Assembly (NCBI GenBank): GCA_963786955.1 | Contig: CAWBAT010000003.1 | Location: 32,001 to 96,000, forward strand | Origin: an uncultured Acidimicrobiia bacterium | Lineage (GTDB): Bacteria; Acidobacteriota; Terriglobia; Versatilivoradales; Versatilivoraceae | Length of the DNA stretch: 64,000 nucleotides | Direction: 5' to 3' | Shown: in pieces, positions 1 through 64,000 of the stretch | Layout of the letters: every line of letters starts with the position of its first letter | Position numbering within the stretch: position 1 is the first letter of the stretch | Program-made: the position numbers and the translations under genes | Notes under the pieces: model-generated | What the model was told of the DNA's origin: nothing | Databases searched by the model: none | Seen by the model: the letters and a program-made list of their open reading frames with translations, nothing else

Positions 1-133
1 CAAGGTAGACTGCCCTTCATGAGTCCTTCAAATGCCTACAGTTACAGGGCCAATTGTCCGATAGGACAAAATGTAGGAAGCAGTATTCCTGCAGAGGATT
101 GTCGCTCCTCGCCGACTAAACACATTTGATTCA

Positions 134-2213
134 ATGAAAACAACGACCGCCGTGAAGTTACAAACCATCCTGGCTATTGATGATGATCCCAACATTCTCC
201 AGATTACCGAGATTATACTGGGAAAAGAGGGGTATCCGGTCGAAATCGCCGAGTCAGGAAGGAGGCGATTGAAGCACTTAGGCAAAAAAGAATAGATCTG
301 ATCCTGCTAGATGTCATGCTCCCTGATACAGACGGCTATTCCCTTTGTCAGAACATCAAGGGATCCAACGAAACCCGGGATATCCCCATCATCCTGCTAA
401 CAGGCTTGGATTCAGTCGAAAACAAAGTTCGCGGATTAGATGTCGGGGCCAGCGACTATTTGGTCAAGCCGTTTCTGCATAAGGAATTGCTTGCCAGGAT
501 CCGCGCGCATATTCGGCATCGTGAAGTGACCGAAGAGATCAAGAGCCAATATTCTTCGGAGCTTAAAAGAGTTCGCGAAGTCAGCATTCTGAACCGGCTC
601 ATCACGGAATTTAACAGAAGCCTGGATCAATCTGAATTATTGAATCATGCCGCGAAAGTCATTAGTACAGAACTCAACTTTGAGGGATGTGTTATTGCGC
701 TCTGGAATCAGCAGGAGCAGCTGTTTCATTCCCAGAGCAAGTTATCACCCTCGGAAGCAATGTGTGATCGATGCCCCCGAATATAAGACTCAGAAAACTT
801 TAATGGGCCGGGTGGCAAAGTCCCTTGAGCCCCGAATCCTTCCCGATAATGAAACGGACCCCCAAAGCCTGAAATTCTTTCCGGATACACAGTCAGAAAT
901 GGCGGTTCCTTTGCTTCATCTAGATCAACTACTGGGGGTGCTGAGCGTCGAGAGTCAGCTCCCGAATGCTTATACAGATTCCCATTTAGAGCTGCTGAGT
1001 ACCGTCGCCGGCAACCTCGCACTGGCGCTTAAAAATGCGGAGCTCTATTCATCTGCTAAGCTGCATTCAGAGTCATTGCAGTCCATGGTCGAGCAGAGAA
1101 CTCGAGAACTTGGCCAGCAAAAAAGATTTATCGAATGCATCATTGACTCTTTACCTATCGGCTTATACGTCATTGACCGCAACTATGGAGTCGTGACCTG
1201 GAACAAGAAAAGAGAAACGGGGATTTTTGGGATTTCCAGAGATCGCGTGATTGGGAAGGATATTCGGTCTGTGTTTCTCCCGGATGTCCGCTGAGAAGTT
1301 AAAGGGTGAGTTTGAATCGGTATTTACTTCGGGTGTGCCGTTCGAGACGGAAGCTATTTCCTGGTCATCCGGCGAGAAAAATATTACCATCTGCGGAAGA
1401 TTCCCATGTCGTCGAAGGCGAAGATGTGACACACGTGATCACTCTGGCTGAAGACATCAGCGAGCGCAAGAAACTTGAAGAGTCCCTGGCAACAAACGAA
1501 AAATTGGCGAGCATCGGAAAGCTTGCAGCGGGTATTGCACATGAAATCAACAACCCTCTCGCAGCCATTTCGGGATGTGTGGAAGGACTATTGTTACGTT
1601 CGAAGGATACAACTCTTCTTCAGTTGCCCACATTTGAAGATTTCCCGGATTACTTGCGCATTGTTGATGATGAAATTAGCCGTTGTAAAGGGATTATCAA
1701 CAATCTTCTTGATTTTAGCCGCAGCCGGGGAATTCTGCAGGAAGAGATCCGGATTAATGAAACTCTTGAACAGACACTCCAGCTCTTGAGCCACCATAAG
1801 GAGTTCAAGAAGATTAGAGTCTGATGAAGTTGGGAGCCGATTGTCCGGGGGTGGTTGGAAACAGCGGAGAAATGAGGCAAGTTTTCCTGGCCATGGCTAT
1901 TAATGCAATGGACGCTATGAATGAATCTGGAACTTTGACTGTGCACACAGGGAGGGAAATCCGAAATGGCCAGAATTTCGCCTGGATTCAATTTCAAGAT
2001 ACGGGAATCGGTATTCCCCAAGAAAATATTAACAAGATTTTTGATCCCTTTTTCACTACAAAGCCGATTGGAAAAGGAACAGGGTTGGGTTTGTCAATTT
2101 GCTACGGTATTGTCAGGAGTCACGATGGATTCATCAAGGTGGAATCGGAAGTAGGGAAAGGAAGCACATTTCACATTTATGTGCCCGGAAAAGATCCGAC
2201 AAGAGCACATTAG
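134..2213 (+). CDS. Hybrid sensor histidine kinase (REC-GAF-PAS-HisKA-HATPase), split by several frameshifts
   Basis: ATG at 134 gives ILAIDDDPNI (REC). It continues through LILLDVMLP...DYLVKPF (ORF 316), a GAF segment SEMAVPLLHLDQLLGVLSVES and PAS IIDSLPIGLYVID (ORF 647), the H-box LAAGIAHEINNPL (ORF 1306), and the N/G boxes DTGIGI and PFFTTKPIGKGTGLGL (ORF 1824). Confidence 0.85.
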
Positions 2214-2336
2214 TCTGGATTCTTGCTCGTTCGCTTCTAAACCGGCAAGGGAATTCAAGGGACACAGCGCATGGCCGCGATTGAGCCCCGGCGTTCGCAC
2301 TAATTCGGAGATGAGACCTGGAGGAGGAATCTACCC

Positions 2337-3713
2337 ATGAATAATGGAAAGCGAATCAAGTTGTTGATCGCCGACGATGAAAAGAATTTCAGCTTGATTC
2401 TTCAAAAAGAGCTTTCCCGGAAGGAGTATGACGTTTCGGTTGCCAATGACGGAAAAAGCGCCGTTGAATTTGCAGAGAAGGTAGACTACGACGTCATCGT
2501 AATGGACATCATGATGCCGAATTTAGATGGGATTCAAGCGCTAAAAATTCTGAAGCAAGCTGAGCCCTCACCGGAAGTCATCATGTTAACGGGGAATGCA
2601 TCGGTTGAAACGGCCATTGAAGCCATGAAGGCTGGCGCTTATGACTACCTCACAAAACCCTGTAAAATCGAAGAATTGGACATTTTGATCCGCAAGGCCT
2701 ACGAGCGAAGGGCCCTGCAGAAAGAAAATTTATTCATGCAGGTCCGATTGAACCGCAAAGAAGCGACACACCAGCTGGTTACCAATAACCGGAAGATGAA
2801 AGAATTACTCTCGCTTGTGGAGCGTGCCGCTCAATCGGAATCGAGCGTATTGATTCAAGGTGAGAGTGGTGTGGGGAAGGAATTGATAGCACAATCGATC
2901 CACCGCTTTTCTTCTCGGTATGGACAGCCGTTCATAGATATCAATTGTGGTGCGATTCAAGACACCCTATTGGAGAGCGAAATGTTTGGCTATGAGAAGG
3001 GTGCGTTTACTAATGCCGATTCCTCCAAACCGGGGCTCTTTGAGCTCGCGGATCACGGTACCCTTTTTCTTGATGAGATTGGTGAATTGAGCCCGCGCCT
3101 CCAAGTGAAACTGTTGCGGGTTCTAGAGACTCGTACGTTTTTTCGCGTCGGCGGCGTGAAACAGGTGAAGGTAGACATTCGGCTGGTAGCGGCGACCAAC
3201 AAGACTCTACAGGAGGAAGTTCAAGAGAATCGATTCCGACAGGATTTGCTCTATCGCATCAATACGGTTACCGTCGAAATCCCTCCATTGCGGGAGAGAA
3301 AGGACGATGTTCCAATCCTTGTGGAACACTTCGTGAAGAACTTGGCCAGCAAAACCCCATTGTCTGTATCTTCAGAGGCAATGGAACTGATGTCGGAATA
3401 CTCTTGGCCTGGAAATGTGAGAGAGTTGAGAAACGTCATTGAACGCGCCCTGGTTTTAACTCCCGCTGGAGAAATCACCAAAGACTGTTTGCCACTCGAA
3501 ATCTATAATCGGAAAAAGACCGTGGTCCCTGTCTCGCCAAGCGAGAAAACGGCTGTGAGTTCCACGTTGAGTTTGGCGGAAATGGAGAAGGAGCAAATTA
3601 TCGCCATCTTGAACAAGGTGAACTGGCATCGCGGTAAGGCTGCTATCCTTCTTGGGATTACGCCCAAGACCCTGTACCGAAAGTTACGCTCCTACAATCT
3701 CCAAACCGATTGA
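2337..3713 (+). CDS. Sigma-54-dependent response regulator, NtrC/AtoC family
   Basis: REC domain, Walker A GESGVGKE, GAFTNA motif, LFLDEIGE, WPGNVREL and a C-terminal Fis HTH. Good RBS (ggagga). Confidence 0.95.
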   Translation: MNNGKRIKLLIADDEKNFSLILQKELSRKEYDVSVANDGKSAVEFAEKVDYDVIVMDIMMPNLDGIQALKILKQAEPSPEVIMLTGNASVETAIEAMKAGAYDYLTKPCKIEELDILIRKAYERRALQKENLFMQVRLNRKEATHQLVTNNRKMKELLSLVERAAQSESSVLIQGESGVGKELIAQSIHRFSSRYGQPFIDINCGAIQDTLLESEMFGYEKGAFTNADSSKPGLFELADHGTLFLDEIGELSPRLQVKLLRVLETRTFFRVGGVKQVKVDIRLVAATNKTLQEEVQENRFRQDLLYRINTVTVEIPPLRERKDDVPILVEHFVKNLASKTPLSVSSEAMELMSEYSWPGNVRELRNVIERALVLTPAGEITKDCLPLEIYNRKKTVVPVSPSEKTAVSSTLSLAEMEKEQIIAILNKVNWHRGKAAILLGITPKTLYRKLRSYNLQTD

Positions 3714-4091
3714 ACAGCAGGAAGGTTCCTTCCAGTGGATACATCCCGAATTTAATAAAGATCTTTGCTGCCGCTTGGACTGCCAAAACCTCAAGATAGG
3801 CCCCCAACTGTGATTAGCCGATGAGGGGTCGTTGATTAGGATTTTGCGAAGTGATGCTTGCGTTCTATAGCGCTATCTAGGGGTGGTCATGTGTACTTGC
3901 AAACCATCTACCATTTATGAAAGAGGAAAGGGGAACTTTGGTGTATCCTGAAATCTTTAATCTTGTGTCAGTCGAAGTTCCCTAAAGTTATTAATAATTT
4001 CCCTAGAATCGCTGGTATTCTCCTCGGAGGAATATCAAAGGTTGATAGAAGGGACTCTCTTCTGAATATTTACTAGAAGGGTTAGTGACTC

Positions 4092-6146
4092 ATGAGAAAG
4101 ATATTTGGCTTCACTGGCATCTTGGTATGTTGCCTCCTCATATCGTGCCGGCCGCCCAAAGATCATACGAAACTTGCCGAAGGTGAGAGCCAGCGTTATG
4201 TCCAGTTGCTGGAAAGAATCGAATCTGCCGGCAATCAGTACCGGCAAGCTATTGATTTGTTTAGGTATGCAGATTCAACCCTCGAGCGGAGTTTGGCAGA
4301 AAGCCATTTGGACCTCTCGCGTCAATTTCTGGAAACTCAGTTTCAGGTTGCCGAAATCGAGTTGAAGGCCTTAGCGCTGAGGGAGTCTGATCCTTTTGCG
4401 GCGAAGACTGCTTCAAGTAAATCGTCCGATGACGTTCAGTACGAAAAAATAGTTGAAGAAGTCTGGACACTTTCAGCAGAACTGGATGGGGCGAAGGCCC
4501 ATTTTCAGAAAACTCACGAAAATCTCAAGAAGGCGTCTACCCCAGACAGCTTTCGAAGGGCCCAAATTGCTCTCGATCTGTCTCAAAAAGAGGTCATGAT
4601 TGCCGATAGAAAGCTGGATCTTGCTGGCTCGAACTTAGACATCCACGATTACCAACGCAAAAAAAATGCCTCAAAGAGTCTGCAGTCGTTTTCGCTGGCT
4701 GATCGTATAAAACTCCTAAAAGAAGAGCTGCTTACCTCTCCAAGTAAAGTTGCTGTTTTCGCGGGCCAACTAAACAAGGGAGCGGAACTTCATTTAGCAC
4801 AGCCATCCCAAGACACCCACCCCAGAGGACTCTTAGTGAATATTCAAGATTACCTGGATCGTAGTCGTAAACTTGAAATCCTCGAAAGGGCCAAAAAGAA
4901 AACCTTGGAGATGCAACAAGCTGTCCGTTTGACTTTAGAAGAACATTTGCGGGAATTTGAAAAGCTGCAACTGGAACACTTGGAACTCAATCAAAAAACC
5001 ACCTCGATCTACAACCAAGCTTACAATCTGGTAAAAAATGGTGGGAAACAAGACGAGGTCAAAGGGCTTTTTGATACCGCAGAACAGCAGTTGAGTTTGT
5101 CCGCTCGTCTCGATGAACAAAAGGAGCTAGCAAAAAAAACCATCACCCTGGTTCGAAATCAAGATTTGCTCATCCAGGAGGATAGCGAAAAAATTATCGA
5201 CTGGGCGACAATGGCGTCGGAGGATCGCAAAGAGTCACTTTATCGCGTTGCCAATCGTGCCGGGATTGTGCTGATGTTGATCATCCTAGTCCTGTTGATT
5301 TCCTTTTATCTGAAGCGTTTGCCTTACCGGTTCATGCAGGAAGGGAAAAATGCTTTCTATTTTCGCAAGTTGATTAGTTTCTGTTCCGCACTTGCGATTG
5401 GGGCCATGATTCTGATCAATTTTATTAGCGATTTTGGGAGCGTATCGGCCGTAATCGGTTTAGCCGGAGCCGGCCTTGCGATTGCATTACAGGATCCCAT
5501 AGTCAGTCTGGCTGGTTGGTTCCTGATCGTTGGGAAGTTTGGAATTAGCGTAGGGGATCGAATCGAAATAAGCCATGTCAAAGGAGATGTTATTGATATT
5601 GGATTGTTCCGTCTTGCCATACTGGAAGTCGGGAATTGGGTAGGCGCTGAGCAGTCGACGGGACGTGTCGTCTTTTTTCCCAACAGCTTCATTCTTAAAA
5701 ATCACTATTACAATTATTCAACTGGGAATTCGTTCATTTGGGATGAGATTAAAGTCACCCTGACTTCTGAAAGTGATTGGGAGAAAGCCAAGCAAATTGT
5801 AGAGAACATTGCCTTTCAAGTTTCACAAGAGTTTATTGAAGAGGCCAAGGGGCAATCCGATGAGATTGCCCGGCGCTTTCATATCAATCTGGGTACCCTC
5901 ACCCCTATCGTATATGTTTCCATTGGAGAACGAGGTGTTGACTTGCTGCTTCGCTATTTGACTGCCATTCGAAAACGGCGAATGACTAACGATCAAATCA
6001 GTCGCGAAATTTTGGCTGCATTTGAAGGGGATCCCCGATTGGTTTTGGCTTACCCAGCGCGTGGAATAAGCTCGGATTCCAGAACTATTCCCGAAAGAAA
6101 CCCATCCAACAGGGAACCGGAGCCCCATTTGCCAGGGAAGATCTAG
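4092..6146 (+). CDS. MscS-family mechanosensitive channel with long N-terminal coiled-coil domain
   Basis: C-terminal GLAGAGLAIALQD, VGDRIEISHVKGDVIDIG and TGRVVFFPNS motifs. N-terminal signal with possible lipobox (LLISC). Confidence 0.88.
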   Translation: MRKIFGFTGILVCCLLISCRPPKDHTKLAEGESQRYVQLLERIESAGNQYRQAIDLFRYADSTLERSLAESHLDLSRQFLETQFQVAEIELKALALRESDPFAAKTASSKSSDDVQYEKIVEEVWTLSAELDGAKAHFQKTHENLKKASTPDSFRRAQIALDLSQKEVMIADRKLDLAGSNLDIHDYQRKKNASKSLQSFSLADRIKLLKEELLTSPSKVAVFAGQLNKGAELHLAQPSQDTHPRGLLVNIQDYLDRSRKLEILERAKKKTLEMQQAVRLTLEEHLREFEKLQLEHLELNQKTTSIYNQAYNLVKNGGKQDEVKGLFDTAEQQLSLSARLDEQKELAKKTITLVRNQDLLIQEDSEKIIDWATMASEDRKESLYRVANRAGIVLMLIILVLLISFYLKRLPYRFMQEGKNAFYFRKLISFCSALAIGAMILINFISDFGSVSAVIGLAGAGLAIALQDPIVSLAGWFLIVGKFGISVGDRIEISHVKGDVIDIGLFRLAILEVGNWVGAEQSTGRVVFFPNSFILKNHYYNYSTGNSFIWDEIKVTLTSESDWEKAKQIVENIAFQVSQEFIEEAKGQSDEIARRFHINLGTLTPIVYVSIGERGVDLLLRYLTAIRKRRMTNDQISREILAAFEGDPRLVLAYPARGISSDSRTIPERNPSNREPEPHLPGKI

Positions 6147-6153
6147 ATAGATT

Positions 6154-7185
6154 ATGAAACTCCTGAAGGAACCCAACTCTGAAATGAAGGGCGGCAACAC
6201 ACCGACTGTGGACCATACTCTTGAAATCCCGGTTCGAAGAAGAAGTCGACTTTTGCAAGGGTTCCGCTGGCTGATCTTTCTTGCTGTTTTCTCAGCGATC
6301 GCCCATAGGATTTGGGTTGAAAAAGGAAAGATCGCGAGCTATCCTTTGGCCCTTCATTTCGGCTGGATCTCGCTGAGTATGGCTTGCTACTGTGCAGCCA
6401 TGGCTGGATGCGCGATCTTCTGGTGGCTGGCATTACGTGACTTTGGAGGATCTCCGTCCCTCATCAATACTGCTTACGCCTATTTTGTAGGACACCTCGG
6501 AAAATATGTTCCAGGGAAAGGATTAGTCATTGTCATTCGAACGCTCCTCATCCGAGGGCCTGGAATTGGAGCATCGAGTGCTGCGTTCACCTCGATTTTG
6601 GAGACATTTTTCTTGATGGCCGTGGGGTCGCTACTCTGCCTTCCCGTCTTCATCTGGGCTCCTTTGCCATATCGTTGGATCCTTTCCTGTTCTAGTCTTA
6701 TCTTTGCGCTCTCATTTGGGGTAATTATCGTCCCCCCGGTCACAGTCAGGACGCGAGCCTGGTTAGCGGGAATATTTCCCGCCTTTGAAAGTAACGCGGT
6801 CTGCGGTTGGAAGACCATGGAAAAGGGTTTTCTGTTCATGTTGTCAGCCTGGGTCTTATGCGGCTTGAGCTTACTTTTGGTATTCAAGGCCATAGGCGGG
6901 ATGGGCCTTCTCTACGACAAAATGGGTTTCCTCGCACTGTGGGCCATCATGACCGCCTCCGTCGCGTTTGCAACGATAGCCGGATTTGTGAGCATGATGC
7001 CTGGTGGTCTTGGTACACGGGAATGGGTACTGATTGAAACATTAGGACCGATTGTGGGGACGCCTCAAGTAATGCTTGCCGCCGGAATCTTGCGATTGCA
7101 GTGGGTTGTAACAGAGTTGCTTGCCGGTGGCGTTCTGTGGTATCTCGATCGACAATGGACTCAATCCAGAAGACATCCCAATTGA
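6154..7185 (+). CDS. Lysylphosphatidylglycerol-synthase-TM / UPF0104 flippase-like membrane protein
   Basis: Multiple TM helices, HLGKYVPGK and PGGLGTRE motifs. Confidence 0.8.
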   Translation: MKLLKEPNSEMKGGNTPTVDHTLEIPVRRRSRLLQGFRWLIFLAVFSAIAHRIWVEKGKIASYPLALHFGWISLSMACYCAAMAGCAIFWWLALRDFGGSPSLINTAYAYFVGHLGKYVPGKGLVIVIRTLLIRGPGIGASSAAFTSILETFFLMAVGSLLCLPVFIWAPLPYRWILSCSSLIFALSFGVIIVPPVTVRTRAWLAGIFPAFESNAVCGWKTMEKGFLFMLSAWVLCGLSLLLVFKAIGGMGLLYDKMGFLALWAIMTASVAFATIAGFVSMMPGGLGTREWVLIETLGPIVGTPQVMLAAGILRLQWVVTELLAGGVLWYLDRQWTQSRRHPN

Positions 7186-8150
7186 TCAGCGTTGTGATTC
7201 CAGTGTTCAATGAGGCGGACAGCCTTGAGGAGCTTTCGGGCCATATCATGAGTGTGGCTGAATCCAATCGATTTCAGATGGAAGTCTTTATTGTGGATGA
7301 TGGTAGCGACGACTCCACCTGGGAAGTAATCTGTGCTTTGGCAAGGCAAAATCCATGTGTCCATGGAATTCGCTTGCGCCGGAACTTTGGAAAAGCCTCA
7401 GCCCTAGCAGCCGGGTTTAAAACTGCCTCAGGGAATATAGTCGTTCAAATGGACGGAGATCTCCAAGACGATCCTGCCGAGATTCCCAATCTTTTGAAAG
7501 CTCTCAATGAAGGAGCAGATGTTGTTAACGGATGGAAAAAACATCGGAAAGATCCTTGGCACAAGACTTTTCCCAGCCGCATTTTTAACTGGATACTAGG
7601 TTGTGTATCGGGACTTAAACTCCATGATCACAATTGTGGTCTCAAGTGTTTTCGCAAGGAAGCACTTCAACAAATCCCTCTTTACGGCGAGCGCCATCGC
7701 TTCATTCCGATTCTTGCCCATGCCAAAGGTTACCGGGTTGCCGAAATGGAGGTCCGTCACCACCCACGCCGTCACGGCAAATCAAAGTATGGAGCGCTGC
7801 GCTTCGTCAAAGGTACCCTAGATCTAATCACCATGACCTTCTTGGCGGGTTTCACGCAAACCCCGTTTCACCTCCTCGGGGGAATCGGGTTGCTGGCCTT
7901 CATCTTTGGAGCTTCCGGACTCAGTTACCTTGCGATTTGCTGGGGCCTGGCACAACAAGGGGTCGAAGGTTATGGTCCGATTGGGCATCGTCCGCTCTTA
8001 ATCTACTCTGCTGCCTCCCTGGTTCTGGGAGTTCAAATGTTGGGTATAGGCTTCTTAGCTGAATTGATGATATCGATAAATTTTCGCGACCAACCTCAAT
8101 ATTCCATTGCAGAGACAACGAGAGTCGAAGTTGAAACAGGGAAACAATGA
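7155..8150 (+). CDS. GT2 polyprenol-phosphate glycosyltransferase (ArnC/GtrB-like)
   Basis: ISVVIPVFNE, VDDGSDD, RNFGKASAL, MDGDLQDDP, HDHNCGLK, and two C-terminal TM helices. Start set at ATG 7155. Confidence 0.92.
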   Translation: MDSIQKTSQLISVVIPVFNEADSLEELSGHIMSVAESNRFQMEVFIVDDGSDDSTWEVICALARQNPCVHGIRLRRNFGKASALAAGFKTASGNIVVQMDGDLQDDPAEIPNLLKALNEGADVVNGWKKHRKDPWHKTFPSRIFNWILGCVSGLKLHDHNCGLKCFRKEALQQIPLYGERHRFIPILAHAKGYRVAEMEVRHHPRRHGKSKYGALRFVKGTLDLITMTFLAGFTQTPFHLLGGIGLLAFIFGASGLSYLAICWGLAQQGVEGYGPIGHRPLLIYSAASLVLGVQMLGIGFLAELMISINFRDQPQYSIAETTRVEVETGKQ

Positions 8151-9538
8151 ACGGGTTACGAGACAACCTTGCAAGTGCCAAAGGAATTTCAGAACGGAGG
8201 CAATTGGATTCCTTGATCATTTGCCTCACAACCGGAATCGTTCTCGGCCTGATTTTCTTGGCAAGAGGTAACACGTTGCCGATGCATAGTGTGAACGATT
8301 TGTCTCGCTGGGCAACGGTATATAGCCTGGCTGAACGAGGCACGTACCAGATCGATACGACGCCCTGGCCCCCCAGTATCGACAGGGTCCAAATTGATGG
8401 GCATTCGTATTCCACGAAACCTCCGTTGTTGCCGACTCTTTTGGCAGCAGAATACCTTTTATTCAAGAAATTGAGTCTGGGGCATCTCAGTTTTCAGAAC
8501 AGCCCTGAAGCCGTCATTCGGGTGATTGTCGCAACTGTTAATCTCCTCCCTTTGGTTGCGTTCCTTTTCTTTTACTCACGTTACCTGGAGGACCAAAACT
8601 TATCACTTTGGGCGCACTTCTTCTCTATGTGTTCAGCGGCATTAGGGACCTATCTGACGGCGTTTAGTATCACACTTAATAATCACACGATCGCAGCTTT
8701 CAGTGCTTCATTTTCGCTTTATGGCTTGTACCGAATATGGGTACTGGGTGAGAGAAAGGCAATCCTGTTTATATTGGCAGGGTTTTTTGCGGGGTTCACC
8801 GCGGTCAATGAATTCCCTGCCGATTTCATTCCTAGTGTTAATAACCGCCGGGTTATTATGGAAGGTTCCGGTACCTACGCTGCGCATATTTGTCCCACTC
8901 GCATTATTACCGGTTAGTGCTCATTTTCTTACCAATTATGCCTCTACCGGGAGTCTCAAACCTGCGTACTCAGACAAGAGCGCCTACGAATTCCCGGGCT
9001 CATACTGGAAGATTGACCCGCAATCGGGCCGTCTGGTGGGGAGTCGTGTCGATTCATTAACAGGCAGAGTAGTTCTGGAAAATCCGACGATGATCGACAA
9101 CCAATATGAACCATGGCCCGTATACCTGTTTCACATGCTCATTGGGCACCACGGAATTATTACCCTATCCCCTATTTTCCTATTTAGTTTTCTGGGTATC
9201 TTTCATCTGTCTTCGGGCCGGGAACACCCAAGCGGGATTTCGCATTCATGAGCCTTTTCTTAACATCATTAATGCTGGTTTTTTATACTTTCTTTGCGGG
9301 TCAGAGGAATTATGGAGGGATGTGCAATGGATTACGCTGGCTTTTCTGGCTGATTCCGTTTTGGCTTTTTTTTCTCCCTGTGGGACTTAGCGAAGGTGAA
9401 AATCAACGTTGGTTCCGGGCGGCTGCACTTCTATGTTTGTTGATCTCAGCGGTCTCGGTTTTTTACGCAACCAGAAATCCCTGGACGCGACCTTGGCTGC
9501 ACGAATGGCTATTTTATGAGGGTTGGATTAAATATTGA
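8147..9538 (+). CDS. Polytopic membrane protein, possible GT-C-fold transferase; two frameshifts
   Basis: ORFs 8147, 8703 and 9248 join into one protein of about 460 aa with many TM helices. Luminal motifs NDLSRWATV and YSTKPP, and C-terminal NYGG..GLRWL. Confidence 0.6.
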
Positions 9539-9846
9539 GGCGGATGCCTCCAGATCCCGAATTCGTCATCTAGAACTAACTAGTTTCTCCATTTGGTCAT
9601 TTGGGGGATTAACTCGCTTATTAGGAACTCGACTTTAGCAACGCGCTTGATTGAAGCGAATGACACAGTGTGTGAGAATAGGGACTATCTTGAAGATGTT
9701 TGAGTGCGGTTCCTAAAATTCGCCACGGGGCTGTGAAGTTCAGAAAATGTTCCGTCGATAGCGGAAATACCCCCACGGCTGAGCCCTGTCAAAATTGTTT
9801 ACGTCTCTGCGACCCACTTCTTGGTTTTCTCTGGAACGGAGGATAA

Positions 9847-10959
9847 ATGAGTATCATTGGAGATCTTCAAGACATACCTCTTGCTGATCTCATACAGCTT
9901 TTGGCGAATAGCCAGAGAACAGGTATTCTTTATATCAATACGAATGAGGGGCGCAGTGCCATTGTATTTAAGAATGGATTTGTCGTTTCCGCTTCCAAGC
10001 CGAACTTGGAAAACCGCTTGGGGCAACTGCTCCGAAAGCAGAATGACATTTCCGACCTGGACTTAGAAATGTGCTTGAAGGAACAATCTCAATCTCGACG
10101 CCCTCTTGGGGAAATTCTGCTCGATCGATTATTAGTAACCCCAGACCAATTGAGGGGCATCATGCGACAACAGGTTGTAGAAACGGTCAATGAGATCGTA
10201 AACCAGGTTCAAGGAAGCTTCAGTTTCCATTCAGAAGCCAACCTCCCATCCGACTTGGTCAATTTTGACACCCAGCACCTATTGCTCGATGTGGCCTACC
10301 TTCAAGATACGTACGGGAAGAGTTACTCCGCACGCGCCGAAGAATTTTTTTCCCCCCAACATTTAATTAGTGAGATCGAAGAAGAAACCTGGGCGAATTC
10401 AGAGAGGCCGCAGGAATATTCTAGCTATCCAGCACTAAGGCTTCTGAGGGAGTTGTCTGGAGAATTGGCGAGACCTCGCGAGTCAACGGAAGTCTCACTT
10501 CTTGTCTTGAGATTGGCGGCTGAGTTCTTTGATCGATGTATCTTTTTCGTGGTGTCCAATGACTATTTTGTTGCCTGTGGAGGGTTTGGGTTCCCTTTTA
10601 AAATGGAACAAGGGCACATCGTCCAGCCGAGAGTAGCAATCCCCGCGATATCCACTTCGATCTTAAAGATTGTCTATGAAGCAATGCAAGCTTATCGTGG
10701 TGAGTTACTCGATGGAGAATGGGGAAAGGAGCTCGTATTGAAACTTTCGGGGCGTCTTCCCCACGAGGTCATGGTTTTCCCAATTATCTGTCAGGGTAGA
10801 GTGATAGCTTTGGTGTACGGAGATAATGGGGAAAGCCAGCGACGCCTGGGTTCTCCTGAAATTCTTGAAATACTCTTGCTCCAGGCTGGAATGGCACTTG
10901 AGAACGGTATTTTAAGAGACCGTTTGCTACTGCTTACCCAGGTGCCGGCACCCTCGTAG
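9847..10959 (+). CDS. DUF4388 domain protein with C-terminal GAF-like domain
   Basis: N-terminal GDLQDIPLADLIQLLANSQRTGIL (DUF4388), RLGQLL/PLGEIL repeats, and GAF-like VFPIICQGRVIALVYGDN. Confidence 0.8.
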   Translation: MSIIGDLQDIPLADLIQLLANSQRTGILYINTNEGRSAIVFKNGFVVSASKPNLENRLGQLLRKQNDISDLDLEMCLKEQSQSRRPLGEILLDRLLVTPDQLRGIMRQQVVETVNEIVNQVQGSFSFHSEANLPSDLVNFDTQHLLLDVAYLQDTYGKSYSARAEEFFSPQHLISEIEEETWANSERPQEYSSYPALRLLRELSGELARPRESTEVSLLVLRLAAEFFDRCIFFVVSNDYFVACGGFGFPFKMEQGHIVQPRVAIPAISTSILKIVYEAMQAYRGELLDGEWGKELVLKLSGRLPHEVMVFPIICQGRVIALVYGDNGESQRRLGSPEILEILLLQAGMALENGILRDRLLLLTQVPAPS

Positions 10960-11232
10960 CGAACGGTCATTTTGTATGGGTAGGCGAGAAGTCAAAAGAA
11001 TGTCCCTTTTAGTCAAGGGAGAGCAGGAAAGGAAAAAACAATTCCATTTTCGGGTCACACCTTTTGAAAATCTTACCTTGTTTCTTCTAACCCTTTGAGA
11101 ATCAATCCGGCAAAATCAAATTTGGGTGCGTTTTTTTTGGACTGTTGATTGCACACATCTAAGCGGCTAGTTGCTAGAGGCTTGTCTTTCGAGTCATTTA
11201 GAGCTGTTCGCGCATGTTTAACGACTCCACTT

Positions 11233-13318
11233 ATGATGACTGCAATAGAAATGTTTCAATCCAACCAATCGAAGCTTAATCGAAAAGTGCCCGGCGAATC
11301 TGCGCACTTCAAAACGTGGCAAAAAGTATTTGATGAGTTGGCCGACCTCCTCGGGTTAACGCTGGCCGTCTATGACAAAGACGAATACCTACTTGGGATC
11401 GCAAAATCCAACCCGATTTGTGCCAATGTCCAGCTTGATGAGAAGGGATGTGCTAATTGTGATCGTGACTGTGGCGGGATGCTAGAGCAAATAGCCAAAG
11501 GAAGTGAATTTGTTTCTTTCAAATGCCATGCTCACCTCTTTAATTTTGCTGCCCCCATTCGGATCCACGGGAAGGTAGAGTTTGTTCTGCTCGGCGGGCG
11601 AGTATTTCGGAATTATCAGGATTTTTCTGCTTTTGCCAAGAAAACCCCCGAGTACGGTATTCGCGACTATTTTTTCGAGGATTGGGAGAATTCCGTCCGC
11701 TTCCAAAATGCGACTTATTTTGAGCGTGCGGCTCATTTCATTCAGTCGATGATCGATTCTTTGACAAGTGATTCCACGCGCCTGGACCAAGCTAAGAAGC
11801 GCGAGTATCGAATGAACACTCTTTATGATCTCTCGAGCGTTTTAGCCATGGAGGCTTCACTGGAGGACGCACAATATAGCTTGCTCCAAGCCATGGGTGT
11901 ACTTTTTGACATTCAAGCGGGAGCCTTCCTGGAAAAAGGTAAGGATGAACGGGGTTATGAGTTACATCGTACATTTGGAGCTCTTGTTACGCCTCGAACG
12001 AAGATTAACCTGGCCGAGTACAATGAAATTGTCAAACTGAAGGAAGGGAAGCCTGCTTTTCTAGATGAAACTTACTCGATCTTAAGACTGGGGTACCCGG
12101 AGACAATACGCTCAGTCCTTAGTTTCCCGCTCGTGCAGAATGGCGAGTTGGCTTGGGTGCTTCAAATCTACAATTCCGAATTAGATGATGATAGCGTCCA
12201 AATCCTTCAGACGTACTGCAAGCACGTTTCCATCATATTTGAGAACATCCTTCTAAAAAATGAAATCGAAGCAGGTTCGAATATCCTTTCTGTCGTGACA
12301 GAATTCAATGATGCGATTGGAGCTCAGCTTGAAGCCCCGGAGCTTTATCGCACGATTTTACTTAAGGCCGCCGAGGTGCTGAAAGCAGAGCAAGCCTCTT
12401 TGATGATCTACGACGAAACCTCTGGAGAATTGGCAATTAAGTTTGTGAAAGGACTGAATGAGAAGATCGTGCAGAACTTGCGTCTCAAACCAGGCGAGGG
12501 GATTGCAGGTTTTGTTTTTGAAACGGGAAAGCCATTGCTTGTTGACGACATCGACGAAGATTCCCGATTCGAAACAAGGCGGCGCGCGCGTTATAAGACT
12601 AAGTCTTTAATGAGTATTCCTCTTAAAGTCCATCACCGTAAAATTGGAGTCCTGAATGTCACGGACAAGGTCGGTGAGGACCGTTTCAATGAAAAAGACC
12701 TAAAGCTCTTTGAGTCGATTGCAGGGCATGCCGCGGTGGCTCTCGAACGTACGGGATTTTACAGGATGTCTGAGGATTTGAGAAAAATCTCATTAACAGA
12801 CTCACTTACGGAATTGTATAATCGCCGCTTTTTCCAGGACAGGATGAACGAAGAGATCGAGAGAGCTCGACGTCACTCGCATTCCGTCTCACTCATCATG
12901 TTGGATATTGATAATTTCAAGAACTATAACGACACATACGGCCATTTGGCGGGCGATGAAGCGCTCCGGTTGACGGCCTCGATCATCAAGAATTCAGTCA
13001 GAAATATTGATTTAGTCGTGCGGTATGGCGGAGAAGAGTTTGCGGTGATCCTTCCATTGACAGAAACCATAGCGGCTCGTGACATTGCCGAGAGAATTCG
13101 TACCGGGGTTTCAGGACGCTTTTTCCCGGACGATTCCATGCGTACCGCTGTCAGACTAACGGTTAGTCTCGGGATTGCTAGTTTTCCCATTCATGCGGGA
13201 AACATGATTGAGCTATTAGGAAATGCGGACAAAGCCGTTATACCTGGCAAAAGTAAGCGGAAAAAACAAAGTCCGTTTTTTCAGTTCCTCGGACGGTCCT
13301 CAGATGGTAAATGAGTGA
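11233..13318 (+). CDS. Diguanylate cyclase (PocR-GAF-GAF-GGDEF); frameshift near the C-terminus
   Basis: PocR cysteines (NPICANV, CANCDRDC, FKCHAHL), GAF (SLMSIPL..IGVLNVTDK), TDSLTELYNRR, I-site RNID and GGEEF. The tail ADKALYLAKVSGKNKV is restored by a frame change. Confidence 0.9.
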
Positions 13319-13478
13319 TTGGGCGGGTAAGCGCCCGGACAGCAGGTTTATTCCTTTTGCAAGCTCAGGATTCGTTGACTCTGATGAGAGTCCGCGAATG
13401 CGTGAATAAGAAGCGGTTGAAATTTGTTTGCCGGTCGCAGAAGATGTTTTGCTCCGCTGTTGAAAAGAAACAATTCGG

Positions 13479-15712
13479 ATGGCGCTCTTACATCTAACTT
13501 GGCAAGAGCGATTAGGAAGAACCCATAATGGTTTTCGCGCAAACGACGTCCAGCAGATTTTCCAAGTCGGGTTGAATACTCTCCAGGGCTTTCAATCTAG
13601 CGTTTTCCTTGGGAGTCGACGGAAGTTTGGCAAGACAGCGGTCTTGCGACAGGTCTATGATCGGCTTTTGCGTGAACAGGAAAAAGTCATTCCGTTCTTG
13701 TATTCTGTTCCAAAATCCATCGGCTCCGTAGAGCTCTTCAGTCGCGATTACTTTCAGCAGGCATTTCTTCAATTTCTGGCTTTTAATCGTCGTGAGACTC
13801 GGTGTTACCAGGAATCCAGGACTTGATGCGGGCCAGATGCTGCCAATGGCTTATGAAAGCCGATATGCCTGGTTAGTCGACTCAGTCAGGCAATATCACG
13901 AGCTTATTAAAAACAGAGATTTGATCGGACTCATCCGATTAGCCTTATCACTGCCGGAGCAGGTGGCCCTAAATAGTGGATTACATGCCTTTGTCTTGTT
14001 CGACGATTTTCATCATCTTGACCAACTGTCTCCTTCCGATGAGATGGCATTTCTAAAAAGCCAGTTCCTATTAGCATTCGGGTCCCGGCGTGCACCACAC
14101 TTACTGTCAGGCACTTCGAAGCCTACTTTCCGTAACCTTTATGCCAAAGGTGAATTGGCTGATTCGCTAGAGCCGATCTTCTTGGAATCCTTAGGTGTTC
14201 CCGAAACCGTGCAGCATATTTGAAGGGTATTGCCGCGAATACGATGTGCCCTGGGAAGCGAGGATGTCGTCGTTGGTTGTCGAACAGCTGGACAACAATT
14301 CCTATTATCTTCATCTTCTTGCCAGAGCTGCAAAATACAAAGGGGACGGGTTCCGGTCTCAAAAACAATTCGCGGAACTTTATATGAAAGAACTGACACA
14401 AGGGAGCTTCCACTATTATTTTAGCGGGTTGCTCCAGGAAGTGTTGCATGATCCCGGGCAATTTGTTCGAGCTATCGAGTTGTTGGAAGCCACCTCACGG
14501 CTGAGCGCCCCCTGTCCGTTCTTGCGATTCAGGGAAGAACAGAAGGATCCACCTTCGGACCTGCTGGACCAGACCTTGAGAAGCCTCGACGAAGTAGAAC
14601 TAATCGATTTTCAGAATGGGATTGTGACTCCCATCCCGGATCGCGTGCTTTATGACTGGATCGGGTGGAATGTCGAGCATAAGATTCACGGCCGAAATCT
14701 CGCTCAGGTAAAATTCGATCTCAATTCAGAATTGCTGCGACGATATCAACAATCTGCCGAGAACAAGGAAAAGGGAGAAGTTGTGAACCAGATCAAAGAT
14801 GCCCTTCTCCACATGGATCAGCAGAGGATACCCCGGTTACTGTTGGACTACGCCGAATTCCATTCCATTACTGGTGATCGTTTCGATAAAGCGTATGTTC
14901 CGCAAGTCGATATAGAGCAAACTGTTCAATTACCTCAACTCTTGTCTGTTGAGATTCGTTCCGTGATGACACCACGAGGCGATCCCCACAGTAACCAACT
15001 TCTATTGGCTCGCGGCTATGAAGGCAGAACATTCTCTTCCTCTCGAGAAGTTGCTTGGCTTGTAGGTTATTGCCCGACCGGCGAGAGTTTGGGGCTGGAT
15101 GAGATTACCCGATTCTTCGAGGTTGCTCATCTCATCGAGCTTGAGGAAAGTCTCCCCAAAGTACATCATTGGCTTATTGTGAATGAAAAGTTTAACCAAG
15201 CCGCATTAAGTTTCGCCAGGGAGTCTGAAATCTACACATCAAACATTCACCAATTGAACCAATTGACCCAGCGAGTTGTTGGCAAGGGGAAAGGCATTTT
15301 GGAGCCTCTAGAGTCTTCTGGAAGGGAGACCTATGAAATGAGTATTCCCATGTCTGGCGGTTCTGAAATGGTTGCTGTCCGCGCTCTAGAGCAAGTAGCC
15401 GAAGATCTCGAAATGGCAGGGAAATCCAAGAGTCAACTTCGAATGGCGCTGCTTGAAGCCTGTATCCATCTGAAAGAAAATTTTGCGGCCCAAGCAGACA
15501 AGATTCATTTCATTTTCGTTCCGCAGCCGAGTCGTTTGGATGTCCACGTCAGAGTGGAGGTCCAAACGACACAATCCCAAACCTTACCGGACCCCTTTGG
15601 AACGCGGGTCCTCAAGACGCTTCTGGATGAGGTTCGATTTAGAGAAACTCCACAAGGGTTTGAGCTCATCCTCTCCAAATACCTAGAGGCTCCCAAGAGT
15701 GAAACAGCCTGA
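13479..15712 (+). CDS. P-loop ATPase-like protein with C-terminal RsbW/HATPase-like segment; two frameshifts
   Basis: Walker-A-like FLGSRRKFGKT and Walker-B-like FVLFDDFH. The C-terminal part resembles an anti-sigma kinase fold (EMVAVRALEQ, LRMALLEACI, LKTLLDEVRF). Joins ORFs 13479, 13792 and 14195. Confidence 0.6.
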
Positions 15713-15843
15713 CTTCTGAAATGATTCGTCTTGAAACAAATCTCAACCTGATCTCCATTTCATCGACGTGATTCCGTCTCTCAAAGACAAACCGCTTCTT
15801 TTCTCGTTTATCGATTGACTGGTGCAGTGGGTCAGGTCTGGAT

Positions 15844-17472
15844 TCACGGGACTATCCCCCGAAACAGATACGCAATGAGTATGACTTCTATCCCCACGAA
15901 GGTTGCAAGTGCACAACTGTGCCATAGGACAAAACGGAAGATGTCACCTTCTTTGCCAACCTGATGAGTTGCTGCTGTGCCGATGACGATGCTTTGAGCG
16001 TCTATCATCTTTCCCATGACACCCCCGCAGCTGTTGGCCGTGCACATCAAGACAGGACTGAGACCAAGTTGCCCAGCGGTGACCTTTTGTAAATTTCCAA
16101 ACAAAGCGTTTGAGGCTGTATCGCTTCCTGTGAGGAAAACTCCCAGCCAGCCCAAAAGAGTGCCAAAAAAAGGATAGAGCACTCCGGTATGGGTGAACGC
16201 TAATCCCAGAATGCTGTCGAGGCCGGAAAAACGCGAAACAAATCCAAGACCCAAAATGCACGGGATTGTCAGAAGCGGGATGGTCAGCTGACGCAATGTG
16301 ATCCAAAACATCCTACAGAGGGTTCGCAGAGAAACCCGAAAAAGGATTGCAGAAAGCAGTGTTGCGACGAGTATCGCTGTGCCCGTGGCGGATAGCCAGT
16401 TCAGAATGTAAATGGCAGGCTCCGCAATCGGTCGGGGAACGACGGGTACGTTCTTCATGACTTGCAAATGTAAGAAAGGCACAGGAATAGCGATCGTCAA
16501 GCGATTTAGAGATTTATTGATACCCGGAATGCCCCAGAGAAGTACCACGCCACAGAGAAAAACAAAGGGCATCCAGGCTTTGACGATTCCTAGACCGGAA
16601 GGACAGGCGACCTCATTGACAGGAGAAGTCCGACGTTCATGTGCAAACCGCCAAATCTTAGTTGGTTTCCAAATTCGCAAGAAAAGAACCATGATCACCA
16701 GTGAGAACGCCCCTCCTAGAATATCGACCAGATAGGGGCCGTGGAAGTTACTGACGAGATATTGGATAGACGCAAACGAGATCCCGCAGACGGCAATTGC
16801 CGGAATTACTTCGAAGGTTTCTTTCCATGAGCACATCGTTCTGACGAGCCAGCAGGGAATAATCAGAGAGGTCACTGGCAGGATTCTTCCAGTCAACTTC
16901 GACAACGACATTAATGGGAGATCGGTAACTGTTGAAAGCGTGACCGTTGGGATGCCGAGGGATCCAAAAGCCACCGGAGCAGTGTTGGAGATAAGACAAA
17001 TGACGGCTGCAAAAAAGGGGTCAAATCCGAGCCCCACCAGCAACGCAGAACAAATGGCTATGGGCGTGCCAAATCCGGCGCTGCCCTCGATAAAGGCTCC
17101 AAACGAAAATGCAACCAGCAGAGCTTGTAATCTTCGATCTTGAGAAATTACCCCCACGGATTGTTTAATGATTTCAAACTGCCCGGTTGCAACGGTGAGG
17201 TTGTAGAGCAGAACTCCATTGAGCACGATCCATCCAATGGGGAGCCAGCCAAACAGTGCGCCAAAGAAGAATGCGGCAGAGGCCAAATGCACTGGCATCC
17301 CCAACACAATGGTCGCAATCAAAACCGCTGTGAGTGCACTGAGAAACCCGGCCACATGGGCTTTGACCTTCTTTACAGCAAGAAGATAGAAGAGGAGGAC
17401 CGTTGGAATCGCAGCACACAACGTGGAGAGTACGGGATAACCCAGAGGATTGTAATTTTGCAGCCAAGGCAT
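15844..17472 (-). CDS. lctP: L-lactate permease
   Basis: WLQNYNPLG, DRRLQALLVAFSFGAFIEGSAGFGTP, FLTGSDTASNALFG and GKMIDAQSI motifs. Confidence 0.93.
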   Translation of the reverse strand: MPWLQNYNPLGYPVLSTLCAAIPTVLLFYLLAVKKVKAHVAGFLSALTAVLIATIVLGMPVHLASAAFFFGALFGWLPIGWIVLNGVLLYNLTVATGQFEIIKQSVGVISQDRRLQALLVAFSFGAFIEGSAGFGTPIAICSALLVGLGFDPFFAAVICLISNTAPVAFGSLGIPTVTLSTVTDLPLMSLSKLTGRILPVTSLIIPCWLVRTMCSWKETFEVIPAIAVCGISFASIQYLVSNFHGPYLVDILGGAFSLVIMVLFLRIWKPTKIWRFAHERRTSPVNEVACPSGLGIVKAWMPFVFLCGVVLLWGIPGINKSLNRLTIAIPVPFLHLQVMKNVPVVPRPIAEPAIYILNWLSATGTAILVATLLSAILFRVSLRTLCRMFWITLRQLTIPLLTIPCILGLGFVSRFSGLDSILGLAFTHTGVLYPFFGTLLGWLGVFLTGSDTASNALFGNLQKVTAGQLGLSPVLMCTANSCGGVMGKMIDAQSIVIGTAATHQVGKEGDIFRFVLWHSCALATFVGIEVILIAYLFRGIVP

Positions 17473-17589
17473 TCTGGAGGGCTCTCCTTTCGATCCTTTG
17501 CCATTGGGTCGCCCACTGGATCAGGGAATCCCAAAACAAACAGAAGAATGAATCACAAGCCATGAGATATGAAAATCAGGAGGTTGTCG

Positions 17590-17976
17590 TTAGCGTATTC
17601 CAGGCCTGAGCAAGGATTTCCTCCTTAACTTCTGGAAACCAGACGGAACATACTGATGGGCATTCATATCGACGCATTGGCTCCTGAATTGGACCCCTTC
17701 CATCTCTAGCAGTCTTCGCTGTAGGATGGGGCCATCTGGACTTGAGAACGAGGTGATCAGGATCTTCCCTCCGGCACCGACCACCCGCTGCCAGGGAAGT
17801 CCTTGTGGACAACCATGCATGGCCCAGCCGACCTGTCGGGCCTTATGGGGTGCGTCAAGCAGAGTAGCAATTTGGCCATAGGTGAGTACTTTACCGGGCG
17901 GGATGGATTTGACGATGGCATATACCTTTTTGAAAAAATTGTCTGCTTTTCGTTGTCCTTGATTGGCAGCGGACAT
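17590..17976 (-). CDS. MGMT-family alkyltransferase-like protein (ATL type)
   Basis: IPPGKVLTYGQIA, ARQVGWAM and PWQRVV, with Trp in place of the catalytic Cys of PCHR. Confidence 0.88.
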   Translation of the reverse strand: MSAANQGQRKADNFFKKVYAIVKSIPPGKVLTYGQIATLLDAPHKARQVGWAMHGCPQGLPWQRVVGAGGKILITSFSSPDGPILQRRLLEMEGVQFRSQCVDMNAHQYVPSGFQKLRRKSLLRPGIR

Positions 17977-17988
17977 TGAGTGTATGTC

Positions 17989-18858
17989 TTACCTCTCTCC
18001 CCACTTCAATTTGTTCCTCAAGATGTCAAAGAAGCTTTTATTGTTCGATTCGATGAGCTCGAGGTAACTCGAAGATCTCCGGACACAAATGTGATCTTCC
18101 CCTTTTAGGGGCAGCCCTACCTGGCCATCTACGGTGAGAAAAACAGATTCTTGGGTCGCCTTGAGGCTCATCTCCACCGTCACGTTATCTGGAACAACAA
18201 GCGACCGGAAAGTCAAGGTGTGAGAAGCAATCGGGGTAATGAGCATTGCCCCTAATGTGGGATAGACAACCGGACCTCCCGCCGAAAGCGCGTAGGCGGT
18301 CGAGCCAGTGGGTGTACTGATGATCAATCCATCAGCCTTATAAGTGGCTACAAAATGGCTATCAATTCTGACGTCAATATCAATAATTCTCGCCAAGGCT
18401 CCTTTGGTCAGAACGGCATCATTTAAAGCTCGATAGTTCGCAAAACGCTCCCCTTCACGAACCACATCAATGTCGATCATGATACGCTTCTGGCTGGTGG
18501 CGGTTCCAGCGAGAACGCTTTCCAGGCTATTGAAGATTTCTTCCAGCGTAATTTCTGTGATAAAGCCCAGGCTCCCGAAATTTATTGCCAGGATCGGGAC
18601 TTCGTGAGCATCCATGGATCGGGCAACTGAGAGAAGCGTGCCATCTCCGCCGAGAACGACAACAAGATCTGCGGCCGCAATCAGGTCGGCCTTCTCCAGT
18701 CCCTCTTCAATTTGGTGGACAATGCCGGCGGTTTCACGGTCAAGGCTTACCTGGATCTGTCGCACCGCACACCATTCGATGAGATTCTCCACCACGGCAG
18801 AGGCAGTGCTCAACTTGGGTTTGGCTATAATTCCAATATGATGAATATCGCGGCGCAT
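17989..18858 (-). CDS. nadK: NAD kinase
   Basis: GGDGTLL, NFGSLGF, LNDAV and DGLIISTPTGSTAYALSAGG. Start set at the internal ATG (MRRDIH). Confidence 0.95.
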   Translation of the reverse strand: MRRDIHHIGIIAKPKLSTASAVVENLIEWCAVRQIQVSLDRETAGIVHQIEEGLEKADLIAAADLVVVLGGDGTLLSVARSMDAHEVPILAINFGSLGFITEITLEEIFNSLESVLAGTATSQKRIMIDIDVVREGERFANYRALNDAVLTKGALARIIDIDVRIDSHFVATYKADGLIISTPTGSTAYALSAGGPVVYPTLGAMLITPIASHTLTFRSLVVPDNVTVEMSLKATQESVFLTVDGQVGLPLKGEDHICVRRSSSYLELIESNNKSFFDILRNKLKWGER

Positions 18859-19198
18859 AATCGGGACAAGAGAGTCTGCTGACTTTGTCGAAGAATAGAT
18901 TAAAAAAGGAAAACTATGAAGTCTAATTATTTCAATAGGACTATGGGCTAGAAGCAAAGCAAGCCAGCGCCGAAGAATTTCTTGTTGAGCAGGGTCGGAC
19001 CAGAGGCGTGCAAAGAATGTCAAAAGGCTTCCTCGGGAGTCACCTCATTTAAACGACGTTGGAAATATCTTGCTTGACTCAGTGTCCCTTTTGGAGCAAT
19101 TAGATTCATGATGTCAGCTGCCCGGGATCGGGGATTTCGGAAAAAGACTTCCTTTGAGGAGCACATTCATTTGCGTGGTGTCGACAAGGAGTAACTCC

Positions 19199-20365
19199 AT
19201 GACAGATCCCCCGTTGCGTTATCCACTGACGGTTTTGTCAGAAGAAGAGGACATGTTTCGTGAGCTGGTTCGGGAATTTGCTGAGAACAAAATCTGGCCA
19301 CATGTCCAAGCCATGGACAGGGAAGGCAAATTTGATCAGGCCATACTCAAGGAGTTTTTCCCGATGAACTTGATGGGAATCCAGATTCCGGAGGAGTATG
19401 GAGGAGCCGCGGGCAGTTTTTTTATGGCAATTTTAGCTGTGGAAGAATTTTCGCGAGTGGATGCCTCGGCAGGGGTAATCGTCGATGTGCAAAACACCTT
19501 GGTCAACAACGCGCTACTTCGTTGGGGCTCTGCTGCTCAAAAGCGTCAATACCTGCCCAAGTTAGCCTCCTCTGCGGTGGGAGCCTATGCCCTCTCGGAA
19601 CCAGGAGCGGGGAGCGATGCGTTCTCTCTAAAAACCTATGCGGAATTTTCCAGAGGCCAGTATTATTTGAGTGGTCAAAAGCTGTGGATTACGAATGCCT
19701 CTGAAGCAGAAATTTTTATTATTTTCGCCACCGTAGACCCAAGTCAAGGGTATCGGGGGATTACGGCGTTTATTGTGGAACGCGGGTTCCCTGGGTTCCA
19801 GGTTGGCAAGAAAGAAGATAAGCTTGGTATCCGGGCGAGTAGCACTTGCGAGCTCATTTTGGATCGCTGTGAAGTGCCCCGTGAAAACGTCCTCGGAGAA
19901 GTCGGGAAAGGATATAAAATCTCCATTGAAACGCTCAACGAAGGGCGAATTGGGATCTCAGCTCAAATGGTAGGACTTGCAGGAGGGGCATTGCGCCATG
20001 GCATAAAGTACGCCAATGAGAGGGAACAGTTTGGACAACCCATCGCTAAATTTCAGGCAATTCAATTCCAAATTGCAGAACTATCGGTGCAGTGGGAGGC
20101 AGCTCGACTGATGACCTACAATGCTGCTCGTTTGAAGGATGCCGACCTGCCCTTTGTGAAAGAGGCTGCTATGGCTAAGTATTTTGCATCGCAGATGGCG
20201 GAAAGCGTGACCTCTCAAGTCGTCGAAATTTTCGGTGGATACGGCTACTCAAAGGATTATCCAGCGGAAAAGTATTTTAGAGACTCCAAGATAGGGAAGA
20301 TCTATGAAGGCACTTCATTCATGCAGCTTCAGACCATTGCGAAGCTGGTACTCGGGGAGAAGTAA
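19199..20365 (+). CDS. Acyl-CoA dehydrogenase (short/branched chain)
   Basis: ALSEPGAGSD, GQKLWITN, KLGIRASST, LNEGRIG and KIYEGTS. RBS aaggag. Confidence 0.95.
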   Translation: MTDPPLRYPLTVLSEEEDMFRELVREFAENKIWPHVQAMDREGKFDQAILKEFFPMNLMGIQIPEEYGGAAGSFFMAILAVEEFSRVDASAGVIVDVQNTLVNNALLRWGSAAQKRQYLPKLASSAVGAYALSEPGAGSDAFSLKTYAEFSRGQYYLSGQKLWITNASEAEIFIIFATVDPSQGYRGITAFIVERGFPGFQVGKKEDKLGIRASSTCELILDRCEVPRENVLGEVGKGYKISIETLNEGRIGISAQMVGLAGGALRHGIKYANEREQFGQPIAKFQAIQFQIAELSVQWEAARLMTYNAARLKDADLPFVKEAAMAKYFASQMAESVTSQVVEIFGGYGYSKDYPAEKYFRDSKIGKIYEGTSFMQLQTIAKLVLGEK

Positions 20366-20494
20366 ACGTTGAAACGTTTCTTCCTCTCCCTGAGCGTGAG
20401 CAAGAATTGAAGTAAAGTGTTCTAGTCAGATTGGGAGGAGTGCCAGAGAACTCCACCCCCTTTTGACCAATTCCGAGGAGGAGTAAGATCGGTC

Positions 20495-20887
20495 GTGACG
20501 AAGAGAGCCTTGCTCATCGTTGATCATGGGAGTAAACGGAGAGAAGCCAACGATATGCTTCCTAAGCTAGCGGAGATGCTTCGAAAAAAGTCCGATTTCA
20601 GGATTGTTTCCCATGCTCACATGGAACTCGCTGAGCCGAGCATTCAGCAAGCCTTTGATGCCTGTGTTGTAGCGGGGGCAAAGGAGATCATTGTCCACCC
20701 TTATTTTCTGGGCCCAGGCAGACATTCGACGCACGACATACCTCGGATGGTTGCGGAAGCTGCAGCAAAACATCCAGGAGTATCCTTTTTAATTACAGAG
20801 CCATTGGGTCTTCACACCAAGATTGGTGAAGTCATCTTGGAGAGAGTACTGGAATCTTTGGAAAGCCAAATGATAAGAGCGAATTAG
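20495..20887 (+). CDS. CbiX/SirB-type small chelatase (CbiXS)
   Basis: IVDHGS, HMELAEPSI, HPYFLGPGRH and EPLGLH motifs. Confidence 0.85.
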   Translation: MTKRALLIVDHGSKRREANDMLPKLAEMLRKKSDFRIVSHAHMELAEPSIQQAFDACVVAGAKEIIVHPYFLGPGRHSTHDIPRMVAEAAAKHPGVSFLITEPLGLHTKIGEVILERVLESLESQMIRAN

Positions 20888-20993
20888 CTTGCAATTTTGC
20901 CAGCGGCCTAGCCGATTTACCACTCGATTAAGTTCGTCTCCCCGGTTTGCGGGAAGGATTAGAATGGCATTTTTTTAGTCACGCCAAGGGGGC

Positions 20994-21917
20994 ATGATGC
21001 TGAAGCCAAGGGCTTTAAAAAAAGGGTCAACCGTAGCTGTGTTTGCTCCAGCTAGCCCTGTGGAACAGGATGCCTTGCTTCAAGGAGTAACTTACTTGAA
21101 CTCAATGGGGTTTCGGACCAAGATTTCGGATTTGATTTTTAGCCGATACCACTATTTCGCCGGTTCCCACGAGGAACGCGCCACGGAACTGAACCGGCTA
21201 TTTGCAGACCCGGATGTGGATGCGATTTTTTGTGCAAGAGGCGGCTACGGTTGTGTACATTTGCTTCCGTATTTGGATTCTGCCATCATCCGTTCGAATC
21301 CGAAGATCTTTCTCGGTTATAGTGACGTTACTGTGTTGCTGCAGTATTTGGAGAGTCAAACCGAAATGGTTTGTTTCCATGGGCCGATGGTTGCGCGTGA
21401 ATTCGGATCGGGATCGGCCGCATTTAATGAAGGCAATTTTTTCGACTGTGTTGCCCGGCGATCCGGGGAACTCAGAATTACGGCGGCGGAGCTGGAATCC
21501 TTACGTTCCGGGACTGCGAAGGGACGGTTAACCGGAGGATGCCTCTCATTAATTGCTTCAATGCTCGGCACCTCTTACGAGATCGATACCAGTGAGAAGA
21601 TTCTATTCCTGGAGGATGTCAATACCAGGCCCTACCAAATCGATCGCATGTTGATGCAACTAAAACTTGCCGGCAAATTTAGTCAGATTCGAGGATTGGT
21701 ATTTGGCAAAATGTTGAATTGTAATCAGAATTCGGATAGCGAATATCGGCTTCAAGAGATCATCAACGATGTCCTGTCGGATTTTCAGTTTCCCATCCTC
21801 TATGGGCTGCCGTCAGGCCATGCTCCGTCCAATTCTTTGACATTGCCAATGGGCGTCCAGGTTACGTTAGATTGCGATAGACACTGTCTTTTTTTGGATG
21901 AAGGTGCTGTCGTTTAG
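20994..21917 (+). CDS. ldcA: LD-carboxypeptidase, peptidase S66
   Basis: ARGGYG, GYSDVT, FHGPM, LFLEDV and SGH catalytic motifs. Confidence 0.9.
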   Translation: MMLKPRALKKGSTVAVFAPASPVEQDALLQGVTYLNSMGFRTKISDLIFSRYHYFAGSHEERATELNRLFADPDVDAIFCARGGYGCVHLLPYLDSAIIRSNPKIFLGYSDVTVLLQYLESQTEMVCFHGPMVAREFGSGSAAFNEGNFFDCVARRSGELRITAAELESLRSGTAKGRLTGGCLSLIASMLGTSYEIDTSEKILFLEDVNTRPYQIDRMLMQLKLAGKFSQIRGLVFGKMLNCNQNSDSEYRLQEIINDVLSDFQFPILYGLPSGHAPSNSLTLPMGVQVTLDCDRHCLFLDEGAVV

Positions 21918-22094
21918 TTTAAGCTTGATACGAACGTCATTCAGGTGGCCCATGAAAGTTAAAGCGTTGCTATCCCTTAGCATCTGATTGGGGAGACTTC
22001 TAAATTGCCTTAATCAGTTTGTGATAGCAGGGCAAGATATAACCTTGGCCGGTCCGTGCTTTGGCTTAACAATTCAGAACAGGTATAAACCTTC

Positions 22095-23513
22095 ATGCTT
22101 CCTCGCTTTGAGCACTTAAAACGGATTCATCTGGTTGGGATTTGCGGCACCGCAATGGCTTCGCTTGCCGGAATGCTTCATGCCCGTGGATTCACGGTAA
22201 CCGGGTCCGACCAGAGCATCTATCCTCCTATGTCCGTATTTCTTGAAGGATTGGGAATCCCCTTGCTTCGAGGTTTTTCAGCAACAAATCTGGAGGCTGA
22301 ACCGGATATGGTTGTTATCGGGAACGCCATTTCGAGAGGAAACCCCGAATTAGAAGCAGTCTTGAACCGGAGACTCAATTACACTTCGATGCCGGAGGTG
22401 TTAAAAGAGCTCTTCATTCGCGGCAAAAGACCGATCGTAGTGGCCGGAACCCACGGAAAAACCACCACCACGTCGCTTTTGGCTTGGATCCTTGAGGTCG
22501 CGGGACTTCAGCCCGGCTTTCTCATTGGCGGTATCGCCGAAAACTTTGGTAGCAGCTTTAAGCTCGACCAGGGAGAGATTTTTGTTATTGAAGGGGATGA
22601 ATACGACACAGCTTTTTTTGACAAAGGCCCCAAGTTTTTGCATTACCTGCCAGAGACCGTGATCTTTAACAACTGTGAATTTGACCATGCGGATATCTAT
22701 CCGGATTTTGAGTCTGTTAAGACGAGCTTCCGTCGGCTGATCAACATCATTCCCTCAAATGGCAAACTGATCGCGGGATGGGACGATAGGGTGGTACGGG
22801 AATTGAGTCAAAAAGCATTCTGCCCGATCAAGTCCTTCGGCCTTTGTGAAGAGGCCCAGTGGCGAGCCGAGCAAATTGAAACTTTCGAAACCGTCACTCA
22901 TTTCACTCTCTGGAATGACCAGAGCTCTTTAGGGGTTATAAAGATCCCTATTGCGGGGAATTTCAATGTCAAGAATGTCCTGGCCGCTATAGTCTATGCT
23001 CAGGATATAGGCATTGACATGGAGACGATTCGGAGTGCACTTCGCAATTTCAAGAACGTGAAAAGACGGCTGGAAGTTCGAGGGATGGTGAACAATATCA
23101 CTCTTTTCGATGACTTCGCCCATCATCCCACGGCAATCCAAGAAACACTAACAGCAGTCAGTGCCCGCTTCCCGAAAAGACGAATCTGGGCAATCTTTGA
23201 ACCTAGGTCGGCTACGTCGCGACGAAACATATTCCAGGAAGCTTTCTCGGTATCCTTTGACGCTGCGGACCGGGTGGTCATTGCGTCGGCCTACGCTTCA
23301 GAAAAGCTCGAGCCATCCATGCGGCTTGATGTGGGACGTTTAGTTGCTGACCTGAATAAACGGGGCGTTCACGCGACAGAAGGGGCATGCGCAGACGAAA
23401 TTATCCGTCATGTTACCCCTCAATTGGAGAGCGGGGATTTGATTGTCGTGATGTCGAACGGTGGGTTTGACGGGATCCATGAAAAATTCTTGAAGACTTT
23501 GCAATCCATGTAA
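22095..23513 (+). CDS. mpl: Murein peptide ligase
   Basis: GICGTAM, YPPMS, AGTHGKTTTTS, EGDEYDTAFFDK, DDFAHHPTAI and MSNGGFDGIH motifs. Confidence 0.93.
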   Translation: MLPRFEHLKRIHLVGICGTAMASLAGMLHARGFTVTGSDQSIYPPMSVFLEGLGIPLLRGFSATNLEAEPDMVVIGNAISRGNPELEAVLNRRLNYTSMPEVLKELFIRGKRPIVVAGTHGKTTTTSLLAWILEVAGLQPGFLIGGIAENFGSSFKLDQGEIFVIEGDEYDTAFFDKGPKFLHYLPETVIFNNCEFDHADIYPDFESVKTSFRRLINIIPSNGKLIAGWDDRVVRELSQKAFCPIKSFGLCEEAQWRAEQIETFETVTHFTLWNDQSSLGVIKIPIAGNFNVKNVLAAIVYAQDIGIDMETIRSALRNFKNVKRRLEVRGMVNNITLFDDFAHHPTAIQETLTAVSARFPKRRIWAIFEPRSATSRRNIFQEAFSVSFDAADRVVIASAYASEKLEPSMRLDVGRLVADLNKRGVHATEGACADEIIRHVTPQLESGDLIVVMSNGGFDGIHEKFLKTLQSM

Positions 23514-23606
23514 GAGTCGTTTGTCATTCTATGTTATGTCATAGCTATTATTGGTTGCGCTGGATCCAAAATCTTCGAAGCACAGGGTGGTGGCCGAAGA
23601 AATCTC

Positions 23607-23975
23607 ATGAAGAAGAAAATCTTGATAGTGGATGACGATCCCGGTATCCAGACGATGCTGAAACTCATGCTGCGGCTCGAAGGTTACGATTCGGTAATTT
23701 GCGGAGATCCAGGAAGAATTTTCGAGTTGTTGAAGTCAGAGTCTCCGGATTTGGTGCTGCTTGATGCGATGATGCCGAGTGTGGATGGATTGACGGTATT
23801 ACGGCAGATCAAGGAAAGGAAACTCCAGCATACGCCGCCAATTATTCTCTTTACTGGAAAAGTAGATGAAAGATATATCCGGAGTGCACTGGAGGCTGGA
23901 GCGAGTGGTCACCTTACAAAGCCCTTCGTGAAGGAAGAATTGCTCGAAAGGCTGAATGAATTTCTGGCCAAATGA
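23607..23975 (+). CDS. Single-domain response regulator
   Basis: ILIVDDD, LVLLDAMMP and TKPF motifs. Confidence 0.9.
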   Translation: MKKKILIVDDDPGIQTMLKLMLRLEGYDSVICGDPGRIFELLKSESPDLVLLDAMMPSVDGLTVLRQIKERKLQHTPPIILFTGKVDERYIRSALEAGASGHLTKPFVKEELLERLNEFLAK

Positions 23976-24759
23976 TCCGTACCCTTATAGTTGTAGTCAT
24001 CGTTTTCGGATTTGCTTTTCTAGTTGGGTCAGCCTGTGCTCTGGTCGCTCTATTCCAAAGGCAACCGGACGTGCTTTATGATGCCGGCCGATTGATTATC
24101 CGGTTGGGGATGCGGCTGGCAGGAATCCGAATTGAGGTGAGAGGGAAAGAATGCGTTCAAGCCCGGTCAGAATTATATTTTTCTGGCCAACCACCAAAGC
24201 TATTGTGATCCGCCGGCATTGGTATTCGCCATTCCGCTGGACGCGCGGTTGATCCTTAAAAAAGAGCTGAGAAGACTGCCCATTATTGGATTTATCTTGC
24301 AGCTTGGAGGATTTGTTTTTATCGATCGGAAAGACCGGAGACAGGCAATAGAAGCCATGAAGCAGGCCGTCCGGCAGCTGATCAATAAGGAGTCGTTTCC
24401 TCATCTATCCGGAAGGGACCCGAACTCGTACCGGTAAAATGGGGCCCTTTAAAAAGGGACCTTTTACGCTGGCTATCGAATCTGAAGTTCCGGTCATGCC
24501 GATTAGCGTGAGCGGTAGCTATAGCGTTATGCCTCCACATCAGTTTAAGATTACTCCTGGAAGGATTACGATTTGCTTCCATCCACCCATTAGCACAATG
24601 GGAATGAGCCTTGGAGATCGTGAATCGCTAACCGATCGTGTCTGGAAGACCATTGCGTCAGGATTAACAGAATCCGAATTTGATGCTCAGGATCTGATGC
24701 CGAAGGTATGCCAAAGGATACTTAAAGGATCAAAATTTGAGGCCGAGAACCTAGATGCC
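23972..24759 (+). CDS. Lysophospholipid acyltransferase (PlsC-like); frameshifted, 3' end uncertain
   Basis: NHQSYCD, KKEL, FIDR, YPEGTR and FKKG motifs spread over three frames. Confidence 0.8.
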
Positions 24760-25179
24760 ATGACCCCGCCTAAGCCCATTACCACTGCACAACTCGCTTA
24801 CTCTTTGCTCTGTGATGATATCCGTCTGGAAGCAGGGAACAAGCTGAGTTTGATGGGGATTTTTCAAAATGTCTATTTTCAGTCGCTGCCCTCTACAATT
24901 TTGAAATTTGCTCTACTGAATCATTGGGTTGGCAATGGTGAGCACACCACTGAAATCAAAATTATTTCCCCTGATCGCAACCGGTTAGTCCTCCAGACGG
25001 CCCCGTCCACTTTTACACTTGAAACTGGCGGTTTTGCGGACAATGTGACTTTCTTTACCAACGTATAGTTTGCGGAAGAGGGTCCTCACATCATTCAGAT
25101 TTATCTCAATCAGATCATGATAAGGGAAGTGACTTTAAATGTTGTCCTGCCCGTGGCGCCGAATGCTACCGTAAATTGA
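24760..25179 (+). CDS. Small beta-sandwich hypothetical protein (DUF6941-like), with an internal TAG at 25066
   Basis: LLCDDIRLEAGNKLSLMGIF motif. The frame continues past the TAG as FAEEGPHIIQIYLN to TGA at 25177-25179. Confidence 0.6.
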
Positions 25180-25248
25180 TGTCGTCTGGCCGTTGAATCC
25201 ATAGCCCTCCTCAGTCCCGCTCTCAATCCGTGAACGAAGGGAGTCTCC

Positions 25249-25276
25249 TTGACACCCCGCTTTGATCCGATATAAT
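25249..25276 (+). promoter_or_regulatory. Consensus sigma-70 promoter upstream of sucC
   Basis: TTGACA (25249-25254), 16-nt spacer, TATAAT (25271-25276), 63 nt before the sucC ATG. Confidence 0.8.
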
Positions 25277-25339
25277 GAGCCACCGTGCCCGGAGACCGGC
25301 ACAGTCTGGGTCTTCTATTTCTACGAATTCGGGGTCTTC

Positions 25340-26502
25340 ATGAAAATTCACGAATATCAGGCAAAATCAATTTTGAGCCGATTTGGGGTGCCCGTTCCTC
25401 GTGGTGAAGTTGCGAGTACTCCGGAAGAGGCTAGTGCGATTGCCAAGAAGCTGGGAGGGACGGTAGTTGTCAAGGCTCAGATTCATGCAGGAGGCCGTGG
25501 CAAAGGCGGGGGGTTAAGTTGGCTGGAACCCCTGCAGAGGCAGGAATCATTGCGAGCAAGATGCTAGGAATGAAGCTAGTGACCCACCAGACGGGACCTG
25601 AAGGGAAGAACCGTGAAACGGGTGCTAGTTGAGGAAGGGCTCAGAATTAAAAGTGAATACTATTTGGGTATTGTGATTGACCGTGCTTCGGGAAAACCTG
25701 TTTTCATGGCCAGCAAAGTCTGGGGGCATGGAGATCGAGAAAGTTGCTGAAGAAACTCCGGAGCTCATCTTGAAAGAGCCGATTGAACCTGGGATCGGAT
25801 TGACTTCGTTCCAAGCCCGCAAGCTTGCTTTTGGTTTAGAACTTCCAGGCCTCTGATTAACACAGCCTGCACTTTCATGCTGGCATTGTATCGGGCTTTT
25901 GAGGCATGTGACGCTTCGTTAGTTGAAATCAATCCGTTTCTATTAACGGAGAACAGTAAATTATACGCCTTGGATGCCAAGATGAACTTTGATGACAACG
26001 CGCTGTATCGTCATCCGGAGATTAAGGACTTGCGTGACCTGGACGAAGAAGACCCGCTGGAAATTGAAGCCAGCAGACATGGTCTCAATTACATTAAGTT
26101 GGACGGTACGGTGGGATGCATGGTCAATGGCGCAGGGCTGGCCATGGCCACAATGGATATTATTAAGCTGGCAGGAGGGTCTCCTGCCAATTTCCTGGAT
26201 GTTGGCGGTGGGGCGAGTGCCGAACAGGTGAAGAATGCTTTCTCCATTCTTCTTTCAGATCCCAACGTCAGGGCGGTGTTGATTAACATCTTTGGTGGAA
26301 TCATGCGTTGTGACATTGTCGCCCAGGGAGTGGTGGAAGCGGCCAGGCCATTCGACTCAAAGTGCCACTGGTCGTTCGATTAGAAGGGACGAATGTTGAG
26401 AAAGGGCAGGAGATCCTTAAAAATTCGGGTCTCAGCCTGACAGTCGGCCATGGAATGAAAGACGCAGCAGAGAAGGTTGTTGCACTGGCGAAGACTGCTT
26501 AA
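25340..26502 (+). CDS. sucC: Succinyl-CoA synthetase beta subunit; frameshifted
   Basis: [52 protein letters not shown] and VVRLEGTN motifs. Confidence 0.95.
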
Positions 26503-26552
26503 GGTCCTTGTCAATTCGTAATTGACTATCACAGCTGTAAAGGAGTCTGGTA

Positions 26553-27426
26553 TTGAGCATCTTAGTGGACGAGAATACCCGTCTAATCGTTCAAGGGATC
26601 ACAGGTAGGGAAGGGACTTTTCATACACTGCAGTGTAAAGCATATGGAACGAATGTCGTTGGAGGGGTAACTCCTGGGAAAGGGAGGAACCATTCACGAG
26701 GGGATCCCTGTTTTCAATACCGTCGAGGAGGCCTGCCGAAAGACCGGTGCCAATGCTTCAGCCATTTTTGTGCCACCCCCTTTTGCCGCCGACGCCATAA
26801 TGGAGGCGTGCGATTCCGGAGTTGAATTGGTCGTGTGCATCACGGAAGGGATCCCAACCTTTGACATGATCAAGGCCACCGAGTATCTGTCAAAGCGTGT
26901 TACACGCCTAATCGGTCCGAATTGTCCCGGAATCATTTCCCCTGGTAAATGTAAGATTGGGATTATGCCCGGTGCGATTCATCGCGAAGGAGCTGTCGGA
27001 GTTATTTCTCGAAGTGGAACCTTAACCTATGAGGCTGTGGGGCAGCTTAGTACTCGCGGGATTGGCCAGTCCACCTGTATTGGAATTGGAGGGGACCCTA
27101 TCATCGGTACAAATTTTGTGGATGCGCTGAAATTGTTCTTTGAGGATCCAGGAACGGAAGCCATTGTGATGATCGGCGAAATTGGCGGGATGGCTGAGGA
27201 GCAAGCTGCAAATTATATCCAAAGCAAGGGGCAAAAACCGGTGGTTGGATTCATTGCTGGCCAGACAGCACCTTCCGGAAGGCGTATGGGGCATGCGGGA
27301 GCCATCATTAGTGGTGGAAAAGGAACGGCCGCGGACAAAATGAATGCCCTCCAAGCGGCAGGAATTCATGTCGTCAAAAGTCCTGCTGAAATAGGAGAAA
27401 CCGTGGCAGAATTACTGAAACATTGA
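26553..27426 (+). CDS. sucD: Succinyl-CoA synthetase alpha subunit; one frameshift
   Basis: [32 protein letters not shown] and RMGHAGA motifs. Confidence 0.95.
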
Positions 27427-27498
27427 AGGAGAAACGGGAAGATTTGTCCAAGACAATCTTCCCTTATTGGGGAAATAAGAATCGGAGGGACAAATACT

Positions 27499-27918
27499 GT
27501 GAGTTTAGAACGGACATTGACCATCATTAAGCCCGACGGGGTCGAACAGGGTAATGTTGGCGACATTATTCAGATTCTTGAACATAATCGTTTCAAAATT
27601 AGAGGCGCCAAGATGCTTCATCTTTCTGAGACGGCGGCCGCAGGCTTTTATGCGGTTCATCGCAACAGAGGGTTCTTTAAGGATCTGGTACGCTACATGA
27701 GCTCCGGGCCTGTAATGGTGATGGTGCTTGAAGCTGAGAATGCCGTCGCAAGGCTTCGGGAATTGATGGGAGCAACAGACCCGGCAAAAGCTGCGGAAGG
27801 AACGATCCGGAAGCGCTTCGCCACCTCCATTGAAAAGAACGTTATCCATGGCTCTGATAGCGTGGAGAATTCGAGAAGCGAAACGAGCTATTTTTTCAAT
27901 GCCCTCGAACTTGGTTAG
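27499..27918 (+). CDS. ndk: Nucleoside diphosphate kinase
   Basis: ERTLTIIKPDGV, GATDP, GTIR and NVIHGSDS motifs. Confidence 0.97.
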   Translation: MSLERTLTIIKPDGVEQGNVGDIIQILEHNRFKIRGAKMLHLSETAAAGFYAVHRNRGFFKDLVRYMSSGPVMVMVLEAENAVARLRELMGATDPAKAAEGTIRKRFATSIEKNVIHGSDSVENSRSETSYFFNALELG

Positions 27919-27941
27919 TTGATCTTTCCGGGAGGGTTAGG

Positions 27942-28166
27942 ATGCTCCCTCAAATTGGGAAGCTCTTCATCGTCGCCGGTGCCATTTTTCTCCTCTTCGG
28001 ATTAATCTTGACCTTTGTTCCGCACTTGCCATTTCTGAGGCTGGGGAAGCTGCCGGGCGACATCATTATTAAACGGGACAACTTCAGTTTTTATTTCCCA
28101 CTCACTACATCCATTGTACTCAGTCTCCTTTTCACCCTGATCTTCGCACTCTTTTTCCGTCGGTAA
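27942..28166 (+). CDS. DUF2905 membrane protein
   Basis: GKLPGDI...FYFPLTTSI motif. Confidence 0.9.
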   Translation: MLPQIGKLFIVAGAIFLLFGLILTFVPHLPFLRLGKLPGDIIIKRDNFSFYFPLTTSIVLSLLFTLIFALFFRR

Positions 28167-28171
28167 ACTTC

Positions 28172-29540
28172 ATGAACCTCTTTCCATCAGCCAAAGTCTT
28201 TACGGTTTCGGAGCTCACCGTTGAAGTCAAAGACCGTCTTGAGGGCGAATTTTCAGGGATTATGGTTGAGGGTGAAATATCGAACTTCATGGCAGCTGGG
28301 TCAGGACATCTTTATTTTGTTCTCAAGGACAAGTCCGCTCAGCTGAGATGTGTTTGTTTTCGTCACAAAGCTAGATTTTTCAAGTTGAAAGCTGAAGATG
28401 GACTTCAGGTCATCGCCTCCGGAAATCTAAGTGTTTATGAACCGCGCGGAGAGTATCAGCTCCAAGTGGATACTATGGAACCCAAAGGCCTAGGTTCCTT
28501 GCAACTCGCCTTCGAGCAACTTAAAGCGAGATTACAAGCTGAAGGATTATTCAATTCTGCTCGCAAGAGACCGATCCCGTTGCTGCCTCGATGTATTGGT
28601 ATTGTGACCTCTCCCACCGGAGCAGCAATCCATGACATCCTGAGGATATTGAAACGCAGGCACGAGAATGTCCGCGTGCTGATCTATCCGGCTAGAGTCC
28701 AGGGGGAAGGTGCAGCCACGGAAATTGCAGCGGGAGTTAATTACTTGAATACCCTTCCCGAAGTGGACGTCATGATCGTGGGACGCGGTGGCGGGTCTTT
28801 AGAAGATCTTTGGGCTTTTAATGAAGAGGTCGTAGCTCGTGCCATTGTGGCGTCACGAATCCCCGTAATTTCTGCTGTCGGCCACGAAGTGGATTATACG
28901 ATCGCGGACTTCGTGGCCGATCTGCGAGCGCCAACACCTTCGGCAGCTGCGGAAATTGTTATCTCCAAGAAAGCTGAATTGGCTGACCAGATTGCGAACC
29001 AAGAACGCAGGTTGAATCAGTCCTTGCATTTCCGTTTGAGCCTGCTTCGAAACAAAGTTCTGGGCCTTTCCTCGGAACGGGTCTTCGCTTCCGTCGAAAA
29101 CAAATTGGCATTTTATCGACAACGATTGGATGAGCTGTCGTTTCGAATGGGGATCGCAGGAACAGAAAAGCTTCATTTGCTGAGAGAAAAGATGCGCAAA
29201 TATTTGGATAGCCTTTCCCGCCTTGATCTCAGGCAATTCATTAAGACAAAAGAGCAGATGGTCATGCACCAGATGGAACGGGTTCAAGGAAAAGCCGAAT
29301 TGGGTTTGCAATTGTTGAGGGGGAAAGTGGGTGACCTTGGAAGTGTCTTTGCAGGCCCTCAATCCTTTGGCAGTCCTCGATCGGGGATACGCGGTTTGCC
29401 GGGACTCCCAAGGGAAAATCTTGAAGGACTCCCGGGGGGTAAGAGTCGGCGATCATTTTACGGTACGGCTGGCAAGAGGGGGAATTGAAGGAATAGCCGA
29501 AAAGATGATTCCCTCCGATGGAGAGGTGAAAAATGGCTAA
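28172..29540 (+). CDS. xseA: Exodeoxyribonuclease VII large subunit; frameshift near the 3' end
   Basis: GEISNF, SGHLYF, RGGGSLEDLWAFNEE and APTPSAAAE. The tail LNPLAVLDRGY is in ORF 29331. Confidence 0.95.
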
Positions 29541-29781
29541 AATTAAGGACTTTGAATCTGCGTTATTGCGTCTCGAAGAAATCGTGAAGAAGTTGGATAG
29601 TGGAGACCTTCCCCTAGCTTCTCTGTTAGAAGCCTACGAGGAGGGAATAACTCTCTCTCGTTATTGCCATGCTAAATTGGAAGAAGCAGAACGAAAGGTT
29701 GAGATACTCTCCAAACATTCGGATGGAACATTGAAACCGGAGCCATTCGAGGAGAAGAACACCGATGTCTTTGAGGAGTGA
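29533..29781 (+). CDS. xseB: Exodeoxyribonuclease VII small subunit
   Basis: FESALLRLEEIV..L..G.LPL...YEEG...C...LEEAERKV pattern. Confidence 0.95.
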   Translation: MAKIKDFESALLRLEEIVKKLDSGDLPLASLLEAYEEGITLSRYCHAKLEEAERKVEILSKHSDGTLKPEPFEEKNTDVFEE

Positions 29782-29966
29782 CGCGGAATGGAAAGGTCTT
29801 CAGCTTTGCGTGACGGGTTGAAGTTCAAGAAAAGGAACTCCCAAATCTCTGAACCAATCGGGCAAGGCTCGTCCCGAGCTTCGATTTTCTTACTTTTCTT
29901 TGAGCAATTGTCTAGAATGATTGCTGTAGTTGGCTGAAACTCGTCTTGAAAGGATTTTCATCAACC

Positions 29967-31939
29967 ATGGACGAAGAAAACATGAACTTTTCACTTCTCT
30001 CAAAGATCGATGGTCCCGCGGATGTTAAAAAGCTAGAACGGCAGCAGTTGGGCCAACTGGCCGACGAGTTGAGAAGTTTCATGATCCATACGATTTCAAA
30101 AACTGGTGGTCACCTGGCCTCCAGCCTCGGGACCGTCGAACTGACGGTGGCTTTGCACTACGTTTTTGATGCTCCGAAGGACAAACTGGTCTGGGACGTC
30201 GGACACCAGGCGTATGGCCATAAGATACTGACCGGGAGGCGCGACCAGTTTCACACGCTGCGACAGTATGAAGGGATCTCGGGCTTTCCACGCCGCGAAG
30301 AAAGTATTTACGACACCTTTAATGTTGCCCATGCATCCACATCCATATCGGCAGCACTAGGGATGGCAGTGGCTCGCGATTTGGCCGGAGAAGACTCGAA
30401 TGTCGTTGCGATCATTGGGGACGGCGGCTTGACCGGTGGCTTGGCATTGGAGGGAATTAATCAGGCCGGTCATCTGCAAAGGAAACTCCTCATCATTCTG
30501 AATGACAATGAGATGTCCATTTCGCCCAACGTCGGGGCCATGGCCGGCTATTTGAATCGAATCGTGACGGGACAGGTATACAACCGCTTCAAAAAAGAAG
30601 TTGAGTCCATGTTGCTCGCTGTCCCGCGGCTTGGTCCTCGGCTGGTGAAAATCGCCAAAGATATGGTGGATGCCATGAAAACCTTCATGGTCCCCGGATT
30701 ACTCTTTCATGAATTGGGTTTTGATTATGTCGGCCCCATCAATGGACATCATCTCGATACTCTGGTCGATACGCTTGCGAAAATTGAAAGAAAGCCTAAG
30801 CCCGACGATTCTTCATATCGTGACGAAAAAAGGGAAAGGGTGGACGGTAGCGGAATCGGCGCCCATCAAGTATCACGGTCCAACGGCCTATGATCCCCAG
30901 ACAGGCGTTTTTTATCCCACACCACCAGCCCCGCCTTCGTTTACCTCCGTCTTTGGGAAAACGATGATTGAGCTAGCGCAGCGAGATCCCAAAATTGTTG
31001 TTATAACCGCCGCAATGCTGGAAGGTACCGGCTTGGTCCAATTTAGCAAGGAATTTCCCGATCGATGCTTTGATGTCGGTATAGCCGAACAACATGCCGT
31101 GACATTCTCGGCGGGATTGGCAACCCAGGGTTATAAACCCATCGCCGCAATTTACTCTACTTTCCTCCAGCGAGCCTATGATCAGGTGATCCATGACGTC
31201 TGTTTGATGGATTTGCCCGTCACGTTTGCTATTGACCGGGCAGGAATTGTGGGCGCCGATGGCCCTACGCACAATGGCCTTTACGATGTCGCTTATTTGC
31301 GAGCGGTTCCCAATATGATCTTAATGGCGCCAAAAGATGAGAATGAACTCCGACACATGTTGTACACCGCCATTGAAACTCCTCACCCCACAGCCCTTCG
31401 CTACCCCCGAGGAAATGGCATTGGGGTTAAGATGGACGAAGAGTTCAGAATGATTGAAATTGGAAAAGGGGAGATCCTGCAAGATGGGAAGGACGGGGTT
31501 ATTCTCGCCTTGGGAACCTTGGTTTACCCCTGTTTGAAAGCCGCGGAAAAACTGGCGCTTGATGGGATCTCCGTTTCTGTTGTCAACGCCCGATTTGTCA
31601 AACCTTTGGATGAGGATTTGATCGTTTGTTTGGCAAATGAAAAATCCTTCCTCGTTACCGTGGAGGAGGCCGCTTTAATGGGTGGTTTTGGAAGCGCGGT
31701 CATGGAACTGCTGGAAGAAAAGAAGCTTGAAGGCAATAGGATTCTTCGGATCGGGGTTCCCGACAAGCTCATCCCTCATGGTAGCCCCAGCCTGCTCCAT
31801 GCCAAATATCGGGATTGATGCCGACGGTATTTATGAACAGATCCACCAATTCCTCCTCGAAAAATATTCTTCTCGGCCCAGTCGTTCCCGCCAAAGCAGC
31901 TCGAAAAAAGCTCACACCAGAGAAGGCCAGAACGGCTGA
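29967..31939 (+). CDS. dxs: 1-deoxy-D-xylulose-5-phosphate synthase; frameshifted
   Basis: GGHLASSLG, WDVGHQAY, IGDG, LNDNEMSI, DVGIAEQHAV and DRAGIVGADGPTH motifs. Confidence 0.95.
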
Positions 31940-31966
31940 CAACTTTCCAGTAGGCATTTCGCACTC

Positions 31967-32699
31967 ATGAAAGAGCGAATTGATAAGCTGCTGGTTGACC
32001 AGGGTCTGACCAGAGAGCCGCCAACAGGCGCAGGCACTGATTCTTGAAGGATTAGTCTTCGCCAATGAACAGCGAATCGAAAAGCCTGGAACCCGGGTGG
32101 ACGTGTCTTCCAGTATTCGATTAAAGAAATTGCCGCCTCCTTACGTCTCAAGAGGAGGCCTGAAATTAGAGAAGGCCTTGAAAGTCTTTGCGTTGTCCAT
32201 TAAAGATTGGGTTTGTCTTGATGTCGGAGCCTCGACAGGCGGATTCACTGATTGTCTGCTGCAACATGGCGCGGCAAAAGTATTTGCCGTCGATGTCGGA
32301 CACAATCAACTGGATTGGAAATTACGAAGTGATCCTCGAGTCGTGTCATTTGAAGGCGTTAACGCACGTTACCTTAGTTTCGACACAATAGGCGCCAAAG
32401 TAGACTTGATTACAATGGATCTTTCCTTTATTTCACTCACGCTTGTGTTGCCTGTCATTCCCCAGTTTACTAAGCCTGGAACATCGGTCATTTGCCTGGT
32501 GAAACCTCAGTTTGAAGTCGGAAAAGGAGAAGTTGAAAAAGGCGGACTTGTAACGGACCCAGGGAAGCATATTCAAGTCGTTCAGAAAATCCGGGTCGGG
32601 GCAGTAGGCTTAGGATTCCGCGAACTCGGAGTCATCGAGTCACCTATTGAAGGCATGGAAGGAAATAAAGAGTTCCTGATGGGACTGGTCATGGACTAG
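31967..32699 (+). CDS. tlyA: TlyA-family RNA methyltransferase; one frameshift
   Basis: MKERIDKLLV (S4 domain), YVSRGGLKL, DVGASTGGFTD, KPQFE and GNKEF motifs. Confidence 0.92.
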
Positions 32700-32959
32700 C
32701 AATCTGGCACCATTGGGGTGGTGTCCGGGATTGAAAGCTTGAAAAGCCTCCAGGGGTAGGTATTGAGAGCGCCACAGGGACTTGGTAATCGTTAGTGTTT
32801 ATCTCTCTCTCCCCCAACGCGTGGGATACAGGGGTGGTGCTTTTTTTTCTCTTCTCATCTCCAGCCTTGCTCTATGATTGCCGGCCAATCCTCATCCCCG
32901 TCGGGGCGTCCTATCTATAGCTCTGCATCCGCCGGCGAAAATTTCCCCTCTCCTCCAGT

Positions 32960-32986
32960 TGTAGGCCGGGTCCCCCGACCTGGCGT
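32960..32986 (+). repeat. GTAG-type REP-like palindrome
   Basis: tGTAGgccgggtcccccgacctggcg: GTAG followed by an imperfect hairpin, in an intergenic region. Confidence 0.4.
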
Positions 32987-33147
32987 CACAGCGGGTCGGG
33001 TGTGGTGGATAAGCATTATCTTCCCATTGCGGGATAGGGAAAAATTAGTTGATGGAAATTTTACCTGGGTTTGCTGCGCTGAACTCTGGGCTATTTATAG
33101 GTCGCTCCTAGCGGGGCTCTTTAGGGATCGCAGCCCCCGTCGGCCAA

Positions 33148-34376
33148 TTATGATCTGTGCTGAAGTGATTGGCCTGTTGGGTCGCCTGGCCCCAACCACA
33201 CTGTGAGACGTCGCCGGAGCCTATGCCGCATAGGCTCCTCGACGAGCAAGAAAGCCAGAATTGACACACCAATGGCAACGAACACATATGCGACAAACAA
33301 TGGCCAGGTGTTTGGCGATTCGGCCCTAAACCAAGCCCGAGAAATAAAATACGTCCAGAAAATAAGTGGTATATGGAGCAAGTAAAGTGCATAACTGGCG
33401 TTCCCTAACAGCACCATCAACCGCGAAGACAGGACTTTTGCTAGCAGTCCGCCTCCCAAAGCTAATCCGAAAATAAGCAGGGCGTTCAACGGTGCCACCA
33501 GACTTCGACTCTGCGTTACGGGAAAGGGATACTCGGAACTGAAGGCAACAGCGGCGACCATCAAGCCTAGCCCCACTAGCGAAAGGGTTCCACCCAACTG
33601 GCGCAGCTTGACTTGGTTCGCCGGCGGATCGTCGCCGTGCAAGAGGTACAGCCGACCCAAGAGAATCCCAATCACGAAATCCGGCAGTCGCAAAAGCGGA
33701 TTCATTTGCACTGCTTTGATCAGTAGTGGCATTGCTGACTGATCCACGATTCCGCGTCCGTCTGGCCCTATGATCTGTGCAAGCACCGGCGGAACTTGTG
33801 CCGCCACCCAGACAACCAACATGGAGACCAGCAATTGCAATCGCGTGAGTGCTCGTAAACGCCGTAGCAACCAAGGAAAGCACCAGTAAAAGAACGTTTC
33901 ATCGGAAAGTGACCAAGAAGGGAAATTCCACCACCAAGCGGTTTGTGGCAACCAGGATTGAACTAAACAACCCACCAAGACCGTTGCTGCTATCTTCGAG
34001 AGTAGCGGAGTTCGATCATTGAGCGAGAGGTCTCCGAGGAGCTGCGGGATTGCAATGACCAACCCGAGCAGATAAACCGGGTAGACACGAGCCAGTCGCG
34101 CGGCCCAAAACTGCTGATCCGCAACCCGGCATCCGCGCTCGCGGTCGAGGTAGTTGTACGTTAGGATGAACCCCGACAAAAGAAGAATAGACTGACACTC
34201 AAGTCTGCGTGCCAGGCGACGTTCTGGATCCACACCGGCACGCCAGGCAATTGACCCAAACCGGCATGGAAAATCAGAACGTGAAAAGCCGCGAGAAAAC
34301 GTAGTCCAGTCAATGCTCCCAGACGGCTTTCTGGGCGCTTTTGAACAGCTGGGGAGTAGTCTTTTCCTTGGCCCAT
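33148..34376 (-). CDS. Acyltransferase family 3 (OafA-like); one frameshift
   Basis: LTGLRFLAAFHVLIFH, LSGFIL, ARLARVYP, WSLSDETFFY and LGNASYALYLLH motifs. Confidence 0.88.
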
Positions 34377-34617
34377 CCGAGATTATACCGCGCTATCGAG
34401 TTTCCAGAGTCGCATTCACAAGATATTTTGCTATGAATACTTATGACACGATGAAATATTCACGGATCGGCGGACAACGGTTTTCGAAAAGCTTCCATCC
34501 CGGTAATATCCCAGAGATCTTTCTTTTCCGGCAAATTGGAGCGCGAAAGAGCGTAAACCTCATCCTTGACCCGCGCGTGAACGCAGCTGGCGGGGTTGCT
34601 GCCCGCATCTCATTGGG

Positions 34618-35585
34618 TTAGCACACGTTGCCACTTGCTGATGGAACGCCTGAAGATTGGAGAAGTTTCTCAGATTCGGTTCGATAGAAACCGAAGCGGG
34701 CATTGTCGCCTACGAGCCAGAAAGCCAGCGCCTGCTGCAGCGTGCCTTCTGTCCAAACGGTGTCGCGGTCAGTATTCAGATCGAACCCTGTCACTTGTTT
34801 TTTCCCCGAGTAGCGCTGCGTAGCTTTGGTGTAGGACTCCACCCAGAAACTGCCGTTCGAATAGCCCGCCCCCAAAACTTGCGTCCCGAGCGCCTGGGCG
34901 TCGGTCACGATCGTTGGATCGACCTTGCCCGTCAAGAACCGCGTTCCATTCCAACATTCCCGAACCAGGAAATCTCGAATCAGCATGGCTCGACTCCCGT
35001 AGGCAGGCAAATTCTGAACCAGAGCGAGATTGGAGATGGCTGAGTAAGCAGCCAGGTTGTTTTCGGTGCTCTTCCAGGCAACACCAGGCCGGGCAAGAAC
35101 CCCGCGTCTGTGCTGTCCTGCAACGTGACCAGGAAGTCAGCAATCCCCCGCGCAATACTGTCGTAACGGTGGTCACCCGTTCGCCATGAGAAGAGATTCA
35201 TCGCCTGAAGCAGGTATGCATTGTGTCCTGTTGCCAGAATGCCGCCCGCACTGGCGCCTGTGGTTTGGTAGCGATGTAGAAACCCGCCACCTGGAGCCTG
35301 GCCAATCCCGACGAATCCATCCAAAACACGTTGTGCCGAGAGGCGGTCTCCAGCTGAAAGAAAGGCCATCGCGGCAAGCGCATTGTCATATGTGTAGGAA
35401 TAGTTAGTTCTATCTTCAACGAACGAATCCAGGAGGCCGGCGGTTCCCATGCGACTCCTTAGAAAATCTAGGGCCGCCTCGCCGGGAGTCGCCCCTTGCA
35501 ATCCCCGCGGAATTGACATCAAGCCAACCAAAACAATCACTGGACCCAGGGGGAGTTTGAGGAAGTAAGACCGACAGGTATTCAT
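34618..35585 (-). CDS. Secreted hypothetical protein, possibly six-hairpin glycosidase-like; frameshifted
   Basis: Signal peptide, then YTYDNALAAMA, TDAQAL and DTVWTEGT motifs across ORFs 34980 and 34618. Confidence 0.5.
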
Positions 35586-35841
35586 TGATGCACCATTTCT
35601 ATCAACATCAAGTTTGCAAGGATAGGATTCCGACCAGACCAAACCAGGGTTGTGAGGATCAAGTTACAATTAGGCTGCCTCAGTTTGAATTGCTTTGAGT
35701 AAAGAAGAGCAGTTTGAGGAACCCGTTTCGAATGAGAGAGTTAACTGCTCAACCATTTAACTGACCCAGTAGAGCCATTCACGGGTTAAGAGAAAAACTC
35801 TTCCACCTAGCAGAATGAACTAACCCTAAGGCGTCCTTGAT

Positions 35842-36100
35842 TCACCTTTCGCACGTGCCGCCCTGTCGCACTATCTCAACATGCGGAATTCCATCTTCAA
35901 TATGAGTGGGAGAGGTCGTTACAAATCCAAATTCGGAGTAAAACATTTCCAGATACTGTAGGGCGCCGATGCGAATCACAAGACCTGGGTAGAGTTTGTC
36001 CATTGCCTGGACAGCTCTCCGCTTCAATTCTTTCCCAAACTTTGCCCCCTGAGCTCAGGTAAGGCGATCACTCTTCCGATTGAAGGCTTGCGATACTACT
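35842..36100 (-). pseudogene. ElaA-like GNAT acetyltransferase, C-terminal fragment
   Basis: PSIGRVIALPELRG...IRIGALQYLEMFYSEFGF...EDGIPHVE. No N-terminal half or start codon is visible upstream. Confidence 0.6.
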
Positions 36101-36439
36101 GATAAGAAATTGGTTTTAAGGCGGCACGGCCACAAGCGTGTTCGGTCCGACTGAAACAGCGCTATAATGGGGGAGAGTTTGCCATAGGGTGGGTGACGAA
36201 GGCAAGGATGAAGGCAAACGTCCCCTGCGATCGGACCGGGTTTGCCCGCAGGGGACGTGATCGTGTCTGAATCTGGCGGCGAGAGACAAACCGGTGCCGT
36301 CGCTAGGGCTCAACCGTTCGTGTACATGAGCGGTTCGCTGTCGTAGTCGGGAAACGGGTCATCCCTGCATTGTTCGATGACACAGTCGGGCCGAATTCAT
36401 TCTTATTCTGCTGCGGTGGGGAAATTCGAGTGTTGCCAC

Positions 36440-38266
36440 CTAGAGAGGCTCTACAGGGAGGGCGGGGTTGGTGCCCGCATATCTTTGGGTTAGCACACGT
36501 CGCCATTTGTTGATGGAATCCACCAAGACAATGATCAGGCAAACCATCATGACAGCAGTCAGAAATACGTTTAGGATCCCTTGAAAACCCTCTCCCGGAA
36601 TTGGGCTCCGGGCAAGGGGTAGAAAGTTATCCACGATGCTGAGATAGCCAGCAGTCAACGTCGTGCTGGACACAAAACATAAGGGGAGGAGGGTCACCAG
36701 CGCGAATTTCGCTCTTCCCATGTTGATGATGAAAGTGGTTCCGACGCACAGTGCAATGGCTGCCAATAGCTGATTCGAAATTCCAAACATGGGCCAAATC
36801 GTGCTGATGCTGCCTGTAAAGATGAAGAAGGACCAACCGCTGACGACAAGCACACTGGAAAGAATCGTGCCTGGCATCCAGTCGGTCCTCCCCATCGGTT
36901 TGTAAAATCGGCCAATAAATTCCTGAACCAGAAAGCGGGCGACCCGCGTGCCCGCATCGATCGTCGTCAAAATGAATAAGGCTTCAAACATGATGGCAAA
37001 GTGATACCAATAGGACATGAGCCCTTTCATGCCGGGGATCGCTGTGAAGATTTGAGCCATCCCCACTGCCAAAGAGACCGCTCCTCCCGGCCTTCCGGTC
37101 ACTACTTCACCTACCTCGCGTTCCAGTTCCGGAAGATTCACGACACTGAGTCCGAGATGAGAAAATTTCTCGGGGGAGACGTTGATCGCGAAATAGTCTC
37201 CAGGGAATAGCGCTGCGGCAGCGATGAGGGCAGTCACCCCGACCACGCCCTCCATTAGCATTGCCCCGTAGCCGATCGGTCGAATGTGAGATTCCAAAGA
37301 GATCATCTTAGGAGTCGTCCCAGAACCCACCAGAGAATGAAAACCCGAAATCGCTCCACAAGCGATCGTGATGAACACGAAAGGAAACATCTTTCCCGGG
37401 ATGATGGGTCCACCCCCGTCTACAAATTGACTGAAAGCAGGCATTTTCAATTGGGGATGGACAATGAACACTCCCAGGATCAGGAAAGCGATCGTCCCAA
37501 TCTTCATGAAAGATGAGAGATAATCCCGCGGACAAAGCAGCATCCAGACAGGCAAAACCGAGGCAGCCAGGCCATAGATAGCCAAACAGAGCGTGATTTG
37601 GTCCTTAGATAGGGTGAAGAAGCTTCCGAGAGGTGATCCCGGGATCAGTTTGCCACCTATTACGGCGAGGCTTAGTGCTACAACTCCGATGATAGTGGCC
37701 TCCCGAGTCTTGCCGACTCGAAAGCGAAACATGTAGAACCCCATAAATATGGCGATGGGGATGGTTGTGGCAATCGTAAAAGTTCCCCAGGCGCTCTCCT
37801 TAAGTGCATTAACGACAGCCAAACCTAAACCAGCCAATGCAATGACGACAATAAAAAGGATCGCCAACGCCGTGGTAAATCCTGCTAACGGTGAGATTTG
37901 GTTCCGTGCAATTTCAGCCAGCGATTTCCCATCACTGCGAACGGATGCAAACAGAATGACGAAATCGTGCACGGCCCCTGCGAGAACCACTCCAATGACC
38001 AACCAGAGTAATCCTGGCAAGAAACCAAACTGGGTAGCCAGAACCGGTCCAATTAAGGGGCCCGCCCCTGTAATTGCGGCAAAATGGTGACCAAAGAGGA
38101 CCCATTTACTGGTTGGATAATAGTTTTGTCCGTCATACAAACGGTAAGCAGGAGTTTGTCTTGTATCGTCTAAGACCAGTACCTTGGTGGCGATGAAGGC
38201 ACTGTAGTAGCGATAGGCGATCGCGACAACGCAAAGCATTCCGAGCATTAGAGGCAGGGCATTCAT
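36440..38266 (-). CDS. cstA: Carbon starvation protein A (peptide/pyruvate transporter)
   Basis: [50 protein letters not shown] and [12 protein letters not shown] motifs. Confidence 0.95.
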
Positions 38267-38288
38267 GTGATTACTCCGTATGGCTCGA

Positions 38289-39086
<798 letters not shown>

Positions 39087-39273
39087 CGTCGATACAGAAA
39101 TTCTTTTATTGGCCTACAAGGATATCCTGTTAGAAATGTCGATCTCAAGACAGGAGATCATTTTAGCACAGTCCAAGATATGGATTGCGAACGTCGATCA
39201 ATCCGGTTAATATTTTGCGCTTCAGATGGGAGTCAGATTCTCATCTGTCTAGCAGTCAGGAGCCAAAGATTTT

Positions 39274-40119
39274 ATGTCCATTCGCCATATCACGGTTGCC
39301 CATAGCCCCGATTCTGACGACGCATTCATGTTCTATGCTCTGGCAACCAATAAAATTAAAACCGGGGATTTGAAATTTCGACACGTGCTCAGCGACATCG
39401 AGACCCTTAACCGAAAGGCCATGGAAGGTGAGTACGATGTCACGGCCATTTCATTCCATGCCTATTCCTATTTGGCAGACAAATATGCTTTCTTAAGAAC
39501 AGGAGCCAGCATGGGCGATCGATATGGCCCCATCATCGTGGCAGAAATGCCCATCAAGCCTCAAGACCTGAAAGGCAAGATTATCGCTGTCCCCGGATCA
39601 CTGACAACGGCGTTTCTGGTGCTTAAACTATTCGAGCCGGATTTCACGCCCTTAGTAGTTCCATTCGACAAGGTTTTTGAGAGTGTCTTAAAACAAAAAG
39701 CCGATGCGGGGCTCGTCATTCATGAGGGGCAATTGACATTTGCAGATTCGGGTTTGCACAAGGTTGTTGACCTCGGCGAATGGTGGCAGAAAGAGACTCA
39801 GTTGCCGTTGCCGTTGGGAGGAAATGTCGTCAAGAAGGATCTCGGACCTCAGCTCATTTCCGAGATTGGACGCTACCTTCGACAAAGCATTGAATACGCC
39901 CTGGATCACCGTGAAGAAGCGTTGAATTATGCCCTGCAATTTGCGCGAGATATGGAAACTCATTTGGTCGACAAATTTGTCGGGATGTACGTGAACGAGC
40001 GCACGCTCGACTACGGTGAAGCGGAATGCCGGGCAGTCCAGTTACTGCTCGACATGGGGTATGAAAAAAGAGTGATCGACCACCCCGTTAAATTTGAATT
40101 TGCGGAAGACCCCCTCTAG
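39274..40119 (+). CDS. mqnD: MqnA/MqnD-family menaquinone (futalosine pathway) protein, MqnD-like
   Basis: AHSPDSDDAFMFYAL, DIETLN, IHEGQLT, LPLPLG and GMYVN motifs. Confidence 0.85.
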   Translation: MSIRHITVAHSPDSDDAFMFYALATNKIKTGDLKFRHVLSDIETLNRKAMEGEYDVTAISFHAYSYLADKYAFLRTGASMGDRYGPIIVAEMPIKPQDLKGKIIAVPGSLTTAFLVLKLFEPDFTPLVVPFDKVFESVLKQKADAGLVIHEGQLTFADSGLHKVVDLGEWWQKETQLPLPLGGNVVKKDLGPQLISEIGRYLRQSIEYALDHREEALNYALQFARDMETHLVDKFVGMYVNERTLDYGEAECRAVQLLLDMGYEKRVIDHPVKFEFAEDPL

Positions 40120-40376
40120 TAGATTTCAGCGCGCAACGCAGCACAGCCACCCTTTTACTCCGGGCCAAGACCATCTATGGGACTCCCATCGTTTGCCGGT
40201 AACCAACCTAACTTTCAGTCTCGACTTGGAGTGTCTTGTCTGAGCTTCGCCAGCAAAAGTCAGAACTAAAAGAATCGCAATGCTCAGAAGGAGTTTATTT
40301 TCTCTCATGGCCATTCGTTACTTATTATAAAATCGAGTGGAAAGGTAGAAGGAGAAGGAGTGGAGGCGTATGCACG

Positions 40377-41173
40377 ATGTTCGGACTGATGAATAAGATT
40401 GTGATTATTACTGGCGGAGGCGCAGGCGTAGGCAGAGCCACCGCGCTTGCCTTTGCCGAAATCGGCGCCCGGGTTGTGGTGGCTGATGTCAATCGGGATC
40501 CTGCTCAAGAAGTGATCGAACAAATTAAGTCCAGAGGGCAAGAGGCCGTATTTGTCGAGGCAGATATTTCTGTCTCCAGTGAGGCCCAAAGCGTTGTTTC
40601 CTCATCGATCGAGACCTTTGGAGGGGTTGATATCCTTTTCAATAACGCGGGAATCCAGCCAGCCGCGAGTTACGCGAACGCGGAAGATCATTCCGAAGAA
40701 TTATGGGACCGGATCATGGCCGTCAACGTTAAAGGTGCTTTCTTGATGGCGAAGCACGCTATTCCTGAGATGAAGAAAAGAAAGGCCGGGGTTATCATTA
40801 ACAATGCGAGTGTCCAGGGACTGCACTCTCAGAAATTTGTTCCTGCTTATGCGGCGAGTAAGGGAGCCTTGTTATCTTTGACCCGAAATCTTGCCCTGGA
40901 TTATGCGGAACACAATATCCGAGTCTTGGCTATCTGCCCCGGCTCGGTGAACACACCACTGTTACAGGAGGCGGCAGAAACGATTCTCTCCCTCAAGACC
41001 CAGCCGGCGCTATCGTCTCATGGGGGAGGAAGCATCCCTTGGGTCGCGTTGCCAGCCCGGAAGAAGTAGCACAGGTTGTCGTCTTTCTCTCCGGAGAAGG
41101 GGCTTCATTTATGACGGGAGAACACATCTGTGTTGACGGTGGACTCACAGCAAAGGGATCCTGGAATGACTAG
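40377..41173 (+). CDS. SDR-family oxidoreductase; 3' frameshift
   Basis: [12 protein letters not shown] and YAASK motifs. The tail [11 protein letters not shown]...[13 protein letters not shown] is in another frame. Confidence 0.9.
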
Positions 41174-41342
41174 TGCTCAGTTGCATAAATTCGAGGTAAT
41201 TGCTCTAGCCGGGGACGTTGACCCCGGCCGGCCAGCCGGGCCAGCACCAACACGGACTTCTGCAACTAAATGCTAGACTGAAAGCCGATGGCTATTTTCA
41301 AGAATTGAATTCTATCATTTAAAACAAAGGAGGAAATTTCAA

Positions 41343-41723
41343 ATGGTTCGACAGAGCGATTGTTTTATTCTTAGGCGGCGTTTTTTCTTGTTTCTGTTGG
41401 AGGGATGAGTTCCGCGGAAAAGACGGCCACAGTTAAAGGCTATGTCCTCGACTCTGCCTGCGCTTTTACTAAGAAGTCTGGAAAAGCCAATTAGCTCGGA
41501 ATGTGCTGTGTCATGCGCAAAGGCGGGATCCCCCTTAGTCATTCTGGCTGAGGATGGGAGGATCTATTTGCCTATCGCTAAGGAGATGCCTGCCAAAGGG
41601 CAGAATGGAACACTCATGAAGTGGGCGGGTCAAAAAGTCGTGGTTACAGGTTCGGTCTATCAAAGAAGCGGGTCCCACGCCATCGTCATTGAAAAGATTG
41701 AAGCGGACAGCGCGGGAAAATAG
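41343..41723 (+). CDS. Small secreted Cys-containing hypothetical protein; frameshifted
   Basis: Strong RBS aggagg, hydrophobic leader, then TVKGYVLDSAC...ECAVSCAKAGSPL...AGQKVVVTG. Confidence 0.65.
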
Positions 41724-42171
41724 TGCTGAACTGAACGACTAAAACAATTCACTCTATTCCCAGAAAGATTCTCTGGGATGCGGGGAATCGTGGCGGCGTT
41801 CACACCGCCCCCTTTCTCGTGCACCGAAGGGCGCGTTGTCTTTGCCCTTATTGAGTTGTTTCTCAGTCATCTTCGGACCCAAGGCGTCTGCGCTTAGTGT
41901 TGAATTCACTACACTAACCCGAAGACCTGACTCTCATCCCAATGTGCAAGATGGCCCGCCCCCTCAAACTCTGCCATTCTGGCATCTAGCTCCCAACCTA
42001 CCGATTGAAAGGAAAGGCATCCGCCCACGACAGATAATCATAGGGGACGACCATGCTGAAATTATACCGATGGTGGAACCTCCCTAAATTTGCCCTTGCC
42101 GTAGCATTGTTATCCTTTGTACGTTGCCTGGCTCGAATCATTCACAGTAACGGACAACAAGCCCTTGCTCC

Positions 42172-45103
42172 ATGAGTCAGAACTTGACCGGGTACTCAAT
42201 CCACAAGCATTGAAATCCATCCACTTCTCCCGAAAGTACTGAACAACTGCGAATCCGTTTCGCCAACCCGCCCATGGATTATCGCTCCATGCCACTATGG
42301 GTATGGAATGATGAACTCGATTGGGCTCATCTTAAGCAACAATTATCCCAGTTTAAAGAACAAGGAATGGGAGGGGTTTTATTCATCCTCGTCCTGGGTT
42401 AATGACGGAATATTTGGGAGACGAAAGGTTCCGGCTTTGGAAGCTGTCGGCTGAGGAGGGGGAAAGACTCGGTATTAGTGTAGAAAGAAGCCCGGACGGT
42501 ACGGTTCGAGAAATTCACCGGGTTTACAAGGCGGACGATGGGAAATCTGGAAAACCACTACTCCGTTTCCGGCTCTTCCGATCTGCAGGAAATCCTTGGA
42601 CGGCTGATTTCCCCTATACGGATTTGATCAATCCTGAAACCACCCGCCTCTTTATTGAAACCACCTATGAGGCTTATCGAAAGCAAGTCGGTGAATTTTT
42701 TGGAAACACTGTCAAATGGGCATTTGATGATGAGCCATTACTTGCCGGTGGTATTTATGACTTCGCCTCTTTATCGCTTCCATTGAGCCGCTATATCTTG
42801 TCTGAGTTCCAAAAGCGATGCCAATATGATCTCGCAGACCATCTTCCCTCCCTTTTCTGGGATGTCGGAAATTACCGGAAGGTTCGATTTGATTACTACC
42901 AGACCACTCACGATTTATGGAAAGAAAATTATCTTTCGTACCTCTTTTTTTATGGTGTGATCGCAATAACCTATTGTTCACCGGGCACGGGTTGGAACAT
43001 GAATGGCCCGAATCCATGGCTCAGTCCTGCGGACGGGTCATTCTACGCTTATGAGCATGCTCCAGGGATTGACCTATTGCGAGGGGCTGAACTTCGGGAA
43101 AATGGCTCGGATCCGTGGAGGCTTTTTCATATCAAACAGGCAGCCAGCGTTTCCCATCAACTGGGCCGAAGGACTTTGTGTGAAGCATACGGGGTAGCCG
43201 GATGGGATAGTACTTTCGAACACTATAAACGCGTTGGCGACTGGTTGATGGTGCACGGAATCGATTTCATGGATCAGCATCTTTCTCTGTCAACTATCCG
43301 TGGGGCCAGGAAGCGAGACCATCCGCAAAGCTTTTCAGATATATCTGCCTGGTGGCCGTACTACAAATTGCACGGTGATTACCTGGGGCGTGTTTCCTAT
43401 ATGCTGAGCCGGGGAAGTCCAGCCAATCGGCTCCTTGTGTTAAAGCCGACCACCAGTGGTTTTATTTCCACTTACCGCTATGGGTTAACCCCAGAGCTGC
43501 AGAATCTGCGAAGCACATACAGTGAACTCATGCAGGCTCTGGCTGACCATCAAATCGACTTCGACCTGGGTGATGAGTATCTCCTGGAGTGGTTTGGGAA
43601 AGTTGAAGGCAAGAGACTTAGCCATTGCAAAAACCTCTTATGATTTGCTGGTATGGCCCGTCGGGATGGTCAATGTGCGACATGAGACGGTGCCGATCTT
43701 GACAAAATACCTTGAAGCCGGGGGTGAAGTATTGGCGCTTTCCCCGCCAGCTGACTATGTTGATGGCGAACCTTCAGAAGACGTTAAAAAACTTGCCCAG
43801 CGGTATTCTTCTCAGTGGCATTTTATGGACTCCCTGCCGAATTTGCTTTCGGGGATCCGGAGTCGTCTGGAACCCGGATTGTTTCAGACAGCGAATTGCC
43901 CAATGTGGGACTCTCTGAGCGATTTCTGGAGAATGGGGATCGAATCCTATTTATTGCCAATATTGGATTAGAAAAAGTGACTGCTCAATGTCGCTGTGCG
44001 CGGTGGGAGCCTTGAGAGGTGGGATCTTGTCACAGGAGCAACAGAGCCTGCCCCGTATAAGCGGGTTGACGGTGGGCGACTTCAGTTTCCGTTAAGTCTC
44101 CCGCCTGCTGGGTCTGAAATGTATCTGATCAAACAGGAAACCCTGATTTCCTCCTCCTTCTCCCAAACCATTTATATTTTCTGCTCTCAACCAGGCCATT
44201 GGAAAATTCACCCGATGGTTCTAATGTTCTGGTTCTCGACTACTGTGGGGTGAAAGTGGCCGGAGCCGATTTCCCCGATATCAACACCTGGGAAGCCAAC
44301 TGGATAATCTGGCAAAAACACGGCTTTGACAGGCCGTTTTGGGATAATGCGGTACAGTTTAAGACACGTGTTTACGACCGCAATCACTACCCTCCGGATT
44401 CGGGTTTTGATGCGACCTTTCGCTTTTATGTGGATGATGGGGGAGTCTTGCCAGACTTGGAATTGGCTATCGAGGTTCCAGAGCTCTACCAGATCAGCCT
44501 CAACGGACAGTTGCTTTCTTTCAAGGGAAGCGCCCAATGGCTCGATCCGAGACTCAGAAGTCTCTCCGTCACGAAATGGGCGAAGGTAGGGGAAAACGTG
44601 GTGAGAATCCTAGGTCAGCCTTTTGACGTTCGAATGGAATTGGAAAATATTTATTTAAAAGGTAATTTCGATGTTGTGAGCGCTGAAAAAGGATTTCGGC
44701 TGATCTCAACGCAGCCTTTTGATTTGGGCTCATGGGCAAAACAAGGTTGGCCTTTTTTCTCGGGAAGTGTCTACTATCAGACGGAATTGACTGTTCCTCA
44801 GAAAGATGACTCGGCTTCGTGTTCAACTGGGGGACTGGGCCGGGAGTGTTGTCGCTGTTGATTTAGATAATAAAGGAGGTTTCGGTGCTCGGATGGCAGC
44901 CTTATGAAATTGAAGTCCCGGTGACTCCTGGAAAGCATACGGTAGGCATTCGCGTCATTGCAAATCCCCGAAACTTGTTTGGTCCCTTTCATAACCCCAA
45001 CAAACCACGGATGGAGGCCTGGCCCAAGTTCTGGGCGGAGTTTCCGGAACATCAGCCGCCTGGTGCAAGCTACGATGTTCTAAACTACGGTTTGATGCAA
45101 TAG
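42172..45103 (+). CDS. Large glycoside hydrolase, GH106-like / GH2-sugar-binding type; multiple frameshifts, start uncertain
   Basis: PPMDYRSMPLWVWN, FIHPRPGLMTEY, FDDEP, LCEAYGVAGW, GARKRDHP, LGSWAKQGWPFFSG and RNLFGPFH motifs across ORFs 42402-44885. Confidence 0.7.
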
Positions 45104-45231
45104 CCGGTCATCAGTATTGGTTTGCAAACCAAGAAATAAGGGGACACGCCGCTGGGACGGATTAGGATCTAGGTCAACATACAGGCCGATCTGCTCCCTC
45201 TCCGGCATTTAGGCTAGGACGATTGGGAAAG

Positions 45232-46593
45232 CTAATTCCGTGCTCGGTCTCGGTTGAACGCGAGAGAAGTGTTGTCGGCAGATTTCCAATAATCGGGAAG
45301 GTTTTGTTTTGTGTCCAGAAGAATTTGGTAGATCGCTTCTCGATCTGACGGGCTGAGTGACGCGAAGTCTTTGGATTTCTCTTGTCCTGTTAAGATTTCC
45401 CATAGCCTACGATAGGCGCGTTCTTGCGCGAGTTTGGGCAACGAATCAAAAGCCTGCGAATAGATCAAGAAGCTACAAGGATAGCGGAATATTCGTGTTT
45501 TCAGATCGAAATCTCGCAGCGAGCGACCCTTTTGGTCCCGGGGACCTTTCTTTACAAATTCCTCCTCAAATCCTGACGTTCCTTTCACCGGTTCCACGAG
45601 TTTCGCTTCTTCACTGAAAAGCATATATTTCAACATGGATTCGACTGTGCTGTTGATCCGGCGCCGAGTAGCATCGGACAACTGCTCCAGAGGGAGGCCC
45701 AGTGCGCGGTTCATGGCCTCCTGCTGATTGATGGCCATCCGGGTTTCCCAATTCGCCCGCGTCAAAAGATTATGCATGCGGACCTGATGCTCAAGGACCA
45801 TGAGGGCCACGATATCGCTATGGGGGCGAACGTAGGGGGCTAAATCTACCAACCTCCAGAGGTTGGTCACATTTGCCCCTAGGTCAAGATCGAGGTTATC
45901 CGGATGGTCCTTGTCTGTCACAGTGTTATTGCCCATGTGCCGCTGTGAACCATGGGTTCCTGTGACATACCATCCGCCCCATCTTTCCTTGAATGGGCTG
46001 GTATCGTCAGTCCGAAATGATCCCGCCTGCAGTTGGGGTATACCCTGTTTATCCGGATACACCGAACGGACAATATGCCCCGGTACGCCAAGCGTATTCG
46101 GCGATGCGTGACACTGGATGCACTCTTCCCTACGGACAAACTTCGGAGTTACCGATTTTCTTTGGTCGAGCGTGTAGAACATGGCTCCTTTTTCGGGATC
46201 CACAGAGGATGCTTCCACCACATCTCCTCCTTGAACCCAACCAATATAGACATCGTCATTGAAGTAGAGCGCTCGAGGGGCATCAGGGGAAATCAGGTGT
46301 TGCTGAAAACTTGTCTTCGAGAACACCAGAACTTGTGAGGACAGTGGAATCTGCAACTCCCTGAGCACAGACAGGAGGTAACCTTGGGGCTGAACATATT
46401 CGAGTTTTACCTCTCCTTTGTTGATTTGCTCCTGTAGCTTGGCAATAGGATCGTCCTTTGGCGTAGCAGAGTATTGAATAATGTCGTCGTCCAGAGGCAA
46501 TACAAACGAGGATTGGGCCATGAGAAGTAGCGAAAATAGAATTGCCGGGATGGATAACAATATCAAGCGAATGATCCAATTTTTCCTTCGCAT
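45232..46593 (-). CDS. Secreted hypothetical protein with a single CxxCH heme-binding motif
   Basis: Signal peptide, VFSKTSFQ, PRALYFNDD, CIQCH, RWGGWYVTG and SDIVALMVLEHQ motifs. Confidence 0.7.
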   Translation of the reverse strand: MRRKNWIIRLILLSIPAILFSLLLMAQSSFVLPLDDDIIQYSATPKDDPIAKLQEQINKGEVKLEYVQPQGYLLSVLRELQIPLSSQVLVFSKTSFQQHLISPDAPRALYFNDDVYIGWVQGGDVVEASSVDPEKGAMFYTLDQRKSVTPKFVRREECIQCHASPNTLGVPGHIVRSVYPDKQGIPQLQAGSFRTDDTSPFKERWGGWYVTGTHGSQRHMGNNTVTDKDHPDNLDLDLGANVTNLWRLVDLAPYVRPHSDIVALMVLEHQVRMHNLLTRANWETRMAINQQEAMNRALGLPLEQLSDATRRRINSTVESMLKYMLFSEEAKLVEPVKGTSGFEEEFVKKGPRDQKGRSLRDFDLKTRIFRYPCSFLIYSQAFDSLPKLAQERAYRRLWEILTGQEKSKDFASLSPSDREAIYQILLDTKQNLPDYWKSADNTSLAFNRDRARN

Positions 46594-46601
46594 GTTTCGA
46601 G

Positions 46602-47039
46602 TCAGATTCCTTTCGTAGAGATTGAGACGCACAAGGAGGGCTGCGAGTAGGGGGTTAACAAATCGGCCAAGGTTGCGTTTGCAAAAGATTCTTCAAAAAT
46701 CTCCATGGCGTGATCCAACCGCTTGTGCAGTGGGCACAAACTTTGGCTATGTTGTTTCAAGCCCAGAGGACAAGTCCGAATTCTCTGGATGGGTTCCACG
46801 ACATTGATGATTTCCAGCACTGACGTGGAGGATGGAGATTTGGCTAACTCAAAACCTCCATGTTTTCCCCGCAATGCGCGAACCAGTCCAGCCTTCCCTA
46901 GAGACTGCAGCACCTTCGAGAGGTAATTCAAGGGGACACAAGTAGCAGTGGCAATTTGCTGGGTAGTTTGAGGCAACCCCTGATTCTCCGCTAACCAAAC
47001 TGTTGCACGTAAAGCGTATTCTGTCGTGAGTGAAAACAT
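46602..47039 (-). CDS. Rrf2-family transcriptional regulator
   Basis: EYALRA, YLSKVLQSL, RGKHGGFEL and CPLGL..H...LCPLH motifs. Confidence 0.92.
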   Translation of the reverse strand: MFSLTTEYALRATVWLAENQGLPQTTQQIATATCVPLNYLSKVLQSLGKAGLVRALRGKHGGFELAKSPSSTSVLEIINVVEPIQRIRTCPLGLKQHSQSLCPLHKRLDHAMEIFEESFANATLADLLTPYSQPSLCVSISTKGI

Positions 47040-47050
47040 CAGATTACCTT

Positions 47051-47080
47051 AAGTGGATATCTGGACAAACATGTCCACTT
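47051..47080. promoter_or_regulatory. Inverted repeat, probable autoregulatory Rrf2 operator
   Basis: AAGTGGATAT-N10-ATGTCCACTT (one mismatch), 11 nt upstream of the rrf2 start codon. Confidence 0.55.
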
Positions 47081-47400
47081 TAAAGGAATCTTGCCCTCTT
47101 TGTCGATTTTTTTTGGCTCCCCCCTTTTGCATTCTTAATGATCTCGACAAATTCACCCTGTTCCCAAGCAGGCGATTTAGCGGGCAGGACGTTGTCGGAC
47201 GTCGGAATCTTGATTAATGCGGTAGACCTGGCGGCAAGCTTCGCATCGACTGGAGCGCTACTAATGGAAGCTTAAAGGAGCAGGCTCAAACCCAGATCGA
47301 TGCTGAAGTAAAGCCCCGCGCTGCTAGCGCTTCTGCCTGATATGAATCGCATCTTACGATGACCTCTGGGAGCGCCACTTTTTTTAGTGCTAGCAAGGGA

Positions 47401-48234
47401 TCAAGGTCGAATGCTTAGCTCCTGCATCATTTTATTGGTTTGTTCATAGGCCTCAGTGACCCAGCTGATGACGCCTTCCCTGGACGGATCCGGTGGCCAT
47501 TCCAGTTCGATGGAAACGCTGCCCTGGAAACCGGCTGTGGCAAGCTGGCCGAGATAAGCCTTGAGCGGTGCTCTGCCACGCCCCGGAGGCAAGTCGCCGT
47601 GTTTGTCGATGGCATCGGAAAGATGCACATGGGCAATGCGGCCCCTCAGCTTCTGGATTTCTTCGGGAGGCGTCTTCGCCAGGAAAAGATGGGAGCAATC
47701 GACATTTGCCATCACAACGCCAGGCAGGTCCACGGCTTTCAAAAAGGCGTCCATACTTTCAATCGAATTGACAATCGACATTCGGAATGGCTCCAGCTCA
47801 ACCGCAATGCGAATACCTGCGGCAGCGGCATGCTGCCCTATTTGGCGCATCCCTTCTACTACTGTGTTCCAGATCCACTCGCGAGTGAATCCCGTCTCGA
47901 GCTGCCAGAAGTACTCTCCGTTGACGATCAGAACGTTGTCGGCTTCCAGCAATGAAGCCAGGTCCACCAGACGGCGGCCAATTTCCACCGAATGCAAACG
48001 GGCTGAGCGGTTTGGATCAAAGAGCCCAAACAAGATCAAAGGAACCGAACGAATCGGCAATCCTGCCTGACGAGCATTGTCCTTTAAACTCTTAAGCTGT
48101 GTGCCGGACAACTCTCCCTCAACCGGCAATACGTCGATTGTGTCAAAGCCGATCTGCTTGGTCACCCAAATCCCTTCGTTATAGGGATCAATCGCAGTCC
48201 CTAACCAAACTGAATTAATCAAGCCAAGCTTCAT
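47401..48234 (-). CDS. Sugar phosphate isomerase/epimerase (xylose-isomerase-like TIM barrel)
   Basis: AVELEP, NVDCSH, HVHLSD, PGRG and SIELE metal-binding pattern. Confidence 0.88.
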   Translation of the reverse strand: MKLGLINSVWLGTAIDPYNEGIWVTKQIGFDTIDVLPVEGELSGTQLKSLKDNARQAGLPIRSVPLILFGLFDPNRSARLHSVEIGRRLVDLASLLEADNVLIVNGEYFWQLETGFTREWIWNTVVEGMRQIGQHAAAAGIRIAVELEPFRMSIVNSIESMDAFLKAVDLPGVVMANVDCSHLFLAKTPPEEIQKLRGRIAHVHLSDAIDKHGDLPPGRGRAPLKAYLGQLATAGFQGSVSIELEWPPDPSREGVISWVTEAYEQTNKMMQELSIRP

Positions 48235-48279
48235 AGGTATGGACCTCCTTAGGATTGGCAGAAGCAGGGCGCGACCGCT

Positions 48280-49419
48280 CTATGGTTTTTCAGTATCAAC
48301 TCCATTGCCCATGATCTCCGCCAGAGCCACCGCGCGATGCTCGTCTAGGGATTTGTAACAGGCATCCACTAGTGCCATAGTCTTCAAGTTATCCTGGCCG
48401 CTAATTTCAGGGTCCCCATCCTCATAGACAGCCCGCATGAGCTGTGCCATTGTGCCCTCGAACGCATCCGGGAACCAACGTTCTTTCCAGCGTGGCTGAA
48501 AAATATAGCTGGGCTGCTGCCGGCTGGTAAAGTTGAGTGTGCTGGGACTTCCCTCGGGATAGTCGGGCCAGCCGATGGTTCCCCAGGCGGCACCCTTCGC
48601 TGCCCTCGACGCGCCATTGAATGGAAGGCGCGCCTAAGGCGCCGTCCCGAGTAGGCCCTGTCCAGACATCATCCCACGACGTGGCGCGCAGGCCATTAGC
48701 ATACTCAAGAATGTAAAGGGCAATGCCATCACGGTGTTTATGCTTAAGGCGCGGATCGGGGCAGGCACTGGCAAACACCCGCTCCGGATCACCAAAGAGA
48801 AAGCGAAAACAATCCAGGTGATGAATGCTTAAGTTCAGCAATGTCAGTCGATTATAGTTCTGCAGAAAAGTCTGCCAGTGGGGAATCGCACGCAGTTCGA
48901 TGGTGGCCAGCACCGGCGATCCCAGAATTCCTCGCTTCAGCAAGGTCTTTAAGGCCCGGATCGATTGGTCGTAACGCATGTTCTGGTTGACGCCCAGCTT
49001 CTTTCCGCTGTAGCTTCACAAAGTTGGACGATTTGACAGGCTTCGAGATAGTTCATCGCCAAAGGTTTTTGGGCGAGTATGGCGCGAATGTGCGGCCTCC
49101 GGACGGCTTCGCGAATGATGTCGTGCTGTAAATCTGGAGGGAAAGCGATATCGACGATTTCTACGTGGGGATCATCCAGCAATGTTTGCCAGCTGTCGTA
49201 TACCTTCGGGATATTTCGTATCCTGGCAACTGCTCTGGCATTCTCAGGTGAGCGGGAGGCCAGGGCAACGACATGGAAATCGGCATTCTTGTAGGCAACC
49301 AGGTGAATATCCCGCATGATAAAACCCGCCCCGATACAACCAATTCCGTAATCGGTTTTGGCGGGGAAATGCGGGAGATAATCCAGGTCGAGATCAATGG
49401 GTAAGAACGTTTCTGGCAT
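48280..49419 (-). CDS. Gfo/Idh/MocA oxidoreductase; frameshifted
   Basis: IGAGFI, AQKPLA, NQNMRYDQS, IHHLD and WFPDAF motifs. Confidence 0.88.
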
Positions 49420-49633
49420 GGTGCGGCCTCTATTTTGTTATGTTGCCCCGGATACCAGCTCTCACCATGCTGTTACCCGGAGGAACATCCTCGACTCGAG
49501 TTAGCTGAATTCAAATCTTGACTCATGTCCATTCGGCATTCCAGGAGGAATACTTTTTTTTAGATTCCTTTGAATACAACAGCCGATCATACCTTTCTGC
49601 AAAAGCCTGCTTCCGCAAATTGTCATCTCTGAC

Positions 49634-51688
49634 TTAAGGGGGATAAGATCGCAGCCCAACCGCCTCCAGAGGCGAGACGAACATGCAGATAGTCTGCTCG
49701 ATGAACTCGCATTTCTGCTGATTTTTACGCTGGTAGCAACTTTGTCGGCGTCCGGTTCCATCCGCAAAAATGAGTGCCTCGTACTCCCCCTGGCCAAGGA
49801 AATCCAAGGACACTTCCAAATCCCGGGAGTCCCAATTCGTCATGCTGCCTAGATACCAGGTCTCGCCATGTTGCCGCGCTATCGTGATGTACTTTGCCGG
49901 TTCTCCATTGAGGACCTTCGTCTCGTTCCATACCGTTGGAACTCTTTCAATGAACTCAAAAGCGGGTTGGTCTTCATAAGCTGCCGGGTAATCCGCAAGC
50001 ATGGCCAATGGCATCTCATAGACAACGTACATGGCAAGCTGGCGTGCGCGGGTTCCCTGTGACATGGGTTCGATCATGCGTGGCTTGAACTCTTCACGTG
50101 TGGCGTTATGAAACGACCCGGGCGTGTAGTCCATCGGCCCAGCCAGCATTCGGGTGAAAGGGATAGTCACTTCGTGCTCCAGGGTTTGCCCGATCCCCCA
50201 CCTTGTGGTATTCCATGGCCAGAATGCCTTCACTAACCAGCTCATTGGGATAAGTCCGACGCAGTCCCGCGGATTTATGAGCGCCATGGAAATCCACAAC
50301 CAGATGGTGTTCGGCAGCCTTGCGCGCCATCTTTTCGTAGAAGTTCACCATCTCCTGATCATCCCGATTCATAAAGTCAATTTTCACACCCGATACGCCC
50401 CACTTCTCGTAAAGCGGAAAAGCGGTTCCATCTGCTCTCTCACAGCAGTCCAGATCATCCACAGGAGTATCCGGACTCCCCGGCGCTTGGCGTGGGCGAG
50501 GATATCCGGTAAATCGACTTCCGCGATTGGTCGTGTGATGTCATTAAAAGGCGACCAATTGCCGTCAATCAACATGTACTCCAAGTGGTGTTCGGCGGCA
50601 AAATCAATGTAATGTTTCAACGTGGCCGTATTCATCCCTGGCTCGAAGTCCACGCCTCTTTGCCAGACGGCCAGACCACCAGTCCCACGCGGCCTTGCCT
50701 GGCTTGATCCAGGACGTATCAGCCAGGGCACAAGGCGGGCTTAGATTCAGGATCAAGATAATTGGATTCGATGAGTCCGCCAGGGCGAGAGTCAATCATG
50801 AAAACCCGCCATGGTGATGCTTTTGGAGTTTTTCCCAGAACGATGTCCTCTGATCCGACTTGATCGCTACGGCGGCGGGACGAAATTAAGATGGCTGCTT
50901 GAGCCGACTTCCAGGTTCTCTCAAGCTCACTTTCGATAGCGACCGCGTCGATGTACGTTCCCATGGTCGAAGCGTCAAAGCTCGGCATCGGCGATAGCTT
51001 GCTCATCAAAGCATTTCGGACTCCGTAAACCGCAGATAAGTACATGCCGGCGTAATCCGTCAAATCAGCTTCAAGCAGTGCTACCCAAGGGCCTTTCGGG
51101 AATTCGATAAGCAAAGGCAATCCTATGGTCGAAGTGGGCTTGATTTGATCCAGAGTGACGCGATTAAAATGAGCTTCATAAGGAGTCGTATAAGCTTCCC
51201 AAATTAAGGGCATACACGAAGACATCTTGTGGAAAATAAAATCCTGTGTTCTCGGAAGAAAGGACAAATTGGTTGATCGCTTCCTGTTTTGGCAGGAAAT
51301 AGCGGAAGGCCACGCCCTCATTGTAGGCGCGGAAAATGAGGTCCAGTCGACGTCCTAGGGGTGGTTGCTCGCACAACGACACGATCAATTCGTTATAATG
51401 GTCACGGACAATGCGTTTTGCTCCAAACTCATTTTGCCAAGTTCCATCGTGAGAATGTCGCTCGGTTCCGACAATTTCGAAATCATGGTCAAGGGGTGGC
51501 AAATCTTTGAAATCCAGGCCCAACGGCGAGTCTGCCAAAACTAGGTTGGCCGATGTACGAGATCCGATAGTAGGCTCGTTCACCCGGAGGATAGGGCTGG
51601 AGGAGGGTTTTTAACTCGAAAGAGATGGAGTTGTTGCTCGTCCGGTGAAGTAACCGCTAGTGGCTGAAGAAGTGGTCTCTTGCATCAT
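49634..51688 (-). CDS. Glycoside hydrolase family 97; multiple frameshifts
   Basis: FRAYNEGVAFRY, SPWR, WIKPGKAAWDWW, YIDFAA, GVKIDF, DFHG, RTYPN, FTRMLAGPMDYTPG and QLAMYVV motifs. Confidence 0.9.
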
Positions 51689-52397
51689 AACTCCTTAAAG
51701 TCAGATGGTATATGGTTTGTAAACCCACTGGGCTAAGGAATTATTGCTGGACCTTGAAGCTGTGCCTCATCAAAGAGATTGTGAAACCCATAGGGCTAAA
51801 AAGATGCAAATACCCCTGTGGCAACTCACATTTTGGTCTTCCTGGAATGTCCTTGGCAAGGTCAAAAGAGAACTTGCATTCGATGAATTGAGACGATCAA
51901 ATCCGCAGGGTTGTCACTATACGTGGGATTCGGTTCTCGCAACGGCAAAAAGTGGCCTCCAGAAACTTGTAGAAGGCGGCAGCCTTCCTGGTGTGTTCCT
52001 CAACATTGCATTGCCCATCATGTCTTCATTGACTAGCTCGTGCCCGGAGTTTACCTAAGTTGTGATTCCGCAATTAACGCTTGGATCTTGAATGTCCAAT
52101 GCATCTCGAATAAGATGGTCAGCCATGGGGCATCTTATGCCTGTACACGCAGAAGCTCTCCGCCGTAAAAGTGACTTAAACGTCTTTGATTTTGATCCGG
52201 CAGCTAATCTGCCGATTTGCTCAGCGTTGCCGCAGCGACAGGTCTCCAGGAATGTCGGGGCACGCAATGGCGTGGCTCTTGATAGCTTTCAGTCATCGAG
52301 CACTCAGCGATGCCTGCCCCTACGTTGTCGAAGTTAAAGTCTCATAAAGCCACTCCCGGAACATGTTCGTTCATCAAATTCATAGGAGGCAAAACTC

Positions 52398-55300
52398 ATG
52401 CTTACATACCCTCTCAATGTATTGTTTCAAGAAGTCGGGACACCAAGTTTGAACCGGCATATACGTTGGGTCTTCAGCTTGCTAGGGGTGTTGTTTTTCC
52501 TTCAGTCGGTACTGGTCGCTGATCTGTGGGCTGGGGAGACTCGTCCTAAACCCAAGCCCGCTTCTCTTTCTCGAGAGATTCTCCTCAGTGGCGAAGATTG
52601 GAGGCTGGGGGCCTTCCCCTTCGAAGAAGGCGAACGTCGCGGAGTTAACGCGGCAAAGTTTGATGACAGCGGGTTTAGAACCGTCAAAGTTCCAGGCGAG
52701 GTCCAGCTGCAAATTGGGCTCAAGGGGATGGATCTTTACTACCAGAGCAAAGAACTGACTCTGGTAAACGAGAAGGAATGGTGGTACCGCAAGCAGTTCG
52801 TCGCTTCACCAGAATCAGCCGGTAGAGTCGTGCGTCTGATCTTTGATGGGGTGGATTACTTTGCAACCGTCTGGCTCAATGGGGAAAAACTTGGAGAGCA
52901 TGAAGGCTGCTACGTCCCCTTTTCATACGACGTCAGTTCCAAGTTGAAATTTGGTGGCGAAAACCAGCTAGCAATAAAAGTCACTTGTCCCTGGGTTCCC
53001 AAAGGACGAGGCTTCCTGGAATATATGAAGGGAGAATGGACGTTGGTTTCTCCCGGGAATATCATGCGTTTCCCTTTCCCACCCTTTATTCTAGGTCCTT
53101 ACTGGGATGGGATCCCCGCCGCTGGGAACGCGGTTTTTCCAATGGGACTCTTTCGAGATGTGAAGTTAGTCGTTTCGGGACCGATCGTAGTCGGTGATCT
53201 TTTTGTAAACACGAAGTCGCTTAATCCTGATGGTAGTGCAACGCTCGGAATTTCCGGGGTGATCGCCAACTTTGGGAAGCAAGACGCCTCGGCTACATTA
53301 GATTTGAAAATTACGCCCGATAATTTCACCGGCGATCCCATCCCGTTACCCAGACAAAGTTTGACAGTTCATCCGGGCGAGAACAATTTTAGCGCAGAAG
53401 TCGTCGTCAAGACCCCTCAATTGTGGTGGACCTGGGATCTGGGTGCGCAGAACTTGTACAAAGCAACCGCCACGGTGGCCCCATCAGGGGGAAGTCCGGA
53501 GACGAAGGAAACGGTGTTTGGAATCCGGACTATCGCCCGAAAAGAAGATATGAGTTATTGGCTGAATGGCAAGCGCCTTTATCTAAAAGGCGCCTGGTAT
53601 CCGATGGGCGATTACTATGGAAGCAAACCGACACGCGAGACCTATGAAAAAGATCTCGAACTGTACAGGGCCGCCAACCTGAATCATCTGGTTGCCTTTA
53701 CGGTTGTTGAAAAACCAGATTTTTACGACCTGTGCGACCGACTCGGCATCCTTGAGTTCTTTGAGTTTCCTTTTGAACAATTTGGGCCGATAGAGGTTTT
53801 GTCTCACACCAACCCGCGCCGCGAGACTTTTGTCCAAGAGTCGCTTCGCCAGGTTCGACAGATCCTCATTCAGCTTCGAAATCATCCTTCAATCATCGTA
53901 TGGGCAGCTTTTGCCGAGGCTCGGATGAGTGGCAAAGGGTGGGGAGTCGGAGAGGAAGATTGGGAGCAGTATGGCTACAGCAAGTATTCGGAGGATATCG
54001 GCAAGCTGGTTGCAGAATTGGCTCCTGGAACCATCTATCATCCGAGCCTTTGTGATGTAGGGGAACAACACTTCTGGATGGGCAATTCCGGGATGGGAGT
54101 TACCGGAACTTATTTGGAACATTTCAATGCCAACACCGGATTTGTCTCCGAGTATGGAGGCATCGCCATTCCCGCTTATGAGAGTTTGAAAAAAATACTG
54201 TCGCCCGAGGACATGTGGTCTAACCAGAACTTGACTCTTCCTCAGTGGTACAACCTCCCAATCAATGTGCCGGCATACTCTTATCATACGAGTTTTGAGT
54301 ACAACGGTTTTGCGAGCGTGCTGAACCGGGTCCATAAGTTTGTGGATCGCAACATCAAGTCGGTTCAGGAACTCATTGATGACTCCCAACTCTATCAAGC
54401 ATTCATCTTTAAATATGCGACTGAAGGCTATCGCCGGAAGAAGTACAACTCCATCAACGGGACCCGGATCTGGGCCTACGGCGAAGTAACGCCCGGAATT
54501 CGTTTCAATTTTCTGGATTACTACCGGGTGCCCAAGATGGGTTACTACTTCCTGAAGAGAGCTCAGGAGCGATTCGCCATTAATTTTGCCTATGAAGAAG
54601 CCTTGGAGTCTCAGGTGTCCGGCAAGTCTCTGCGGATTCCTGTCTGGGTCATCAACGATTACCGGCAGGCGGTACCCTTTGAAGTTCACTGTGAAATTTT
54701 GGATTTACAGGGGAAAAAACTTTGGAGCCAGGACTTTCCCGGGACCGTGGACAGTGATGGAAGCAAGGAAGTCGGAATCGTCGATTGGGTAACGCCGGAT
54801 ACTCCTGGAGTTTATGTTCTGCGAGGCCGGGTTGTAGGAAAGGGAGAAGGGAATTGGGTCGCTGAGAATTCGACCTTCATCAAGGTGACTCCGAAACTTT
54901 TCGCTCGCCCCTTTAATGTGCTCCTCATCGGAGAACAAAAATACAACCCTCCGATTGCGGCCATGCTCCGTGCAGTAGGGGTTCATGTGGATGTGATTCA
55001 GGAGAACTCTGTCTTCGATCTTGCTCAGCTGCGGAATCCGGGAGAAATCCGGAAGCGGTATGACGTGGTTTGGCTGGCATGCTTCGATTCACTGTGGAAA
55101 ATTCTGGACAATGAAATGGCCGAGGGATTGAAACAGGCCATCCAAGAAGGAGTCGGGTTCATCCATACCGGCGGGCCAGGAAGTTTTCATGGAGGCTTTG
55201 GCCGGGCTGCTTTGCTGGATGTCCGGCCGCTGGCGGAGGTTTTGCCGGTATCGCTTCACAACCGCAACGATGCCGTTTTCGGGCAAGTCAAAGAAGCATA

Positions 55301-56074
55301 TCAAAACTTCTGCTGACATCTTGGCCCAGTCCTTCCTGGAGATTAAAGACATTCAAGTGGCAGGAGACGCAGGGCAAGGATTGAGTGACACTGAATGGAA
55401 GCTGTACGGCCTGCCCGGGTTTAATAATGTGGAATTGAAACCCGGCACAAGACAGCTACTCACAATCTCAGGACGGCCACTGCTGGTGATGGGGCAGTAC
55501 GGGAAGGGGAAGACTGTCGTTTTCACGGGATTCACCCCAGTCTATTCGGAAAAAAAATCTCCCTGGGACCCCAAACTTAACGCTCCGTATGCACTGGATC
55601 AGGAATTTGTTACCCATCCCGTTACTAAAGCCTATTTTGACCTGTTCGTGAGGGTGATTGCGGCTGCTACTAGCCGAGAAGCCAGTGGGAGATTTTGGCC
55701 AAATCCTAAGCATGCGGGAAAAGCCATTGTTTGAAATGCTGCAAGACCAGGCACCCGCAACGGTTAACACGGCGGATTCAGTCAAGGCTACGGCTTCGGG
55801 TAATCGGGCATCCACATCTTTGAATTTTACCAACGGAACAAAATACGCACGCTTGATTCGAGTCCGCGCAGAATGGGACGAGGCCCAGCCCGGGAACCCT
55901 TATCTCATCCTCTACAAGGACAATTACTTCGATTTAATGCCGGAAGAAAGCAAGTCGCTCGCTCTGGATCTATTCCTGCCGCCGGGCCAGGGAAGGCAGG
56001 TTCACGGCCGGCTGATTGTAGAGGGAAGCAATACGTCGCCACGGGAGATTCCAATCACAATCGATCGCAAGTAA
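52398..56074 (+). CDS. GH2-like (beta-mannosidase type) glycoside hydrolase with C-terminal GATase-like and Ig-like domains; 3' frameshifts
   Basis: FDGVDYFATVWLNG, PQLWWTWD, FGIRTI, FYDLCDRLG, RNHPSIIVW and FVSEYG motifs. Joins ORFs 52398, 55189 and 55658. Confidence 0.8.
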
Positions 56075-56131
56075 ACGACCCAAATCTTTCCTCCGCGAAG
56101 GGGAGTCGCCTCAATTCCCCTCCGCTGGAGG

Positions 56132-56239
56132 GAAGCTGTGAAAGAATTGGCTGCAGCGGCGCTCTATGAGCGCCATTTCTTTTCATTTCAACGGCCTGAC
56201 CGGCGCTCATAGAGCGCCGCTACAATTTCTTCACACTTT
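56132..56239. mobile_element. 108-bp MITE/REP-doublet with terminal inverted repeats, flanked by an AGG direct repeat
   Basis: Ends gaagctgtgaaagaattg and caatttcttcacacttt. Internal inverted palindromes gcagcggcgctctatgagcgcc and ggcgctcatagagcgccgctac. AGG at 56129-56131 and 56240-56242. Confidence 0.6.
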
Positions 56240-56273
56240 AGGGGTGCAGGGGTGGGTCTCAACCTCGTAATCA

Positions 56274-57332
56274 TCACTGTTTGATTCTCGAGAAGTTGAC
56301 TCGAATCCCGGTAGTGAAAAGGATGTCATTGTTTTTGCGGCCTTCAACCGGGTTGCTTTGGTACCGATCGCTGAAGGTCAATTGCCAGGCGAGCAACTTG
56401 GTCAAGGTAGTTACGGTACCGAACTCAAAATTAATTCGGTACTGTCCCAGATCTGTCATATTCGGGAAGATCCGGAGAGCCTGGGTAAGAGACGTAGCCT
56501 TAGAGATTTTATGGGTGAGAGTATTACCAAAAGATAACTCCGCTGAATTCCGGGTCAACGGGGTTGAGTATTTCTCACGATTGTAATCGGCTCCTCCGAG
56601 CAGATCCAATCGGGTCCGTTCATTCTTGATGACACTGTAGCCAAGGCCTCCTCCGATGACGAAGCGCAAATCCAAATCCTGGAACTTGTCATATTCATAA
56701 TTGTTGAAGATGTTGACGAACAGGCGAGGGCTCAAGTTTTTATCGTAGGCCCAACCTCCGAGGATGGCTTGGGCGGTGCTTGCCGTTGTCCCGTCGACCA
56801 GTTTTCCGGTTGCGTAGATCTGGTTAAAATAGGCTATGGTCTTGTCTGTGCGGGTTACGCGCGAAGCGTTCATGGCAGAGTTGATTGTCGTTGTGTCGGC
56901 GTTCCCGCGGGCAAGGCTGACGCCTAGATCCGCATAACCGGTCCAGAGGTTGAAGATACTGGGATGTTGCAGCCGTTCGTAGGCTTTTTGCTCATCCGTA
57001 TTGCGAATGGCAGAAACGCTGGCAAACGGGACGGATTCTCTCGTAGTCGGCGTGGTGACCTCCAGCTTATTGTCTTGAGTGTCTACTTTTCCCAGAACCG
57101 ACTTCCCGTCCGGTAAGACCACGGTTACGTCCTCATCCGAGGTAACCTGTTCGACTTTTTCCCACGGAATTGTGACCTCTCCAAATACGCTACTCTTAAA
57201 GGCAAGGCTGGCTCCATCCTTCTTCAGGATTTTTCCAGACACTCGGTCGCCGTTCTTAAGTGTCACTTGATCGGCCCAAACCAGGCAGACAAAAAAAGGC
57301 AAAATAGCAATCGACAGTTTTCTTGAAATCAT
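56274..57332 (-). CDS. DUF481 outer-membrane beta-barrel protein
   Basis: Signal peptide, DQVTLKNGDRVSG, W.G...LG....RGN, YEYDKFQDLDLR, GGGLGY, and a terminal beta-strand. Confidence 0.8.
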   Translation of the reverse strand: MISRKLSIAILPFFVCLVWADQVTLKNGDRVSGKILKKDGASLAFKSSVFGEVTIPWEKVEQVTSDEDVTVVLPDGKSVLGKVDTQDNKLEVTTPTTRESVPFASVSAIRNTDEQKAYERLQHPSIFNLWTGYADLGVSLARGNADTTTINSAMNASRVTRTDKTIAYFNQIYATGKLVDGTTASTAQAILGGWAYDKNLSPRLFVNIFNNYEYDKFQDLDLRFVIGGGLGYSVIKNERTRLDLLGGADYNREKYSTPLTRNSAELSFGNTLTHKISKATSLTQALRIFPNMTDLGQYRINFEFGTVTTLTKLLAWQLTFSDRYQSNPVEGRKNNDILFTTGIRVNFSRIKQ

Positions 57333-57674
57333 GATCAATGGCCTCACTTTGAAATTTGAAAAGCGGAATGGGTCACTAAATTCTAGATCAGGTTGTAGGA
57401 ATTGTACGTGGTTGGATGCGGATTACCTTCCCCCCCGAATGAATGGGGTCGAAGTCGATTAGTGGATTGTGATCGTGGCGAAGTGCGGATAACGGAACTC
57501 TATTCCAAAAAGTTGCCTACCAGGGAGAGAAGATTCGAAGGTGCAGGAATAATTAGAGCTGTTCGGACGATCCCCTGATGAACAGCCCAGCTCTCTTCCA
57601 AAACGATCATACGTTTTCTCATTTGTTGTACCCGGTTTGCAGATCATTCTGCAAACCCCTATTTGGCCTCAATC

Positions 57675-58397
57675 TCAGGCTGTGGCTGTCCGGATGGTTT
57701 TGCGACGACGAGCTCGCTTGATTCCATATTTCGTCATTTTGTTATAGAGAGTCCGACGTGGAATCTCCATGAACTGAGATGTGCGGGTAACATTCCAATG
57801 ATTCTTTTCAAGAATCGCAGTCAATTGCTGACGCTCAATCTCGTCAATCGTCCGCTCAGCCAAAAAATCGCTTACTGATATCGTCGGTACTTTCAGATCC
57901 ATATCAGGGAATTTCTGCCCATGCAGCAGCGCCTTCGTCACCAATTTCCCAAACCGAACCAATCTTTCTTTATCGAGAGAAGTGAATAATCGGGCATTCG
58001 TCGTGCTGTCGAGATAAAGAATCCCACAAAAGGATCCATCGACGCGCAAGGGAACGGAAGCCAACGAGAGGGTATCGATCCACTTGAACGCCGCAGTCTT
58101 TCGAAACTTCTCTTCCTTGCGAGTGTCGGGAATATAAATGACATTCGGATTGTTGCGGAGCTCTGCCAGATAATGGTTACAGACTACTTCGATCGTCTTA
58201 ATGGACGCCGGATCCCCTCCAATAAAGGCTCTCGGATCCAAATTTCCTTCTGCATCTAAGACGAAAATAGCGCCTCGCTCAGAGTTTGACATCTTGACAA
58301 CCACAGACAAGAGCTTCTGGAGCAGCTTCCCCGGGACTAAAATACTCTCTACCAAATCCGATATTTGATCAATCAGCTCAATTTTGGTTTCCTTCAT
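57675..58397 (-). CDS. GAF domain plus Fis-type HTH regulator (no AAA+ domain)
   Basis: GAF (ERGAIF, SLASVPL..GILYLDS, FTSLD) joined directly to TIDEIERQQLTAILEKNHWNVTRTSQFMEIPRRTLYNKMTKYGI. Confidence 0.8.
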   Translation of the reverse strand: MKETKIELIDQISDLVESILVPGKLLQKLLSVVVKMSNSERGAIFVLDAEGNLDPRAFIGGDPASIKTIEVVCNHYLAELRNNPNVIYIPDTRKEEKFRKTAAFKWIDTLSLASVPLRVDGSFCGILYLDSTTNARLFTSLDKERLVRFGKLVTKALLHGQKFPDMDLKVPTISVSDFLAERTIDEIERQQLTAILEKNHWNVTRTSQFMEIPRRTLYNKMTKYGIKRARRRKTIRTATA

Positions 58398-58671
58398 GGA
58401 CTAATTTCCCCCTTTTCTTCACGGAATTTGTGATTATCATATTCCCTGTGCAAGAACCGACACGGTATTATACCATTTGAACAGCCTCTCTTAAAAACAA
58501 CCCATTTCTTTGAAGACTCTTTCTTGATCGGAAAACTGAAGAACCAGGAGCTATTCGAAAGGAGAACGGAAGTAATGATCCGCGCCCCATAGTCTGCTAG
58601 ATCAACGTTCCGAGTACCCCGTATTTTACACCTAATTAACTTTCCACAATCAACAATAAAAAGGAGAAAAA

Positions 58672-59334
58672 ATGAGATCGAAAAACGTAGTTCTCATCAT
58701 TGGGTTAGTGTTTCTTGGAATATGTGCTAAAAATAGCACCTGTTTAGGTAAGGTAATAAGCACACAAGCGTCACCACTTTCTCGATACGCCGGACCGAAC
58801 TCGATCGGCCCGTCCAAGCTTTTTGCTGGGCCTGAATTGACACGATCTGCCGAATTGACAGTTCGAGACGGCTCTGAGGGGATTCCGCCACAAGCTCTTT
58901 TGATCAGAGATGGCTCCGAAGGGATTCCGCCACAAGCTCTTTTGATCAGGGATGGTTCGGAGGGGATTCCGCCACAAGCTCTTTTGATCAGGGATGGTTC
59001 GGAGGGGATTCCGCCACAAGCTCTTTTGATCAGGGATGGTTCGGAGGGGATTCCGCCACAAGCTCTTTTGATCAGGGATGGTTCGGAGGGGATTCCGCCA
59101 CAAGCTCTGTTGATCAGAGATGGCTCTGAGGGGATTCCGCCACAAGCTCTTTTGATCAGGGATGGTTCGGAGGGGATTCCGCCACAAGCTCTTTTGATCA
59201 GAGATGGCTCTGAGGGGATTCCGCCACAAGCTCTTTTGATCAGGGACGGCTCCGAAGGGATTCCGCCACAAGCTCTTTTGATCAGAGATGGCTCTGAAGG
59301 GATTCCGCCCGTTGCAAATTTGAGCATTGGTTAG
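58672..59334 (+). CDS. Secreted tandem-repeat precursor: signal peptide, leader and 11 x RDGSEGIPP
   Basis: RBS AAGGAG at 58661-58666 and signal-like N-terminus MRSKNVVLIIGLVFLGIC. Ten exact RDGSEGIPPQALLI units plus a terminal RDGSEGIPPVANLSIG. All DNA differences between units are synonymous in this frame. Confidence 0.85.
   Translation: MRSKNVVLIIGLVFLGICAKNSTCLGKVISTQASPLSRYAGPNSIGPSKLFAGPELTRSAELTVRDGSEGIPPQALLIRDGSEGIPPQALLIRDGSEGIPPQALLIRDGSEGIPPQALLIRDGSEGIPPQALLIRDGSEGIPPQALLIRDGSEGIPPQALLIRDGSEGIPPQALLIRDGSEGIPPQALLIRDGSEGIPPQALLIRDGSEGIPPVANLSIG
58864..59310 (+). repeat. 42-bp coding tandem repeat, 10 full units plus 1 partial
   Basis: Units start at 58864, 58906, 58948, 58990, 59032, 59074, 59116, 59158, 59200, 59242 and 59284. 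Near-invariant core gggattccgccacaagctcttttgatc. Confidence 0.97.
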
Positions 59335-59484
59335 ATCTGGGTTAGAGAGTTAGCTAATTGCTGGTAGAATCGCTCTCGTATTTCTTCAAGTCGCAGGGGC
59401 TTCCAGGAAAATCCTCACGTGGGGCAGGGAAGATTCCGACGAATCTTCCTTTGCCCTAACAAGGATATACGGGATTATCAGGGT

Positions 59485-60198
59485 ATGAGCGGACTCCAGC
59501 AGGCAATCGCAACGATTGGTCAGGTGATTCACTTTTTTCTCCTCCTGATTGGATTACGTCACCAACGGTTCCGGAGGTGTATTACCTTCTATTTATACCT
59601 ACTGGTCTCATTCATTTCCTCTATTGTGATTTCTTATCTTGTAAGCGAAAAAGAGTTGAGGAGGCAACTTTACTACCTCAAAGAGTTTCTATTGGATTTG
59701 ATTAAGATTGGAATGCTCATTGAGTTAAATAAGAATATTTTTGGTTTTTTCCCGAAAGTCCAACGGTCCAACCGAGCCTTATTTGGCATAACAGGCATCC
59801 TGTTTGTTGTCTACGCGTTTGCGTTGCCTGCGGAATCCAGAACTTGGTGGGGGTCTCTTCCCTTTGATTTACACTCTAAAGTGTTGCAAACTACGTGCTT
59901 AGCCTACTTGATGATGGTGTTTTCAGCGCTTTATTATCGCATTGAGGTCGCAACAGATTATAAGTTTCTGCTGGTTGGATACTTGTTTTCGCAACTGCCT
60001 GTTGCTCTAGGGTTTGCCTATGTTGCAATCGCTGGGGAGGCCGCAAGGAATAGAGTGAGTCTATTGAACTCTATATTCTTTGTGCTTGCAATGGTCGTCT
60101 GGACGAGAGTATATTGGGCAAATGATAAGGATACTGATTCCCCTGATATTATTGGCCGTGGGGTGGATCTTCCTGTTTCTTTTAGGGCGCCGGAATGA
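59485..60198 (+). CDS. Hypothetical ~7-TM membrane protein
   Basis: About seven hydrophobic segments separated by short basic loops (RHQRFRR, PKVQR), ending in VVWTRVYW. No enzyme motif recognised. Confidence 0.75.
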   Translation: MSGLQQAIATIGQVIHFFLLLIGLRHQRFRRCITFYLYLLVSFISSIVISYLVSEKELRRQLYYLKEFLLDLIKIGMLIELNKNIFGFFPKVQRSNRALFGITGILFVVYAFALPAESRTWWGSLPFDLHSKVLQTTCLAYLMMVFSALYYRIEVATDYKFLLVGYLFSQLPVALGFAYVAIAGEAARNRVSLLNSIFFVLAMVVWTRVYWANDKDTDSPDIIGRGVDLPVSFRAPE

Positions 60199-60844
60199 AC
60201 GTAAAGTGCGCTCAGAATGGCACGCCCTGCTAAGTCCTCGAGGACAAATTCTATTCGAATCTGCCCGCAAAGAAGTTGAATCCCATTCCTTAATGCTGGA
60301 TGTAGCCATGAACGAAGCGTTAAGCATCAAGAAATTGGGTGATATTGATGAAGCCATCCGATTCTTGAATATAGGTTGTGAGGTCATTGAAAGATTTACT
60401 CCAGATCTTCTTTCTCTGCTATCCGTCATGGCTAAGTTTTCAAGGATGGTTAGCGCCATAGCACCTGTTGAACCGCTTGTTCCCAAGGATTTTCATCTGG
60501 CAGAGTTAGTCAGTTTGGCGCACCTTCACAGGTTAATGAACCAGGTCGTTGTCTCTACAAAACAGCGATTTCGCATGAGAATTTACATCCTCGGCAAGGG
60601 AATATCGATCGCCAGCCGTTATTTGATTTCCAAGATCAAGGATATCGTCGTGACCAAAAGCCAGGACCAGAAGGAATGGCGGGAAATTGTTGAAATCGAG
60701 CAAGATTTCAATACACTGTCACGCGAGTCTCTGCAGAGTTTTCGTACTCTTCTCGAAGTCTTGTCTGGCGAAGATGCTCGGAGGTTATCGCAAGACCTGT
60801 GTATTAAGACCGCTTCAACCCGCCAGACAAATCACGTCGCATAA
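60122..60844 (+). CDS. Hypothetical protein with a single N-terminal TM anchor and a helical cytoplasmic domain
   Basis: MIRILIPLILLAVGWIFLFLLG followed by RRNERK, then about 215 aa of predicted helix with QRFRMRI. Overlaps the upstream gene by 77 nt. Confidence 0.7.
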   Translation: MIRILIPLILLAVGWIFLFLLGRRNERKVRSEWHALLSPRGQILFESARKEVESHSLMLDVAMNEALSIKKLGDIDEAIRFLNIGCEVIERFTPDLLSLLSVMAKFSRMVSAIAPVEPLVPKDFHLAELVSLAHLHRLMNQVVVSTKQRFRMRIYILGKGISIASRYLISKIKDIVVTKSQDQKEWREIVEIEQDFNTLSRESLQSFRTLLEVLSGEDARRLSQDLCIKTASTRQTNHVA

Positions 60845-61198
60845 TTTCCTCTACCCTAGCAGGGCTTTCCCTACGCTCGTCAATCTTTCCAGTCCCTGAC
60901 ATTGAAACTATCCCCAATTTGCCAGTTCATGATGGCCAGTTATAGCACTCCGATTTCAATGGATGTGCCAAGAATAGATCAAATATTCGTAAGCTATCTA
61001 TGGTAGATTCCGATAACTTTCTTGTGCCTTATAAATGACCAAGGAAGTTCTATGCAAAATTCTTCCAGGCTTCACTCAATGTTCTTTAGCCGAAATTGAG
61101 GAGGCGGAAGTTCTGGTCATTAAAAGTAGTGTGAAACTGTTTCGTGATCAGACATGTTTTGGCACACGAGTGAATAGTGCCGAGAGAATAGGAAATTT

Positions 61199-61986
61199 GT
61201 GAGTGAGTCGAGACTTAAAATATTGGTTGTCGACCATGAAGATGCGGAATTTTTGCGCGCTTCCGTAAGTCTCTTTGGCGAAGCGGGGTTCAATGTTGAC
61301 TCATGTTCCGATTGGGACGCCATGCAAAGGAAACTCAACCCCTCGGTTCGGACTACGGATATTCTGATTATGGACATTACCTGTTTTCAAGACCGGGATA
61401 GCTACCTCCTGTTGATGGAACTCCGGGGAAAAGAATATACCAAGGACCTGAAGATCATTCTCACAACAGATACCCTTGTGGAGGAGTTATTGCTGCGGAC
61501 TCGTCGAGAGTTGGGAATTGTCGCCTCGTTTAATAAGAAGCGGCCTGTAGAGGAACTACTCTACGTCCTCACGAACATTTTTCCGCCCAGCGGTGAAAAT
61601 TTGCGACGCTCCCGAAGGGTCCCGGCTCGTTTCTTGGTCCAATCCTCTTTGGAGGGTAAGACCAAAGTACTCTGTGCAAGGAATCTAAGTCGAGACGGTA
61701 TTTTCGTTGAAAACCATATCCCCGACCCGGTTGGAACTGCGGTTGAACTTTCGTTTACCCTCCCGGGAGAAGCTCCAAACTGCTTGTCAAAGCGAGAGTT
61801 GCCCGGGCGACTGCTGGCTCTCAAGTTACAAAACAAGAAGTATTCCCAGCCGGGAATGGGTTTGAATTTGTTGATGTTTCTGACGTTGACGCTCGCTTCT
61901 TGAAAGAATACTTGGAGCATGAGGAATTGAGAATCTTTGGTTCTGATGAAGAGCCCAGTCCAACGCAAGCCTACACTGGGACATAA
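61199..61986 (+). CDS. REC-PilZ domain protein; 3' frameshift
   Basis: REC (ILVVDHED, ILIMDI) and PilZ motifs RRSRR and NLSRDG. The tail VKARVAR...GFEFVDV is in the alternative frame, ending at TAA 61984-61986. Confidence 0.78.
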
Positions 61987-62208
61987 TTCGAAAGCGGAGC
62001 TGACGCAACAGGGCTAGTCTTGCGGGGATGATAGGGGATTGCAAATCATCGATGGGTTCATAGAGTTCCTAACCTTTCTGGTATACCGTTCCCGGCTTTC
62101 TCCAATGCCTCCATCCCTACACTCCTCCAGCGAAGTGGAATAACCCGAGTCGTCCAACATGGAAGCGATTCACATTCAAAGCTCCAGAGCCATAAAGATT
62201 GGCCATGG

Positions 62209-64000
62209 TCATTCCACAAGGTGACGTGGATCGATGGAAATTTGGGTTGTGCGTCGCTGGCAAATTCAACAATGGGCCAGGCTTGCGGAATTCGCCCGCC
62301 ATTTCACCGAGCAGATCCCGTTTGAAATACTGACCCGTTGCCGCCCGAGGGGTATTTCCTGAAAAAGACCACTTCAGGGTGAGCGCATTAATGTCAACTT
62401 CGATGTTCATATCGGCATAAGCACCAGTCTTGTCGAAGCCGAAATACTTCTGCCATGCTTCCAAATCCAGAATTAAGGGTGGCGTAACCAAGAAAGCCAA
62501 TTCAGCCCGCGACCCAATGGCTGTGTCTCTTCCATCACCTCGCCCCAATCTTTCTGATAGAGGTTTCCCTCCACGGTGTTGTCAGGATTAGAAAGGTCGA
62601 TAGCCTTGCCACAGTGGTAGAAGACATTGTCTAAGACTTTATTCCGGCGCGTCGTGCCGCCACGCGGTCCGACGATCCGCCCCTCGATGTTCCTAAATTT
62701 GATGCCAGCGTCCTGGGTATAGCCGATCAAGTTATGGGCGATAATAGTTTCGTCGCTCCCATCCACTGTGATCCCCCATCCGCCATGGGGAGACATGTTG
62801 GGTGAACCTCCGCCCTTGCCTTCGGTCGCCTTCCAAATGATGTTGTTATCCAGCATGTTGGGGAATTGCGAGGCTTCCAGATAGATTCCGCCTCGCAGAG
62901 TTTCCAGGTTGTCACCCATCACGTTCCCAGTGACCCTTGTATTCGTATTCTTATAGTCGAGCCAGATCGCTTCCGCATGGACCGTATGGCGAATGACATT
63001 GTTCCGCAACAGACAGTCCTTGGTTAATGTAGTTTGATGCCTCCCGTCTCCCAAGATAACTCCACGTCCTGATAACCCACTTGTTCGATGAGGTTCCCTT
63101 CGACAAGCGTATCCTGCACGCCCATCCCTGCTAGCCCGCACACACCGGCGTCAATGATGTGATTTCGGCGCACAATGCTGTGCCCAATAACCTCAGGGTA
63201 TTCCATATCCCAATCCTGCGCACCGATATCGAGTGCGACACTATTGGCGTGCCGCAGCACGCAATCCTCGAAGATCCAGAAATTCCCGCGGCTTGCTGAC
63301 ACCATTCCCCGCTGCGGGACCGGAAACGCGTTGGCAGCGTGTTCAAAGGCGATACCTTTCACCCGGATGTAACTCAGTCCCCGCGTCCGTGGGGCCAGTA
63401 TCTGCTCCTGGATTGTCAACTCGATCTCGTGCTGGGCAGGGTCAGCATCCCCGGAAAGCCGCAGATGGATTGTCAAGCCCGTCGTGCTCACACCAGAAGG
63501 CTCCGTCTTTCTTAGCGAGCTCCTGATAGAGTTCTACTTGCTCCAGCCGCTTCCCATCGACGAAAACCATCCCACGCCGAAGCAGGTGCTGTCTCAACTC
63601 TTCCGGCTTGGGCTTCAAGTACACACGGTCTTGCATAATGTTTACCATGCCAAAGGGGTTGTAGCCCTGGAAATCAAGGTCGTCCAGACGTCGCTCGTAA
63701 ATTTTCACTATGGAGCGAGGCGGCGGGTGAGGGCCCAACTTGTAACTTGTGGAAATTGCCCAACCGGTCTTCACTAGCCGAGAACCTTTGATCATCACAT
63801 TTGCGCCAGGAGCAGATTCGTAACTGATCATCTTGTCGGGGCCAGTGCCGCCGCGTCTTGGATCCACAAACTCCCGATAGACGCCACTCATGATCACCAC
63901 TCGCTCGCCGGGTTGCAGTACCTGTGCAGCTTTGTTTACGGTGGAAAAAGGCAGTTCTGTCGTGCCCGGGTTCGTGTCACTTGCGCGAGGGTTTCTATTG
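62209..64000 (-). CDS. Right-handed beta-helix repeat protein (DUF1565-like start); 5' end outside the window, frameshifted
   Basis: ASDTNPGTTELPFSTVNKAA, GVYRE, RGMVFVDG, ETGGIKLH, IWLDY and repeated xxNxI beta-helix turns. Confidence 0.75.

Follow-up and report, generated by a model that had tools for sequence, protein, structure and literature searches.

A conserved four-gene cassette of Acidobacteriota with a multi-copy peptide precursor and a seven-helix protein of predicted GPCR-like fold: a candidate peptide-sensing system

Introduction

Why would a bacterium encode a protein built of eleven copies of a short peptide directly upstream of two membrane proteins, and could the three form a system for sensing that peptide? 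To our knowledge, bacterial peptide signalling is found almost only in the Firmicutes and a few other groups, and always acts via histidine kinases or cytoplasmic TPR receptors. The Acidobacteriota are an abundant and poorly understood soil phylum. The locus described here lies in a 64,000-nt stretch (the window) from an uncultured Acidimicrobiia bacterium, placed by GTDB in Acidobacteriota; Terriglobia; Versatilivoradales; Versatilivoraceae (assembly GCA_963786955.1, contig CAWBAT010000003.1, positions 32,001 to 96,000 of the forward strand). An initial annotation had suggested that the three genes could be ligand, membrane receptor (or peptide-processing protein) and membrane-anchored transducer.

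Results

Four genes form the cassette

We found that the locus comprises four genes. The coordinates of the open reading frames (ORFs) confirmed the trio as first described, all on the plus strand: a peptide precursor (58672..59334, 220 aa), a seven-helix membrane protein (7-TM; 59485..60198, 237 aa) and a single-pass membrane protein (1-TM; 60122..60844, 240 aa) whose gene overlaps that of the 7-TM protein by 77 nt. Absent from the initial annotation was a fourth part, a conserved, divergently transcribed regulator with a GAF domain and a Fis-type helix-turn-helix (HTH_8) (GAF-HTH; 57675..58397, minus strand, 240 aa). The region between the regulator and the precursor (58398..58671) presumably holds the divergent promoters.

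Three of the four proteins belong to no described family. The precursor, the 7-TM protein and the 1-TM protein were assigned to no family by Pfam or NCBIfam, and scanning them against these databases and PADLOC returned chance-level rows only (DUF2905 and Presenilin, E ~0.3). The sole PADLOC row, '2TM effector' (4.6e-4 over 54 residues), was also at chance level, and no defence family was found in any part. Enzyme, kinase and ABC transporter families were likewise not found in any part of the cassette. PDB sequence profiles gave no meaningful match, and in the ESM Atlas the membrane proteins matched only unnamed 'hypothetical protein' clusters (0.96 for 7-TM, 0.78 for 1-TM). Neither another module nor another ORF with at least two DG-x3-5-PP motifs was found elsewhere in the genome. 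A description of the module was not found in a full-text literature search whose coverage leaves out most subscription journals.

The repeat in the precursor is constrained at the protein level

The precursor consists of a signal-like N-terminus (approximately residues 1-24, beginning MRSKNVVLIIGLVFLGICAK...), a 40-aa linker and 11 tandem units of 14 aa. Units 1-10 are identical (each RDGSEGIPPQALLI), and the 11th is RDGSEGIPP followed by a divergent C-terminal tail, VANLSIG. At the DNA level, the array (58864..59325, plus strand) has a period of 42 bp, with 10.5 copies, 93% matches and a score of 740 in TRF. The repeat is under protein-level constraint: seven DNA columns vary among the 10 full units, and every change is synonymous in the plus-strand frame. 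The array is open or nearly open in all six frames, and one antisense frame, which gives an ORF of 225 aa (58650-59327), is almost equally clean, with a single K/N change. Because of this frame, the assignment of strand and frame leans also on three further points: a ribosome-binding site (AAAGGAG) 6 nt upstream of the ATG, the signal-like N-terminus, and homologous precursors, with 1-10 units, on the same strand in other genomes.

The unit peptide has no Cys, the spacers are hydrophobic (QALLI), and dibasic sites are absent. Clustering of ORFs from 32 loci revealed no protease encoded in the module. The initial annotation had suggested that the locus would be an amplified, multi-core version that reveals the mature peptide. 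The repeats do fix the unit as well as its conserved core; they do not mark where a mature peptide begins and ends.

Contigs from RNA libraries of three studies (95-99% alike) match 58400-58902, parts of the repeat, 59922-60351 and 60333-60819, and leave approximately 59444-59878 uncovered; these contigs indicate presence in the library, where DNA carry-over is possible.

The model of the 7-TM protein resembles GPCR-fold bundles, and conservation lies on its predicted cytoplasmic side

Alignment of homologues placed the start of the 7-TM protein at ATG 59485, not at GTG 59419. The protein of about 237 aa with about seven TM helices that had been proposed to follow the precursor is borne out by the AlphaFold2 (AF2) model, which has seven helices (pLDDT 85.5, pTM 0.80) and ends 26 residues past helix 7 in a tail of low confidence. 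We compared this model with 48,161 chains (VIA-wide). The best 50 were all of the GPCR fold, from Z 12.4 (rmsd 4.3, 190 residues aligned) to Z 10.2, values that lie below the Z of ~13 under which helical bundles can match through a common arrangement; no microbial rhodopsin was among these 50. Foldseek gave a best E of 0.033 with TM-scores of 0.41-0.51, and no match at E <= 0.001. The model thus resembles no structures other than GPCR-fold bundles, a likeness that does not establish homology. No 7tm Pfam family matched at E <= 1, and the PDB held no sequence match beyond a chance-level antiporter subunit (E 0.007). The proposal would have been in difficulty had the protein mapped to a known, unrelated enzyme or transporter family; Pfam, NCBIfam and PDB profiles gave no such assignment.

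We found that conservation in the 7-TM protein is asymmetric. Using the positive-inside rule and the AF2 helices to assign the two sides (predicted N-out/C-in), positions conserved in at least 80% of 24 orthologues numbered 13 of 105 on the cytoplasmic side and 3 of 106 on the outer side (Mann-Whitney p 8e-7). The conserved residues of the cytoplasmic face include E80, F86, P90, Y151, R152, K160 and W206; the outer face is the least conserved part of the protein. No His, Cys or Ser is invariant among 42 family members. Helix 7 (residues 185-211) contains no Lys in the window protein, and W206 is its sole invariant residue.

The 1-TM protein is predicted to dock on the 7-TM protein

The 1-TM protein fits its earlier description as an overlapping protein of about 240 aa with one N-terminal TM helix and a basic helical domain: the helix is followed by RRNERK, and the AF2 model is all-helical (pLDDT 72.9). 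None of 124 relatives (0/124) has a Pfam domain, and no known output domain was found in the module proteins. Twenty-three columns are invariant in 38 1-TM sequences, including the juxtamembrane R24 and E26 (RRNE). Foldseek returned nothing at E <= 0.001, and the VIA-wide search returned generic four- and five-helix bundles only (talin rod, Z 12.9; p130Cas; vinculin; designed bundles). We read these matches as the appearance of no enzyme fold, with no relationship implied.

A model of the complex of the two membrane proteins scored 0.61 (runs of 0.62, 0.59 and 0.61), compared to 0.00 for the best of three controls. In calibration, 58 of 80 solved complexes attained that mark, as did 2 of 110 mismatched pairs; this calibration holds only roughly here, where we supplied our own alignments. 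The runs had at least 64% of contacts in common, with a partner pLDDT of at least 54. In the modelled interface, 1-TM residues 2-33, with R24 and E26 among them, meet 7-TM residues 128-182, including 152-157 and 160. The 1-TM helix is thus predicted to dock on TM5/TM6.

The genes are linked in relatives, and most module-type 7-TM genes have a DG..PP peptide nearby

We found the four genes together in metagenome-assembled genomes of both Terriglobia and Vicinamibacteria. By tblastn, GAF-HTH, repeat precursor, 7-TM and 1-TM genes occurred together in relatives of several genera. Among 24 loci identified with a 1-TM profile, the 7-TM gene lay directly upstream in 18 of the 20 with enough upstream DNA (L025 and L027 had none), and a divergent GAF-HTH gene was present in 15. 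When ORFs from 32 loci were clustered, 1-TM was found in 31, 7-TM in 25 and GAF-HTH in 21, with no fifth widely common family; at the module locus L042, this query detected no GAF-HTH gene. The expectation that 7-TM homologues would be linked to the third gene held at all 25 module-type loci.

The initial annotation also predicted small signal-peptide ORFs with DG..PP motifs near 7-TM homologues. We applied an automatic rule that required the ORF to lie upstream on the same strand, to have a hydrophobic N-terminus and to contain a [DE]G-x2-6-P[PT] motif. Such an ORF was identified at 18 of 25 loci, compared to 1 of 268 and 3 of 216 control windows. At least two motif copies were found in none of the 268. 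The upstream peptides contain 1 to 11 copies of a D-G-x3-5-P-P core, in which D, G and PP are constant and the middle residues and spacers vary. Every precursor has a hydrophobic N-terminal start and a stop a few residues past the last PP. The single-copy DGxxxPP trios that the initial annotation had mentioned for Acidobacteriota do exist in the locus survey; their precursors are 47-60 aa long, with the motif at the extreme C-terminus.

The four proteins diverge at different rates. Identity to the window proteins in the two closest relatives was 95 and 81% for GAF-HTH, 92 and 80% for 1-TM, 89 and 70% for 7-TM, and 49 and 37% for the precursor. This order (GAF-HTH >= 1-TM > 7-TM > precursor) indicates that divergence is fastest in the parts that face outward. 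In one genome, two complete modules are present, and their peptides differ (NDGMTGIPP and KDGGSGIPP).

More distant 7-TM relatives likewise come with a small DG..PP peptide and a 1-TM gene that overlaps their own, but the regulator alongside is of the XRE type. Among 25 hits of this wider superfamily, 13 had a 1-TM gene by rule and approximately 6 a clear DG..PP peptide. The likeness of the distant 1-TM proteins is one of architecture only, because hhalign of the 1-TM profile with two of them gave probabilities of 1.5% and 0.3%. In 301 genomes sampled across the phylum, the 1-TM profile matched 3 and the wider 7-TM superfamily was present in 26, several of which are assembled into just one to four contigs.

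The regulator and the non-coding regions

Pfam identified HTH_8 (4.8e-11) and GAF (1.8e-06) in the regulator. NCBIfam added partial matches only, in which the regulator aligned with NifA at the GAF end (residues 4-152, scoring far below cut-off) and with several bacterial enhancer-binding proteins at the C-terminal HTH. The AAA+ sigma-54 interaction domain is absent from the 240-aa protein by both Pfam and NCBIfam. An orthologue of the regulator adjoins the module in 21 loci.

The intergenic region (58398-58671) has conserved blocks shared with the two closest relatives only, and no operator was identified in their alignment. A single -35/-10-like site lies within it, on the minus strand; scans for promoters and terminators did not rise above background (6 promoter-like sites vs 5.0 expected, and 9 terminator-like sites vs 4.9). 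The predicted fold of 59325-59490 has an energy of -57.5 kcal/mol (z -3.28), and none of 200 shuffled sequences was equally stable. Within it, a GC-rich hairpin without a U-tract (59421..59457, plus strand) lies in the gap between the precursor and 7-TM genes and is possibly an attenuator or transcript stabiliser. Relatives have hairpins of unrelated sequence at the same place, with z <= -2 in 8 of 12 loci. A receiver-PilZ gene is nearby (61199-61903) and is retained in the closest relative only.

Discussion

We favor, with a probability of roughly 45%, the notion that the cassette encodes a peptide signal exported as a polyprotein, a receptor complex formed by the 7-TM and 1-TM proteins, and a regulator dedicated to them. 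The precursor would be exported via its N-terminal signal segment and cut in or beside the hydrophobic spacers, freeing eleven peptides with the core x-D-G-x3-[I/V]-P-P. Cuts at the spacers of an eleven-copy precursor would therefore yield many peptides per translation. The 7-TM protein would sense the peptide on its variable outer side and form a membrane complex with the 1-TM protein, the 1-TM helix lying against TM5/TM6. A change would then be relayed inward, by the conserved residues of the 7-TM cytoplasmic face (from E80 to W206, as listed above) together with R24/E26 of the partner, to the 1-TM bundle. The bundle, as the putative transducer, may contact and control the adjacent GAF-HTH regulator, for example by holding or releasing it, and hence the divergent promoters.

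The proposal of ligand, receptor and transducer thus stands insofar as the 7-TM gene is linked to its neighbours and maps to no known unrelated family; the ligand role, peptide excision and transduction are what we infer. The receptor/transducer part gains indirect support because the conserved residues face the cytoplasm, the complex model has clean controls and a transcription factor is always adjacent. The peptide is linked to the 7-TM protein by adjacency and co-variation in rate only. The D-G...P-P core is constant, while conservation in the 7-TM protein is lowest on the outer face; therefore, the constant residues may serve processing and not binding.

Alternatively, the peptide might itself be the product (antimicrobial, metal-binding or surface-active), with the 7-TM and 1-TM proteins acting in immunity, export or maturation and GAF-HTH regulating the pathway, which would make the cassette a minimal cluster resembling those of RiPPs or bacteriocins. 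Some natural-product peptides (microviridins, plant and fungal RiPPs) typically derive from multi-core precursors, and multi-TM proteins beside precursors are often immunity proteins; 11 copies with a hairpin 3' of the gene would fit a highly expressed product. We nonetheless consider this unlikely. The conserved module includes neither a modifying enzyme nor a protease or ABC exporter, the precursor bears its own signal-like N-terminus, and the unit lacks Cys, with D, G and PP alone constant. In addition, the conserved 7-TM residues are cytoplasmic, away from an exported peptide, and this protein lacks any invariant His, Cys or Ser as well as a match to the CPBP, AgrB or peptidase families.

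It is also conceivable, if rather improbable, that the repeat protein stays whole, membrane-anchored or periplasmic, as a spacer, tether or protease substrate that the 7-TM and 1-TM proteins, as an envelope sensor, bind or monitor in cis. The module encodes no processing protease, and the N-termini of the Vicinamibacteria precursors could be signal anchors because they are short and have no obvious cleavage motif. The complex model shows that the 7-TM protein can accept a single TM helix at TM5/TM6, and Pro-rich repeats are common in envelope-spanning proteins. However, the single-copy forms, with their C-terminal motif, are too short for a structural spacer, and a range of 1 to 11 copies with the same partners is more easily explained if the dosage of a small unit matters than if a defined length does. 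Finally, the neighbours might have no common function, or the repeat ORF might be a non-coding tandem repeat open by chance, as the six open or nearly open frames and the antisense ORF with its one non-synonymous difference would allow. This is very hard to reconcile with a four-gene order kept across two Acidobacteriota classes while the repeat DNA differs, with precursors that all have a hydrophobic start and stop shortly past the last PP, and with a peptide-ORF rule that fires in 1 of 268 control windows. The RNA-library contigs also contain fragments of the precursor and of other genes of the cassette; they attest presence only and are not proof of transcription.

If the cassette does signal, it would represent a new receptor principle for bacteria and a communication system for Acidobacteriota, with a receptor-like part whose modelled helix arrangement resembles that of eukaryotic GPCRs. 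The repeat number, 1 to 11, would then provide a natural dosage of ligand. A bolder formulation, possible but doubtful, is that this is the first bacterial peptide-pheromone system on a GPCR-fold receptor, working without a kinase, through a single-pass transducer to GAF-HTH, and fed by a polyprotein with up to 11 D-G-x3-[I/V]-P-P copies; among Acidobacteriota, it would stand as the best-developed member of a wider superfamily in which DG..PP peptide, 7-TM and 1-TM are combined with interchangeable regulators. Because the amplified precursor points straight to a candidate ligand, synthetic peptide would offer an inexpensive test of the hypothesis. Since the 7-TM superfamily is present in 26 of 301 genomes, several of them few-contig assemblies, experimental hosts may exist. 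Even a product-plus-immunity cluster would be a new minimal peptide pathway.

Comparison with known systems

Several known systems share single features with the cassette. In RRNPP systems, a cytoplasmic TPR-domain receptor or regulator binds the peptide after its re-import; here, the regulator has GAF and HTH_8 domains and no TPR, and an oligopeptide permease is absent from the conserved module. Unlike NtrC/NifA enhancer-binding proteins, the regulator has no central AAA+ domain. Unlike 7TMR-DISM and 7TMR-HD proteins, the 7-TM protein has no such Pfam match and no fused output domain. Multi-core RiPPs (cyanobactins, microviridins) also carry several identical or similar cores in one precursor. 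However, no PatA/PatG, ATP-grasp-like enzyme or protease of the kind found in cyanobactin, microviridin or graspetide clusters is common to the 32 loci, and a Sec-type N-terminus takes the place of a RiPP leader. A CPBP/CAAX immunity protease was considered as an identity for the 7-TM protein and rejected: there is no Pfam match, and EExxxR and FxxxH, which we take to be the CPBP family motifs, are absent from the conserved 7-TM columns.

The Agr system of Gram-positive bacteria consists of the AgrD peptide, the AgrB membrane peptidase with its catalytic His and Cys, the AgrC kinase and the AgrA regulator. Like Agr, the cassette is compact and combines a small precursor and membrane proteins with a dedicated transcription factor; its precursor and candidate receptor diverge fast, and paralogous modules have differing peptides. 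In contrast to Agr, HisKA and HATPase domains are absent from both membrane proteins, the conserved core includes no response regulator, and the Cys-free peptide comes from a multi-copy precursor with its own signal-like N-terminus. We also rejected AgrB as an identity for the 7-TM protein, which has no AgrB Pfam match at E <= 1 (nor do 42 members at E <= 0.1) and no invariant His or Cys in 42 sequences or among positions conserved in at least 80% of 24 orthologues.

Other seven-helix proteins also have a helical partner. Calcitonin-family receptors hold the extra TM helix of a RAMP against the seven-helix bundle, and such chains are among the Foldseek matches; the large domain of the 1-TM protein is predicted to be cytoplasmic, whereas the RAMP ectodomain faces outward, and there is no sequence relation. 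Sensory rhodopsin II and HtrII are an archaeal 7-TM sensor and its membrane-anchored helical transducer. As in that pair, the genes are adjacent or overlapping and the partner helix packs on late helices (TM5/TM6 here, as predicted). Unlike microbial rhodopsins, the 7-TM protein has no conserved helix-7 Lys for retinal, and unlike Htr proteins (two TM helices, HAMP and methyl-accepting domains), the partner has a single TM helix and matches no domain in Pfam or NCBIfam.

In yeast, prepro-alpha-factor is a polyprotein with tandem mature peptides that are sensed by the 7-TM protein Ste2. The cassette differs in being bacterial, in having neither Kex2-type dibasic sites nor a G protein, and in having a single-pass partner and, probably, GAF-HTH as output; no sequence similarity was detected. 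The likeness is one of design, not of homology: a signal segment is followed by tandem copies of a short peptide with spacers, both here and in relatives with 2-10 copies, and a GPCR-fold-like seven-helix protein is encoded alongside the precursor.

A four-gene module in the window

We found four genes within 57675-60844 of the window. The 240-aa product of the regulator gene (57675-58397, minus strand) combines a GAF domain with a Fis-type helix-turn-helix at the C-terminus (GAF-HTH; Pfam HTH_8, 4.8e-11; GAF, 1.8e-06). It matches NifA only over the GAF end and enhancer-binding proteins only over their HTH ends, and lacks the AAA+ domain of the latter. The precursor gene (58672-59334, plus strand; 220 aa) has an AAAGGAG box six bases 5' of its ATG. 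The genes for a seven-helix protein (7-TM; 59485-60198, plus strand; 237 aa) and a single-helix protein (1-TM; 60122-60844, plus strand; 240 aa) overlap by 77 nt. We placed the 7-TM start at the ATG at 59485, where homologue alignments start, and rejected an upstream GTG at 59419.

A GC-rich hairpin (59421-59457) lies between the precursor and 7-TM genes. The fold of 59325-59490 has an energy of -57.5 kcal/mol (z -3.28), and 0 of 200 shuffles were equally stable. Hairpins of unrelated sequence occur between these genes in relatives, with z <= -2 (mononucleotide shuffles) in 8 of 12 loci. Hairpins 3' of precursor genes in peptide operons give a high ratio of precursor to machinery transcripts; by analogy, the hairpin may set such a ratio here. 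Fragments of the precursor gene, the 3' end of the 7-TM gene and the 1-TM gene occur in RNA-library contigs (three studies; 95-99% alike), which shows presence only.

A gene for a DUF481 outer-membrane-type protein (56274-57347, minus strand; 5.4e-36) adjoins the regulator gene and is conserved only in the closest relative. Downstream, the module is followed after 350 nt by a gene for a receiver-domain and PilZ-like protein (61199-61903, plus strand; weak matches, TIGR02266 2.6e-07). Only the closest relative retains this gene, so we left it out of the module. Elsewhere in the window, several genes appear to be split into adjacent or overlapping ORFs (48425-49419, 49637-51321 and 62473-63999). 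The N- and C-domains of a GFO/IDH/MocA oxidoreductase fall on two ORFs, a GH97 glycosidase is divided between an ORF for its N-terminal part and another for its catalytic and C-terminal parts, and a right-handed beta-helix (NosD-like) protein is spread over three. This suggests assembly indel errors or pseudogenes.

The precursor contains tandem DG..PP units

The precursor begins with a signal-like N-terminus (MRSKNVVLIIGLVFLGICAK...), from which a linker of ~40 residues leads to an array of repeated peptide units. Ten units are identical (RDGSEGIPPQALLI); the eleventh is RDGSEGIPP, followed by VANLSIG and the stop codon. Tandem Repeats Finder reported a 42-bp period with 10.5 copies, 93% matches and a score of 740. 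Seven DNA columns vary among the ten full units, and all variants are synonymous in the precursor frame. One antisense frame is nearly as clean (a single K/N change), so the choice of strand leans also on the ribosome binding site, the signal-like N-terminus and same-strand homologues elsewhere. The antisense ORF (58650-59327, minus strand; 225 aa; units GGIPSEPSLIKRAC) spans the whole repeat. We judged it a shadow of the sense frame, as it has no signal-like N-terminus and has one non-synonymous difference; relatives give it no support.

Precursors in relatives are of the same kind and differ in sequence and copy number (units counted by an automatic ORF rule or by eye from ORFs). Their units are ADGGGPIPPAPTQI (10 copies), ADGAEPIPPVDRNII (9), ADGPEPVPPTAVLI (at least 8, at a contig end), ADGPEEIPPAAVLV (7), NDGVDRIPP, ADGSTGIPPHY and MDGGNGQPP (3 each), ADGPEEVPP and ADGVFPTPPP (2 each), NDGMVGIPP (2 in each of two tandem genes), and MDGSDPFPT, MDGGPWPIPTP and MDGNAPPP (1 each). 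The initial annotation had mentioned single-copy DGxxxPP peptides in Acidobacteriota, and these precursors, with one copy upward, bear this out. The window precursor is the most amplified version among those found. The D, the G and the final prolines are constant, usually with I or V before PP. The three to five residues between DG and PP vary, as do the spacers (2 to 7 residues). Every precursor ORF stops a few residues past the last PP. At one locus (L031, 3635-4046), two tandem precursor genes with two NDGMVGIPP/HDGMVGIPP units apiece lie upstream of one 7-TM gene; amplification there is by gene duplication, not internal repeats. One genome (G313) contains two complete modules whose peptides differ (NDGMTGIPP in one, KDGGSGIPP in the other), plus further partial copies.

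The automatic rule called a precursor if the 1 kb upstream of a 7-TM gene contained, on the same strand, an ATG-start ORF of 30-260 aa with a hydrophobic N-terminus and at least one [DE]G-x2-6-P[PT]. It was positive in 18 of 25 7-TM loci, compared to 1/268 control windows from the same loci and 3/216 from the rest of the window. With two copies required, 0/268 control windows were positive. Among the loci missed, repeats are present in L021 and L026 (broken by frameshifts), L028 (reaching the contig end) and L033 (without an ATG start). L034 has a variant, LDSPFPPP, L045 has a candidate on the opposite strand, and the sequence upstream in L023 is only 264 nt. The frameshifts in these two relatives, L011/L021 (about 3840-4230 in L021) and L026 (about 3430-4120), lie inside the repeat arrays, with neighbouring genes intact, and are probably assembly error rather than decay.

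The 7-TM protein is modelled with a GPCR-like arrangement of helices

Pfam has no family for the window 7-TM protein or any of 41 relatives, NCBIfam gave no match, and a sequence profile search of the PDB gave no meaningful match. In the AlphaFold2 model (42-row alignment; pLDDT 85.5, pTM 0.80), seven helices precede a tail that is disordered from residue 217 on. Foldseek against the PDB found nothing at E <= 0.001 for this model; its best rows were the ghrelin receptor (E 0.033) and class C GPCR bundles. In a search independent of Foldseek (48,161 chains), the best 50 matches were GPCR-fold chains only. These included LYCHOS/GPR155 (Z 12.4, rmsd 4.3, 190 aligned), the V2 vasopressin receptor (Z 12.3, rmsd 3.2, 178 aligned), and oxytocin, adhesion, and class B, C and F receptors (down to Z 10.2). 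With this tool, Z below ~13 can reflect an arrangement common in helical bundles; we therefore claim a GPCR likeness of helix arrangement, and not homology.

Under the positive-inside rule, the stretches that follow helix 1 (RHQRFRR) and helix 3 (FPKVQRSNR) predict an outside N-terminus and an inside C-terminus. Residues conserved in at least 80% of 24 module-linked orthologues are the start Met, F35, Y38, L39, E67, E80, L81, F86, P90, L149, Y151, R152, K160, G165, G184 and W206. Positions this conserved make up 13/105 on the cytoplasmic side and 3/106 on the outer side, and the entropies of the two sides differ (Mann-Whitney p 8e-7). The alignment has no invariant His, Cys or Ser, and Lys is absent from helix 7. 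Such a pattern, conserved inside and variable outside, would be expected of a receptor whose ligand diversifies while its intracellular partner stays fixed. It does not fit easily with an enzyme whose substrate is an exported peptide.

The 7-TM and 1-TM proteins are predicted to interact

The 1-TM protein has one N-terminal transmembrane helix, then RRNERK, with helices in all the rest. Its model (pLDDT 72.9) shows the transmembrane helix followed by a helical bundle. Fold matches were generic four- or five-helix bundles only, including the talin rod (Z 12.9, rmsd 2.5, 127 aligned), p130Cas, vinculin and designed proteins; thus, no enzyme fold was seen among them.

Predictions of a 7-TM/1-TM complex scored 0.61 (runs 0.62, 0.59 and 0.61), and three controls all scored 0.00. 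By a benchmark that is rough because we made the alignments ourselves, this score is reached by 58/80 solved complexes and 2/110 mismatched pairs. The runs had at least 64% of contacts in common and partner pLDDT of at least 54. The predicted interface involves 1-TM residues 2-33, with invariant R24 and E26, and 7-TM residues 128-182 (152-157 and 160 among them), in TM5, the third inner loop and TM6. Conserved patches of the two proteins would thus meet at the inner membrane surface. The modelling supports binding of the 7-TM protein to the 1-TM protein.

The module is rare and its genes co-occur

Close relatives of the 7-TM protein are few: a word-indexed search of 5.8 billion proteins found 10. 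Among 1.84 billion cluster representatives there were 38 at E <= 0.001 and only 5 at <= 1e-10. The 1-TM protein is better conserved, with 124 matches (0 with a Pfam domain) and 23 invariant columns in 38 sequences. The 7-TM gene is in 14/41 related genomes, and in 10/24 within the window's own family. At ten 7-TM-bearing places in relatives, tblastn found regulator, repeat precursor, 7-TM and 1-TM together.

A 1-TM profile, run over one genome per species, identified 24 loci. The MAGs that contain them carry the labels Terriglobia, Vicinamibacteria or Acidobacteriota and, in a few cases, Acidimicrobiia or Gaiellaceae. The 7-TM gene is directly upstream in 18 and a divergent GAF-HTH gene is present in 15; a contig end cuts 4. 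Two loci (L025 and L027) have full flanks without a 7-TM gene. Their 1-TM genes (products 57% and 51% identical to the window's), with no precursor or GAF-HTH near, are orphan copies; L027 shares its genome with a complete module, L030. Some module-bearing MAGs are called Acidimicrobiia or Gaiellaceae in their titles (L021, L026, L027, L030 and L039), and the genome search counts them as kin of the window's acidobacterial family. These labels may be wrong.

Clustering of ORFs from 32 loci gave three widely common families: 1-TM (31), 7-TM (25) and GAF-HTH (21). The remaining large clusters are shadow frames of module genes, so there is no fifth conserved gene. The module is rare (1-TM profile matches in 3/301 phylum-sampled genomes), and the window's own genome has a single copy. 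Identities to the window are 95% (regulator), 92% (1-TM), 89% (7-TM) and 49% (precursor, a value depressed by assembly frameshifts) in the closest relative, and 81, 80, 70 and 37% in the next. The order is regulator >= 1-TM > 7-TM > precursor.

Some distant 7-TM genes have similar neighbours

A 7-TM profile matches 26/301 phylum-sampled genomes, including 14/22 in one family of the window's class. The proteins of these distant members share 17-25% identity with the window's. In 13 of 25 distant hits, a gene for a 134-193-aa protein with an N-terminal transmembrane helix starts no more than a few bases from the 7-TM stop, often in an ATGA overlap. A tandem 7-TM paralogue takes its place in 2/25, and the others had no partner gene under the adjacency rule applied. 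Several distant 7-TM genes are preceded by a clear signal-peptide ORF with a terminal DG..PP motif: WADGSAPVPPIPS (two copies), LMDGNVTPPPPPPPP, KTDGEADYPPPPPPPPP and WTDGVLPPPPPPPPEV. At L059, L062, L063 and L049, small signal-peptide ORFs just upstream end in D-G-x3-6 and then 8-10 consecutive prolines (e.g., LMDGNVTPPPPPPPPLKS).

The distant 1-TM proteins have no homology to the window's that hhalign could detect (probability 1.5% and 0.3%). The regulator adjoining distant modules is an XRE-type HTH protein instead of GAF-HTH. L049 (2660-3962) and L051 (2731-3973) have genes for an XRE-type HTH protein (~260 aa) and a conserved ~160-aa protein on the other strand, both unannotated and common to the two genomes. 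That the trio design is kept while the transcription factor is swapped argues for the trio as the functional core and for gene regulation as its role.

Proposed mechanism and alternatives

The most likely reading, to which we give a probability of roughly 0.45, is an exported precursor, released peptides, a 7-TM/1-TM receptor and GAF-HTH output. The precursor would be exported, and cuts at the spacers would release unit peptides. These would bind the outer face of the 7-TM/1-TM complex, and the signal would pass via the conserved inner face to the 1-TM helical bundle, the GAF-HTH regulator and the divergent promoters. The role of D-G and P-P, which are constant, may lie in processing or protease resistance, and specificity may reside in the variable residues between them. 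Such a division would explain a variable 7-TM outer face despite a partly constant peptide.

The genes might instead form a cluster for a product plus its immunity or export, which we consider unlikely. That the precursor is a tethered repeat protein, monitored in cis, seems slightly less likely still. It is very improbable that the genes are chance neighbours or the repeat is non-coding. The rest of the probability we assign to mechanisms outside these readings.

Our full-text literature search, whose coverage leaves out most subscription journals, found no description of the module. The membership tests that could be run assigned it to no known system. Since three of its four parts have no family and its architecture is unlike any described system, we regard the module as categorically new in parts and architecture. 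The logic of a secreted peptide, a membrane receptor and a dedicated regulator is a familiar one, and the proposed function is putative. The design is reminiscent of the yeast alpha-factor polyprotein and its 7-TM receptor, of sensory rhodopsin II with HtrII, of GPCR-RAMP pairs and of Agr-type cassettes.

Follow-up and report, generated by a model that had tools for sequence, protein, structure and literature searches.

A multi-copy pre-peptide family and its conserved four-gene cassette in Acidobacteriota, a candidate peptide-ligand system

The locus analysed here raises the question of what a small bacterial protein that carries the same short motif eleven times might be for. The gene lies in a 64,000-nucleotide stretch of an Acidobacteriota genome (the window), and a sequence-only reading had proposed that it is the precursor of a secreted linear pheromone. 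Peptide signalling is well described for Gram-positive bacteria and very poorly for diderm phyla. Acidobacteria are a dominant phylum of soil and sediment, and to our knowledge almost nothing is known about cell-cell communication among them.

Reading frame and repeat structure of the precursor gene

The layout proposed in the sequence-only reading was reproduced. Reading in register from position 58864 gave ten RDGSEGIPPQALLI units followed by RDGSEGIPP, with LTV before the first unit and VAN, the beginning of VANLSIG, after the last core. Tandem Repeats Finder reported a repeat at 58870-59309 with a period of 42, 10.5 copies and 93% matches. The ATG at 58672 stands 5 nt further on from an AGGAG at 58662-58666, in agreement with the claim of a strong ribosome-binding site (RBS). 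A hydrophobicity heuristic classed the N-terminus as signal-like, both here and in 31/31 precursors of the family described below, and the leader expected between signal and repeats is present, its length of 45 aa being counted from a predicted signal cut after I-C-A that was placed by eye with the -3/-1 rule (Table 1). This leader is conserved within the genus only (P0001, P0002 and L020), and the precursor gene is present as a single copy within its genome. The L-G-I-C of the window precursor, with Ile at -1 to the Cys, does not match the lipobox consensus for signal-peptide ends, [LVI][ASTVI][GAS]C, and the Cys itself is missing there in most relatives.

Table 1 Features of the locus, in positions of the window
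Feature	Position	Strand	Basis or remark
Regulator, 240 aa, GAF + Fis-type HTH (HTH_8), divergent	57675..58397	-	Pfam
SD-like GAAAGGAG, then 5-codon mini-ORF (MIRAP*)	58557..58592	+	Read from sequence
Precursor gene, 220 aa	58672..59334	+	ORF + RBS
Predicted Sec signal peptide, aa 1-19 (MRSK + 14 hydrophobic residues)	58672..58728	+	KD 3.29
Non-repeat leader, 45 aa, predicted signal cut to first unit	58729..58863	+	
Array, 10 x 42 nt (RDGSEGIPPQALLI), then 11th core RDGSEGIPP	58864..59310	+	
VANLSIG tail at C-terminus, then stop codon	59311..59334	+	
Stem-loop, ~16 bp, between precursor gene and 7TM gene	59411..59447	+	Folding
Seven-helix (7TM) membrane protein, 238 aa	59482..60198	+	Start from alignment of 7 orthologues
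Single-pass membrane protein (TM+helical-bundle protein), 240 aa	60122..60844	+	Overlaps 7TM gene by 77 nt

Eleven copies is the assembly count, and the contigs of four public short-read runs all end inside the repeat, with no joints across it. Several neighbouring genes are split in the assembly. A contig from an RNA library spans 58352-58902 and takes in the intergenic region together with the gene's 5' end and its first unit; DNA is possible in such libraries, and stretches without cover are uninformative.

The units were compared with their consensus at the DNA level. Nine distinct substitutions were found and 9/9 were synonymous in the plus frame, upholding the claim that every unit-to-unit difference is silent, and all of the codon variants named earlier were recovered (R cga/aga/agg, D gac/gat, G ggc/ggt, S tct/tcc/tcg, E gag/gaa and L ctt/ctg). 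With a synonymous share of 25% among possible single-base changes, the chance for 9/9 is approximately 0.254^9, or about 4e-6. The opposite strand carries an open reading frame of 225 aa (58650..59327, -) that shares third codon positions with the precursor gene, so that 6/9 substitutions are silent there too, and the antisense frames of homologues are likewise open. It is nevertheless hardly credible that the antisense frame is the real gene, or that the repeat is non-coding and its silent pattern an accident of the shared third positions. The plus frame is silent at all nine sites, including two changes that are non-silent in antisense, and is alone in having an RBS; the signal-like N-terminus is kept in all 31 relatives, the orientation is fixed relative to the downstream genes, which run the same way, and a repeat ORF on the antisense strand is absent in single-copy members. 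The plus frame was preferred on the basis of the silent substitutions, the RBS, the conserved N-terminus and the shared orientation.

Conservation of the peptide was then followed in homologues. Across 21 arrays, the eight-residue core (DGxxx[IV]PP) showed 140 silent codon variants and 1 residue change, compared with 37 silent variants and 53 residue changes in the spacer. Copies were called with a regular expression in which D/E, G, P and P are fixed, and these figures therefore under-count diverged copies. Two degenerate terminal copies were spotted by eye (L045 and L051). Repeat variation in the cores of homologues is not freely non-synonymous, and the protein-level constancy claimed for the window array extends to its relatives. 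The uniformity of the repeats is best read, from these codon patterns, as selection on the protein rather than homogenisation of the DNA, and as an unusually clean case of it. Two details of the earlier description needed revision. The proposed core RDGSEGIPP is invariant as DGSEGIPP, but the residue before it, R in the window, varies among relatives (A, T, N, I or V). The division into core and QALLI spacer holds in homologues, but the spacer is not free, being hydrophobic at positions -2 to -4.

A precursor family in a four-gene cassette

The sequence features of the window precursor place it in a family of small Acidobacteriota proteins with predicted export, so far undescribed, in which the motif [DE]Gxxx[IV]PP occurs from one to 11 times; it is the most expanded member seen. 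The defining features, namely a hydrophobic N-terminus, the motif and the gene position, were found in the window, in 24/24 metagenome loci with enough DNA and in 10/30 other genomes of its taxonomic family. A further precursor match, in genome G003, was rejected as a low-complexity false positive, and the cassette is absent there. Runs belonging to 17 studies, sediment metagenomes for the most part, yielded close relatives of the locus. The metagenome relatives number at least 141. No description of the family or of its cassette was found in open-access and bioRxiv full text, and Pfam, NCBIfam and PHROGs gave no match to the precursor, 7TM or helical proteins.

The cassette consists of a divergent GAF+HTH regulator, the precursor, the 7TM protein and the TM+helical-bundle protein, in that order. 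The sequence-only reading had stated correctly that no tailoring enzyme lies nearby, but had missed these conserved partners. In 6-7 genome loci belonging to several genera, the precursor is flanked by orthologues of the regulator, the 7TM protein and the TM+helical protein; the genes beyond the four vary from locus to locus. Among metagenome contigs with enough upstream DNA, the 7TM gene directly precedes the TM+helical gene in 44/50, the other six being orphans, and the divergent regulator is present in 24/24 loci with sufficient upstream sequence. In each of these 24 the gap contains a small ORF that encodes both a hydrophobic N-terminus and the motif, the latter in multiple copies in 15 loci and once in 9. 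PADLOC returned only an HTH-only match to the regulator and a marginal match of a 2TM 'Effector' over 54 residues of the 7TM protein (E 4.5e-4). We do not interpret the locus as a defence system.

Cores vary between arrays and copy number varies between relatives. At least 17 distinct cores were found among 33 arrays, each array being internally uniform, and one genome (G319) carries two complete cassettes with different cores. Close relatives differ in copy number (3 vs 10 within one genus; 2 vs 7 vs at least 8 within another). Retention of the 14-residue period is widespread, with a range of 11 to 15 over the family. Single-copy members are 44-55 aa long, with the motif at the extreme C-terminus preceded by a conserved V-x-[AIV]-M junction, which is how small secreted pro-peptides, and not structural proteins, are laid out.

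The regulator matched HTH_8 at 4.8e-11 and GAF at 1.8e-6 in Pfam, with no AAA+ domain found by the same search, and its orthologues (58-95% identity) adjoin the precursor in 7 genome loci. No sigma-54 -24/-12 pattern was found upstream of the window precursor, and loose GG-N10-GC matches occurred in 2/7 loci only, at inconsistent positions. The 274-nt intergenic region contains a mini-ORF about 100 nt 5' of the precursor start, which is present in both same-genus genomes (MIRAP* and MTRAP*), and an AAGGAGG-like element occurs at comparable distance in other genera. A search of 58300-59500 against Rfam gave no match. The 151-nt region 3' of the precursor gene has a folding energy of -51.6 kcal/mol (z = -2.5), and a strong hairpin of differing sequence is found in the same place in 7/7 loci, the latter count being without shuffle control.

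The membrane partners and a possible co-variation of the 7TM protein with the core

The start listed for the 7TM gene, GTG 59419, falls inside this hairpin and upstream of the starts of orthologues, and the conserved ATG was taken instead. An AF2 model of the protein (pLDDT 88.5, pTM 0.83) has seven helices and exposes almost no periplasmic loop, these being 1-7 residues long; the topology is probably N-out/C-in. All of the top-50 VIA-align matches to the model were GPCR-type bundles (Z 10.2-12.2, rmsd ~4 A, 180-200 residues aligned), values that lie beneath the Z of ~13 below which the tool flags helical-bundle matches as possibly generic. Foldseek gave TM 0.4-0.5 and E ~0.1, both below the levels counted as specific for helical bundles, and returned nothing at E <= 0.001 for either the 7TM or the helical-bundle model. 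Identity to the GPCR structural matches was 4-14%, and searches against PDB sequence profiles with the alignments A3 (7TM) and A4 found nothing meaningful (best E 0.07 and 0.02). The 7TM family comprises ~234 representative clusters, and in the ESM Atlas the protein falls in unnamed Acidobacteriota clusters (0.95-0.96).

A polar and charged face within the membrane is conserved in the 7TM protein (K67, E68, D72, K75, E81, D129, H131 and K133). Across the wider cassette family, however, H131 gives way to Q and C139 to I, V or L. Three enzyme assignments were rejected after comparison with family members. The residues needed for an AgrB-like His/Cys enzyme are not conserved across the 7TM family, nor are those of the CPBP motifs (EExxxR ... 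H) or of an exosortase-like Cys/Arg/His triad. A predicted complex of the 7TM protein with precursor residues 61-106 scored 0.01 against a mark of 0.32, in a run without controls and with a low-confidence 46-residue fragment, a result that counts neither way on binding.

The TM+helical protein combines a TM helix at its N-terminus with a helical bundle and the motif RRNExKVRS[DE]W, and its family comprises at least 124 clusters, all hypothetical and without Pfam assignment. Its AF2 model (pLDDT 74.3) matched generic 4/5-helix bundles only in VIA-align (vinculin tail at Z 13.9, talin and designed bundles), and the ESM Atlas contained no cluster above 0.78 for it.

Indirect information on which partner might contact the peptide came from the sole lineage with a basic core, PGGRRIPP, which is represented by two near-identical contigs (L036 and L037). 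L037, which was outside the permease scan reported below, shares the ORF layout of L036. In this lineage 19/60 otherwise invariant positions of the 7TM protein are altered; its helix 3 carries K67A, E68Q, L71Q and K75A, in addition to S47D and E118A elsewhere. The corresponding counts are 7/71 for the TM+helical protein, all conservative, and 12/111 for the regulator, few and conservative. The 7TM protein evolves faster in general, orthologue identities being 37-89% for the 7TM protein, 45-92% for the TM+helical protein and 58-95% for the regulator. The charge switch in the core appears to accompany the loss of two otherwise conserved 7TM lysines, an indirect co-variation drawn from one lineage.

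Possible roles of the peptide array

The reading that we favour, at somewhat less than an even chance, is that the gene product is a precursor holding many copies of a peptide ligand, and that the 7TM protein encoded beside it senses this ligand. It draws on the selection on the core, the fixed cassette and the pro-peptide layout of single-copy members, on the pherotype-like diversity of cores, the variable copy number and the two-cassette genome, and on the L036/L037 co-variation, the confident 7TM model, the RNA-library contig and the Rap-Phr precedent. The precursor would be exported by Sec and its signal peptide removed, and the array would be cleaved, either in the periplasm or extracellularly, where hydrophobic linker meets acidic residue and perhaps also after Pro-Pro, to yield many copies of one short peptide, with multiple copies giving a higher dose per transcript. 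The peptide would act as a lineage-specific ligand of the adjacent 7TM protein, which may signal jointly with the helical-bundle protein in the cytoplasm, and the resulting output may return through the GAF+HTH regulator as feedback. The GAF regulator could also be sensing something unrelated.

Cleavage is the step against which the linker counts, as it contains no dibasic or other known processing site. Type I signal peptidase is not expected to cut after Ile-Arg or Met. A substrate of a Pro-Pro endopeptidase was considered and rejected, P3' Pro being present in some lineages only. Acidobacteria are diderm, so that released DGSEGIPP (~770 Da) would have to cross the outer membrane or act in the periplasm only. 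The hydrophobic linker and the retained 14-residue period would also fit a folded or docking repeat, and an uncleaved periplasmic repeat protein, serving as a multivalent partner, tether or scaffold of a 7TM/helical-bundle complex or as an extended Pro-rich spacer, was weighed against the ligand precursor. Such a role would suit a linker that is always hydrophobic, the absence of recognisable processing sites, a cassette without a fixed protease gene and the fact that both cassette partners are membrane proteins. It is unlikely in view of the 9/24 cassettes whose single-motif pre-peptide of 44-55 aa would leave too little after signal removal, and of copy numbers that range from 2 to 11 among close relatives; the variation of the period within the family and the very short periplasmic loops of the 7TM model also argue against it.

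The nearest bacterial precedent for a ligand precursor is found in the Rap-Phr systems of Bacillota, for which tandemly duplicated Phr pheromone propeptides are reported (PMC11343458, PMC5199041). Phr precursors resemble the present family, whose export is predicted, in being small Sec-exported pro-peptides with the active motif towards the C-terminus, in the in-gene duplication of the putative pheromone, with copies either identical or diverging, and in having lineage-specific cores encoded beside a cytoplasmic regulator (PMC11343458, PMC5199041). Unlike Phr, the family described here occurs in a diderm phylum, reaches 11 copies of an eight-residue acidic/Pro-Pro core, and has as fixed partners the GAF+HTH regulator, the 7TM protein and the TM+helical protein, with no TPR receptor and with Opp-type permease genes adjacent in some lineages only. 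If the regulator is taken as the putative receptor, the RRNPP(A) arrangement of an exported pro-peptide beside a receptor gene is present (24/24 loci, with the signal in 31/31 precursors); the TPR receptor of that class was not found, the regulator being GAF + HTH_8 and the other two proteins having no Pfam match.

These likenesses bear on an RRNPP-like alternative in which an Opp/Dpp-type permease re-imports the peptide and the GAF domain of the regulator binds it, leaving export, processing or another task to the 7TM and helical proteins. We know of no peptide-binding GAF domain. The position of the precursor beside a divergent cytoplasmic regulator with a ligand-binding domain and HTH in all 24 loci would be expected of such a system, as would the same-strand OppB/OppC-type permease pair that follows the cassette in 12 inspected metagenome loci (L035, L036, L045, L049, L050, L051, L054, L057, L058, L059, L081 and L086), the permease-like ORFs after the cassette in genome loci L012 and L015 (identified from N-terminal sequence only) and the tandem pheromone copies of Rap-Phr (PMC11343458, PMC5199041). 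Re-import is nonetheless improbable. Permease genes are missing from the window and from many other cassettes, which are followed instead by genes such as those for DUF62, hybrid kinases, an S9 peptidase and RR-PilZ, and the permease link may be lineage synteny; in the charge-flipped lineage it is the 7TM protein that changed radically, as opposed to the conservative changes in the regulator, and no TPR receptor was found.

Comparison with alpha-factor had been part of the sequence-only reading. A signal peptide followed by three or more peptide repeats is indeed present, and the precursor resembles yeast alpha-factor and fungal Kex2-processed repeat proteins (PMC7329392) in its signal, its leader and its many copies set between spacers and kept identical at the protein level. 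The analogy in processing fails, since the unit boundaries read PPQALLI/RDG, with a single R, a position at which relatives carry A, T, N, I or V, and no dibasic pair. The protein is also bacterial, without a Kex2/Ste13 pathway, and its spacers are hydrophobic and lack KR/RR, compared with the acidic-dibasic spacers of alpha-factor.

The cyanobactin analogy did not hold either. Searches with Pfam and NCBIfam over 39-64 kb of the window and over the cassette found no YcaO, radical SAM, ATP-grasp, LanB/C/M (lanthipeptide) or PatA/G-type protease, as the sequence-only reading had stated for tailoring enzymes; an enzyme of an unknown family may still be encoded there. PatE is similar in its alternation of short conserved elements and variable segments and in its recurrent D-G-x-E-like element, and differs in that here no subtilisin protease or heterocyclase lies nearby, the N-terminus is Sec-like rather than a recognition leader, and it is the conserved element, not the variable one, that is under strict selection. 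A Sec signal peptide is atypical of RiPP leaders. On a wider RiPP or bacteriocin view, the cores would be modified in a new way and the 7TM and/or helical protein would be a maturation enzyme, exporter or immunity protein. A multi-core precursor that adjoins conserved proteins without known function, the charged/polar intramembrane face of the 7TM protein and an S9 prolyl oligopeptidase downstream in three related single-copy loci (L097-L099) would be in keeping with this. It appears improbable given the absence of known RiPP enzyme families from the cassette and from the searched part of the window, the variability of H131 and C139, a helical-bundle fold that is generic rather than enzyme-like, and a core that is anionic, Gly/Pro-rich and non-amphipathic, unlike the bacteriocins known to us.

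Agr comprises the AgrD propeptide, the AgrB membrane peptidase and the polytopic receptor AgrC. The present cassette is similar in that its pro-peptide gene shares a cluster with genes for a transcription regulator and for one or more polytopic membrane proteins, and in having specificity groups. It differs in having a 7TM protein without a histidine kinase domain, a precursor with an N-terminal signal and no Cys for a thiolactone. None of 91 7TM family members had an AgrB Pfam match, and no polytopic histidine kinase was found, as the 7TM protein stops ~25 residues beyond helix 7 and has neither a HisKA nor a HATPase domain. With the GPCR 7TM fold it may share seven helices and an N-out/C-in orientation, and it differs from GPCRs in having no G-protein machinery, very short loops and no sequence match to solved chains. 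The most specific form of the ligand reading, a diderm peptide-pheromone system with a stand-alone GPCR-fold receptor in which the core and the outer receptor half co-diversify and copy number sets the dose, is doubtful.

The strict selection on eight residues, together with copy numbers from 1 to 11, stays notable even without signalling. A four-gene cassette of unannotated proteins is now defined and directly testable, and it gives a first functional context to three families without a Pfam or NCBIfam model (the 7TM proteins, the helical proteins and the pre-peptides). The putative ligand DGSEGIPP is short enough for synthesis, natural specificity variants exist, and the natural charge-swap pair points to K67 and K75 as candidate receptor residues. 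Should this GPCR-fold pheromone form of the ligand reading be true, the 7TM protein would stand for a kind of receptor in bacterial cell-cell peptide signalling distinct from both the histidine kinases and the RRNPP-type cytoplasmic receptors.

Repeat array of the precursor and selection on its core

The precursor gene, which is single-copy in its own genome, contains a 42-nt period in 10.5 copies at 58870-59309 (Tandem Repeats Finder). Read in frame from 58864, the array consists of ten RDGSEGIPPQALLI units, the first preceded by LTV, followed by RDGSEGIPP-VANLSIG. The count of 11 copies is an assembly figure, the contigs of four public runs all ending within the repeat, and trust in it is limited because neighbouring genes appear split in the assembly. 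A GH2 glycosidase lies in three pieces, a GFO/IDH oxidoreductase and a GH97 in two pieces each, and a beta-helix protein in three pieces versus one 726-aa ORF in the closest reference genome, G002; this looks like indel-prone assembly or real pseudogenes.

The sequence-only reading held that all differences between units are silent and the peptide is kept constant. This was borne out: nine distinct inter-unit substitutions relative to the consensus were counted and all nine are synonymous in the forward frame, an outcome with a chance of roughly 4e-6 given a synonymous fraction of ~25% among possible single-base changes. Six of the nine are silent in an antisense ORF too, because third codon positions are shared with the forward frame. 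The forward frame is preferred over the antisense one for its nine silent changes, its ribosome-binding site, its signal-like N-terminus and an orientation conserved in all relatives; that the strand is wrong, or that there is no gene at all, is extremely improbable.

Codon variety per aligned position was counted inside each of 21 arrays. Copies were called by a regex in which four of the eight core positions are fixed, so that lost copies are under-counted; on this basis the eight core codons ([DE]Gxxx[IVx]PP) held 140 extra synonymous codons and 1 amino-acid change, whereas the spacer held 37 and 53, in agreement with the proposed layout of core and spacer under protein-level constraint. 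Unit spacings were regular, with no more than two degenerate terminal copies seen. Constraint also acts on the spacer, in which positions -4 to -2 are rich in V, L and I and position -1 is mostly Ala. Identity of copies within a gene is upheld by selection, not by DNA homogenisation.

Features of the precursor locus (window positions)
Feature	Position	Strand	Remarks
Split-gene regions	48422-49419; 49634-51321; 52398-56074; 62473-63999		adjacent or overlapping ORFs
DUF481 outer-membrane-type protein	56274-57347	-	conserved only within the window's genus
GAF + HTH_8 regulator, divergent	57675-58397	-	58-95% identity to orthologues
SD-like GAAAGGAG, then 5-codon mini-ORF MIRAP*	58557-58592		~100 nt upstream of precursor start
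Antisense ORF	58650-59327	-	225 aa
Ribosome-binding site AGGAG of precursor	58662-58666	+	5 bases upstream of ATG
Precursor ORF	58672-59334	+	220 aa
Stable hairpin (strong stem-loop)	59411-59447		between precursor and 7TM gene
Polytopic membrane (7TM) protein	true start 59482	+	38-89% identity to orthologues
Helical protein (one N-terminal TM helix + helical domain)	true start 60122	+	46-93% identity to orthologues
Response-regulator/PilZ-like protein	61199-61903	+	downstream of helical gene; conserved only within the window's genus

Relatives of the precursor and the four-gene cassette

A word-based protein search returned only three close relatives of the precursor, two with 6 and 5 units and the third with its unit count disrupted by a frameshift. 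Among other genomes of the window's taxonomic family, a six-frame search matched 11 of 24, one of these (genome G003) being rejected as a low-complexity false positive; of 16 genomes representing ten further families in the class, it matched none. The genome relatives bear a signal, have 3 to 10 units and share a common build with different letters, their repeat units including ADGPEEIPPAAVLV, ADGPEPVPPTAVLI, DGAEPIPPVDRNI/DGAEPIPPVDRML, ADGGGPIPPAPTQI and NDGVDRIPP. At least 17 distinct cores occur among 33 arrays, the three middle residues varying between lineages; PGGRRIPP and EGGAAFPT are additional forms. Among close relatives, one genus shows copy numbers of 3 and 10, a second shows 2, 7 and 8 or more, and in and near the window's genus they are 3, 5, 6, 9 and 11. 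In one genome (G319) there are two full cassettes that differ in core, one with DGMTGIPP x3 and one with DGGSGIPP x2. Single-copy precursors, of 44-55 aa, have endings like ...VQAM-DDGFPIPPK, ...VTVM-EDPLGPPHP and ...VQIM-DGGDPFPP..., a V-x-[AIV]-M junction recurring ahead of the motif. In G002 (loci L004 and L019) the precursor is frameshifted within the repeat, protein P0003 being a truncated call, and on metagenome contig L081 it is broken in the same way, through either assembly error in the repeats or real decay.

When every ORF around seven genome loci was compared by BLASTP, three conserved neighbours emerged, namely the divergent regulator, the 7TM protein and the helical protein; genes beyond the cassette's four vary between genera. 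With a helical-protein profile, nine loci were found in reference genomes whose titles are those of MAGs from Acidobacteriota or Terriglobia; in three cases the title is 'uncultured Acidimicrobiia bacterium'. From metagenome contigs the best 80 of 141 relatives were retained, and custom HMMs of the three neighbours were applied to the metagenome loci. Where 760 nt or more of upstream sequence was available (50 loci), the 7TM gene immediately precedes the helical gene in 44, the other six being orphans; where a further 1800 nt or more was available (24 loci), the divergent regulator is always present. In each of these 24 the gap holds a small forward-strand ORF whose N-terminus is hydrophobic and which bears the motif, in 2-9 copies in 15 loci and in a single copy in nine. 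The 7TM and helical genes overlap by 77 nt (60122-60198); L012, L050 and L051 are examples from the other genera and metagenome loci that share this overlap, which suggests translational coupling.

The helical gene was found in 10 of 30 other genomes of the window's taxonomic family (6 of 11 genera), was not found in 14 genomes of that family's best-sampled genus, and occurred in only 2 others of 400 evenly sampled phylum genomes, both from one other family. Orphan helical-protein paralogues, lacking 7TM gene, precursor and regulator, were seen at loci L023, L119, L120 and L121 and at L032, L033, L039 and L046-L048, and three genomes hold such a paralogue together with a full cassette.

Flanking genes, regulatory elements and expression

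In 12 scanned metagenome loci the helical gene is followed, on its own strand, by an OppB/OppC-type permease pair; the ORF layout of locus L037 matches that of L036, one of these loci, and permease-like ORFs are also present in two genome loci. At single-copy loci L097, L098 and L099, whose peptides end in ...GPPHP or ...GPPKP, an S9 prolyl oligopeptidase of ~970 aa with PD40 propeller and TPR is encoded downstream of the cassette and is a candidate post-proline processing enzyme. In some lineages such neighbours may point to uptake of peptides or to their cleavage after proline, or the association may be mere local synteny. Hybrid PAS histidine kinases lie downstream of the helical gene in four loci.

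The mini-ORF upstream of the precursor is shared by two genomes of the window's genus, and an AAGGAGG-like element stands at a similar distance in other genera; Rfam gave no match for the region, and the mini-ORF with its SD-like element may be a leader peptide or a regulatory site. Near the regulator start, a block ATG[AC]GCTATATTC[AG]ACACGG...TAGCACA is conserved in four genera (window 58440-58480; loci L012-L015), is partly retained (…CCGACACGG) in the window's genus, and could serve the divergent genes as a common operator or promoter. A hairpin of differing sequence occupies the place equivalent to that of the window's stem-loop in seven of seven loci, without a shuffle control for those, and would let the precursor transcript exceed the downstream message.

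Words of the 3.3-kb locus were found in 20 listed runs from 17 studies, mostly sediment metagenomes. One metatranscriptome library gave a 551-nt contig over 58352-58902, with 7 differences, and another contig over 59922-60277, and a second RNA library gave contigs over parts of the regulator and helical genes, which are not by themselves proof of transcription.

Partner proteins and the possible role of the peptide

Three of the four cassette proteins are covered by no Pfam or NCBIfam model, and no Pfam match was found among 91 7TM family members. HMMER, run in full against 1.84 billion representatives, gave 234 7TM relatives of ~230 aa, and the AlphaFold2 model built with their alignment is a seven-helix bundle predicted with confidence (pLDDT 88.5, pTM 0.83). 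The best Foldseek matches were GPCR 7TM domains (E ~0.1, TM 0.4-0.5). In an independent structural alignment GPCR-type 7TM domains filled all of the top 50 places, with rmsd ~4 A over 180-200 residues and Z of 10.2-12.2, values below ~13 being possibly generic for helical bundles. The likeness of the predicted structure to a GPCR-type fold is taken as a lead. The strongly basic character of loops 1 and 3 puts the N-terminus, by the positive-inside rule, probably outside, and helix 3 carries a conserved polar line (Y64, K67, E68, D72, K75, E81). For the helical protein there are 124 or more database clusters, every one annotated as hypothetical, and its model (pLDDT 74.3) matched generic four/five-helix bundles only. 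The regulator comprises GAF and Fis-type HTH domains, without AAA+.

At metagenome loci L036 and L037 the basic core PGGRRIPP, in copies that differ by silent changes alone, replaces the acidic DGxE type, and in exactly this lineage the 7TM protein has A, Q, Q and A at positions 67, 68, 71 and 75, plus S47D and E118A. In this single lineage, 19 of 60 otherwise-invariant positions are changed, radical changes included, in the 7TM protein, which is the fastest-evolving partner in any case, compared with 7 of 71 in the helical protein (all conservative) and 12 of 111 in the regulator (mostly conservative). A direct, partly electrostatic contact between peptide and receptor would be expected to leave such a pattern.

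The precursor is tentatively read as the source of a peptide ligand for the 7TM protein, with a likelihood somewhat short of even. A ligand or pheromone precursor fits better than a structural protein because of its small size and the C-terminal motif of the single-copy forms, because copies are strictly identical within a gene while cores are lineage-specific, because one genome has paralogous cassettes with different cores, and because copy number is labile and the fixed membrane partner co-varies with the peptide. That the precursor stays uncleaved, as a multivalent periplasmic partner, is rather unlikely. Import of the peptide, at which the flanking permeases hint, followed by sensing through the GAF domain of the regulator is improbable, and a new RiPP or bacteriocin is about as improbable. 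The likeness to Kex2-type precursors and multi-core RiPPs claimed from sequence alone did not hold, membership tests placing the cassette outside the Kex2-type precursors, the known RiPP classes and Agr. It also falls outside RRNPP, which requires a TPR receptor, because it contains none.

The nearest bacterial precedent is that of tandemly duplicated Phr propeptides (PMC11343458; PMC5199041), and open-access and bioRxiv full text yielded no description of the precursor family or the cassette. A multi-copy secreted peptide precursor is a known kind; the phylum and the partner proteins are new. Should the 7TM protein prove to be the receptor, this would be a new kind of system.
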